Part shown: in pieces, positions 1 to 64,000 of the stretch | How positions within the stretch are numbered: position 1 is the stretch's first letter | Layout: each line of letters begins with the position of its first letter | DNA from: Paraphysomonas bandaiensis | Taxonomy: Eukaryota > Protista > Chrysophyceae | Assembly: GCA_965644295.1 (NCBI GenBank) | Contig: CBFFRP010000668.1 | Coordinates: 1-64,000, forward strand | Reading direction: 5' to 3' | Length of the DNA: 64,000 nucleotides | The notes under the pieces: generated by a model | What the model saw: the letters and a program-made list of their open reading frames with translations, nothing else | Database searches by the model: none | Told to the model about the DNA's origin: nothing | Translations under genes and position numbers: made by a program

Positions 1-1034
1 TATTTGAAGACCCCAGCTGGATTCCTACAGTGGCACATGTATTGAATTCTGAAGTATCATCTGAAACGGGGTATTCGCCTTTTGAGTTAACATTTGGTTC
101 TGAGAGTGAGAGGTATAACAATATGGGAAGGGATGAAGTACCAGAGAAAGCCCATGCTAGACTACATAAACTCAATGATAATCTAGCTCTGTTGCAACGC
201 AGTTCGAGAGAATATCAAGATAAGTTGAAGGCCAAACGTTTCAGTAAAGGCATATCTCCTCAGCGACAGAATCAGTATCAGCCGGGCGACTTTGTTTTAT
301 TTGACAAAGGGGCCAAGGTTTACCCTAAAATGTCTCATAGATACCTAGGACCATTTCAGGTTATATCGCAATATAAGAATGATATTGACTGCAAACATTT
401 GGTGACCGGAGTTGTAACAAAAGTAGATGTACGGGATGTAAAATTATATCCCGGAGACAGGGAACAAGCCTATAAAATGGCTATGCGAGATCATGATCAG
501 CATGAGATCGACACTATTTTATATTACACTGGAGACAGAGAACGGCGTTCAACAATGTTGTTTACAGTACGTTTCAAGGATGGAGATATCAGAGAGCTAC
601 CTTACAGCCAGGATTTATTTGATTCCATAGCCTATGAGGAATTCTGTAGCAGCAAGCCTTATCTACATCATCTTATTTATACCACGGATGGGGCCGCCAA
701 ATATATCAGTGAGAAGAGGAAGCAGTCAATAACTACGGTTCAACCGGGTGACGAGGTGTATGTAGATATCAGAGTATTCGGAGATGACTGGTATGATGCC
801 CTACAACTACCAGATTCGCCCACTGTTACATATGTGATGCAATTTATGCTCACTCACTGGTATCATAAAACCAGCAAGAAGCTAATTTCTGTCAAGAATC
901 CCATGACCAAAGCCACATACAGATTTGATAACTACCATGTGAAATGTTTTGTACATCGCGACTTCGATCCGACAACTATGGTACTGATAGATTCCGACTT
1001 TGCGCTACGTTTTCCCCAAGTCCATCAACATTAA
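1..1034 (+). CDS. Gypsy Pol C-terminus: integrase end, GPF motif, chromodomain-like region, extra C-terminal module (5' truncated by window)
   Basis: TGYSPFELTFG, YQPGDFVL...YLGPFQVI, HEIDTIL...FTVRFKDGD. Confidence 0.85.
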   Translation, partial: FEDPSWIPTVAHVLNSEVSSETGYSPFELTFGSESERYNNMGRDEVPEKAHARLHKLNDNLALLQRSSREYQDKLKAKRFSKGISPQRQNQYQPGDFVLFDKGAKVYPKMSHRYLGPFQVISQYKNDIDCKHLVTGVVTKVDVRDVKLYPGDREQAYKMAMRDHDQHEIDTILYYTGDRERRSTMLFTVRFKDGDIRELPYSQDLFDSIAYEEFCSSKPYLHHLIYTTDGAAKYISEKRKQSITTVQPGDEVYVDIRVFGDDWYDALQLPDSPTVTYVMQFMLTHWYHKTSKKLISVKNPMTKATYRFDNYHVKCFVHRDFDPTTMVLIDSDFALRFPQVHQH

Positions 1035-1826
1035 TTTTGACTTAGTTTTATACTGAGTTATATATTATTATCGAAAAAAAAAAAAAAAGAGAGGGAAAAA
1101 GGTAGTGTAACCCTGGGGGTTTATATAGTAGCAAGTGTAGTAGTGAAATAGGGAATTCAACAACAAGAAGAGAGTCAACAACAGAAGAAGGACAGCAAAC
1201 AGTACAAGATAATTATTTACGAAGGAAGTGCAAACATCTAGCCACGAGTCACGGAATTACAACAAGCCATTCACACTGAAGTGCATACTTGCGGCTACTC
1301 TAGGCAGTTATTAATATCACGACACTCAAAACACGTTACCCAGTATCTCTACTACTTGCAATACACGTGAAGCCAGCCGACTGCACCTGTTGTTTTACGA
1401 CGTAGAAGCAATAAGGGCAATGGAGAGAGACTTAGGTAGCATCAACGTGATGTACACACAATTCTCTCTGCATCATCCTCAGAACAGCATAAGAAGGGAT
1501 CTTCAGATGTTGCTAGTACATCCTGAACATAAATGTCTCAAGTTAAGTGCAGAACTATGGATGTACACAGCCCAATACCTCTGTGAGCTGCATTTTCATG
1601 ATGGTGCTCTGGATGTGGAGATGAGCAGGAGTTAGGACCATTCAAGAGCATACTATAGACGCTATGCATGGTGATGCTGCTAAGCAGGCATAGTGGGTGG
1701 CTATTATGGCAAGCGTGTGGCTTAAAGAGGAATATATGGAGAGAGTAAAGATGCAATACGTTTTATATGAGTTTAGGGAGTATGATAAGAGCAGTAGACT
1801 ATCAGCGAATACGGTATCACGTTACT
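1..1826 (+). mobile_element. 3' end of Ty3/Gypsy LTR retrotransposon (pol end, polypurine tract, 3' LTR ~1106-1826)
   Basis: Integrase C-terminal ORF, then A/G-rich PPT (~1073-1105) directly followed by TGTAAC at 1106. A near-inverted end GTTACT lies at 1821-1826; this right boundary is inferred. Confidence 0.8.
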
Positions 1827-1844
1827 CATTTTAGTTAGCTGTTT

Positions 1845-1940
1845 TTCAGTTTTATCACTATGGTTTTATTTCAGTTTTATGCGTAGTTTCAGTTTTATGC
1901 GCAGTTATTCAGTTTCATACGCTGTTATTCAGTTTTGTTT
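1845..1940. repeat. Degenerate ~17-bp minisatellite (TTCAGTTTTATGCG-like)
   Basis: About 5 recurrences of TTCAGTTT. Confidence 0.6.
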
Positions 1941-2116
1941 TATTGTCATAATACGTGTGGTATACACGGTGTATGCAAGAATGCATGCAGTGTGGTGTGT
2001 GTGATATAAAATGAACTTGGTTCATTCTGTAGATGCGTACCATTCTATATGTTATTCCTTGCATGTCATTGTTTTAAGTTACTTGACACTGTCTTAACAG
2101 CGATCTTTATTCTTAG

Positions 2117-3900
2117 AGGGAATACTGCGCGGCGTTATCTAGCGGATATCGTTGACCGTGTTGGGTGATTTAACAGTAATAATAAGTGTTTACTCACACC
2201 TTATTGTACATTTTGTTGGGAGCAAACCGCAAGTCTGGTTTGTGCATACGGAAGCTCGTCCGTTATTTGTGGCCCTATTCACCGTGGTGAAAGAGGTAGC
2301 AAAGCAGCTTGGGTACCCAAGTACCCGAATTCGATGCTGCGGGATGGACCACTGCAAGGCGTCCCTCAATGGTCTTCTTGATGTAGAACCTTCTGCCACG
2401 GCTGTGGACTGCAACATTCATGTGCTTAGGGGCATGGCTAAGAACAAGCACAGGCTTGTAAATAAGTTATATTTAGATACAGCGATTGGTCATGCCAAGG
2501 TAACGGGATATGTATACACTGTATGCATTATATTTAATAATATTAAACGTTTACGATGTACAGATGCTACGTGCCATATCCGAAAGGAGAATATTTATAC
2601 TAATGCGTGATGCCGTTGTTAGAGAGTGGCGAAGTAATGGTGAAGATGACTATGCAGACTGGTTTTGCAAGGTATACCTTGCTTCTAGTTCTAATACACG
2701 GCTATTGCTAATAAGACGACATTCACTACTATAGGTATACCTCGCGAGGAGTGGAATGGGGGTACATTCAACGTAGGGGCACCGGGCATACCCGGTCACG
2801 CCCCGCAGAACAATACATCGGAGTCATTATTTCGATCTATTAAGTTACAGATTAAGGAGAGGGCGGCTATGGCACATTTTATAGAGGTCTCTATTCCTTC
2901 TATGTTGAGACATCTGCGAGAAAAGTACCGGGTCACTAGGGTCAATTTCTTATGTAATGATCAGCTTGCTTTACTGCAACATGGTCACGTGCATCGAGAC
3001 TGCCTGCTTGGCGCATGCTCTATTATTGATCCAGGTCCTCAAAACTGTAAACGCATGGATGTAGTAATGAAAAGTAGAAATGAAGTCCATTGGTTAGTAA
3101 CTCCAATTTATTATATAATATGTGTCAGTAACATAAGTTTTCTAATAGGTATGTGAACTCAAAGAAAAACTTGTTCATTGAACACACCGGTGAGAATCGA
3201 ATGACCAAGTCTTTCATAGATATGTTCCATTGCGTTAAAGGAAGAGACACATATCAAGTAGAGGAATGTAGGGAGAGGTGAAATAAATATTGTACTTCTT
3301 TATTTATGAACTAATCATTCTATATAACAGATTCCTCAGTATGTTTGTTGTTCGAGAAGTTCCTTACAAAATAAAGCGTAGGACCTATACCTCTCTTATT
3401 TGCAGCTGTCCGCGGTTTTGGGACAATGGTCGTTACTGCTCCCATTCCCTAGCCGTACATCACTTGCGAGGTATGTGTATGTCACTTACACACCCTTACA
3501 TTTATTAATTATGTCCTTAGGGGACATTGATGTAAAGCACATGGCGAGCACTATCAGGCCTGCAAGGAAACGCGGCCGGCCTCGCAATGCAGCTAGGGCA
3601 CTTATCAACGATGACCCCATAGATGTGGAGGCCCTTAAGCCAGGAGACTGGAAGAACGCGTATGTTCGCCACCCACAGTACCTGAATGGTATGTGCGTGG
3701 ATTACCGCGTGGTGCCGAACCACAGAAATAAAAAAATTCTTCGCTGGCAGTGTCGGTTTTCTGATGCTCCAGATGACATCCTTGCTCATCCGAAGATTGT
3801 GGGGTTCGATGCCCATGAAATGAAGATTGCTGTGGAGCTACACCGGACTTGGTCATCAGAAACAGCCCAATTTGCATTCGACTGTGAAGACGAAGTGTGA
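2117..3900 (+). CDS. Intron-containing MULE/Mutator-like DDE transposase with SWIM zinc finger and AT-hook (5' part missing)
   Basis: GMDHCKA...DCNIHVLR (D plus CxxH motif), QNNTSESLFRSIK at ~2806-2844 (NNxxE), CSCPRFWDNGRYCSH (SWIM), RKRGRPR, in successive short exons. Confidence 0.8.
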
Positions 3901-3939
3901 GGCATATAGAATTTAATTTATGGCTATAGTATGCTCCCC

Positions 3940-4108
3940 TGTTTGACTAGGTGAATACTCGATTCCACCTAGTCAACCTAGTCATTGTGAAGTTAAAAAT
4001 CTAATTATTTAATGACTAGGTTTTTCAACCTTTTGACTAGGTTATTACACCAATTTTGGTGTGACTAGGTAATTCCCCCAATTTGACTAGGTCGAAAAAT
4101 ACATCCCG
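3940..4108. repeat. Putative right subterminal/TIR region of the MULE element with 7 TGACTAGG/CCTAGTCA motifs; resumes at 9512-9520
   Basis: Motif visible at ~3944, 3968, 3977, 4013, 4034, 4062, 4084; a homologous fragment is at 55188-55275. Confidence 0.65.
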
Positions 4109-7100
4109 TATTAGAATATGGACTGTATCCTAGTATATTCAATGTGGTACTTGAAGACAATGTACGAGAATACAGTGAAGTATGGTGATGTGTAGATGCT
4201 GTTATGATATTGAGAAAACTGAAATAGTTTGCTCTTTCAAGATATGTTTAGTAGCGAAAGGTCTACAGAAGTAGTGATTTATGCATGGCACAAAACGAGC
4301 TTGTGTTGTTTAACACAATTCGTGTAAACGATATTAATAAATCTATCTAGTCTAACAACTTAATCTCTCTTTGATCTAAGTAAAATGAGCATTTCCCAAC
4401 ATGGTAGCGAGCGAGGAGGAGAGAAGGAGGATAGAGGAGTAGTTCCTCAGTTCAACGAGACTAACGTTGAACAATGGATTGAGGACTTCGAGACATTCCT
4501 TATGAGGAAGGAACAAAGCGAGGTAGCGGTGGAACTGCCACCTAAGGAGAGCGACTTCGGGGAGCAGCCACTTACGTTGATGGAGGAGAAGGCGTACAGA
4601 CAGGCTGTGAAGAGCATTCCCCGAAAGCGCTGCGTAAATTCCATCTTACCCACAAAGCGTTCAAGGCAGAAGGGAGTGGTGTAAACAGGTTCAAAACACA
4701 TGTAATGATTGATGAGTTGAAGAAGTGTTTTGCTGGAGGGAAGCAAAATAGGATCAGTGACCTCTTAACTCAATATGGTTCTTTCCGTATGCGTCCGGAG
4801 GAGACGGCGAAGGACTACGTACTACGGTTCGAACTACTGCTGAAGGAACTACAGGAGCAGCAGCAGGATATCTCGGAGGTATCAAAAACAAGTCGACTAC
4901 GAGAAGGCTTGCTCAATGAAGAGTATGCTCAACTGAGAGTTGGATTATACTTGATGGATGATGATGTTAATTATGTAACTGTATCACGTAAGATAGAAGG
5001 CTATGATGATACTATGGCTGGGAAGGAAGCGTTGGAGAAGAAGCGTAAAAGAGTGGAGGAGCTGAACCTGATAGACAGTAAGAAACGATATCGCAGAGAG
5101 AGGGATCATCGTAAGAAGAACAACGGTAAGAAGAAGCCGATGAAGAAGGATACAGAGATTACAGGGCAGCGACCTGGAAGTGCCGAATATACTGGGTGCA
5201 GAAATTGTAAGTCAAAGGAACATCTTGCCATCGATTGTCCAGCATCGAAAAAGAAGTACTCGCAAAGCAAGAGCAAGGCTGTGAGGTTTCAAGATGGAAG
5301 GAAACCAGACAAAAGACTACTTACAGTTGAAAACATCAGGCGTGGAGAGCCAGCGGATTTGTCTGACGAAGACGAAGCAAATATGATCGAGCAACAGGAA
5401 GAGTATCACTTGTCATGTAATGTGTATGAGACGAATATATGCAGTAGTGTGCATGAGGATATTCACTATACATACATTGATACCTGTTGTTCGTCATCAA
5501 TGTTTTTGATAAATGATGTGAATATACTTGATAGTCATATGCACACATCAAAGGTTATTAATGGTTCGAAAAAAGGGTCAGAGATATGCGTCACGAGTGT
5601 AGGTTCCCGTGGAGCATGGAAGAACATTGAGGTATCAAGTCAGATAAATCGGTGTCTTTGTTCTGGACGGAAGTTGAACGATATGGGATATCGATTTACT
5701 GTATGGTATGGTATACAGATATATGACAGAAATACGGATGAGCTGGTGTTGGAGGGACCTATGAAGAATGGAATGACTGCTGTGCCAACACAGCAGTTAT
5801 TGGAGCTTCCAGACGTATCGACATCCAGTGATTCAGAAGTAAATCTCAGTGACCGTACGGGTGAGGATGAACTGGAGCTGTTACATAGGAGAGCGGGTCA
5901 TTTTAACAAGCATGCGTTGGTAGAAGCCCACAAAAGAATGCTAATTATTGGGACTGGACTGAAACGAAAACATCTCTCGAAACGTGTTTCCAAAGAACAG
6001 TGTCTATGTGATGTATGCGCCAGGGCGAAGATCACCAGAGTAAGTTTTCGGACAAAGGATGAGGACTCCGTTCGTCCAAATTTCTCGGCCGATATAGCAG
6101 TATACTTAAATTGTCCAGCTCGAGGAGGGGAAATATATGTGCTCAAACTAACACACCATGCCAGTCGGATGTTCTGGTCGGAAGGGCTTGTTCATAGGAC
6201 TGGGTCATCGGTACTGCAGGTTTTCAAGAAGATTTTTGAAGGAGATGTGAAAAGGTACAAATTAGAAATGCATCATTACCATGCAGATGGAGCAGGGGAG
6301 CTAATATGTGATGAGCTGCGACAATATCTTAGGTCACAGGGTTGCTATCAACATACGTGGAGCTCTACGGACTCTCCTGAGATGAACGCGATTGAGGAGC
6401 GGAAATTCAGGACCTGTGGTGAGATGACATTAGCGATGCTGATTCAGTCAGGATTGCCTTCACAGTTTTGGCTAGATGCCTACATGGCAGCCAGGTACAT
6501 ATTAATTCGATTGCCTACAAAGACAGCGAAGGGGTATATGTCCCCTCTTGAATTTTTGACTGGTGAGGCTCCCAACCTGAAATATCTCAGAGTATGGGGG
6601 TGTCGTGCGTATGTCCTCACTACAAAGGCGGATCGACGGAAAGACTGGGACGACAAGGCCCTTATCGGATATCTGATAGGATATTCAGATGAAAAGGTAG
6701 GATATGATGTATATCTACCTGCGACTGATAGGGTCGTCACGTCGGTACATGTATTAACTGATGAGTCCATACCGTCACGCTCGGAGAGCTATTTCGCTGA
6801 GATAGATGCTCTTCGAGTGAAGGAGGCCGAGAGACCGAAAATTGTGTCTGACTATGCGGGCTTAGAAGGTACATATCATATTGATGATGAGGATGGTCTT
6901 CTCTACAAGACCACGAGAGTAGTAGAACGAAAGGGGGTAATAGTAGCCTATCGATCTCTGGTAACTGCAGGTCGGAAGCATATCGAGCACCGGGTGCCGA
7001 TTCACGTCGAGGACGTAGTGCGAATGACTGCAGAAACTCCCGGGAATACCGGATATATAGGAAAGGGGGACGCCCTGAGTACTATGCCAGCCAGGGTGCT

Positions 7101-9511
7101 GGACCAGGGAAGACCTGGAGGGTTACAGGAGAGTCCTGACCCAACCTGTCAGGAGACAGCTGTGAGGTTGCAGACCTCTGAAGACTATGAGTCTGGGGTT
7201 GTGAGCGGGGCTCCTCCCACAACGCACGATGTGCGTGCTCAGGATGAGCAAGGTACGGGTTCTTATATACCTCGTCGACCGATTGAACTAGATGGTGATG
7301 GTCGGGTCCGACGCAAACGGCTGCAGCGGAGACTGGCAAACGCGTCAGTTTTAGGAGAGATTAATATGGTTGAAGTACCGGATGCGCATAATATTGATCT
7401 TAACCATGCAGAGACAGAAGATATCAAGATACCAAATTCATATGCCGAGGCAGAGAGATCTCCACAGTATCAACAATGGAGAAAAGCTCGAATGGTGGAG
7501 AAGACATCATTGCTGAAAAGACGTGTCTTGAAGATCGTGAAAATTCCAAGCGGAGTGAAATTAGTTAGAGCGAAATATGTGCATACGGTGAAGCGAGACA
7601 TACTAGGGAATATAGTAAAGTACAAGGCTCGGCTAGTGGCATTAGGAAATCTCCAAGAGAAGAAGGAGGAGGAGCCGTCCACTTTCGCTCCAGTGGTTAA
7701 GGGTATAACCATTAGACTAGTGTTAGCGATTGCGTTTATGTTACAGATGCATGTGCATCAATTAGATGTATCATCCGCATTTTGCTATGCAGATCTGGAG
7801 GATGACGTGTATATGGCACCTCCACCAGATGAGGAATTACTAGCTGGATGGTGTTTTCAACTAATCAAGGCATTGTATGGACTGCGATCTTCACCGCGAC
7901 AGTGGAATAAACATATTGACAAGTTTATTAAATCATTGCATTTTACTCCGTGTATTTTGGATACGTGTTTGTATATGCGATGGAGTAACGGAAAACTGCA
8001 TTTATTATTGATATATGTTGATGATATCATAATTGCATCCGCTGATCTGACTTACTTGGAAAGCGTAAAGCGTAGGTTCTGTGAAACATTCGAGATGCAT
8101 GATCTGGGAGTGTGTAAGCGATTTCTGAACATCAGGATAACCAGAGGAGAAAATTGGTATATGTTAGATCAATCTGAGTATGCTAAGAATATTATCAAGA
8201 AATTCAGCTCAGTTATGGGAAAGAGTAGTAAGAATAAGGAGGCCCCACTACCTACTAATGTTCAGGATCTGTTGGCAGAGGAACGTGAACTTACGGAGGA
8301 GCAGAAGCAGTGGGTTGACTCATTTCCGTATCGGCAAATTATTGGAGCAGTGTTGTATCTAGCAATGCATACTAGACCTGATCTGGCTTATGCAGTGGGG
8401 TTATTGTCTCGATTTAGTAGTTGTCCGACATATGCATCGTGCAAACTGGCGATTCACTTATTGAAATATTTGCGTGGAACAATTGATGAGGGCATCAGAT
8501 TCAGTGGGAGTGAGTTCGACTTACATGTGTTCAGTGATTCAGATTGGGCTGGTGATAGACTGACTCGGCGATCGACAACAGGATACATTGTGTTCTTATG
8601 TGCAGGCGCATTGGCCTGGCAGTCTAAACTACAGACCACAGTTGCAACTTCGAGCATGGAATCTGAATATATGGCGGAGTATGCGGCTATGCAAGAACTG
8701 GTGTGGCTTCGGGGGGTGTTCAAGGAGCTCGGGCTCTTAGTTGCGAAGCCGACTCCATTCTTTATGGATAGCAAGAGTGCGAAAGATCTCTCCGAGAATC
8801 CTGTGTATCATAAGAGGTCGAAGCATATAGACATCAAGTATCACTGGGTGAGAGAGCATGTAAATGGAAAATTTCCTACGGCAAAGTTGATTCATGTGTC
8901 GACGGATGATATGGCGGCTGATATTTTCACGAAGGCATTGTCAACGAAACTTTTCAGTCGTCATGAGAAAACTATTACCGGGGTTAAGAGAAGTGTGTCA
9001 ACCAGAGTTGAGGAGCAGCAGAAGAAGCGACCCCGAAGAGGTTAAAGGTGTGTTTTAGTGGGTGAGAATCCCACATAACTATATATCTAGTTGACTGCTA
9101 GTTATATATGTATCTTGATAAGATTTCACATCTATTTTACCTATGAGACTAGTTTATAGCATGAAGATCACTGTACTCATTGTTGTTTCGTATCACTGCA
9201 TTCTACATTGAGTGGGAGTATTAGAATATGGACTGTATCCTAGTATATTCAATGTGGTACTTGAAGACAATGTACGAGAATACAGTGAAGTATGGTGATG
9301 TGTAGATGCTGTTATGATATTGAGAAAACTGAAATAGTTTGCTCTTTCAAGATATGTTTAGTAGCGAAAGGTCTACAGAAGTAGTGATTTATGCATGGCA
9401 CAAAACGAGCTTGTGTTGTTTAACACAATTCGTGTAAACGATATTAATAAATCTATCTAGTCTAACAACTTAATCTCTCTTTGATCTAAGTAAAATGAGC
9501 ATTTCCCAACA
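4109..9511 (+). mobile_element. Full-length Ty1/Copia LTR retrotransposon (5403 bp), recent insertion
   Basis: LTRs 4109-4401 and 9219-9511 appear identical; 5-bp TSD TCCCG (4104-4108 and 9512-9516); PBS TGGTAGCGAGC at 4402; PPT GAGTGGGAG before 9219. Confidence 0.97.
4385..9045 (+). CDS. Copia Gag-Pol (Gag, PR, IN, RT, RNase H) with a frame break near 4605-4615
   Basis: CRNCKSKEHLAIDC knuckle; YIDTCCS protease site; HRRAGH..CDVC; SADI/HADG/NAIEERK; YKARLVA, QLDV, YVDD; SDSDWAGD, RSKHID; domain order IN-RT-RH. Confidence 0.95.
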
Positions 9512-10003
9512 TCCCGTACCTATAATCACCCCGTTACACCTATGAGTTGACTTCACCTATTGCACACTATTAACTCACTTCAATTGCACAATATATATCA
9601 CATCATATTGCAGAACTCAACAAGCACAATATGACTAATCCTAAGCAGTTCCACACTCGGCAATAGGATACTGATGGGATCCACAAGTGCAAATGAGAGA
9701 GTTAAAAAGACTTAAATCTTTACTTACTCAAGAATACGCATTGACGACGCAAGCACAACTACAAACCAGACTACTATATTTAATTCGGTGTTGGCTGCAA
9801 CATCAAACTACTAACACTTTCTAAATCAATATATAACATGTTGCAAGCCGAACTACTCGTTTGACATCATCACTACTTCCATTCAACAGTACATTCCCTG
9901 CACAGGGGTAGAGAACAGACAGTATACACAGGTACTCACAACAAACAGCGATCGTGGAGCAACGGTCTTATGCACACCTTAGGACCCACCGGTCACCTAA
10001 ATT

Positions 10004-12933
10004 CTACGACGTAATAACCAGATCCAGAGGATTTGGCTGCCTTCCTCTCGAGCCAGGTACCCGTGGGGAATCCGACAAAAGCGCAGAATTCACTCTGTAC
10101 GCAAAAAAATACATATGAGGAAGGGAACATATATGTTGGCAAAAAACTCACATTGGCGATCCACCCTGATCGAAAAGGTTGAAAGCATAATCACGTTTCA
10201 CCAGCTCTGACACCTTTTTGCGCACCCACTCATAAAACCTCTTGAATTGGAATATTTCCAGCTGTCCTCGTACGAACTCAACAAGATATAGGGGGGGGCC
10301 GTTGCCGTGATTGGTAGGCGTGGCCGATATCTCCGTAGGACGTGACCCGTAGGAACACGCCGGACTGCGGTCGAAAGGCAGATCTCTTGCCGGGGAAGCG
10401 GGCGGCGTTGAGCTGGGAAGCTGATATAGATGCAACGCACAGAGTGGAGGACTAGAAGGATGACAATCTGAAGATCCCCACACATCTAACCGGTAACTGT
10501 CCCAATGCAACTCCACCCGCCCAATAAGTCCAATGGGACTTGCGGTCTTGTGTAAGCGACACTGCTCTAAAATTCCTTCCACAGTCTCTAAGACTTCATC
10601 GGCAGGGACAGAGGTAATGAATCGTGTGGATCGTTTAACCGCGTCGTGGAATGACGGCGGATGAGCATTCGCGTGAGGATGAGAAGGTGGGGGTGTATGT
10701 GGAAGTGACCCTGTGGCTTGCATACCTGTTAACGTGCTCTCGATACTATCCCGGGGGGTGTAGGGGATGCCCATAATACCACCTAGTTCCGCCTCAGCGT
10801 GCACTCTGCTCGTGATGAGGTCCGGAGTTCCGGCAACAACATAAGGCACAGAGTGAGGCGGAATAGGAGGGGGCGTAGTGAAACCACGACGTTGGGTCGC
10901 ACTAACCGGAGCCGTAGAGACTGATGGGGACTGCGTCGAAGCTGATCCAAGCACTGTCCTGTATTCTCCGGGAGGGCAGATGCTGCGAAAGCCTATATCC
11001 ATACTATCACCACCACTTCTGCAGAAGGTGTTGTCCGGAACACTACCTACACTTTCCTCGAAGAGCGACTTCGATCCTGTCACTAGCCCTTCCAATTCAT
11101 CCGATCGATGGGGGTGAGAATGTTGCCCGTGTGAGCAGCTCCGCTTCGACTTCTTCGATGCGTTACCAGAATCCTCAACTCCACCATCCTCTCCGCTCTC
11201 TGAAAAGTCATCCATTTCAAATTGGGCAGCGGAATCTACCCCCTCCCCTCCTTCATCGTCCTCGCTCATGCTCATGCGCACCAACAAATCCTCGCCAATC
11301 GCCTGTGCAGACTCCTCCGATAGCATTGGAGTGAGAGCAGTGGAGGGTGGTGGTGTAGATATACGCATTATGTCCACTATTTCACAGCAGTCAACAGTAC
11401 TCTCATCCATATCGCTTCCACTGGTTGCCCCAGTCGTGTCCCCTGTTAGTTTCTCCTTATTGGCGGAAGGAAGAGGAGGGGTAGGAACGGGAGGTGGATC
11501 TGGTTTGCACCACTGGTGGTTCTGTGCTTCCTGCACAGATATACGCATAGAAGGGTCAGGTAGCAACATTGCCACTATCAAACTTCGGGCCAATCGAGAG
11601 AATTTAGAGGAAAACAGCCATGACGGACAAACCAAGTCCGGGTCAATCCAAAAACGGGGAGATTTTGCACACTGCTCTGCAGCCCATAAACCGAATTGTT
11701 TGAAGCGCTTGCAGGTAGCTAGTTCCTGCGCGAAGGGAAGGTTCCCAGCCAACATAGCATATAGTATAACCCCTAGTGACCACGCATCTGCCTTTCTGCC
11801 GTCATAACCTTGCGCCTGCAGTACTTCCGGAGCCACATAGAAGGGGCTACCTACCACACTGCGGAGGATACGCATGGGGGAGCTCAGGTAGGAGCTCGGG
11901 ACACCAGTGGTACTGCCTGAACTTTCAGACCAGTCCTCATCTTGAGCTGCCATCGCAACTCGTGCTGAAAATCCAAAATCAGCAATCTGATGCAACGCGA
12001 GTAAGCAGTAGATACAATAAACTAAAACGATGTCCAGTTACCTTCAGAGTAGACCCATCTGCAGTTGATGAGGTGTCCTGCAGAAGAAGGTTCTCAGGCT
12101 TAAGGTCTTAGAAACATAAGAAACAAAAATTAGGAAATGAAGACATAACTGAGCTACACACCTCTGTGACACACGCCTTCATCATGGCAGTGGCGCACAC
12201 CGGATAATAGCTGCATAAAAAATCTCTTAGCAGTTTTTTCACGAGTACCACAATCAATCTTGATCCTGTCAAATAATTCACCACCGTTCGCCAGCTCCAT
12301 TACCAGGAATATGGTACACTTGGAGTCCTGGGCAAGTTCGAGGACATTCTCCAGCTTAATTACGTTTTCATGGGGACTTATTTTGCGCATGTTGTTTATT
12401 TCTCGAAATATTCGCTGACGACGTCTCACAAAATCGGCATACTTTGGAGGGATTGTCGGTGTTCCAATTTGCCCCGTGGCTATTTTTACGCGGTCTGTGG
12501 AGGCGGATTCACTCAATCTAGGACTGGAACCCCATATATTCATGCACTGCACAAGCGAGAGCTCGTGAAGTGCCCGTTGTCGTTCACTATAATACGCCGC
12601 CAAGTATTGTTTAGTGCTCCCATTCAGCAACCACCACACATGGTCCGTAGTCAAAGCTTCTTTAGATCGCTCTGCAGCCTCCGAAACGGGTCGTCCTTTA
12701 GATATTACAGTGCATCTTCTTATAAGCGCTGGGGACAACATCTTATATCCCAAAGGGTTCAATATCTTCAAAGCGAAATGTTCCTTCGTTTTGATATGCT
12801 CTGCCTCGTAAACGGTACCCGCCGCTCCACCTCCGAGAAAATTACCAACTTCATAGAGAGGAACACGGTTCTCTAACCACACAGTCTGTCCATCATACGA
12901 CGCAACTTTAAGCACGTCGTCGAAATCTTCCAT
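10004..12933 (-). CDS. Ser/Thr kinase, CAMK group (SnRK/CIPK-like) with C-terminal KA1-like domain; 4 exons
   Basis: LGGGAAGTV, ALK, GGELFDRI, HR|DLKPENLLL, IADFG, GSPFYVAPE, DAWSLGV; introns 12161-12107, 12041-11987 and 10151-~10096; C-terminal TRFITS...VEFVRGQLEIFQFKRFY. Confidence 0.92.
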
Positions 12934-13519
12934 TCCACTCCGAAACTATCGAAGAAAACACTCAACACAACTTATCGCCCCTCGATAACAGCACACAGTA
13001 AATTTGTAAGTTTGTCCCGATGACCTGAGGTGTTAGTGTACAATATGAACACTGTAGACCCGACGCTCGTTATGTCGAGGAAAGAATGCTCAGTGTACTT
13101 TCTGCATACAGCAGAGTGTATATATGTGTTGAGGGCAGCGTATATTTACGGTACGTGTATTCATTCTTCTTCACTGCCTCTGTCGCATCTGCATCATGTT
13201 TTTTCAGATGATGACGATTTTTCGGATGTTTCACATACAAATTTTCATTTCTGTATATATATATCTGTAAAATTATAAAAAACAGGATAAAACGTATGAT
13301 GCTCATGTGCACTCATGGTGTAGTTTGGGGTATGCGGTATGCTTTTTTTTGTGAATGCGAGAATCGAGAATGGACCACATATCTCCGTTTGCTTCGCAAT
13401 CATATCGCCTCACTTACCTGAAAATTCATGATACCGCAGTAGGACAACATCGGGCAATACATATCCAAACACCGGCCACGATCATCTCATCATAGCAAGT
13501 TTTTTCAGGCCGGACTCTT

Positions 13520-14595
13520 ATGAATATCCCTGGTGCAGATAGTATTGTGGAGGAGTATCTCATTCACAGAGGATTCACAAAGACCTTCCGTCACCTCCAG
13601 AATGAGAAAAGAGAAGATCGAACAAAGGGCTTCAGCGCCACTAGAATCGTTGAACAAATATTTTATTACATACACAATTTTGAGATGGAAAATTTTATAA
13701 ATTTATGGGATTTTCTTTCGAAGCGATTTTTCATGCATTTGGATCAAGAACACATTCTTTTGTTGAGCAAAGTAAAATCAGATTTGATTAAGTTTTATTT
13801 AGTAAATGCTATTAAGAAAAATCAAAAAGATAAAGTGACTGATTTCTTCACGAAGTATTCCCACGAGATTATAACGGAATCGGGAGATAGCTGTACTGGT
13901 TTACGCAGCTGGTATGTGCTGCCATATATGGAGGAACCTGAGAAAGACCCCGAGTTCATGGTATACTTCACTGTAAGGTGGTCAGAAATGCTTAGGGTTA
14001 CTTTGAATAATTTCCTATCGATGATACTACTTAATTCTCCTCCACCAAAGGTTGCATGGTTAATTACATTCTGTGTAGTTATTGTGATATTTTCGTGTAG
14101 TTACTTCTTTTGGAGCGCTGGTTTCGATCCGAAGCTCAGCAGGAAATGCGTATGCAATTGAAGCAAGCTTCTGAGAATGTGGAAAGTCTTTTGGCTAGAT
14201 TAAAATCCTACGAAGACCGCCTTATTACTCTGCATGGGGCTGTGAAAGACCTCGCGATGCAGTTGCACCATCACCACTCGCACATCACGGTCACTGATGC
14301 TACTGAGGCTGTGCGGAGAAGACGAACACCTAGTGTGGGTTTGTTTGAGACAGATGAGGATGCTGACAAAAAGCGGGAAGAAGTACGGAATCTTGGACAG
14401 GCTGTATGTCGCCTGGCTGCGGAATGTGTACAGAAGCGTGGGACACCTGCCCAGTCTGTAGGGGTGACAACCGGGAACAGAAGTGGCAGCAGAGTGTCGG
14501 ACGGTAAAAGATCTGTAGCAGAAATGAATACGGAAGAGATGGAGATACAGTTAATGCTGCAGCTGCAAGAATGGCTCAAAGCACTCAGTGTGTAA
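13520..14595 (+). CDS. WDR91 N-terminal (LisH/CTLH-like) domain protein without WD40 repeats; 2 exons
   Basis: DSIVEEYLIHRGFTKT, KFYLVNAI, WYVLPYMEEPEKDPEFMVYF recall the WDR91 N-terminus; intron 14051-14100 joins the two ORFs. Confidence 0.75.
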
Positions 14596-14980
14596 AAATA
14601 TTATGCGTGGTAGTGTAAAAAAAAAGATATGGTCTTATTTAGCTGTAGTGTTTTGGAACGGGTGCTGCGTTATATATTGTAGAAAATAGATATAACTGAT
14701 AGAATTTAGGAGTTATAATGTTGGTAGTTTGAATTGCTATACATCATCCTGTAAAAAGCAAGAGATACTAAACTCAATTACCTCTGACCTATGATACACT
14801 CTTGAGGGAAGATCATCACCTGTCACCTGTTGGGCTTAGGTTCATTTCAGAGGTCCAAGTACTGCAAACCAGGTCAGAGGATACTCCACAGTCAGAAATG
14901 GGTTTTAAGAGTCATCACATACATTTTTTCGTCTAGTTTTTCTCCAAACAGCAAAATATCGTGAAAAGAGTAATCTGTAG

Positions 14981-15277
14981 CAGGGCTGCGTAACAATTAA
15001 TTGAATTGCAATTAAATTGCATGGGATATACGTAATAATTGCAATTATAATTGCTCGCTGGAAGGTTGAAATTAAATTGCAATTAATTGGCAATTATTCA
15101 CTAATATTAGAAAGGTTGAAGATGCTATACGTGCTTGTAATGAGTAACTAAGTTAATGAGACAGTAATTGGCACTATTAAATTGCAATTATAATTGCGCG
15201 AGTTATAACTAATAGTTGCAATTTAATTGCAAAAAAACACTTGCAATTAAATTGAAATTAATTGTTACGCAGCCCTG
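14981..15277. mobile_element. hAT-type MITE (297 bp)
   Basis: TIR CAGGGCTGCGTAACAATTAATT at both ends; perfect 8-bp TSD ATCTGTAG; internal AATTGCAATT motifs. Confidence 0.92.
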
Positions 15278-15357
15278 ATCTGTAGACACAGTAATATTAT
15301 ATTTCAATTTCAATATTTCAAGCTGTATAGCTAATGCAACTTGCTATTGTACAGATA

Positions 15358-15832
15358 TGAATGTCTAATTATTTGCAGTAGATGTTTTAGAGTCTGAACT
15401 AATTCAGTGCAAAACTCTAATATCCTACTATGTAGCGCTACGAAAGCTACTTGTGCAAACAGGTACAACCACTTTCGCTCTATCGCTCAAAGCAAACGCA
15501 GTGAGCAACCAGAAAACTGATACATCTGACATTTGCTGACTTCAGGGTCAATAGCCCGGATGCTTGACTTCAGTAGGCAGCCTAATACCCCGGGTACCCT
15601 TGTGATGGACCCAGTCTGTTTATTCGTCAAGGCCCAAAGACGTCTACAGCCACGTCTACTACACAAGAGACACTTATTAGTGCCCCTTGTATCACACAAG
15701 CACTTGGCTATGAGTGGGCAGAACAATATATGCTGTCTATTCTTGTGGCTCACGTTAGTTTCCCGGAGAAATATCTCCGGTACTTATCTCCCAGAACACC
15801 AGGAAAAGGTGCGCGTCTGACTCTATTGAGAG
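15358..15832 (-). mobile_element. Near full-length copy of non-coding retroposon family X (SINE/SIDE-like)
   Basis: Collinear with 53924-54402 and, inverted, with 27027-27685 and 33860-34580. Confidence 0.8.
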
Positions 15833-16094
15833 TACTTTTGTAGCTTTACAAAATATAAATAATCATACACCACTGTATGGATTGCATCCGGGGAAACCAC
15901 CATGTGGTTACACGTTCCATGTTTTGAATATATAATTATGTTCCGTGTTATGTTCTATAATAATCATCACCATTAATAGGTTGAATCATTTATTAATTTG
16001 CCTACGTATTTATACCAAAATTTCTGTGCCTAAGTAATTCAACCAAGTTGACTAGGGGTATTAATATTCCGCTAATAGAGGGTGCTCTTGTCTA

Positions 16095-16322
16095 CCTGAA
16101 GTCAGCAGATGTGAGGTATATCAACATTCTGCTTGTTCGCTGCGTTTGCTTTGAGTGATAGAGCCAAAGTGGTTGCACCTTGGTGCTTACGGTTATGCAC
16201 AAGCAGCTTTCGTAGCGCTACATAGTAGGATATCAGAGTGAAGCACTAGTCAGTAAAGTTATAATGCTAAATTAGCGCCGACTCTTACACGCCTATTGCT
16301 AATAATAAGACACTCACTACTG
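16095..16322 (+). mobile_element. Family X, 5'-truncated copy
   Basis: CCTGAAGTCAGCAGATG...GCAGCTTTCGTAGCGCTAC...CTATTGCTAATAATAAGAC. Confidence 0.8.
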
Positions 16323-17172
16323 CTCTTGTATAAAGTATACTTAGAATAGTTTTGAGAAGTCAGTTTGTCTGTTGATTAACTTTACACTTATAGAAGCATT
16401 TGATCGTAAAATAGACATTCAATATGCTCTCGAAATGACGCATTAGATTTTCTGAACCAAACTTATTCTAGAATGAATCATGTGTCATGCACTGGTTGCC
16501 TATGTGTATTGATTGTAGCTAGCAAATGTTTTTAATAATCGCAAGAAAATTACAAAGAACTAACGACACAGAAGTAAGGACAACTTAATCCCTAATTTTC
16601 GATTCAAGTGTACATTGTGAAATTGACATGGGGCGATTCCAAGCCAACTGTAACTGGATTCTAATGGAGAATGAGAAGCCCAGTTCAGAAATACTGCCCA
16701 AATTGGCTACAAATTTGTACACGATGGAAGCACATCCCAGAGATGTGATAATCGATATCGACAAGTCGTAGCTATCAAACCACTACTCTTCTCATGGTTC
16801 CGGAGGGAAATATCTAGATATCTTCACGTGATATTCCAGTCTTGCTATGGGCCGGTATACGGTATTCGCACTGCGTATATTGATAATACGTGTACTTTTG
16901 CGACACAGAACTAGTCGTTGGAGGCTGGGAAATACACACGGTATACACTGCTGTATAGTGTCACGATGCGATACGTGATATGTGTGTCACCGACAGCAGT
17001 GATGTACCGAATATCAGCCAGTTGGCAGTTGAGCAGCAGTCATTGGAAATAGCAGATGCATCATGGCAGCACGTAGCTGAAGATTCTTCGCTTCTTGCAG
17101 CGTTTGACAATTACTTAGTATATAAGTAGGGAAATATTCTGACTGAAGACAGAGCGGAATAAAATATCTGAT

Positions 17173-19884
17173 ATGATTCTGTCCGGACCGAAATCATATT
17201 TTGATGACTATGTGAGGAAGAAAGACACAAAACGCACACTGAATGACCCCCCTTCTTTACTTACTGATCGTGGAGCTTACGTAAACTTTCTTGAAGTTCA
17301 GCTTGAAAGAGTTTCTGCAGCATGTTTGGGTGTACAGTCGTACGAACAGAGATTTAGCGATATGCAAAATCTCATCGTGAGTCTAGAACAGCGCTGTGCA
17401 AGCACTACAAGGCTGGTCGGACTGGCGCAGCAATGTACAGAGGAATTACGAAATCGAACTGAAGAAAAATTGGACAAAATATGTGACGAAACCAAAGCAG
17501 AGCATTGGGAAACCAGGAAAGTCATGGAAGCAATGTCAGCGCGAATTGCCGCTGTCGAATTTGCGGTGGCCGAAATTCCAGTTCTTCAGAGGCGTCTCGA
17601 TGAAGCAGATGCTAAATTTCGAGAACACGAGTCCCAGTTTCAAATGTTGAAAGACTTAGTTTTATCATCTAAACAAGAGTTAAGCGACCGGTTGGATTCA
17701 TCTGAGAAGAAACATTGTGATACGGACCAAGCTATACAAAGCTTAAAAACAGAAGATTCTAGGCAACAATTCAATCTTGAAGAACTAAATAGAACTTTAC
17801 GGAGTTCACTGTCTGAATGTGAAAGTCGAGTGCTACAAGCACTAAATGACAACAACGACATCCAGAGCCGCAATTTGAGTGCTGCAATGGCCAGGTCCAC
17901 AGAAGGCATCCAGAAACTTGAACTGGATGTTGTATCTCGCGAATCCGGATGTATGGCCGCAGTTAGACTTCTTGGTGAATCACTTCGTGATGAAGCCGCC
18001 TCTTTACGTGAGCGGTTCAATAAAAAAGTCGATGCTCTGGAGGACAAGTTTGTGAAGGATCTGGACAGTGAGGTGACCAAAGTGAACAACCGGATCACAG
18101 AGCATATTGCTGTGATTCATAATGACATCGACACACAGAAGCGTCTTCATACGGCGTTCACTGAGAGCAGCCGGCAGCAATTCACACAGTTGGACAGAGC
18201 CATAGGGTCTATCAGTAATGAACAGAGTGAGCTATACCGCACTACGTGCGAGCTGAAAAGAGCTGTGGAAATTAGTGACAGTGCCAGTTCTAGTGCTCTT
18301 GATGTGACAATGCCAGATCAAACGTCACAAAATGTGAGCATTGAAAAAAGTAACTGCTTTGCTGCTGGGCCTTTTACAAGTTCTAATGCAGAAGATGACC
18401 AATCAGAACGGAGTGGCATTTCGAGAAGTACTCTTCCTATGTCGTCTCGCGCTGAAGCCACTGTAAAAGAACGAGAGAAGTTGCAATCGCACAGGTCCTC
18501 GTCGAAGTTATCTAGCACTCAGTCTACCTTTCAGCATGCTGGAGGCGTGATGTTATCATCTGCACAGCCTGTGATGGAGGCTCAACATCAGAATCAAGTG
18601 AAGAAAATGTCTCATTCTTCTGAACAGCAGAATGACCCACAGCAGCCACTTCGAATGGGGAGACAGGAATACGATATACCACCATCCGCTTCCCGAACAG
18701 ATACCCAGCAGACCGCCTTCGCTGCAAGGAATGTTATTGGAGACCAGGTCGAAAGTGTAAAGTCCCATACATACCCCCATACAAAAGAGCTATCTTCGAA
18801 AGCTGTAGTGACTGGAAATTTAGTTCAGCATAAACAACAGAAAACAAATCGTGAACACGACGTGTGTGACAAGACAGAGCGATACATTGACTACATTGGG
18901 GGTGGACTTTATTGTGATAGTGATACAAGAGATGATGTCAGCAGACGCCGGGCTCTTGCACTCGGGCTGAAATATATTGGTACAGGGCTCTACGTAGATC
19001 CCGATATTGTTAAGTCCGGGGGAAGTTTTGAGGAGAGTAACAGGCAAGAGCATGCCGATGACAACGAAGGAAGCACTGAGGCGCGAAAACCTTCGCAGAA
19101 AATTCAGGATGATGATGCTACCACTGACCGCACCAAGCGTTTATCACGGCTGGGAAGCCGCTCTCCCTCCCGTCCACCACCTCCTCCTCCTGCAAGTACT
19201 ATTGATCAAAACGGCACTCCTCAATGTGAGAAGCGTCGGCAACTGGACGGGTCCTCACTTCGTGACAGTGAAATATCTGCTGCATTCGAAAAATTCTTGA
19301 AAATGTACCGACCGGAACAGAGGAACTCCATCAGCAGGTCAATGAATCACATCGCACTTCTTTTCTGACATCGTGTGTATATACTTTAGGGGGACTACTT
19401 CCAATTCAATTGATCTGGCTGATTCTCCGTCCAGTGAGAGTATATCTTGGTCTGATATACATGATTTAGGCGAAGGGGTTCACTCTGATAGTTATGATAA
19501 GGGTAACGTATTGTCAGAGTACATGTTATTCAAACAGCAGCAGCATCTAGTTCCATGGCAACCACCATCGGTAAGTCTCATTTAAGTTGGCCATGCTAAG
19601 TCTGATTGGTGTTCACATCGAAGAACATGAGGAAGCCTCAGGTCACTACACCTTCTCGAATCAGGAAAAGTTTTTCAACCAATGATGCTACGCAGTCAAA
19701 GTCTATGCCAACCACTTCTTCCACAGAAAATGCGTGTGATATGGCCATTTCTCTTGACGATTCCTCCACCATTTTCACCGAACACCGAATTAGCACCCGT
19801 GTAGTCGATAAAATTGCCCCAGAAAAGAGACATTACGCGGAACCTGCTCCAAGAATACAGGGAGCTTCTGCACTTGTAAAATGA
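17173..19884 (+). CDS. Uncharacterised coiled-coil protein, probably 3 exons
   Basis: 731-aa ORF with a heptad-rich N-half and low-complexity C-half; short downstream ORFs flanked by plausible splice sites. Confidence 0.7.
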
Positions 19885-20174
19885 ATGGAAGTAACAACTT
19901 CTGTGTAAACATTGTAGTCGCAATGAACTATGAATGCAACCGTAGTGTCATTTCCTATACTTGATGTGTCAGCGTGATATGGAATTGAATTAATTTATGA
20001 TATAGTTACAATATGAATGGATATTTTTTGTGATAAGCTATGGCGTGTGCCGTTATGGTCTATTCATGCGACACATTGCCTGTGATATAAAATCACCATG
20101 AAAACAAGCTCCTCATGAAATTCCATGTGAGTGAGTAAAAGAACTACGTGAAAAATTTTTTGCATTCTGCAATT

Positions 20175-20360
20175 AGTAGTGAATGTCTGCACTAGTGCAG
20201 CAAAACAATGAAATTAGCTAGTGCTTCACTCTGATATCCTACTATTTAGCGCTACGAAAGCTGCTTGTGCATCACCGCCAAGGTGCAACCACTTTCGCAC
20301 TATCATTCAAAACAAACGCAGTGAGCAAACAAAATTTTGATATATCTGCTGACTTCAGGA
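20175..20360 (-). mobile_element. Family X, 5'-truncated copy
   Basis: CTCTGATATCCTACTATTTAGCGCTACGAAAGCTGCTTGTGC core. Confidence 0.8.
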
Positions 20361-21750
20361 TTGTTGATGCTTTGAGGGTGTATTCTCAAATTAGCAGTTC
20401 ATTTTTCACCAATAACTTATCATACTTTCAGCATTCTTTTTGCGAAGTGTATAAACGTTTGGCATTTTGGATAGATAAACTGAAATATCTGAACGTTGAA
20501 TTCACTTAGTTCTCAATTAGTAACATTAAAATCAACAGCTCTCATCATTCATTATTGTTATTCGCTACATTTATATCTGGTGAGTTCTGCTGCTGTTTCT
20601 TGGGCACAGAGAATATTTTAGGGCCGCATAAGTTGTATTTTGTAATAAAAAGATTATTATATCTATCTGAACAAGTAGCGATTCCAACATTCTAGTATTT
20701 AGCCTATCAGGTATCAACCAGAATTCCTTCATAATGGAGAGCATTGTTTGAAGCTTGTGCTTGGTACCGTGGTGTAATGTACAATAACCATCGTTGGGAG
20801 TAAATACGAGAGCATCGGTATGCGCATATTGTGGTGTGTGAAAAAATAAGTAGAAAAGTCTTTATGCCAGTTCGTGACTGACTAGCTGGGGATAGCCTGC
20901 TGTAGGGATTAGAGTCAGACTGCAGGCTTACTCAATCTCGAATGAGGAACACAGTGTGTGTTACCACCTACGCGCTCTGATAAGGCGCGGTTGAAGTCTA
21001 CTAGATTAACGTACAACCCCTAGTAGGGTGGATTCTTTTGTAAAAGTGTTGATAAGAGACTTGACTGAGACTGCGCCGTTGTAGAAGTAGAGTCTTGTTG
21101 GTAAGGGCATTGAGAAGGAGAGTGTAGGGGTGGCTCCATAAGGGTGGTTCAGTGCGTATGGGGGATAAGTGCTTGTATCACTTGGTGGGGGAGGTTAGGG
21201 AATATGATCAGAATGAAAGTGATATCTAACAGTAATCGAATAGTTCCTTCTCACCACAAGAGGTGTGCGGCTCATGAGAGGGACACAACCAGTGGTTGCC
21301 TCGAGGACAACATAAGTGTCACTATAGTGAGAACAATGACTTCCACAAAGATACAGCACCTTCATCCTGCGCGGGATGGCACTTGGAATTACTACGCACG
21401 TTGGATGCATGCATGGGATACATGGACGTACATGTCCACTGCTGTGTGTGAAAACTGAGAGCCAGCCATGAACTGTATACCAGGTCTAGAGTGTCTGTAT
21501 ACCGCCGTATATGCTGGTTAGGCGTTTCACTTCGCTCATTCTTTGGACGTTTTATCGTTTCATTTTTTAGTGGAACATACACAGAGTCACACTGCCATGT
21601 CCGGATATGTGGACGAATAGTTTGCTTGCGTCCCGTTGTTCTCTCCATAGACAGACAGGACCACAATGCACAATGCAGACGGAGTTTCGTATCAATGTGA
21701 AGTGTGATTTTCGCGCAATACATAAAGCTTGATTTACACTTAGTAGCATT

Positions 21751-22862
21751 ATGGGTGCATCTGCTTCAGTTGATGGAATATCAATGGAGGAGTTCTCCCG
21801 ATTAAAGCGTGAATATGAGGTAGGCGTGGAAATTGACAAGGATGTTGGTATTTACATGTTGTTACACAGCTCAAAGCTGCAGAGGGGGTGAGCAATGAAG
21901 CTATTTATGATCACATGCAAAGTGTAATTCAAACCATTGGTACTTCAAAGCCGGTAGTCTCAATGGAGTTGCTCTCCCAGCAGCATGAGTGCAACAACTG
22001 TTCTCAAGAAATAGTGAACAGGGCTACGTTTGATTATTTAAGTGATTCTAATCACAAGTTGTGTGAAACTAAAGTTAAAATTGTAAACGCCTTGAAGAGC
22101 GTACTCCTCTCGAAAGGGATTGATGTGACGACTGATGTGTCTGTACCCTGTCCTATCGTTACTCCCCATCAGAACTTCGATAGCATTCTTGTACCCAGTG
22201 ACCACTATTCAAGACGACCAACTGATGTATATTATGCGTGTGATGCAGCCATGCTGCGGACACATTTGGCTGCGCACCTCGCAGACACAGTCAAGTCAGG
22301 TGTTCTGTGCTACTGTATGAGTGGTCCTGTATTCAGACGTCTCGAAGAGGATACTACCCTCTCTGAATTATCTCATCACGTAAGTACTTGCTAACTGTTA
22401 ATATAATTTTTCATTGTAATCATAGCTGGAGTTTGTTCGAATTTATGATGGCGAAGATGTGGAGAACGAGTTTGTCTCTATCGCTGAGGAAGTGGTGAAG
22501 GCCTCTCTGCAAGAGCCGAAGCTGCGGTGGGAAGAAGCTGACGAATTTCCTTACGTAAAGAACTCACTTATGTCGTTGGAGACATTGTATCGAGATAGTC
22601 CGCTTGAAGTTGCACAGGGTGGAGTCTTATCAGAAGAGGTGAGCGTATGAGTTGACGTGGTGATGTGTTGTGACATGGTTGTCAGATGTTGAAGGAGCTA
22701 GAGCAAGGCGGCAAATCGGGGTATATTATTAATTTTGATCTGGATCATTTAGCGATGATTATTCATTCTATTGAAAGCATAAAGTAAGTACAATGTTCCT
22801 TGTTGTTTTGAAGGTAATATATTTTCAGAGATTTGCAAGATGCTGGGAATTGTGCGCAATGA
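21751..22862 (+). CDS. Degenerate mitochondrial-type phenylalanyl-tRNA synthetase catalytic-domain paralogue with N-myristoylation motif (~307 aa, 5 exons)
   Basis: Exons 21751-21819, 21870-22379, 22426-22638, 22686-22783, 22829-22862 splice in frame; PIVTPHQNFDSILVPSDHYSRRPTDVYY..MLRTH and GPVFRR match the FARS2 type; starts MGASAS. Confidence 0.8.
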
Positions 22863-23252
22863 GAAGTCAACTTTTTTGCATCTGAATTAATGACTCGCAG
22901 TGTTAATAATTTATCGTCGTTAATGAATAGTATTGAATGGCAATATCAAGTCTAATCTGCTGCATTTGCTAGCTACAGAAAGTCGGAACGTTATTATTTC
23001 ATCTGTTAAAATAATTCACTCTTGTGCAATTGTAACATGAGCCATAATTGTTAGTGCCATCAAGCTGTATAAGCACATGCTTTTTGTGTACGCTCCTGTT
23101 GTAGTTGTGGTTGCATCTCGGATCAAGGAGACCGTCCTTGCACTACTTGAGCTCCTCAATCTCGTTCGAGTCTGGGGTTTACTCTGTCAAGATATGACAC
23201 AATTGGATGATTTACTAAGTTAACTGGAGGTTTATTTACTCATTAATCAAGT

Positions 23253-24012
23253 TAAGATAAGAGAAGATTATAAAAAATATAATAAGCGATATATCACGTT
23301 ATCTCTACTACCACTCATTTCTAGTACGATCTTACATCGTCATGATATCACTTCTCATAATACAGCTCATCACTACTGTATTCTTCGACTAACGGTCATA
23401 ATTCCAACACCTTAGTAAGAAAAGAGAAGATTATAAAAAATATAATAAGCGATATATCACGTTATCTCTACTACCACTCATTTCTAGTACGACCTTACGT
23501 GGAACCACTTTCGCACTATCACTCAAAGCAAACGCAGTGAGCAAGCAGAAATCTATCCGTTATATATCCCCAGAACATCACAAAAAGGTGCGAGTCCGAC
23601 TTTGTTGAGGAGTAATTCGACATCCAAAATACAAGGGGGGGGGGAAGGGTTATAAAAAGGGCTTGCCTCTTCCCCCCCCCCTTGTTTTTTCATCCAGGAG
23701 CCGGTAAAGTGTAAGGTGACTGCGACATCGTGAGAAATAACGATGTCTGCCTGAGTGGAAGTGGAATATGTTGAGTTTTGCTGTTTGAGCAATTAAAAGC
23801 TGTAATTCTAAGGTGTTGGAATTATGACCGTTAGTCGAAGAATACAGTAGTGATGAGCTGTATTATGAGAAGTGATATCATGACGATGTGCAAGCAGCTT
23901 TCGTAGCGCTACATAGTAGGATGTAGGATGTAGGATATCAGAGTGAAGCACTAGCTAGTAAAGTTATAATGCTAAATTAGCTCCGACTCTTACACGCCTA
24001 TTGCTAATAATC
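23253..24012. repeat. Rearranged TE debris: LTR-like remnant with 83-bp direct and 82-bp inverted duplications plus split family X pieces
   Basis: 23253-23335 = 23416-23498; 23334-23415 = reverse complement of 23808-23889; X pieces at 23500-23612 (-) and 23889-24012 (+). Confidence 0.85.
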
Positions 24013-24557
24013 AGAAATTCTTTATATTAATCTTCAAAGTACTTTGTTTTATGAAAACCTAGCCGTTAATTGTTAATTGGTAACAGGTATCAGGCCATCC
24101 CACCGCTTGTATGGTTATTTAGTATTCAGTTTCCCACCAGTTTGGTGGCCAGTAATTTTAACATTCTCACCACTTTAATGCCACTTTATATATATGACAA
24201 TACTGTTGTTAAAATGAGTCTCACCATAAATGTATTGCAATTCAACATATTGTTCCCTAGCCCTGCTTTATATGTAGGCAGTGAATTGTGTGTCAGCGTA
24301 GTTACTAATTCTTCAGCAAAGTGACATATCAGTAATTGTGTCTGCACAACGAAAAACATACGTATGGGCGTTACACATCGTCCTTACAATATTTCATGAA
24401 CACTGTTTAAGGCCGGGTGACGTACGTTTCATGTGAAATGCTTGAAGGATATTGCACATATTTATATACCACAGTTGTAAACATAGCTATATGATTACTT
24501 TATGTTGTTCATGCAAAAACTTTACCAAGTGTATGGCCTAGACTTTCGCCAACTAAT

Positions 24558-25008
24558 TTAACTACCAGTTACGTCACCGATGTAATATGTCGCCAAGACA
24601 TCGTCCGCACTAATGGGGTGTTGTGGGCCTCGAAATCCTTCTGTCGAATCACCACCAACATTATTGAGAATAGTATCACCGCCAGGATGAATGTCGACAT
24701 ATGTCGTTACATCATAGACCTGACTTTCAAGGGTTAGATATGACATAACACATGCATCTGGAACCAACCTTTCCTTCGACAATGATCCATGCATCCGTGG
24801 GAGAATTGTGTCTTGCAACCTCATCTAGAGTAAGATTTCCACGGAACACAACTGGACTTCCTTGTACAACTTCTTGTTCGGAGGCAGGCTGTTTGTCTGC
24901 TGTGGGTGTGGATGGCGTTGTTGGCTGCTTCTGAAAAAACACATAAAAAAGTGCTGTGAATACAACAAGAATTATAGCAACGACAACTGAATTCGACGCC
25001 TGTTCCAT
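24558..25008 (-). CDS. Cytochrome b5 with N-terminal membrane anchor; 2 exons
   Basis: EVARHNSPTDAWIIVEGK|VYDVTTYVDIHPGG...FRGPQH; intron 24768-24720. Confidence 0.93.
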
Positions 25009-25479
25009 TCCTAGACACGACCTACAGCTCTAAATTCTCGATGAGTTAGTTGCAAGGAGAGGAGAGTCCATGTGCACTGCTGCGTGATGGTGGAAATACA
25101 TCCACAATACAAGTACTACAACACCCATCGTCACCAGCACAGGAGTAGGTATGAGTGTGTACGTACCAAGTCTAGAAGTACCTACAGCTAGCAGAGTACA
25201 GTACATTATACAGCAGAATACATACTAGACCTGTAGAGTTGTACCGTTTGTACAGTGCTGGAAGAGAGTTGTTCGCAGTGAGAGCTGAGCTGAGTGCGGT
25301 GGGGATCTGGATCGAAGACTTGAAGAGGAGTGAACTGCATTGAAACGCACACTATCGTACTTGTTTAAACAGTATAGTGGGGTGTGATGTGCTGTATGAC
25401 AGTGTGGTAGGCGTTATATATCAGTAATGCTGGTGGACTCTAGTGTTCAATGAGTGCCGTCAGCTAAGCAGTAGTTCCG

Positions 25480-26656
25480 ATGGGTGTATTGTTCTCTAGT
25501 GGAGCGTATAGAGATATCTATTCAACTCATGGGGTGATAGCAACACAGAAGGAATCATTTGAAAACATCGGTATCCGTTCATTGAAACTGTTCTACTTGT
25601 TACTGTTTATCGTAGGCCTCAGCGAGAAGAATGTTGGTGAACTGTATAAAATGTTTTCCAATAATCGAATAGATTCGTCTGGTGCGATACGCATCCGCGA
25701 GCTAGTTTATCATATGCATATAACTGGGGAACGCTTTATGACTCGAGTTTGTCAAGTGTTCTCGCGAGATAAAACGCATTTGGATTTCTTGGAATTCGTG
25801 TATGCAGTATGGAATTTTTGTACTCTTCGAAACAAGCAGAAATCGTACGGTAAGCGTAGTGGGTGGTGTGGCCAGTTATCTTATTACATGCAGATCAATT
25901 TGTGTTTGAACTGTATGAAGATAGCTGCTGTGGTGTCCTTACTGTTTCCCAAGCCCAGATGGCTATTTCAGACATTTACGGTGATGATCTCCCGAGAAAT
26001 ATCATCGCTGCTAAGTACGCCTTGTGTGCACTTGTGCGGAAATGTAAACTTATATCTCTGTGATTTCAGGGCGCACAAAGCTCTTGGTCGTGGGGAGGGA
26101 CGTCCGATGACATTTCAAGATTTCCAGCGATTTGTGGATGAGCATGTCGGTGTGCTATTTCAGGTTCGCAACTACCAGCATAAACTACGCACGCGTGTGT
26201 TGGGTGAGCGACAATGGGAGACCTTATCCAATGTGCGTGTCAAAATAAACGGTGGGAAGCAATGTGTGCACATCGAACAGTGGCATACAGTTTCAAACTC
26301 AGTACGTTGCTTCAGTGACTGCACCGACGGGACTGCATCTTCGAGGAGAGACAGTACGGGAAGCATACATCGAAGCACTTCGACTAACAGGTAAATGTTT
26401 TGAAAATCCTCTACAGATGGGGTATTGTGGTGAGTTAGTTTAGAATCTCACTGCAGCGCAGTCAGGATACGAGGAAGAAGCCTGGCCGTGGCCCCCGCCA
26501 GTTACACAAAGCGAAGTCAATGTATGTCTGAGTGGTTTGTCCGCAATGGTAACTTTTTTCAGGTCCAGTGTCTACGCTGACTCGAATGAGGAAGTTAACA
26601 TTTCCCATCAGCTATTAGTCAAAGGAAGAAGACATTCCTTGAGTCGCACGGGTTGA
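25480..26656 (+). CDS. Degenerate EF-hand (calcineurin-B-like) protein with N-myristoylation motif; ~6 exons
   Basis: MGVLFS; IDSSGAIRIRE, LDFLEFVYAVWNFC, FVFELYEDSCCGVLT, MTFQDFQRF; short GT-AG introns restore frame. Confidence 0.7.
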
Positions 26657-27026
26657 AAGTTATGTGTCTGTTTGTATAATGACCGTTGTGTGCTATGTAT
26701 TATTGTACCCACCTTCACACTTGACTTATCACTCTGTGCTGTAATTCTACCCCACACATTTTGAAATATTTTGTATATGCATTATTATTCTTTCAAAAAT
26801 CTTTCTCGTTCACTTCGTTGGATGTATTGAGTGTTAGTGGATAGTATAATATAATAGTATAATTTTACTTGAGTATTGTATAAGCATAACTTATTAACTA
26901 CAACCTACTATGAGTACGCACTTTAAGTTTGCTGTGTAGCAGTGAAACTCAAAACTACAACAACAGGAATATGACTATAATACGCTAAGATACTGAACCC
27001 CTCAACTAATAAGTGATGTTATGGTG

Positions 27027-27685
27027 GATAAGTACCGGAGATATTTCTCCGGGAAGCTAACGTGAGCCACAAGTTGTTCTTCCCACTCATAATTAGCCAA
27101 AAACTTGAGTGACACTCTTATAAGTATCACTTGTGGAGGCGGTTTTGAGCCCAGGCATCCAAGAATGGGCCCACCTCAAGAGCATCAAGGTCCTCATTGG
27201 GCCTTGTCTAGGTATCCGTGGTATTAGGTATTAGGCTCCCTGCTTAAGTCAAGCATCCGGAACTGAGCCCACCTGACGGGCATCCGGGGTATTGAGCTGC
27301 CTGCTGAAGTCAAGCATCCGGGCTGTTTACCTTAAGGACTCAAAAATCCTGAAGTCAGCGGATGTCAGGTATTTCCAAATTTTGTTTGCTCACTGCGTTT
27401 GTTTTGAGTGATAGAGAAACAGTGGTTGCAGCTTGGCGCTTGCGGTGATGTGCAAGAAAATTTCGTAGCGTTATATACATAGCAGGATATTAGAGTGAAG
27501 TACTAGTTAGTTAAATAGTTTTGCAACCTTACTTTTGACTCAGAGTTTGCTAATAATCAGACATTTACTACTAAGCAGCTTTCATAGCGTCAAATATTTA
27601 ATATAGTTGAATATCAGAGGTAAGCACTAAATTAGTTCTGACTCTTAAACACCTATTATTGCTAATAATAAGACATTCACTACTA
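27027..27685 (+). mobile_element. Family X, near full-length copy with internal and tail duplications
   Basis: Begins GATAAGTACCGGAGATATTTCTCCGGGAAGCTAACGTGAG; tail repeated twice. Confidence 0.8.
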
Positions 27686-28084
27686 AAGACGCGTATTCAC
27701 CGCCTTCTCTACCACTGCATGAATCACAATCATCACTATTTTCAGTCCTCTACAGCAAAAATTACAAATAAATTTGATGAACTTTAACACTATATCAATG
27801 TGTATAAAATCTCATCCCACACAGCATTGTATGATACAAAATTCTAGAGATCAGAATGCATCAGCAGTGTTAGTATGCGTATGTGTAAAATATGTTAGTG
27901 CAACTCGTTATCAATGGCTAGCTATTTCAGAACGAAAATTTTTGTTTTCAGGAAAGTGTATTGTTTTGGTTTTTAGTCAATATATAAGTTATATTGAAAG
28001 TCTTATTATTATTATTATCTAGCAGCAATAGGAGTTAAAAACCTGCACCAATGTAGTGGGCAGTTGAATGCTAGACAGACTATT

Positions 28085-28905
28085 TTGACCTCTACCCATA
28101 ACTAATCAGCACAAATTCTATTATTCTACTATTTAGCGCTACAGAAGCTGCTTGTGCGTCGCCGCAAGCACCAAGGTGCGACCACTTCCGTTCTTAATGT
28201 TGATTGTGAGTTTCGCCATGATCGTGTGTCCTAGGACTCACTGGCGCGTGTTATCAGGGTGTCTCCCCTTAGGATGAGATTCCACCATGCTCTGAGGCAC
28301 AGGGTTCTGTATTAAGGTCCCGAGTGTACCGAGTGCTAGATGTGTGTGCTGAGAGGTGGGTGGTGTGGTGGAATGTGGAGTTGTCTCAGTGAACCGTTTG
28401 GGCTTCAGGCATAGGTGGAGTTGTCGGAGACGGCGTCGTTGTCTAGGGCCTGAAGGCTTCATGCGGGCCGGTGATATGTTCCTGTGTGTATGAGTGGTGG
28501 GATTCGTGTGTGCGGTGGGCGGTGGTCCAGTCTCGGGTCGTCTGCGGACTCCTAGTAATCGTAGCACTCTTGGGCGTTTCCGTTGCTGTCTACGTTTTTG
28601 AAGTGGTCGCGGGAGTAATTTAGGGGGTCCTTTGTGTAGAGTAATATATCGTCGACGTCGATCTAGGATCATCATGAGCTTTGCAGCCGCAAAAAGCGGG
28701 AGAAGCAGACTGATGGCCGCTGATTCAAGGTTGCGTAGACCTTGAGGCGTCAGAGACTCATGGATGTGATCTCCAAACACCATCACGATTTGTGCAGTGG
28801 TGATGGTGCCTGTCCAGAATCGCTCCACCTGTCTGTGAAAAGGAGGGGTTCCAGGCCCTGCTAGAGAGCCGCTGTAGCGCATTTGTGGTCCAGTGGGGTA
28901 GGTCC
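28085..28905 (-). mobile_element. 5'-truncated non-LTR retrotransposon remnant (ORF C-terminus plus 3' tail shared with family X)
   Basis: QVERFWTGT..AAK.MI shared with 50776-51162; tail 28120-28187 matches X. Confidence 0.75.
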
Positions 28906-29134
28906 TGATCTCTCAGTACAATAGAAGTACATACTACATATATATTATATATACTAGCTATAAGTAGTGATGAATACTAACAATCCACTAGAAATTGAAT
29001 ACATTTTAGCAACCAGATACTCAAATAGTAGTTGTTTATTATTTACTCTTTCAATGTAATTATTTCTTCTCGATTATAGATGATGTTAACAAAGTTCTTC
29101 AATAATTATAGTGGACTCACTTTATCTTATATAT

Positions 29135-29275
29135 TTCCGCACTGACGAGGCACTTTCCACCAGACGTTGGGCCCTAGGACATCATGCCAAAGGTGTACTG
29201 CTCGATAGCATTGCGGCAAATAAAGCTTGTAAATGGAGAGTAGCCTGGGTCCGATCACACCCTGAACGCCGTAAA
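29135..29275 (+). pseudogene. LINE RNase H fragment
   Basis: GVLLDSI..WVRSHPERR, homologous to VFLESI..WARSHPERR on the minus strand at ~51680-51770. Confidence 0.6.
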
Positions 29276-29583
29276 ATGAAATATGAGAAAATAATTTGCA
29301 ATGTATACTATCTGAAAATACAGTGTTAACTTAGAATATATAATATATATATTGTAAGATAATGTCATTGTTGCAGAGCAGTTATCACCAAGAAATACGA
29401 ATGCTTTTGGTATTTCATTGCTACAGATATTCACATTAGCTACTAGTAGCGATAAATACTGTTGTACGCCACCCCCATTCCCTAATCTGAGAAAAAGGGG
29501 TTTAGAGAGAGTACAACACTGCAAAGTTTCACATATACAATTGACTGAAAGAGTTGTACCATTCTACCTAAAGATTTATACCG

Positions 29584-29692
29584 GCAGCTTTCGTAGCACT
29601 GAATAGTAGGATATCAGAGTTAAGTGCTAGTTATTTAAATTGCAATTGCTTAGTACTGACTCCTACACGCCTATTGCTAATAATAAGACATC
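29584..29692 (+). mobile_element. Family X/LINE 3' tail fragment
   Basis: GCAGCTTTCGTAGC..TAGGATATCAGAG..CGCCTATTGCTAATAATAAGAC. Confidence 0.75.
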
Positions 29693-29732
29693 CATACACA
29701 GGTTTATACGTTTATACCCACCTTGGCAACAC

Positions 29733-29840
29733 CAGGAATAGGGAACTATATAATTCAATACTAGTTTAACCTCTTCCCACCAATAATTTTCAAGCGCTTT
29801 TTTCTCCTAAACAACATCAAAATATTGTTCCCTATCCCAG
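29733..29840. mobile_element. Old hAT-type MITE (CAGGGCTAGGGAACAAT family); related ends at ~24248-24265 and ~55163-55182
   Basis: Degenerate TIRs; 8-bp TSD GGCAACAC/AGCAATAC. Confidence 0.6.
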
Positions 29841-31371
29841 AGCAATACCATAATATACGTAAGACTCTGTTGCAGCCTTTCCGTTAGACATTTCAAGAAT
29901 TTCATTTGTCTAAAGTCGCTACATTTGTCAAGACCGCCGGTAATAGTGAGGCCAGACAAACAGAAATAAGGTGTGGCATACAAACAAATTTGAAGAGTAT
30001 CAAACCAGTTTCAGTACAGCTTTCAACAGTACTTCTTTCATTGGGGATCAATGCACTCATTTACATGTCCATTTTTCTGTCAGACAAGGTAGTACGAACA
30101 GTATAATAAGCTATGTTAATGTGCTGATATATGTATGAATAAAAACGTTATGTCATACTGTCCAAATGCTACACAACATATTGGTGTAGATATTAGAGCG
30201 CTTCCAGAACAGCTGTGCAATTGCTGCGACCCTCATAATGCAACCGTTGCGATACTGACAGCTAATGTGGTCTCTTCTGGGAAGGGAAGACATGATCATC
30301 AGGGTGTTGGGAGTAATCAGGAATTGTAGGTCGACTGAGGAGTTGTTTGTGTCACTGAATATTCAGTGCCAGCTGTCAGTGAATACTAGGACTCTGGGTA
30401 GAGCTCGATATTACGTAGTCGTCTGGTGAACGTGCATGGGACCGTTTAAACAAGGGTAAGTGTGTAAGAGTCGCTATGCGACAAAGATATGCGCCAAAAC
30501 TTTGACGCCAATATATTAAGCCTTAATATTTCTGCTGAAGTTTTGTTAAAGATGTACTTACTTTTGTGTGGTCAGAGTGCTTGTGATATTCCTAACGAAG
30601 AAGACAGCGAGATTCAACGCGGCGAAGTTTTCTGTCCAGTATTTTTCAACTGGTGATGTTTGAAGTGAATACCGTGTTAGAGATTTTCGAGATTGGGAAT
30701 GTTTACAGACCACATCTCAAGTTTGTGGGTGTTTTATGATGTGAGACGCCGGTGCCTTCTTTGGTCCAAGCGATCTCGGGGTGGGACATACATGAGTCCT
30801 CTCGATAGTATTGTCCCGTAACCCTGGATCCATGAGATTCACTGAAAGAACCCCGGCGCAATCACTGCTATGAGATGAATCAAAGTTGGCTTATATGATG
30901 AGCGTGCAGCGAATCCGTAAGTCATTCTATGGAAGTCTGTGACAAAGACGATGCATCTATCTCGTATTGCATCCTTTGTGTATTTTTGTTCAAAGATGCC
31001 TCTAATATTGAGACAACAATTATCTGTATTCCAGCTGTAGTTGTATATCAGCAATATAGAAGATTTTTGCATCAATCTATTTCCGAAAAATAAGATATAC
31101 GCTTCCCTTGACATATACCGCATATACTGCTGTATTCCCAGAAGGGATCAGGTGATGGTACTGTATATACAGCAGAGTACAGTACTGGTACGACCTACAC
31201 ACTTACATGTAAAGAGACTGACATGGAAATGCACATACCAACATATGAGGCAGTCGTTCCTGTGGCGTACCTTGAGTTGTTCGTGTCGGTTGTTACCGAA
31301 AGCAATGTTATAATTCGTAGTTCTTTTGTTTGAAGATGCAGCCTCAGTTGTGACTTGTGACTGTAATTATC

Positions 31372-32483
31372 ATGAAGACATACAAAGAAGAGCCCAACAC
31401 AAAGAGTGTGATAGTCTGGCCAGATGAGATATTACAAGAAATTAAGAGGGTAGAAGAGTACGATTCATGGCGCCGCAAACGAAAGGGGCTCCTCCGTCGA
31501 GGCAGTAGTTCCGTTGAATCACGCTCGGTGTTTTATACTGAGGAATATGAATATTATGTATTTGTTCTGGTTGGCTCTGTTCTCTGGATACTTCTTGCCC
31601 ACACAACTCTCAAATGGCACAAATTCCCTTTTCATATGCACACAATTGAGTGTACCCTGATTTACACGTTTCCAATCTTTTTAATTATTTTGACGCTATA
31701 TTTTCTCGACTTTGGAATCGAAAGAAATAAAACTCGAGTAAAATAGCATGGACTGTATTTTTTCTGCCTCAATAGTATGTACATTCTATGAGACGTCGTG
31801 GATATTTATACAGGGAATAAGTACTGTTCCCATACAATAGGCTTTAGTGCTGGTCTTCTCAGATCTCCGTGTAGGCTTCTATTTAAATTCTAGACAGAGA
31901 GTGATAGTCGGCTGTATCATGTGTTATGAGGCATTTGAAATTTGCATTTTGCTGTCTTGATGTATGTGCAGATGAGGACTGTTTCTTGGCCAGTCTACAT
32001 GAAGCAAAATTAAGAACTATATATTGTCAGGTGATCCTAGTACATGTGTACCGCGGGAAATGAGCGTTACGAAGCATATCAGAGACGAGAATGCGTCATA
32101 TCATAGAAAGGCGACGTGCACTTCGCAATAACTTAATAATACGAACAGTTGTATATACTTTATATTTCTCTGGGATACAATTGGTCTATCAATTAAAGAT
32201 AAATAGGCTTGATGAAATAGCGACCGACCATTACTCACCAAGAGTCAACAAATTGATTCCCCGACGCATAGCACCCATCCCATGTCAGTTACATTTTTTC
32301 ACTAATTATTACGTAGAAGAAATGATTAGAATATAGCGCATATTATGCCATCTTAACTGCATGACAGCATTACAATACACTATTTCAATGAGGAAACTGC
32401 GACGAGAACAGGATGAGAATGATTATGATACCTAATGCCTATGATATGGATGGGGAAGAAGTTGCAGATCTTAAACTGACTTA
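31372..32483 (+). CDS. Possible multi-exon gene for an unknown protein with one TM segment
   Basis: 129-aa ORF with hydrophobic YYVFVLVGSVLWILLA; downstream splice-like signals; structure unresolved. Confidence 0.35.
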
Positions 32484-33859
32484 ATCACACATAACCTATT
32501 ATAGGAAGTGTTGAACACTAAAAGACTACTTAATAACGCTGATTTTTACGCAGCAGCCAAACTATTTTACCTACCCCTGTATATCACACCCAGGGCCAGA
32601 AGGTGAAAAATATTAATCACTGCTGTAGTAAATGTAGCTGCATGAGGTGTGAGTTGTGAGTATCTCTGTAGGTAGCGCTTGTGTGATATATTCATATCTA
32701 ATATATAATATATAATGTAAACTACGGTCACTTTTTAAGCTTGATAAATTGATAATAGCATTTATATATTATAATATATACTAGTAACAATTAAAAAAAT
32801 GTAGGGACACATAATATATCGCTCTTGGATCGTGGACCACCTTTAAACTACATCTGACATATTATATCTTTGAAAGCCTCAAAGCATTGGAATATTATCA
32901 GAGCGTGCCCTAATATATAGTAAATTGCTGATTAACTAGGCCATGCATATTAATTAAATCCTGGCGTATTATTTGCTCTGATCTACAATCAGTACTATAC
33001 TTGCAAGTCCATACATAATTACGCAAAACATAATAATAATTCTGGGAGAGGATAGTGCTGAGCCAATGTTATGCTAGGCCTATACTGAGTCATGCACGAT
33101 CACGAAAAACTCCGCTTAATTTCTGTTAGGGGATGGGAAGGTGAATAATATGATCGTTCTAGAATCTGCACGGATTACATATATATAGACAAATAAATCA
33201 TGCGTTGCTATAAGAAATCCCGCGTAACCTTTGTGAAGGGCAGAAGGATTGCTCTCATAGATTCTGTGCGCGATCTGAATGGTCAGCAAAGTTGGTGAAG
33301 GGGTGGGTGATTGCGTAATATCAGCGCAAAATTTTGGTGATGTATTTGGTCTGCCAGCGAGCCTACACTATGGCCACATTGTTAGAATAGAGCCTTGACT
33401 GGCTAAAAAAATATTTTCTGACTTAAAATCAAACTATATGCTTTATAAACATTTAGGTCGGTTTTCTGTATTTACCTCGAGGAATTATTCCACGACTGTG
33501 GATAAAGCGAAGCGCAGAAACGAAAAGTTGGAGGTGGAACGCTACTCAGAGGTTTCGAATCCGGCACGATATGTTTTATGGCGTTGTTCAAAGCAATCGC
33601 ACTATATACTCGTCACCACAATTTATTCGGCTTTTATGAACTGTCGGCGGAAAGACTAGTGTACAGCAATCAAGAAACTTCGTATGAGTGCTACTACAGT
33701 GCACCTATTGTACTACACCGTTCAACATATTATAGTATTAATATAAATATTTCCCGCACAGATTAGTGAATGTATGATTATGAGCAGTAGGCGCGTAAGA
33801 GTCAGAACTAATGTAGCAAAGCTATTTATTTAACTAACTATTCGATTCGGGTAACTAAC

Positions 33860-34580
33860 TAGTGCTAATACCACGGATGAGGTGGCCACTGGGCCCACTC
33901 CCGGATGCCTGTTTGTTGGTCAGTATATATATTAACTAACGTGAGTCACATATATAAGTAGTCAGCAGCTATTGTTGTGTCCACTCATAGCCAAATGTTT
34001 GTGTGATACAAAAGAGAGACACTATTATATGTGTCGCTTGTGTAGACGTCTTTGAGCCTTGACGAATAAACAGGCATCCTGGAATGGACCCCTCAAGGAC
34101 ATCCGTGATGTATATTGGGATGCCTGCTAAAGTCAAGCAACCGGGATTGGGCCCACCTGACGGGCATCCGGGGTATTGGGATGCCTGCTGACTGCAGAAG
34201 TCAATCATTCGTGCTGTTCACCTTAAGGACTCCTCAAAAACCCTGAATTCAGCAGATGTAGGAGATTATGCGTGGAACAAAATGAGTTTGTGTTGTTTGT
34301 CACAACTTCGTGTAAACAATATTAATTAATCTATCTAGTCTAACGACAAATTCTCTCTGAGCATTTCCAACAAGAAAAAATGCTGAAGTCAACAGATGTC
34401 AGGTATTTCAAAATTATGTTTTCTCACTGCGTTTGCTTTGAGTGATAGAGAAAAACTGGTTGCATCTTGGTGCTTGCGGTGACGCACAAGCAGCTTTCGT
34501 AGCAGCGCTACATAGAAGGGCATCAGAGTTAAGCACTGACTCTCGGTAAACGCCTATTGCTATTATATGACATTCATTAC
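33860..34580 (+). mobile_element. Family X copy interrupted by a Copia LTR fragment (34264-34372)
   Basis: X blocks on both sides; the insert aligns to the 3' ~125 bp of LTR 4109-4401. Confidence 0.8.
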
Positions 34581-35113
34581 TAGGGTGGTACATATACTGT
34601 ATGCTGTACAGTGTACAATAGTTGCTATTTTTATTGGTCATCATTTCTCTTGTGTTATTGTAGTTATCTTGGATATGTAATTTCTATTAGTTCAAACTGG
34701 CTACAACTAATTACTAATTATTAAGAGCTATCGGTAACCTAGAACCTAGTAGAATATATATATACATTAGTTCCGACTCTTACACGCCTATTGCTAAAAA
34801 CAAGACAGTAACATCATAAAATATATACAGGAGTTGGTTGTAATTCTACCGAATGTAATTAGTACCTAGTCATCTCTGACGTTTCTTAGGCGATATATCG
34901 TATTCTAGTAAAGCTGAGCACAGGCCAATACATGCGGCTTGAGATTTAAATAGCAGTAGATCCTTGAGATCTTGTTTACTACGTCTCGTACATCGCGGCA
35001 TCCAAGCAATAACAAGAACCAAATTCACACTAAACAATAAATTCGTTTACGTCTGTTTAGGGTAATAAAGTCCCATACCCATTACATTATAGTAAAGCAA
35101 CGAAGTGTACTCA

Positions 35114-36625
<1,512 letters not shown>

Positions 36626-36695
36626 TAGCAATCCGCGACGATGCCTGCCTAACACAGTCGTGACTCTTGATAAAGAAAATAAAAGTTTTACCTGA

Positions 36696-36860
36696 CAGGA
36701 TGTGGTTGTGCCTGTCGATTTTATCGATTTGTTCACAATGTATTTCATTGAAAAGTCATCGTTTTTTCATTTAAAATCACTTTTTTTCACTTTTCACTGA
36801 AAAAACAATGATTTTGCAATGAAATAAATGGATGAAATCGATATGCACAACCACCCCCAT
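36696..36860. mobile_element. Tc1/mariner-type MITE, diverged copy
   Basis: Collinear with 41479-41630. Confidence 0.8.
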
Positions 36861-36874
36861 ACCCACAGTACCTC

Positions 36875-37096
36875 TACATACATACTGTACATACTGTACA
36901 TACATACTGTACATACATACATACATACATACATACATACATACATACATACATACATACATACATACATACATACATACATACATACATACATACATAC
37001 ATACATACATACATACCTACATACCTACATACCTACATACCTACATACCTACATACATACATACATACATACATACATACACACATACATATATAC

Positions 37097-37127
<31 letters not shown>

Positions 37128-37248
37128 CATACATACATACATACATACATACATACATACATACATACATACATACATACATACATACATACATACATAC
37201 ATACATACATACATACATACATACATACATACATACATACGTACATAC
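36875..37248. repeat. (TACA)n microsatellite, ~370 bp
   Basis: Direct reading. Confidence 0.99.
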
Positions 37249-37398
37249 AGCATCTGTTACAGTGAGACATAGAAGAAATTGCAGGATGTACTGTGGCTTC
37301 ATTTTATCAAGCTTAGCTATGCATAGTCTTTTTTATATGTGTCTGTTCTGTGAACTGTGTGTTGGCTGTTGATATCTGCTCTAGCAGTGTAACTCTCG

Positions 37399-38992
37399 AT
37401 GTCTCGATCTCGTTATTCGTTTGCTGATGAGTATGATGAGGTGGACGACAATGTATACGACGGCACTGTTGGAGGTGTCGGTAGAGGCGCCGATAGAGTT
37501 ATGGGTGATAGGAGTTATAAGGACACGATAGATCGGAGGATGCCGGTGTTTTTTAACACTGATGAAATGACTCATTTTCCCAAATATGAGGACTCAGCAC
37601 TGACCTTTCACAGCTCTCGGGACGTTCCGTTCTCTCCCTATCGCGGATATTATGCTGATGCACACACTGTTCAGAAGTCAATTAATTCTGAGCCAGCTTA
37701 CAACCTGATAAATACATACATGAGTCAGTCTTGGGCGTCAACTCCGAAGACATCGTACGTCGAGACCAATGCCATTCGGCGCAACGTAACATTTAAGGAG
37801 AGAATGGCTGATAAATTGTATCAGAGGTTTTGTTCTCGTCTCTGTAAGCGTATGTTTGCGGAATGGTACAAGTTTTCATTTCGTTACACCATAGTTAGAC
37901 GCCGCCTGTTGGCGTGCTTTCGAATGAGATATATAGCGAGGCGTTTTTTCGAGTGGCGTCGAGTTGCTGTATTGGGCATAAAGTTTAGAATATGTTTGAA
38001 ACGCTACTGGAAACGCTACCGGCGTTTGTACTTTAGGTGGTGGAAGATAGTAACACACTGGGAGGTGATGAAGCTGCGCTTGTGCCGTGATGTGTTCGAT
38101 GCAATGATAGTGCACACAGAGTACCAGTTAGATATAACGCGGAAGTGGGTTGATGTTATTCAGAGCTACTACCGCGAATGTAATGCTCGGGTAATTCAGC
38201 GCTCGTTCCTGTCTTATAAACTTCGCGTTCAGTACTGGGCAACGAAGACAATCAAACATCTATACATGGAGTATTTTGCTGTGTGGCTAATTAAACGTCG
38301 CCGGAAGGAAGAAATGAAGCGCCAGGAGGACGAAGAGGATGCGTGTAAGCATATGGTAGAAAGAGCACATTTGTACTTGCGCAAGTTGCTTCAAAGGGGA
38401 GATGGAAAGGGAAAGCTGTGGACATATTTAAGAGAGGTGTAGTTTCGACCCGCGATATGTATATTTTATCTTACGTCTAATCTAGGTTAACGACCGGTGG
38501 AATGACGAAGAGAATAAGCCTTTCGTTTTCCCGAACAAATTGGACATGCCTGAGATAGGTATGAAATGGACTGTGCGGGGAAAAGCTATGCATGTACTGC
38601 GACATCGGACTACTTTCGAGGTAACGGAATGGGCAAGGGCGAATTTTCGCGAGTCAAGCCCTCCGCTTTACGTCTGCAGCAAGTGTGATGAGACTTTTTT
38701 GCTTAGAGCCATTGCGCGAGCGCATAAAATGAAGTGCCAAGTACAGCAAGATCTCCCTCGATATTTGAGCTGGAAGCTTTGCCAACCAATTGTTGATGCC
38801 GCTCTTGGTCCCCTAGTTTCTCACTTTTATGAGAAGAAAGCAGAAATAGATGCTGCGAGAGAGGAAAAAGCCCAGATCGAACGGATGAAGAGCACAGCTC
38901 TACTAAACCAGGCTCTTGTTGGCTCTCCAGAGAAGCCGAGATATGACCAAGTTAAGACCCGACAAAAGCGTACTGAACTGCGTGTTTTCTGA
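37399..38992 (+). CDS. Uncharacterised basic helical protein (Sfi1/IQ-like W-containing repeats, C2HC finger); 2 exons
   Basis: Intron 38437-38485 joins the ORFs in frame; MFAEW/FFEWRR/FRWWK repeats, ARVIQRSF, CSKC...H...C. Confidence 0.7.
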
Positions 38993-39609
38993 AACATTCA
39001 TACATTCTTTCACGTGAGGGTAGGTGCAGGTAGTGATTGTACAGCATTATGCGTATGTAAATGATGATATATTACCAGTACTATGTAGTTCATATTAATT
39101 GCGTTGTAAGTTCAGAAGAATTACTTAAATTGTGGCTTAAATTGGCATTATACTTGTGCATGACTTATGTAATGCATTTATTAGTCTCTGAATGCTTTTG
39201 TAAGTAGTAATCATTGATATTGTGAGGAATTATGCTCTTTCAATGTGGCCATTCACCATTTCTTTCTTTTTTCCCAATGCATATCCATAACTATCTTATA
39301 TAAACACGCATCAGTAAATGAATTCACCCTTACCTACTGCAACTTGATTCCACCTATAAACTAACTTCACTTGTACTTAGTACTTATACATACATACATA
39401 CCATATCCCATATCATACAGTTGAATTTGTTGAATTACCTAGTCACACTAATTAGGGTCTAAAAATTATTCAAAGTAATAAATAAACCAATTCTTAAATT
39501 GTATTCGCATATAGCTACGCATTAAGGAATATCATATATGACAGCTCTGTGCAACGTGCAACAAGTATTAGGATTCAGCTTAATACATGACATTATCAGC
39601 CAGTTATAT

Positions 39610-39805
39610 TGTTCAATGAAATATATCATGAACTGGATTTGAGAGAGTATCTGTTGAAGATACATGATCGTCATCATTGCGATCGTCATTATCAGTTACA
39701 CTTCTAACTATGCCGTCGTGCAAGATAGTTATGTTTTATGTTGTCGGTCATTATTCATCACTTTACACTCTAATAATCACAACATTATTTTACTATATTG
39801 CTAAG
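39610..39805. repeat. Dispersed ~200-bp repeat, second copy at 54710-54920
   Basis: Shared ATATATCATGAACTG..CTGTTGAAGATAC..GATCGTCATT..GATAGTTATGTT. Confidence 0.75.
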
Positions 39806-40159
39806 ATCAATTCTTTATTACAAGTAATTGACGCAGGGTGTAGTCAATTATAATTGCAACTATTACTTGCTGCCCCAATTAATGGATTTGCAATTAATTG
39901 ATACTAAACTACGTACTCAAGCAGCTATACATTAGCTGCCAACATAGATAATTATAACCATACGTTAATTTTCATTCACGTGGCCAAAAAAGGAGTAGTT
40001 TAGAGGTACTCTAAATGAAGTGATTAATTACAGTGAACTACCTTGGAAAAGGCACGTATATTCACCGCGCAATTAGTTCTCATCCGGCGGCATATGCCAC
40101 GAATGAGAATCAGGCAGTGCAAGATAATGTTTGTTGCTGGTCAAATAGTATTTCTCTAG

Positions 40160-41271
40160 CTACGCGGCAGTTTGTCCACTCTCACTCAGTGTTTTTCCCG
40201 AAGAATCCCCAGACTCTGGGGTCCAAAGAAGTCCCCCCTCACTGATGTCGAACTCAAAAGGCTCCGATTCCCCCTCATACTTTCCACCCAGTCGGGCGGG
40301 AAGGCATGTAATATCGATTTCTGCCGAGAGTTGAGACGAGAAAGATGTACCAAGGACATTGACCTTAGCAAGGGTTCTAAGTATAAAGTTAGTCCATTCC
40401 AAGTTCAAGAGTCAAGAACCACTCACCTTGCAGCAATCCAGCCACGGATAACCCACCATACTGTGTTGAAAAGCCACGGAACATTGATCATATGACATTT
40501 GTGCATGAGCTCCGGGTAGTTGTCCGATGCCACTCCTGCAGAACTCACGATGACCGTCATGACCTAATTATATACATTCCCATACCTATTACAGCTTTGA
40601 TAATTTCTTGTCCCTGAGACCCCAGATGCTCGAACCCGACGCCATTTAGGTCTCGAATTACACATGTATGCAAAATGACACCGTATGGGTCTTCTTGAGA
40701 TATATCCTTGCCTTCAGCCTCGGCTTTTTTCAACTCCTGCAAGCGTTTTCGTTCTTTGGCTTCTGACAGCTGCTCTAGAATGAGCGATTTATACTCTAAT
40801 AAGGATCATATTAGCACACGACACAAATTAAATTAAGGGCATACCTAAAGAATATGTGACAAATACAATATACTCTTCAATCGATATTTCCTGCAAGACT
40901 GCAGCGGGGGAGAAATTGTACTGTTCCACACATATAGGCGATCCTGTTTTATCACAAATATTGGGGTCAATTACGATCTGAGGTACCATTCGCAGTATTT
41001 TTTCCCCATTCGGAAATTTAGATGGATGATTTTTACCACCATAGACTATGTCGTGTCTAATCTCATCTACATTACTCTGTTTTCGCCATTCAATATATTT
41101 CGCTATCATTTCAATGGTCTTATCAATATCATAGTTATGGCCTCTAAAGAACCTCAACAACTTTCTGTCCCCGACTACTTCCGGGTTCTGTGCAATAGAG
41201 AGCAACTGGTCGTGAAGTCGTCCACGGATTTCTTCAAGGCCTCGAGATTCCTCATCACTCCATCTCTTCAT
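40160..41271 (-). CDS. Sec14/CRAL-TRIO lipid-binding protein, multi-exon (start uncertain)
   Basis: DRKLLRFFRGHNYDIDK..WRK, DKTGSPICVE, VIRDLNGVG, DNYPELMHKCHMINVPWLF, TLAKVNVLG, CLPARLGG. Confidence 0.92.
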
Positions 41272-41478
41272 CTTCCTTCGCTTATATGGGAGCCCAAATA
41301 GGATATATGTTCAGGTTGATCCCTGAGCTTCCGACTCCGCGTATAATAAAAAATAACGTACAAGATTGTGCAAACCACACTGCAAGATGGCTGTGTTGGC
41401 TCGATCACCTCCCTCTAGACCTCTCTGTGTGCGGTTCGTATGGGTATACAGAGTACTGTACAACATGCTCTCTATATA

Positions 41479-41630
41479 CAGGGGGTGGTTGTGCATATCG
41501 ATTTCATCGATTTGTTCATCGTTTATTTCATCGAAAAATCATCGTTTTTTCATTTAAAATCACTTTTTTTCACTTTTCACTGAAAAAACGATGATTTTTC
41601 GATGAAATCGATATGCACAACCACCCCCAG
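41479..41630. mobile_element. Tc1/mariner-type MITE (152 bp)
   Basis: TIR GGGGGTGGTTGTGCATATCGATTTCATCGA at both ends, flanked by TA. Confidence 0.85.
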
Positions 41631-41842
41631 TAAAATACAATGCATACCAGCTGTATATGCTATCATGCGTATAACGCGAGAGATGTCATGAAGTGGTGTG
41701 TGTAGTGGAGTATGTAGCGGTGTACTCTGTGGTGCTTCATCACGATCAAGTATTGAAAAAAACAATGCACTGAGACACACATTTATCGGTCGGTATACTA
41801 GCAGCATCATATTCTCGTCACATAGTGTACATTCCAGCAGAT

Positions 41843-42220
41843 ATGCTCTTCAACATTGTCAGGTCATCGATTGCAGCATCGCTTGGCTTTGGAAAAAGTG
41901 CGCTTGACCAGCAGGTTGCACACTTCTCTAAATATATTTCGAAGTCTCGAGCGAAAAGGTTGCCTTTAAATACGAAGCGAGCCGGAAAGGGATATAAGAA
42001 AGGGTATGGAGCCAGAAAAGAAGGGTATTTGACGTCAAAGGCAAAGTTTGTTGCTGTTCCTTCGATGAGGACGGAGTTAGTGGTTCCGGACTTAACAAAT
42101 TTTAAGGTATGTGCTGATTAGCTTATTTATTGTGCTTACGACGCTGACTTTTTTTAGCTTCGTCCATATGTAGCGCCTGGAACAAAGAGAAATATTACGG
42201 ATATCAACCCTGCCTCTTAG
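41843..42220 (+). CDS. MRPL41: Mitochondrial ribosomal protein mL41; 2 exons
   Basis: LPLNTKRAGKGYKKGYGARKEG..VVPDLTNFK|LRPYV; intron 42107-42157. Confidence 0.9.
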
Positions 42221-42791
42221 AATGCGTGTTGTACTTATAGTGCTAGGTATTATATTTCAATGCTAATGCGATGCGCATTTCAACTAGGCCGAGACTAAGT
42301 TAATTATTAACTACTGATATTGCTAAGTGCGGTTATATGTGGAGAGATTACACTTTCTTTTACCATTTAATCTGAAATGTACCGAGTATAATGATACGTG
42401 ACCGATGGCGTCATGTAATCATGTTCGTGCCATGTGTTCATCGAGCACAGAATTATTTACGTATATATTTCTTTGCTAACAGCATGAAAATATCAACATA
42501 GGAGAGTAGCTAGCGTGCAAGAGATAACTAATGAGTATTAACAATTAGAAATTAGAACTAATTAGGAACAAGGGTACGCCGAGGAGTCTATTGAAATAAT
42601 TGCGGTACAGTTATAGTCAAAGTAATATAGTTATTGAAAACGACAATCTCTAGGAATAGTATATCTATATTTTAATATGAGGGAAAATAATCCTCACCCC
42701 AAGATTAAATTGTGTCATTTTTATAATGTTAAGCCCTGTTTAATGTTTACAGATGACATATGAAGCGTAACGAAATGGAATGGGGGTATAT

Positions 42792-42909
42792 CAGGGCCTG
42801 GTAACAGGTAACCGTTAATGCCCCATTAATGGTAGTCCAGTTCCCGACAATGAATGCAAAATGTCCCGGCGACTATAATGGCATTACCATTAACGGTTAC
42901 CAGGCCCTG
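42792..42909. mobile_element. hAT-type MITE (118 bp)
   Basis: TIR CAGGGCCTGGTAAC; perfect 8-bp TSD GGGTATAT. Confidence 0.9.
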
Positions 42910-43140
42910 GGGTATATCAGGGCCAGTCAAAAATATATTGGATTGCAATATAGTAATTGGGGGTTTATAGTATATATGAAGTAAAAGAGAAGAAATTTTG
43001 AAAGAACTTTCATTAACTTCATTGATGTCATGTGTGTGACATTTCTATGATATACAAATGTCAAGTTTATTTACATATTGGGAAGTTCGTGAAGTTGGTG
43101 AGCTGTAATTATTAGGGTTATATGTGAATCTGTATCTGTT

Positions 43141-44250
43141 ATGGTGGGACAGACTATGCAGTGCTACGTTCATAAGAGGTTCCAGTTGGATTCTACAGCT
43201 TCACCACTGAAGCTATATGTTGACCTAGAGGTCTGTGATAAGTGTTCCCCCTTGTACCACTATGTAGTTCTATTTGCCCACTTCAACAAGAAGCTTAAAT
43301 TGTTATTGCACAGTCGGCAGGTGGTACAAGACAATGCGGGCAGGAGATACTTCTTCGGTGCCATTCTACGTACCAAATGCGTATCTCCCCGATATGATGC
43401 AATCTATTGCCTCTTTCAGATAGTACTCTGACCAAGTGATTTAGAGTTGTTGGCTTATCAACGTTCAAGAAAGACTATGCCTGTCTTCCAGACGTGGCAT
43501 TTGACCACGAGGCTGTTCTAGATAGCCTGATACGATGGTTTGCTGAGAAGGACTTCTTCTGGGATAGGACCAAGGGGCCCAATAAGGATGAGACTGGAAC
43601 TCCAGTAGCTGTGGATGTTGCGATGTATGATGAATGTATCATCACTCGAAAGCGGAAGGGACTTTCTCGAGAGAAAAGGGTGAAACCTAGAAGCATAAAG
43701 AAAACCTCGACCAACGAAGTCCACAATTAAAACTCGTGCTGTGAAGCAGGTAAAAAGATGTGATACATACAAAATAATTATTGTATTTAATTTGTGTAAA
43801 ATGTGCAGATTGAGAATAAACAAGATGCGGAAGAGGACGTTGTTGTTGGGAATGTCGTCACTTCTGCTTCCAGTGAGCCCATACTGGGTGCACTACAAAT
43901 GCAACTAGAGGAATCACGGGCGATGTGTCTAGCTATGCAGGAGGAGATAAAGAGAATGAAATTTGCGGCGCCATCTCCACCGAATCCGCCTACATCTGCA
44001 CCAAATCCGCCTGCACCTCTTCCACTAGCTGAAATTCTAAATGAACCTCCAGTCGTCGCTTCTTCTCCTGTCGTCGCGACGTCAACACCCCTGCAGCAGA
44101 TTCCGTGTGTAGACAGACACAATGTGCTCGATGATGTATCTAATGAGAGCATAACAGCAAATTATGCAGGATCGAACAGCTCGTGCAATACACTCTAATG
44201 AGCAAACCCTGAGGCTTCAAATTTACGAGAATCTTCTAATGCGGAGAGGT
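43141..44250 (+). pseudogene. Fragmented coding-like region, probably TE-derived
   Basis: Several short plus-strand ORFs with protein-like composition broken by stops; lies among TE ends; no family recognised. Confidence 0.3.
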
Positions 44251-44613
44251 AGATAGTACCTACTATATTTAACTACTTCTGTAGAAATTTAACTCTTATA
44301 GAAGTTTAAGTTGATAATAATTTTTTTAACATATTGTTATTAACAATATTAAATTTGTTTTTTTAGTATCTACTATTCATCAACGAAATCTGGTAATATC
44401 ACTTTACCAGAGGTTTGGTCATCACATCGACTTATAGTGTGATCGAGTATTGTCGTATTGTCTACCGGTTTCATATAAGGCCACATTTTCCCGGCGGTTA
44501 TACGATATATGAGTTTTATATTAAACCAAAAACAGGCCAAAACACATTTTTGATGTGAAATAATGGGAACAATAAATTGGGTTGCCTTAATTGTATAGCA
44601 CGTTGATAAGTAG

Positions 44614-44770
44614 CAGAGCTGCGTATCAATTAATTGAAGCAGGTTGTAGTCAATTATAATTGCTATTATTGCTTGCTGACTCAATTTCAATTATTGCAAT
44701 TAACTATATTCGATTAGTACTAACTACATTAGCTGCCAATAGAGCTATCTCAACTGTCATTTCATTCCAG
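44614..44770. repeat. Degenerate relative of MITE 14981-15277; further pieces at 39830-39950 and 45290-45340
   Basis: CAGAGCTGCGTATCAATTAATTGA; shared GTAGTCAATTATAATTGC and ACATTAGCTGCCAA. Confidence 0.65.
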
Positions 44771-45828
44771 AGGCGACGGCTCATGCGTAAAAAACATAGG
44801 TACTACTCTTGTGAATATTATCAGTCATGACAATCTTAGCTCTACTGAACAGCCTTTCAACCCTATTGATTGTGGCATGCAAGTGCTTCATGCTGCTGTA
44901 ACGAGTTAGCTGATTAAGACGTGCTCACTACCGTTGCCTGCTACTCTTTCTCACTGTCATCATCTTCTTCATCCTCATCGAGCAAAAATTATTTTATTTT
45001 AATGTTCCTTGCTGCACACATTGGAAGCATTGCAACCTCTTCGTTATTACCATTTATATTCTCAAAAAGAAAACTCGTGCATTGACTTCAGATACCAGTC
45101 TATCGCTCATATTATCACCAATTATTTAAATGAATTATTATGTGAGTTTATCCTAATAGTGTGGATATTGTAGTCATTCATTAATCTTCGATTTTTATCG
45201 TATAAATTGGATTTTCACAATAAAAAATACCATTTCTATCAACTTTTCAGTATAAAAAGGTTGTATTTTTATATCAACTTATTGCCAACTTGAAGCAAGC
45301 TGGAGTCAATTATAATTGCAATTTCAATAGTTGACAATTAATAGATACTGGATGATTAATAGATAATAACCGCCTGTAGTTAATTATTTATCGTCAATAT
45401 ATTGCATGTAAATTATGGAACAACATCATTTTCGCTTTGTTCTCATGACTACTGTGACACTATTAGTGACTTATCAAAATCTTGTTTGATTAATGTGGAC
45501 GTGTACTAAACGTAATCGACAAATTTGACACAGTGTTATGTGTTATCACCCCTACCACGATGAAAATTTCTAAAAGTTATCATGTTATTCGGCTTCAATC
45601 TTTATTTTGTAAAAGGCTTTGAATGAACTTAGATTCGCTGATTCCTACTATATCGTCGCAAAGTTATAATCATTATTCATTATATATGGAAATAATATTG
45701 TTGCGCTAATACGCTGTACTATTCGCAAACACTGTACATAACGCACACCATTGATACCAGAATAATCTGGTAGCCGTTTGTGTATAAATATATTATAATG
45801 GCTATAATTTTTAATACTGAGCAACTCT

Positions 45829-46982
45829 TCAATACATAGTAGCATAACTCGAAGAGTGTTCGAGCATTACATTATAAAGCACTTGAAGATCTGTTAGAAC
45901 CGGTGAGTTCATATTCTGAGTACTAAGATGGACGTAATCCTTTCTACACCCCACAAACTGTGGCATAAGGTAACGAGTGTCAACTATGAGCACACGGTCT
46001 TTGCCAAGAGTATCTTGAAGCGCTTCTATGTATATATCTTGCATAGGAATAATCAATGGCCACGAGTAGAGATCATATACTCCCTCGAATCTGTCTAATG
46101 GCTTCGCATTACAGTCCTTTGTGAAATTCATTACACCAGGGGAACCGGACCGATATATGACCTTCGCATTGGGCTTGAGAACTTTCAGCAGTGCATGAGC
46201 AGATATATTCGCTTGCATTTTCATGAAGGCCATTTTGTCGAAGTCTTGTGGTGCGGGTTTACCATTGGGAAAACTCAATAGGTTATGTATGTGTGGACCA
46301 ATAGAAACCAATATATAGTCAGCAGTCACAGCAAATTTCGTCCAGTCATCACAGAGAGTAGAGCCGAACCACATTGAGCCATGACGTCCACTAATATAAT
46401 CGTGTCGCACATACCGAATATGACTCGGCCTGCCAGGGGCACAGGAACTACCACAAATAGTCTTCAGTCTCACACTTTCTAAATGACCGCCTCTTACGCA
46501 TCCTCGATGCGCCTTAGAATTACCTGTCCAGTGGGTTCTGTGCAGTTTGCATCCACCATCTTCGACGCATTTGGTGAGTTTGAGCTCACCTACAAATAAA
46601 CTCTCCAGTAAATGCTGCCACCTAATCTATATAAGCAGTAATATGTGATTACATGCACAATCTACCTTAGGACCGTGGAGTCACCTATTAGAAGTAGATT
46701 TTTACCGCAGCCCAAGGCCTTAGTACAAAAATCGACTGGGTTAAGTGGCTTTAAGGGGCAGTCCTGATTAATATACTGCCACATTTGACCATCACTCGGT
46801 AATGGAACACTACTAGAATCCCATATATTCCCTCTCTGGAAGTGACTGTAATTCTCAAGACCAAGCGGAGACTGCAAGCACTCCAGCCTACTACTCCCAC
46901 TATGCGCCGATCCTATCACACAGAGGAGAACCACAACAAACATTGGAACCATAAACATTTTAAGAGGAATGTTCCAAATCAC
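45829..46982 (-). CDS. TBL/PC-esterase (SGNH-like) family protein, secreted or type II membrane; 2 exons
   Basis: N-terminal hydrophobic segment, WQYINQDCPL, LLLIGDST, VIYRSGSPG, KDYVH (DxxH); intron 46665-46622. Confidence 0.8.
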
Positions 46983-47099
46983 AGTCTACGCGCTGCTACT
47001 GCCCAACATATAGAAACAAGCTCCCTTTGATCCTTTGGGGATCATATACGTACGTCGATATGTATATATCGCAGATGCAGACGACTGTGACACAAAGAC

Positions 47100-47779
47100 T
47101 ACCCACCTACCTACATACACACATACATACACATACATACATACATACATACATACATACATACATACATACATACATACCTACACACATACACACATAC
47201 ATACCTAGGAATTCCTACCTACCTACATGCATGCATACATACATACATACATACATACATACATACATACATACATACATACATACATACATACATACAT
47301 ACATACATACATACATACATACATACATACATACATACATACATACATACATACATACCTACATACATACATACATACATACATATATACCTACACACAT
47401 ACATACATACATACCTACACACATACATACACATACATACATACATACATACATACATACATACATACATACATACATACATACATACATACATACATAC
47501 ATACATACATACATACATACATACATACATACATACATACATACATACATACATACATACATACATACATACATACATACATACATACATACCTACCTAC
47601 CTACCTACCTACCTACACACATACATACACATACATACATACATACATACATACATACATACATACATACATACATACATACATACATACATACATACAT
47701 ACATACATACATACATACATACATACATACATACATACATACATACATACATACCTACCTACCTACCTACCTACCTACC

Positions 47780-47813
<34 letters not shown>

Positions 47814-48207
47814 CATACATACATACATACATACATACATACATACATACATACATACATACATACATACATACCTACCTACCTACCTACCTACCTACAC
47901 ACATACATACACATACATACATACATACATACATACATACATACATACATACATACATACATACATACATACATACATACATACATACATACATACATAC
48001 ATACCTACCTACCTACCTACCTACCTACCTACACACATACATACACATACATACATACATACATACATACATACATACATACATACATACATACATACAT
48101 ACATACATACATACATACATACATACATACCTACCTACCTACCTACCTACCTACCTACCTACATACATACATACATACATACATACATACATACATACAT
48201 ACATACA

Positions 48208-48238
<31 letters not shown>
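47100..48238. repeat. Compound (TACA)n/(TACC)n microsatellite, ~1.14 kb
   Basis: Direct reading. Confidence 0.99.
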
Positions 48239-48240
<2 letters not shown>

Positions 48241-48314
48241 CAATATTTCAGGGGGGTCTATTGCGGTGTTAAGTAGATTTAACAGGAATTGTACCGGCCG
48301 AAGCTGTATCAGTT

Positions 48315-49597
48315 ATGGATTCTATTAAGTCTTTGGATGCATTTCCCAAAACGATCGATGATTTTCGTGTTAAGACTGTTTCTGGGGCTTTTGGTGAGAG
48401 TGAATCGCATCATTACACTCATATACATAACAGTTGTTTGATTCAGTGTCAATAGCAAGTATAGTGCTGATGCTCATATTTTTTTTCTCTGAATTATCTT
48501 ACTTTATGTCGACGGTACGTACCACTGTGAGTACTTGCCAAAATGATATTCAGATTTAGGAGACTGTTGATCGTTTGCATGTTAATACCACCCGTTCGGA
48601 CTTGCGAGTCAGTTTCGATATTAGCTTTCACAATATTCCCTGCAAGCTCCTCTCTCTTGATGTTGTAGATGATATTGGTGGCGTTGTTAAAGACACAAAG
48701 CATGATATATTCAAACATCGTCTTACCCCTCTGGGTGAGAAAGAAGGCATACCCGAAGCACATTCGCTTGGAGATTCGCTGACATCAGAAGAGCATATCC
48801 TTCATCTCTCTAGCAGCAGTGGTGATAAAGAAGGGGGTCATCGCCCTGTTGACCTGGAGGAGTTAAAGTGTGGGAACTGCTATGGTGCAGGGCATGCAGG
48901 CGAGTGCTGCAATACTTGTGAGGATGTTAAGCGTGTATACGCGCGGGTGGGTTGGAGATTCAAGCAGCACGAGATATCTCAATGTCAGCGCGAAGCATTC
49001 GCTGAAACTCTCCGCGATGAGCATGCTGAGACAGGTGGCTGTCAAGTATATGGAACAACGGAACTTAATCGCGCCTCTGGTCACTTCCACATCGTTCCTC
49101 ACAGTAGCATCCGTAACATTAAATCTCCCGGCAATGGCGTACTAAATTTAATGGAATTGCTTGCTTTCACGTTCGACCAGTTCAATATCACTCATACAGT
49201 CAATTCCCTCAGCTTTGGTGACCATTTTCCAGGCATTCGAAGTCCACTGGATGGCCAGTACCGAAATATTGGCGACACACATGGCATGTACCAGTATTAC
49301 GTCAAGGTAGTTCCCACTCGGTACAAGTACGCCAGTGGGCGTACAGTGGAGAGTAATCAGTACAGTGTAACAGAACATGTACGGCATCTTTCTCCGGGCT
49401 CGGGAAGGGGCATGCCTGGAGTGTACTTTTACTACCAGGTCTCACCCCTGCAGGCCGTGTTCGAGGAAAAACAGCCTTCCATATTCCGATTTCTGACCAG
49501 CCTGTGTGCTATTGTAGGCGGAAGCTTCACTGTCATGGGTATCATTGATTCCATATTCAACGCGTTTTTGCACATATTTGGTAAAACTCTATTGTAA
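48315..49597 (+). CDS. ERGIC3: ER-Golgi intermediate compartment protein 3 / Erv46; 3 exons
   Basis: LDAFPKTIDDFRVKTVSGA, CGNCYGA..CCNTCEDVK, GMYQYYVKVVPT, PGVYFYY, FLTSLCAIVGG. Confidence 0.95.
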
Positions 49598-50239
49598 ATG
49601 ATAGTTCTTCGTGTTAAGTGACAGCGTGCTGTGTATGGGGTAATAATATGTTGCGTTTAGTTTTGACGGTAGTTTTGAGCTGGTACGTTTAACGACTTCC
49701 TCTTTTTTACCCATGCAATGTAGCTAGCTATTGTGCGAGATTATGTGACCAATAATACCGATTACGAGGTGATACGTGAAATTAAGCAGAAGCTGTGCGA
49801 TGCTAAAGCAGGCAAGAACAAAATATACGTTTATTCACTATAATTTATGTCAAATGGTCGGTGCTATTGTTTTACCATGACTATACTACTAGAATAGAAT
49901 AGGTCTTACTAATTCTTAATAAGGAATGGGCTGATATTATAGATACAAGATACTTCAGAACAGAGCTCAATAAATGATACATTAGAATGAGGAAACTGCC
50001 TAAGAATTCATGAACAGTTGTATAGACTCCCCTATATAAAAGCTTGGAATATATAATATGAGAATTTATGTTAATAGAGCACTTGATAAATGATTTAATC
50101 TAACAGGAAAGAAGTTTTAGAGAAGGAGGTTATTTAGGTTTGACCGGGTTCGAAGATATACAACCAATGTCCCGCTGTTGTGTATCCGAAATTGATGTTG
50201 AACTTAACTCAAATTATCTAATATAAAATTCTGATGCAT

Positions 50240-51900
50240 GAAAGTCTTACTATTAGCAATATGCGTCAAGAATCAGCACCAGATAAGTAGCTAGATGAAA
50301 CTATCTAGATAGACATTACCTGTAACTAACTAGTACAAATTCTCATATCCTACTACGTAATTCTACGAAAGCTGCTTGTGCGTCGCCGCAAGCACCAAGG
50401 TGCGACCACCTCCATTCCTGTATGTGAGGGGAAATATCTCAATGGACGTGAGTCATTGAAGTGCAGATGGGTTTGTCAGGGAGGAGTCCCTTGGGGTAGG
50501 TCTCTGCAGGGCTTCGGGGAGACACAGGATTCTGAATTAATGAGTCGAGTGTTCCTAGCCTGAGATACTTAGGGAGGATTAGGGCTCCGGCGTGTTTGGA
50601 GATGGCATGGACTGCGGGTTGGGCCTGGGGTGAAGTAGCTGTTGGAGCGGCGCTGTGTCATTTTTACATGTGCAGGGGTTGTGGGAGAGGTGTAGACGTG
50701 TGGGGTGTGCTAGATCTCCTCGTTGCACCTAGTAAATTAAGTACCAGCGGTTTCCGTCGTGTGTTTCTACGTTTCTCACGTGTTCTGTGTGTGTGTGGGG
50801 TCTATGTGACCCCTTTGGTGTGGTGACGTTGAATCATTTGTTTGGCTGCAGCGCAAAGCGACTGGAGAAGATAGACAACTTTTATTTCTAGAGTACAATG
50901 TCCTCGCAGTTTTATGGCACGCCCAACACATTTCCAGCTGAGTCTCGATGATGGTCCCCGTCCAGAATCGCTCAACCTGCGGTATTGAGGTATTCCAGTC
51001 TGTTCTGGAGAGTCTCTTGAGAATGGCGGTACTCCAAGTTGGTAGGGTCGGGCCTCGTTGTAGTTCCCGGAGTGTATCTGTAAGGCAATAAAGAGATGGA
51101 GTCGTATCTGTGAGATGGAGTCGTGTGGACAATGAAGACACATATAAGTGTGACAGAGTCAAAAGTCGAAAACCACAGTCAGAGCAGGTGGCTTTGTTCA
51201 GGTCTAGGCCATATTAGATTTAGCCTAGATTCTACCAATGCTGAAGATTTGTCCCATGCCAGGGCAACATTGAGTATGCGCTGTCGTAGTAGAGGTGTGA
51301 ACTGTCCTTAACCTTTGGTCTGCAGCACTCAGCCAGTGCAAGTTTATGCGGAAGTAAGGCACCGCTCTCTTTCCAGTAACCAGGTGTGCGATCAGTAGAG
51401 TTGGTCGCAAAGCGCAGTATAATTCTCGAGCGTCTGATCACGAAGTGGTTGAAAATCAATGATCATGGGGTGTGTGACGTACGGCCGGCGTTCAGAAAGA
51501 GCCAGTGCTATATTATTCTGGACGTGAGAATGCGTTCCATGGCTCGGACAACATCGATTTCACATAAAGTGTTATAATGACTGCCTAGCATGAGAGGCCA
51601 ACCTCTAACCAGTCACCGGCTGCAACCGTGTCTGCTATATGTAAATTTCTTTGCTTTCATATGTCCATTCAGCTTCATCAGTGGTGCGCCTCTCGGGGTG
51701 GGAGCGAGCCCAGTTAATGTTCCTCTTTGTACACGTCTTAATGCTCTCAAGGAAGACCTTTAACACGTACATCGTCCTGGCAAAGGTACACTATCCAGGA
51801 GTAGGAGGTCATACTAAAGATGTATTAATTTTTTTCGCAGTGAAGTGAGATATCTTATCGTTCGCAGGCGGTATATGGATGTACTTCGTAGGAGTATGAT
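50240..51900 (-). mobile_element. 5'-truncated, degenerate non-LTR retrotransposon with RNase H, CCHC-like finger and X-type 3' tail
   Basis: NWARSHPERRTTDEAEW..DTVAAG, finger remnant at ~51120-51180, QVERFWTGT, tail 50240-50410. Confidence 0.8.
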
Positions 51901-52092
51901 CTAAATCTCAGGGTAAATACCGTATATGGTTGTATACGGTTGTATTCAACAATCATTCGAATTGTGATGAGATTACCATTCCAGGCCAGTTAACGCCCTC
52001 ATTCACTCCATCATATCATAACTATCACTTGCGTTCTCAGTCACCGCTGTTGTAAGTGCGCTCACTCGCGTTTATTTATACGTGTACTGGTA

Positions 52093-53016
52093 ATGTCAGA
52101 CTCTCGTCAGTTAGTTAATGTGGAGTTTGATATAGTGGCTACTGAGGACTTGTTTCTGACGGGTTCATGTAAAACAATAAAACGAGTCAACAAAGGAACT
52201 GCATACCCATGCCAGATGCAGAAGACCCAATCATTCAATAGTTTATTCAGACATTATGCGAAACATAATGGTCTTTCTAAGGAAGATCTTATTTTTTATT
52301 TCGTAGATCTTCTCGGACCAGATGAGACACCGGAGAGTGTGCATCTAATGTCCCGTGATGAAGTGTGGGTTCAGCATCGCAAATCGAATTCTCCTCATCC
52401 AATTCGTAGTCACACTGAGTGCCCCCTCGGCGATTGCTTTCGTAAAGTTCTGTCAAGCAATCAGAATACTGATATCACATTTGTTGTGGGCGAAGGGAAA
52501 GAAGAAATCCTGGCACATAAGATTATCCTAGCTGCCCGCAGTGATTACTTCGCCGCTATGCTTTGTGATGGACGTATGCAGGAGAGTATTACCGGGGTTG
52601 TTAATTTACGCAATCATAATGCCGACACGTTCAAGTTAATGTTAGAGTTCATCTACACAGCACATATAAGAATTGCCAGCGAGCTTTCGTGTGATACCCT
52701 CTGTGATCTAATTTCCCTCGCTAATGAGTTCCTTTTGACAGACCTACTGGTATTTTGCCAGACGAACTTACAGCGCCTTGTAACTATGGATAACATATGT
52801 GACATGCTGAAATTTTGTCACAAGTTGGAAGAATGCGGACCACTGAAGGAGCACTGTTTCCAGTTTGTTGCTGACAACCTTGCGGATCTGCGAGAGAGGC
52901 AGAGCTTCAGAGACACTGCTAACGAACTTCCATCGCTTTCATTATATCTTGTTGATTATCTAGCAAACCCCGCGCAGAAGAAACGCCGGTTGCTTTCTCC
53001 GGACGATAGCACATAA
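52093..53016 (+). CDS. SUMO-like domain plus BTB/POZ (with BACK-like helices) protein, intronless
   Basis: FNSLFRHYAKHNGL..LIFYF..LGPDETPESVHLMSRDEV; TDITFVVG..AHKIILAARSDYFAAM; C-terminal KKRR. Confidence 0.9.
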   Translation: MSDSRQLVNVEFDIVATEDLFLTGSCKTIKRVNKGTAYPCQMQKTQSFNSLFRHYAKHNGLSKEDLIFYFVDLLGPDETPESVHLMSRDEVWVQHRKSNSPHPIRSHTECPLGDCFRKVLSSNQNTDITFVVGEGKEEILAHKIILAARSDYFAAMLCDGRMQESITGVVNLRNHNADTFKLMLEFIYTAHIRIASELSCDTLCDLISLANEFLLTDLLVFCQTNLQRLVTMDNICDMLKFCHKLEECGPLKEHCFQFVADNLADLRERQSFRDTANELPSLSLYLVDYLANPAQKKRRLLSPDDST

Positions 53017-53202
53017 GTTTTCGCACTTCATATCAATCGTGGGTCGATATCATTATACGTAGTAGTGCATATAATTTTTCGTAATGGTGGTAGTGGAGTG
53101 TGAATTATATTTTTCTGTGGTGCTTTGAAGTGTACTTTACATAGTTATTCTTAACGAACAATGTTGAAATTCTGTTTTCTATATTCATCTCCAACTACGC
53201 TA

Positions 53203-53523
53203 TGTTGGAATATGTATGGTTCTCTAAGATAGTACTGTAGAATACGTTAAATACAATGTGAAAAACAGTAATACGTAGTCAATAGTCAAAGGTGCTATAT
53301 AGCTATAACTGTGAAACTGAAGTATTATATCATGACGATTCAAGATACGGAAGTTGAGCAGTGGTTGACATAAACGAAATAATTTATCATGTTGTTGACA
53401 TGTGTTACATGACAACACACACAATTGTGTATACAATCATAATAAAGTAATCTATCTAGTTTTGACTAACTTAAACTTCTCTTACAACGATCTTAATCAT
53501 CTGAGAATGGTCAATTGTCAATA
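53203..53523 (+). mobile_element. Solo Copia-type LTR (321 bp)
   Basis: TGTTGGAATATG...TGTCAATA between 5-bp TSD CGCTA; ACACAATT..AATAAA..ATCTATCTAGT block resembles LTR 4109-4401. Confidence 0.8.
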
Positions 53524-53923
53524 CGCTATAGTTAGAGGCGGAAAACACTCTGACATATCGCTTGTATTTTGGTGTGAGGAGGATGAAAGCATACCACCTT
53601 TTCTGATTCATATCCTCACAAATAACATCATACCATATAAACACACTGGGTTACCAATAGCCAATAGAGCATGCTATTAAGGATGATGGATGAGCGGAGT
53701 CCAACTTCAACAAAACGATGCTTGAAATTTGCTTCTCAGATGCAATTTTTTCTCAATCTAATTCAGTGTTATGAAGAACCCCTAAACAAGGCACATGTGA
53801 GAGATCAATTTCTGTTGTAATAACAAAGTAGTGATTGTGAGTTTTAATGTTGAACCGTCGAGAAGTATGTATGTGTTATTAGATTAGGACCCTTTTCAAA
53901 TATGTCGCAAGTGGGGTTTAAAG

Positions 53924-54402
53924 TCAGTGCTTAACTCTGATATCCTACTATTTAGCGCTACGAGGGCTGCTTGTGCGTTACCACATGCACCAAGGTACAA
54001 AGAGTTTTTCTCTATTACTCAAAGCAAACGCAGTGAGCAAGCAGAATGTTGATATACCTGATATCTGCTGACTTCAGGATTCTAGAGTCCTTAAGGTGAA
54101 CAGCCCGGATGCTTGACGTTAGCAGGCAGCCCAACACCCCAATTGCCCGTCAGGTGGGGCCATTCCCGGACGATTGACTTCAGTAGGGAAGGATGGATGG
54201 ATTGACAAGGCCCAATGACGTCTACACAAGAGACACATATAATAGTGTCTCTTGTACCACACAAGCATTTGGCTATGAGTGGACAGAACAATATCTGGTG
54301 TTATATGCTTGCGGCACACATTAGTTTCCCGAAGAAATACCTCTGGTACTTATCTTCCAGAACATCACGAAAAGGTGCGAGTCCGACTTTTTGTTGAGAG
54401 CA
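53924..54402 (-). mobile_element. Family X, near full-length copy
   Basis: Collinear with 15358-15832. Confidence 0.8.
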
Positions 54403-55187
54403 CCTTTACAAAAAGATTACGCGGGACTTTTATAGCTATATGCATGACTTACGTATGTATACTGCTCACAGAACTCTGATATCACCACTCTACTATTCAA
54501 CGACTTGAAAAATGTACTTCAAGTACATATGAACGCCTGTTCAGCGCAGTTAGTGCTGCTCAAACGTATGCACCCTAGTACAGTTAATATTATGATGTTG
54601 TTTCTGAAATTACTTAAATTTGAATGAATGTTGTGATAATAAAATAACCAATGATGTCTCAGAAAATGTGTAGGATGAAAGTATTAAGATTCACCTTTAT
54701 ATAAGATAGTGTTCAAGATATATCATGAACTGAATTAGAGAAAATACCTGTTGAAGATACGTGACTGTCATCATAACGATCGTCATTACCAGTTATACTT
54801 CGAACTATTCCGTTGTGTGCGATAGTTATGTTCTGCCTGCATCATTATTCACATTTCTACATTACTGTGTTCATCACATTACGTTCTATCTAAATCACAT
54901 CATTCTTACTATTACTAAGCTTAAATCTGCAGTATGTGACTAGCTAGCTAAGCAGTAGGTAGTCTTTGTCTGGCAGCATAGTGGGTTTTGTTATCATGTG
55001 ATCTTACTGACTATAATACTAAGTGTGAAATCTACGCAAGTGTTTACTTATAGGCAATATATTACAATACGGTAGTATCGTATCGTCATTCAGTATTATT
55101 GGGTCGGTTTAAAAACTTCATCAATATTATTGGTGATACGCTATCTAGTAATACTATTGCAATTTATTGTTCCCTAGCCCTGAATCA

Positions 55188-55275
55188 CCCTAGTCATTGT
55201 AAACTGAAATTATGAATTATTAAATGACTAGGTTTTTCAACGACTTCACTAGGGTTTTACACCAATTTTGGTGTG
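55188..55275 (+). repeat. Fragment of the MULE subterminal region
   Basis: Aligns to 3977-4065. Confidence 0.8.
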
Positions 55276-56291
55276 AGGAGGAAATTACAAGGTTGAATAA
55301 TATATCAATTAATGGAGACGCAAGACGCAGCTCTGTTCGATAGCGTCCCAACACTAATATTGCAACACTGTATTAACCGCTACAATATATTTTAGTATCA
55401 TTAATCAGCAATTAAATACATGGGTATATCCCATTTTAATACGAGTTAACTTAAACCCTCAGGAGTACTAAAAATTTAACATACACACAAATAAAGTTAA
55501 TATACAGGAGTGTCTTTGAGGAAAGCCACTGGGAAATAACGTATAACACTTTCAGACACTCTACTATTTGTTCTTCAATTGTATTTAACATATATATCCA
55601 TTGAAATATGTGGAGCGCAATCATAGTGTCTTCTTTTTAGAAGAAGTACGCTTCTCAGGTCTTCGCAATCAGTCCTTGTAGCGACAGCCACTTCTCTATG
55701 CGTTAGTATATACATACATTGCTGCACTTGTATATTAACTATAATTAACAACTACTGTTTTGTTGTATCTCTCAACACCTTGTGTCGTAGATCGCAATTC
55801 ATAAGCATGACAAAGAATACTACTTGCCAGTTTCGGTTCACGACAAGTGTGAGTATTGTTCTTTCGGAACGTACATCTGATATAGCAGAAGTGAAGCAAT
55901 GATGAGGCAAGGTGCAGAGCAGAGGCCAGAGTGTGTCCCAACAACGACCTGCATGCATAGCTACACAGCACATAGCTAGTTCGATAGATACTGTATCCTC
56001 CTACAGGCTGGCTACTACAAACCGGAGTGCGAGAAACGGAGCGATTTTTGTGGTGTTGGTTGTCGTCATATATACGAAGTGCTGCTGTATGCATGTAGAA
56101 GTGGTGGATTTAATATATACAGCAGTATATTGCTGTATACCTGTATTCTGCTCTGCAGGTGGACCGTATATGAACTCACTCATTCGAACCGCGACGGTGA
56201 CTATAATCCTCCCTCTACCTCAAAGTATTCAAAGAGGGAAAGTGCAGCATAGCCGGGCCGCCACTTTCTTGTTTATTGGCTTGCACATATC

Positions 56292-60863
<4,572 letters not shown>

Positions 60864-61983
60864 CTATGCTTATATTACACCTCTATCTGGAAAAAGCAAG
60901 GCGAAATGGTATATATATCTTCTGGTAGTTTGCGAATGGTTTTGTGGCTGTTTCTGTAATAATATGTTTCTCATATTTCGCAATATTATCAATGTTTTAT
61001 ACGAATGCTTACACATTACAGATTAAATGAAACAACAGCCCTATTTTTGCACGCGTAATAATCTACAGTAATCACAGCATCAGATAAGCCTGAAACGGAT
61101 AATAGTTTTTTCACTGATTACTGATATCGGGAAATGTATTATACCCGCAGCCAGGCTAAAAATAGTTAATCAAATTATTTCAAAAGTATATTAAGATGAA
61201 AACTTTTAAAATAGACATGAAAAATCATACTGTATCGCATAAGCTGTTGTTGTAGGGTAGTAACAATACAATAAGAGTTTTAGTACTTCATTAACTAAAT
61301 ATAGTAATACATTTAGTGGTTCGATCTATCTGTTCATTGATTACTTGCCACAAAGTGAGGACTCATAATATAACAAAACTTTGTGTTACATAGTAGGTGT
61401 ATTTGTTAATGTAGAATATTTTGGAGACAAAGTTAATTAAAAGTGTTCACTACTGAACACTGCCAATGAAAATATGTCAACAATGCCGGCTGCAACAATT
61501 CCCAGATCTTAGAATGTGACAAATTACTGAAGGTTCTACGAATGGGTTACTGTACTGTAAGTACTAGAAGAATGATATAAGCGTCATTTTCTTATATCTG
61601 TATTTGAGGAGTTACTCTTGTGAGATCAAGAACATTGTGTACAGTGTGCAGGCCACCTCTATCTGACGTGTTAGCGAATAATATGGTGTTGACGATTATA
61701 TATGGAGCACTGTACAATTGTGCACATTGTGTAGGTGCTGCGCAGAAACATTTTAATGTGTGGTGATTAATTCCAACACTTCAACTCATACGAGCGCCGT
61801 CCCATTGCCAGCGTGTCGCTCTATGCTGGGCTATAAAACCCTAAAGTCCGTGGGTTGATTTTACACACCTCTAGACCTCTCCCTGACTATCTCAACTACT
61901 CGCACCACACTCACTCAACACTAAGACGGATTAGGCGCAAGATGATCTTCACGAAGCAAGAGATTGGACTGAGCTGCGGTGAG

Positions 61984-62618
61984 AGTACAGTGGTATAAGT
62001 ACAGTGGTATAAGTACAGTGGTATAAGTACAGTGGTATAAGTACAGTGGTATAAGTACAGTGGTATAAGTACAGTGGTATAAGTACAGTGGTATAAGTAC
62101 AGTGGTATAAGTACAGCGGTATAAGTACAGCGGTATAAGTACAGTGGTATAAGTACAGTGGTATAAGTACAGTGGTATAAGTACAGTGGTATAAGTACAG
62201 TGGTATAAGTACAGTGGTATAAGTACAGTGGTATAAGTACAGCGGTATAAGTACAGTGGTATAAGTACAGTGGTATAAGTACAGTGGTATAAGTACAGTG
62301 GTATAAGTACAGTGGTATAAGTACAGTGGTATAAGTACAGCGGTATAAGTACAGTGGTATAAGTACAGTGGTATAAGTACAGTGGTATAAGTACAGTGGT
62401 ATAAGTACAGTGGTATAAGTACAGCGGTATAAGTACAGCGGTATAAGTACAGTGGTATAAGTACAGTGGTATAAGTACAGTGGTATAAGTACAGTGGTAT
62501 AAGTACAGTGGTATAAGTACAGTGGTATAAGTACAGCGGTATAAGTACAGCGGTATAAGTACAGTGGTATAAGTACAGTGGTATAAGTACAGTGGTATAA
62601 GTACAGTGGTATAAGTAC
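61984..62618. repeat. Tandem array of 45 copies of 14-mer AGTACAG(T/C)GGTATA
   Basis: 61984-62613 = 630 bp = 45 x 14; only one variable position. Confidence 0.98.
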
Positions 62619-62765
62619 TGTATGTGCTGCTCTATATACGGTACGGTATACCTGTGTATGGTATGCTACTGTACATCTCATGCAGCAGGACAGGCGTGTG
62701 TATATCGTTAACGTGTATGTCTTGGCCTATATATGCATATGTCAATGCAGTGACCCAGTGAACTC

Positions 62766-63720
62766 ATGCTTCGAATGAGTGTGTTGAACAGTGTGTTACT
62801 GGCCTGTAACTGTGGTTTATCCGTTAGCCGGTACGCATCAGTTCGACGGTTAGGGTATGATGCTCGTGCGCTCTCTCCGCAGCTCTTCATGCAGCTTCCG
62901 GTGTCTGCCGTACAGGAGGAGTCGCACAATGTCAAGTACTTTAAGGTGCAACTGCCGTCCCCTGATCACGAGACAGGGCTAACGACCTCCTCTTTCGTGA
63001 TGGTGAGTGCGTAATCTGTGCGTGTGTGTGTGTTGATGGGGTTCAGGTGAAGGGCAGCGAGGGGGTTGCTAGGCCATATACGCCCGTATCGCTAAACTCA
63101 CAAAAAGGATATTTTGAGCTCATTGTTAAACGCTACCCTGAGGGCAGAGTATCGTCCTATTTGCATTCACTTAGAGTTGGGGATTTTATAGAGGTAAAGG
63201 GCCCTTTCCCAAAGTTGGAGTATAGACCTAATATGAAAAGAAAAATCGCAATGGTAGCTGGAGGTAGTGGTATAACTCCAATGCTGCAGATTATTCGTGA
63301 AATTGTAAGCAATAAGCACGATAAAACGGAAGTGGATCTTCTATATGCCAACAGAGAAACCTGCGATATTTTACTGCAGGAAACACTGGAGAGCATTCAG
63401 TCTAAGCACCCGAATATTAGAGTGAACTATGTGCTTAGCCATCCACCAAGTGGGTGGACAGGGTACGCTGGACACATTAATGCGGGTATGATATCTGAAG
63501 CTTTACCCCCACCTGGAGATGATGTACTAGTATACGTTTGTGGTCCACCTGGAATGATGCACGCTGTCTCTGGAGACAAACAGCCTGACAAATCTCAAGG
63601 GCCTCTGTCAGGTGCACTTAAGGCCCTTGGTTATAGAGGTTGGTGTGATCATTTTATATTTTATAAGGTTTATGTGTTACTTCTGTATGTATTGCAGAGA
63701 ATATGGTATACAAGTTTTAA
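62766..63720 (+). CDS. NADH-cytochrome b5 reductase (MCR1/CBR2-like); 3 exons
   Basis: RPYTP, VKRYPEGRVS, MVAGGSGITPMLQ, VYVCGPPGMM, SQGPLSGALKALGY..VYKF. Confidence 0.93.
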
Positions 63721-63936
63721 GACTTGAACTTATGATATACAGTCAAGTTTTTGCTGTGGTTGAAAGCCCTGGTACTGAAAAGTTTGTATGTATGCTTAGT
63801 TCTACGGTCAAGTGTTTTCACTGGTCAAGATCTTTTATATTGAAAGTCTGTGTACCGATGGACCAGTGGTGCATAAAATGTAATTATATTACTATTACGT
63901 GTTTTGTAAATGAGTATAAATCAATACATTACTAAT

Positions 63937-64000
63937 TATTAGAATATGGATCTTATTCTAGTATATTCAGTATGTCACTTCAAGACAATGTACGAGAATA
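63937..64000 (+). mobile_element. Start of another LTR of the same Copia family (diverged), cut by the window end
   Basis: TATTAGAATATGGA..CTAGTATATTCA..AAGACAATGTACGAGAATA aligns to 4109-4172. Confidence 0.9.

What the first reader, a model, noticed from the sequence alone, without database searches (positions are those of the whole stretch)
21751..22862. Myristoylated, apparently catalytically altered PheRS paralogue lacking the anticodon-binding domain
Seen: an intact 5-exon ORF with a FARS2-type core. Motif 2 reads FRRLEEDTTLSELSHHLE versus the usual YRRDEIDxxHYPVFHQME. Motif 3 reads GYIINFDLDHLAM versus GWAFGLGLERLAM, losing the Gly-rich loop and the ATP-binding Arg. The protein ends before the C-terminal FDX-ACB domain. 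Instead of a mitochondrial presequence it starts MGASAS (MGxxxS) plus an acidic helical module. Inference: a membrane-tethered pseudo-synthetase repurposed as a sensor, scaffold or non-canonical ligase, by analogy with GCN2, HisZ and EpmA.
Basis: partly seen in the sequence, partly recalled or inferred. Interest (0 to 1): 0.7.

Follow-up and report, generated by a model that had tools for sequence, protein, structure and literature searches.

The report
Lipid-tagged, inactive-looking PheRS copy
A colourless marine flagellate (Paraphysomonas) expresses a shortened copy of its mitochondrial phenylalanine-tRNA ligase that has lost key ATP- and tRNA-binding parts, carries a conserved lipid-anchor signal instead of a mitochondrial address, and belongs to an undescribed, conserved protein family of unknown job.

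Summary
Spliced contigs from four RNA-type runs (three organism labels and one polyA marine metatranscriptome) confirm all four GT..AG introns and show no further downstream exon. The 307-aa product is on record as an MMETSP Paraphysomonas protein.

It folds as a complete FARS2-type class II catalytic core (AF2 pLDDT 91; best PDB match is human mtPheRS, TM 0.72). It has no FDX-ACB domain and no presequence.

A canonical FARS2, with presequence, normal motifs 2 and 3 and FDX-ACB, lies elsewhere in the genome. It shares two intron positions with this gene, so the paralogue arose by gene duplication.

At least 13 clusters of relatives (50% identity or less) form one branch apart from canonical FARS2. 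All seven genomic loci and one environmental full-length protein (eight members) show:
- a start of MGxxxS;
- motif-3 Arg replaced by His;
- two glycines of the Phe-AMP strand replaced;
- a family-specific acidic signature.

dN/dS between two orthologues is about 0.1. The proteins are very acidic (pI about 4.8).

My verdict is a real, selected, probably N-myristoylated pseudo-synthetase, or a ligand binder with a new specificity. It is not a PheRS. The function is unknown and I found no literature on it.

The parts
21633..21750 (+). Transcribed 5' leader. It holds an in-frame TGA at 21730-21732 and upstream AUGs at 21666, 21673 and 21695.
   Evidence: The longest spliced contig starts at 21633. 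The sequence was read.
21751..21819 (+). Exon 1 (23 codons). Begins MGASASV, which fits the N-myristoylation consensus (Gly2, Ser6), and ends ..EYE.
   Evidence: The MGxxxS start is conserved in 8 of 8 orthologues.
21820..21869 (+). Intron 1 (50 nt, GT..AG).
   Evidence: Seen as a joint in 4 runs.
21870..22379 (+). Exon 2 (170 codons). Encodes the helical N-module and the first half of the class II core, through the altered motif 2 (residues 175-193 at 22323-22379).
22380..22425 (+). Intron 2 (46 nt, phase 0). It sits at the same position as the intron after motif 2 (..FHQ|) in the genome's canonical FARS2.
22426..22638 (+). Exon 3 (71 codons). Encodes the shortened insertion, the conserved LRWEE.DE segment and the FPY counterpart of the Phe-binding FPF.
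22639..22685 (+). Intron 3 (47 nt, phase 0). Its position is shared with the canonical FARS2 intron (..HDQ|). It is retained in one MMETSP isoform, which gives the truncated 267-aa product P0001.
22686..22783 (+). Exon 4. Carries the altered motif 3 (G276-M288 at 22719-22757), with His285 in place of the invariant Arg and Asn280/Asp282 in place of glycines.
22784..22828 (+). Intron 4 (45 nt, GT..AG, phase 2).
22829..22862 (+). Exon 5: a short, variable C-terminal tail and the TGA stop. There is no FDX-ACB domain.
22863..22927 (+). 3' UTR, to the end of the transcript contigs.
   Evidence: Contig ends were inferred from the piece lengths.

Best explanation
This is a functional, expressed gene of the heterotrophic chrysophyte Paraphysomonas. 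It arose by DNA-level duplication of the nuclear gene for the monomeric mitochondrial PheRS (FARS2). The copy kept the whole class II catalytic fold. It lost the FDX-ACB anticodon-binding domain and the mitochondrial presequence, gained an N-terminal Met-Gly-x-x-x-Ser myristoylation signal plus a two-helix module, and rebuilt the active-site cleft. In the cleft, the motif-3 Arg that binds ATP phosphates is now His. Two glycines of the strand that lies against Phe-AMP now carry side chains (Asn/Thr/Cys and Asp). The conserved motif-2 Phe (Phe155 in human numbering), which I recall as the adenine-stacking residue, is Ser/Cys/Gln. Several new invariant acidic residues line the cleft. The protein is strongly acidic overall.

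It therefore most likely cannot make Phe-AMP or charge tRNA-Phe. I propose that it works outside the mitochondrion as a myristoylated, reversibly membrane-associated pseudo-synthetase that uses the remodelled pocket to bind a different, probably cationic or amino-group-bearing, ligand or a partner protein.

Shown here: gene structure, expression, fold, residue changes, family conservation and purifying selection. Inferred: loss of aminoacylation, actual myristoylation, location and ligand.
For: Expression and splicing:
- Four runs show all four joints with 0 mismatches, and the transcript ends about 65 nt past the stop.
- The product is identical to database protein P0152 from MMETSP1103, taxid 36769, Paraphysomonas.

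Fold:
- AF2 gives pLDDT 91.4 and pTM 0.83.
- The best PDB match is human mtPheRS 3cmq at E 7e-23 and TM 0.72. ESM Atlas structural neighbours are eukaryotic FARS2.

Paralogy:
- A canonical FARS2 lies at C374:75992-77509 with a presequence, normal motifs 2 and 3 and FDX-ACB.
- It shares two phase-0 intron positions with this gene.

Family:
- There are 13 clusters at E 1e-18 or better.
- They form one side of a branch against 42 canonical FARS2 rows, SH-aLRT 99.

Conservation of the altered state:
- Arg to His at motif 3 in 8 of 8 members.
- G277 to N/T/C and G279 to D in all members.
- F155 to S/C/Q in most members.
- D145 to a hydrophobic residue in all members.
- Family-invariant residues include Y136, E182/E183, S188/E189, E229/E230 and D282/D284/H285.

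Relevance of these sites in human mtPheRS (PMC5521548):
- The glycine-lined strand 270-279 contacts Phe-AMP.
- The Gly273Ser mutant has almost no charging activity.

Other evidence:
- Selection: dN/dS is 0.07-0.14 between L017 and L019.
- The MGxxxS start occurs in 8 of 8 members, and an NMT gene is present.
- pI is 4.7-5.1, against 5.8-8.8 for canonical FARS2.
- No FDX-ACB match occurs outside C374.
Against: - No biochemical data exist.
- The motif-2 Arg is kept in 12 of 14 members.
- Part of the network that holds the amino-acid alpha-amino group is often retained. This is His119, Gln157 and Glu159 in human numbering; the Ser/Thr position is Thr in most orthologues but Ala in this window's protein.
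- Some catalytic or ligand-activating role therefore cannot be excluded.
- Myristoylation is predicted from a consensus only, and no second membrane signal is present.
- I could not inspect model coordinates, so the description of the pocket rests on alignment to human mtPheRS.
- The taxonomic range of the family is unknown, because all relatives but one come from unnamed metagenomic or metatranscriptomic contigs.
Confidence: 0.7

Rival explanations
1. It is still an enzyme: a ligase or transferase with new chemistry on the class II fold. For example, it might activate or transfer a non-Phe amino acid or amine onto a non-tRNA acceptor, by analogy with EpmA, AsnA or the amino-acid:carrier-protein ligases. 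The new Asp/His/Glu residues would be catalytic or metal-binding.
For: The cleft is not decaying. It carries its own invariant signature (E182/E183, S188/E189, E229/E230, D282/D284/H285). The motif-2 Arg is mostly kept, as are His, Gln and Glu of the amino-group site; the Ser/Thr position is Thr in most orthologues but Ala here. The protein is under strong purifying selection. The best NCBIfam profile over the full length is the bacterial 'PheS-related mystery ligase SrmL', at 78.6 bits.
Against: The motif-3 Arg is absent in all members and the motif-2 Arg is His in two lineages. The conserved motif-2 Phe (Phe155) is lost, and two glycines that make room for the adenylate are filled (PMC5521548). 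The SrmL score is far below its cut-off of 300. No acceptor or partner is known.
Confidence: 0.2
2. It is a relic of a former plastid-directed organellar PheRS. It would have become free to change when the Paraphysomonas lineage lost its plastid genome and plastid translation, rather than being a duplicate of the mitochondrial enzyme as such.
For: Paraphysomonas has a genome-lacking plastid (Dorrell et al. 2019, as cited in 10.1101/2024.02.03.578753). The genome has no LHC or PsbO genes. The family sits on a long branch whose attachment within FARS2 is unresolved.
Against: The family is as diverse as FARS2 itself (end branches 0.6-1.6), which suggests an older origin than one genus. No trace of a signal or transit peptide remains. 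It shares introns with the mitochondrial copy. The tree is unrooted and contains no plastid-type sequences, so this idea is essentially untested.
Confidence: 0.07
3. It is a decaying duplicate (a transcribed pseudogene), or a gene-model artefact that is missing its C-terminal exons.
For: Catalytic motifs are altered and the C-terminal domain is absent. One MMETSP isoform retains intron 3 and is truncated.
Against: Seven genomic loci (the window and six metagenomic orthologue loci) and the environmental transcript-derived protein P0010 all keep an open frame. The loci share the same exon layout apart from L021, which lacks intron 2, and all eight end similarly. dN/dS is about 0.1. The family has invariant residues of its own. 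Transcript contigs end just after the stop codon. There is no FDX-ACB hit on this contig.
Confidence: 0.03

Closest known systems
Mitochondrial phenylalanine-tRNA ligase (FARS2; TIGR00469; PDB 3cmq)
   Same: It shares the monomeric FARS2-type class II core, including the FARS2-specific N-terminal segment. The best sequence match is E 3e-19 and the best structure match is TM 0.72. It shares two intron positions with the genome's own FARS2.
   Different: It has no FDX-ACB domain and no presequence. The motif-3 Arg is His, the glycine-lined Phe-AMP strand is filled, and Phe155 is lost. The insertion is shortened (about 18 versus about 54 residues). It has an acidic pI and an MGxxxS start. Its HMM score is 74 against a cut-off of 258.
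aaRS-derived pseudo-synthetases (SLIMP, HisZ, the GCN2 HisRS-like domain, POLG2)
   Same: An aaRS catalytic fold is retained after duplication, the catalytic residues are changed, and the copy is conserved under selection for a non-aminoacylation role. To my recollection, SLIMP is likewise a paralogue of a mitochondrial aaRS.
   Different: It derives from PheRS rather than SerRS, HisRS or ProRS/GlyRS. It is predicted to be N-myristoylated and extra-mitochondrial. Its partner and ligand are unknown. The comparison to these proteins rests on recalled literature and was not tested here.
PheS-related mystery ligase SrmL (NCBIfam NF051887, bacterial)
   Same: It is a stand-alone PheS-like core without tRNA-binding appendages, and it gives the top NCBIfam profile hit over residues 83-301 (78.6 bits).
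   Different: The score is far below the cut-off of 300. The nearest sequences beyond the family are eukaryotic FARS2 rather than bacterial proteins, and it shares spliceosomal intron positions with FARS2. I found no literature on SrmL.
EpmA/PoxA/GenX (LysRS-like EF-P lysyl ligase)
   Same: It is a truncated class II core lacking the anticodon-binding domain.
   Different: From memory, EpmA keeps its catalytic motifs and is an active ligase. Here the motif-3 Arg is lost in every member.

Membership tests
Pfam PF01409 tRNA-synt_2d (class II core, Phe type) | Profile match above the gathering score across the domain | tested here: met
   52.3 bits against a cut-off of 19.8; residues 95-300 match profile positions 23-236 of 246.
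Canonical mitochondrial PheRS (FARS2, TIGR00469) | Equivalog HMM score above the cut-off | tested here: not met
   74.3 bits against a cut-off of 258.35.
Canonical mitochondrial PheRS (FARS2, TIGR00469) | Invariant motif-3 Arg (Arg282 in human 3cmq numbering) | tested here: not met
   It is His285 here and His in all 8 family members with this region. Canonical sequences have Arg in 18 of 18 aligned rows.
Canonical mitochondrial PheRS (FARS2, TIGR00469) | Motif-2 Arg (Arg143 in human numbering) | tested here: met
   It is R179 here. Two orthologues (L022 and L023) have His instead.
Canonical mitochondrial PheRS (FARS2, TIGR00469) | Glycine-lined strand and aromatic residues that hold Phe-AMP (G273/G277/G279, F155, F232/F234) | tested here: not met
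   G277 is N/T/C, G279 is D and F155 is S/C/Q. The F232/F234 positions are not conserved across the family. The residue roles come from PMC5521548.
Canonical mitochondrial PheRS (FARS2, TIGR00469) | C-terminal FDX-ACB anticodon-binding domain | tested here: not met
   PF03147 is found only at C374. The transcript ends about 65 nt after the stop. All orthologues end at the same point.
Canonical mitochondrial PheRS (FARS2, TIGR00469) | N-terminal mitochondrial presequence | tested here: inconclusive
   No targeting predictor was available. The first 30 residues have net charge -2 with six acidic residues, whereas the canonical copy starts with a basic, acid-poor leader.
PheS-related ligase SrmL (NF051887) | Equivalog HMM score above the cut-off | tested here: not met
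   78.6 bits against a cut-off of 300.
N-myristoylated proteins | Met-Gly start with a small or uncharged residue at position 3, Ser/Thr at position 6 and no Pro at position 7 | tested here: met
   The start is MGASASV. The pattern holds in 8 of 8 orthologues, although the rest of exon 1 is only 39-48% identical between the window and L017/L019 (75% between L017 and L019).
N-myristoylated proteins | N-myristoyltransferase present in the organism | tested here: met
   PF01233 is found at C400:163790-164416, E 1e-28.
N-myristoylated proteins | Covalent myristate on Gly2 | not testable with these tools
   This needs metabolic labelling or mass spectrometry.
aaRS-derived pseudo-synthetases | aaRS fold retained with loss of aminoacylation activity | not testable with these tools
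   The fold and the residue loss are shown. Activity was not assayed.

The most novel reading that the evidence does not exclude
The family is a new class of aaRS-fold protein. It would be a myristoyl-switch, membrane-associated sensor or enzyme whose rebuilt, acidic Asp/His/Glu pocket binds a cationic metabolite or metal ion (an amino acid or a polyamine, for example). It would couple this signal to a membrane process in heterotrophic chrysophytes, as the first PheRS-derived signalling module.
Probability: 0.25. Interest if true: 0.75.

Novelty: new variant of a known kind. Interest (0 to 1): 0.55.

Why it matters
aaRS paralogues that have left translation (HisZ, GCN2, SLIMP, POLG2) are textbook cases of enzyme repurposing. 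I found no described case derived from the monomeric organellar PheRS, and none that carries a lipid-anchor signal.

This family is conserved, expressed in the ocean and currently auto-annotated as 'phenylalanyl-tRNA synthetase alpha subunit'. That annotation would mislead counts of organellar translation machinery in protists, including work on plastid-genome loss in Paraphysomonas. The family also offers a clean natural experiment on which parts of the class II cleft can be rebuilt while the fold is kept.

Tried and rejected
- **Exon-by-exon searches.** Exons 3 and 4 alone gave no Pfam or NCBIfam hit. Only the full product shows the second half of the core. Whole-protein work used database protein P0152, whose length and sequence correspond, by my reading, to the five exon translations.
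- **Word-index search.** The full protein found only two relatives. The exhaustive representative search was needed to see the family.
- **Metagenome scan.** A scan of metagenome contigs with the family alignment found nothing.
- **dN/dS.** Window against orthologues was not computable because dS is saturated. Only the L017/L019 pair was usable.
- **Phylogeny.** The careful (bootstrap) tree did not finish in two runs, so I report the quick tree with SH-aLRT support. It is unrooted, so the attachment point and age of the duplication are open.
- **Model coordinates.** These are not available to scripts, so there is no pocket geometry or electrostatics.
- **Literature.** Searches for a PheRS-like, FARS2-like or myristoylated aaRS paralogue and for SrmL found nothing relevant.
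- **Organism.** I reject that, because no LHC or PsbO gene is found in 62.5 Mb and the MMETSP label is Paraphysomonas.
- **Pseudogene and missing-exon readings.** Both are rejected (see the rival explanations).

Full report
**1. The observation**

The region reads as a five-exon gene on the + strand:
- exon 1, 21751-21819
- exon 2, 21870-22379
- exon 3, 22426-22638
- exon 4, 22686-22783
- exon 5, 22829-22862, ending in TGA

The introns are 50, 46, 47 and 45 nt, all GT..AG. A database protein, P0152 (307 aa), came back from a cluster look-up. Its length and sequence correspond, by my reading, to the five exon translations, and I used it for all whole-protein work.

Laying contigs of four runs on 20300-25800 showed all four joints in each run, with 0 mismatches. 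The runs were one polyA marine metatranscriptome and three runs under three different organism labels. One of those three (X5) is flagged as probably DNA, but its contig is spliced like the others. The spliced contigs run from 21633 to about 22927 and end about 65 nt after the stop.

An in-frame TGA at 21730-21732 inside the transcribed leader fixes the start at MGASAS.

**2. What it is homologous to**

- Exon 2 alone matches human mitochondrial PheRS (3cmq) at E 6e-13 and TIGR00469 at 5e-13.
- The whole product matches PF01409 over positions 23-236 of 246, at 52 bits.
- It aligns to 3cmq chain residues 24-294. The insertion between the two halves shrinks from about 54 to about 18 residues.
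- An AlphaFold2 model built on a 42-row alignment has pLDDT 91.4 and pTM 0.83.
- Foldseek puts human mtPheRS structures first (E 7e-23, TMq 0.72, rmsd 2.2-2.8 Å, 23% identity), ahead of bacterial PheS alpha chains.
- The ESM Atlas model's structural neighbours are eukaryotic FARS2.

The fold is therefore a complete FARS2-type catalytic module preceded by two helices (residues 12-46).

**3. The rest of the genome**

The assembly is 62.5 Mb in 669 contigs. It holds three PheRS-type loci: cytosolic FARSA on C80, this gene, and a canonical FARS2 at C374:75992-77509.

The C374 gene has a basic presequence-like leader, the usual YRRDEID..HYPVFHQ motif 2, the usual GWAFGLGLERLAM motif 3, and the only FDX-ACB match in the genome. 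No FDX-ACB exon lies near this gene.

Two of the paralogue's introns sit at the same alignment positions and the same phase 0 as introns of the C374 gene:
- one after the His-Gln/His-His that ends motif 2;
- one after ..GVIHDQ / ..GVLSEE.

This argues for a DNA-level duplication of the nuclear FARS2 gene, and against retroposition or bacterial transfer.

**4. Organism**

P0152 carries an MMETSP1103 header with taxon 36769, Paraphysomonas, a colourless chrysophyte. The genome has no LHC (PF00504) or PsbO (PF01716) gene. This fits a non-photosynthetic organism and contradicts an earlier scan note that called this genome a diatom.

Paraphysomonas is reported to keep a plastid without a genome (10.1101/2024.02.03.578753, citing Dorrell et al. 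2019). Mitochondria would then be its only translating organelle.

**5. A conserved family**

An exhaustive phmmer search of 1.84 billion representatives with exon 2 gave two groups of hits. A first group of 13 clusters scored E 1e-108 to 7e-18, and all carry the altered motif 2. Canonical FARS2 sequences followed, from about 1e-16 downward.

I recovered six orthologous genomic loci from metagenomes (L017, L019-L023) and one full-length environmental protein (P0010, 313 aa).

Five of the six loci show the same exon layout, and L021 lacks intron 2. All six have a short C-terminal tail and no FDX-ACB. The relatives are 34-56% identical to the window's protein.

In a quick ML tree (LG+C20, 55 rows) the 13 family rows form one side of a branch against 42 canonical rows, with SH-aLRT 99. 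The stem is long (0.46 + 0.89 changes per site). The careful search did not finish, and the tree is unrooted.

Members of all 13 clusters come from JGI, ENA, Logan or one unnamed NCBI record. Paraphysomonas is the only named source. JGI's automatic name for several of them is 'phenylalanyl-tRNA synthetase alpha subunit'.

**6. Selection**

Between the window and L017 or L019, synonymous sites are saturated. Between L017 and L019 (68-75% amino-acid identity), Nei-Gojobori estimates per exon are dN 0.12-0.21 and dS 0.9-2.9. This gives omega of 0.07-0.14.

**7. What changed in the cleft**

I mapped residues through the HMMER alignment to 3cmq and tabulated 14 family members against 27 canonical sequences.

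| Site (human mtPheRS numbering) | Canonical | Family |
|---|---|---|
| Motif-3 Arg282 | Arg | His in all 8 members with this region |
| Gly277 | Gly | Asn/Thr/Cys |
| Gly279 | Gly | Asp in all |
| Ala275, Phe276 | Ala, Phe | Ile/Leu/Val |
| Phe155 | Phe, 27 of 27 | Ser/Cys/Gln in most |
| Asp145 | Asp | hydrophobic in all |
| Tyr152-Pro153 | Tyr-Pro | Ser-Glu in all |
| Thr120 | Thr | Leu |
| Gln124 | Gln | Leu |
| Motif-2 Arg143 | Arg | kept in 12 of 14, His in two |
| Phe232/Phe234 (sandwich the phenyl ring) | Phe | aromatic here (F234, Y236), not conserved across the family |

In human mtPheRS, the glycine-lined strand 270-279 contacts Phe-AMP and the Gly273Ser mutant has almost no charging activity. 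Ser121, Thr120, Gln157 and Glu159 hold the amino group, and Phe232/Phe234 recognise the ring (PMC5521548).

That the motif-2 and motif-3 arginines bind the ATP phosphates in class II synthetases is established knowledge that I recall. I did not test it here.

The family also has invariant residues of its own: Y136, V143, E182/E183, S188/E189, E229/E230 and D282/D284/H285. This is remodelling rather than decay.

His119, Gln157 and Glu159 equivalents are often retained. The Ser/Thr position is Thr in most orthologues but Ala in this window's protein. Binding of an amino-group-bearing ligand therefore remains possible.

The proteins are very acidic: pI 4.7-5.1 and net charge -14 to -24, against pI 5.8-8.8 for canonical FARS2. 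That, together with the missing anticodon-binding domain, argues against tRNA binding.

**8. The N-terminus**

All eight orthologues with a known exon 1 start Met-Gly-x-x-x-Ser and end the exon ..EYE. Elsewhere the exon is only 39-48% identical between the window and L017 or L019. An N-myristoyltransferase gene is present at C400.

The first 30 residues have net charge -2, unlike the basic leader of the canonical copy. None of the eight has a nearby Cys or a polybasic stretch. From general knowledge of acylated proteins, myristate alone predicts weak or switchable membrane binding rather than a stable tether.

**9. Interpretation**

Most likely (about 0.7), this is a selected, expressed, probably N-myristoylated pseudo-synthetase derived from FARS2. 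It no longer makes Phe-AMP or charges tRNA-Phe, and it uses the rebuilt acidic pocket to bind another ligand or a partner outside the mitochondrion.

The rivals are:
- an enzyme with new chemistry (about 0.2);
- a relic of a plastid-directed PheRS (about 0.07, essentially untested);
- a pseudogene or gene-model artefact (about 0.03, refuted as far as sequence data allow).

**10. Comparison and novelty**

The protein is a member of Pfam PF01409. It fails the equivalog cut-offs of both TIGR00469 (74 against 258) and the bacterial SrmL family (79 against 300).

It works like the known aaRS-derived pseudo-synthetases (HisZ, the GCN2 HisRS-like domain, SLIMP, POLG2). That comparison rests on recalled literature.

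I class it as a new variant of a known kind, of moderate interest. The function remains unknown.

Noticed in passing
window 22639-22685: One MMETSP transcript (P0001, 267 aa) retains intron 3 and ends ..SEEVSV*. A truncated isoform, or unspliced RNA, therefore co-exists with the full 307-aa form.
   Followed up: partly
window 21633-21750: The longest transcript contigs carry upstream AUGs at 21666, 21673 (an in-frame 19-codon uORF ending at the TGA at 21730) and 21695 (AUG-stop). A shorter contig starts at 21714, beyond them. This could reflect alternative starts or uORF control.
   Followed up: no
window 23200-24020: This stretch has very high and uneven contig depth (up to about 37,000 in X5), many mismatches, loose ends and 'opposite strands' joints. 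It is a multi-copy repeat with inverted structure just downstream of the gene.
   Followed up: no
window 24509-25040 (-): An expressed two-exon gene on the minus strand. Its 49-nt intron reads CT..AC on the + strand. It encodes a small membrane-anchored cytochrome-b5-like protein.
   Followed up: no
window 13520-14600 (+): An ORF whose N-terminus resembles, from memory, the LisH/CTLH-like WDR91 (SORF-1) family.
   Followed up: no
window 25480-26394 (+): The next gene downstream also begins MGVLFSS, another MGxxxS start. It may be a second candidate N-myristoylated protein.
   Followed up: no
G000 whole genome: No LHC (PF00504) or PsbO (PF01716) gene is found in 62.5 Mb, and the MMETSP label is Paraphysomonas. 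An earlier scan note (s1-445143) that calls this genome a diatom is probably wrong about the organism.
   Followed up: partly
G000:C374:75992-77509 (-): The canonical FARS2 gene. It has at least 6 exons, a presequence-like leader, normal motifs 2 and 3, and FDX-ACB. It is the true organellar PheRS of this genome.
   Followed up: yes
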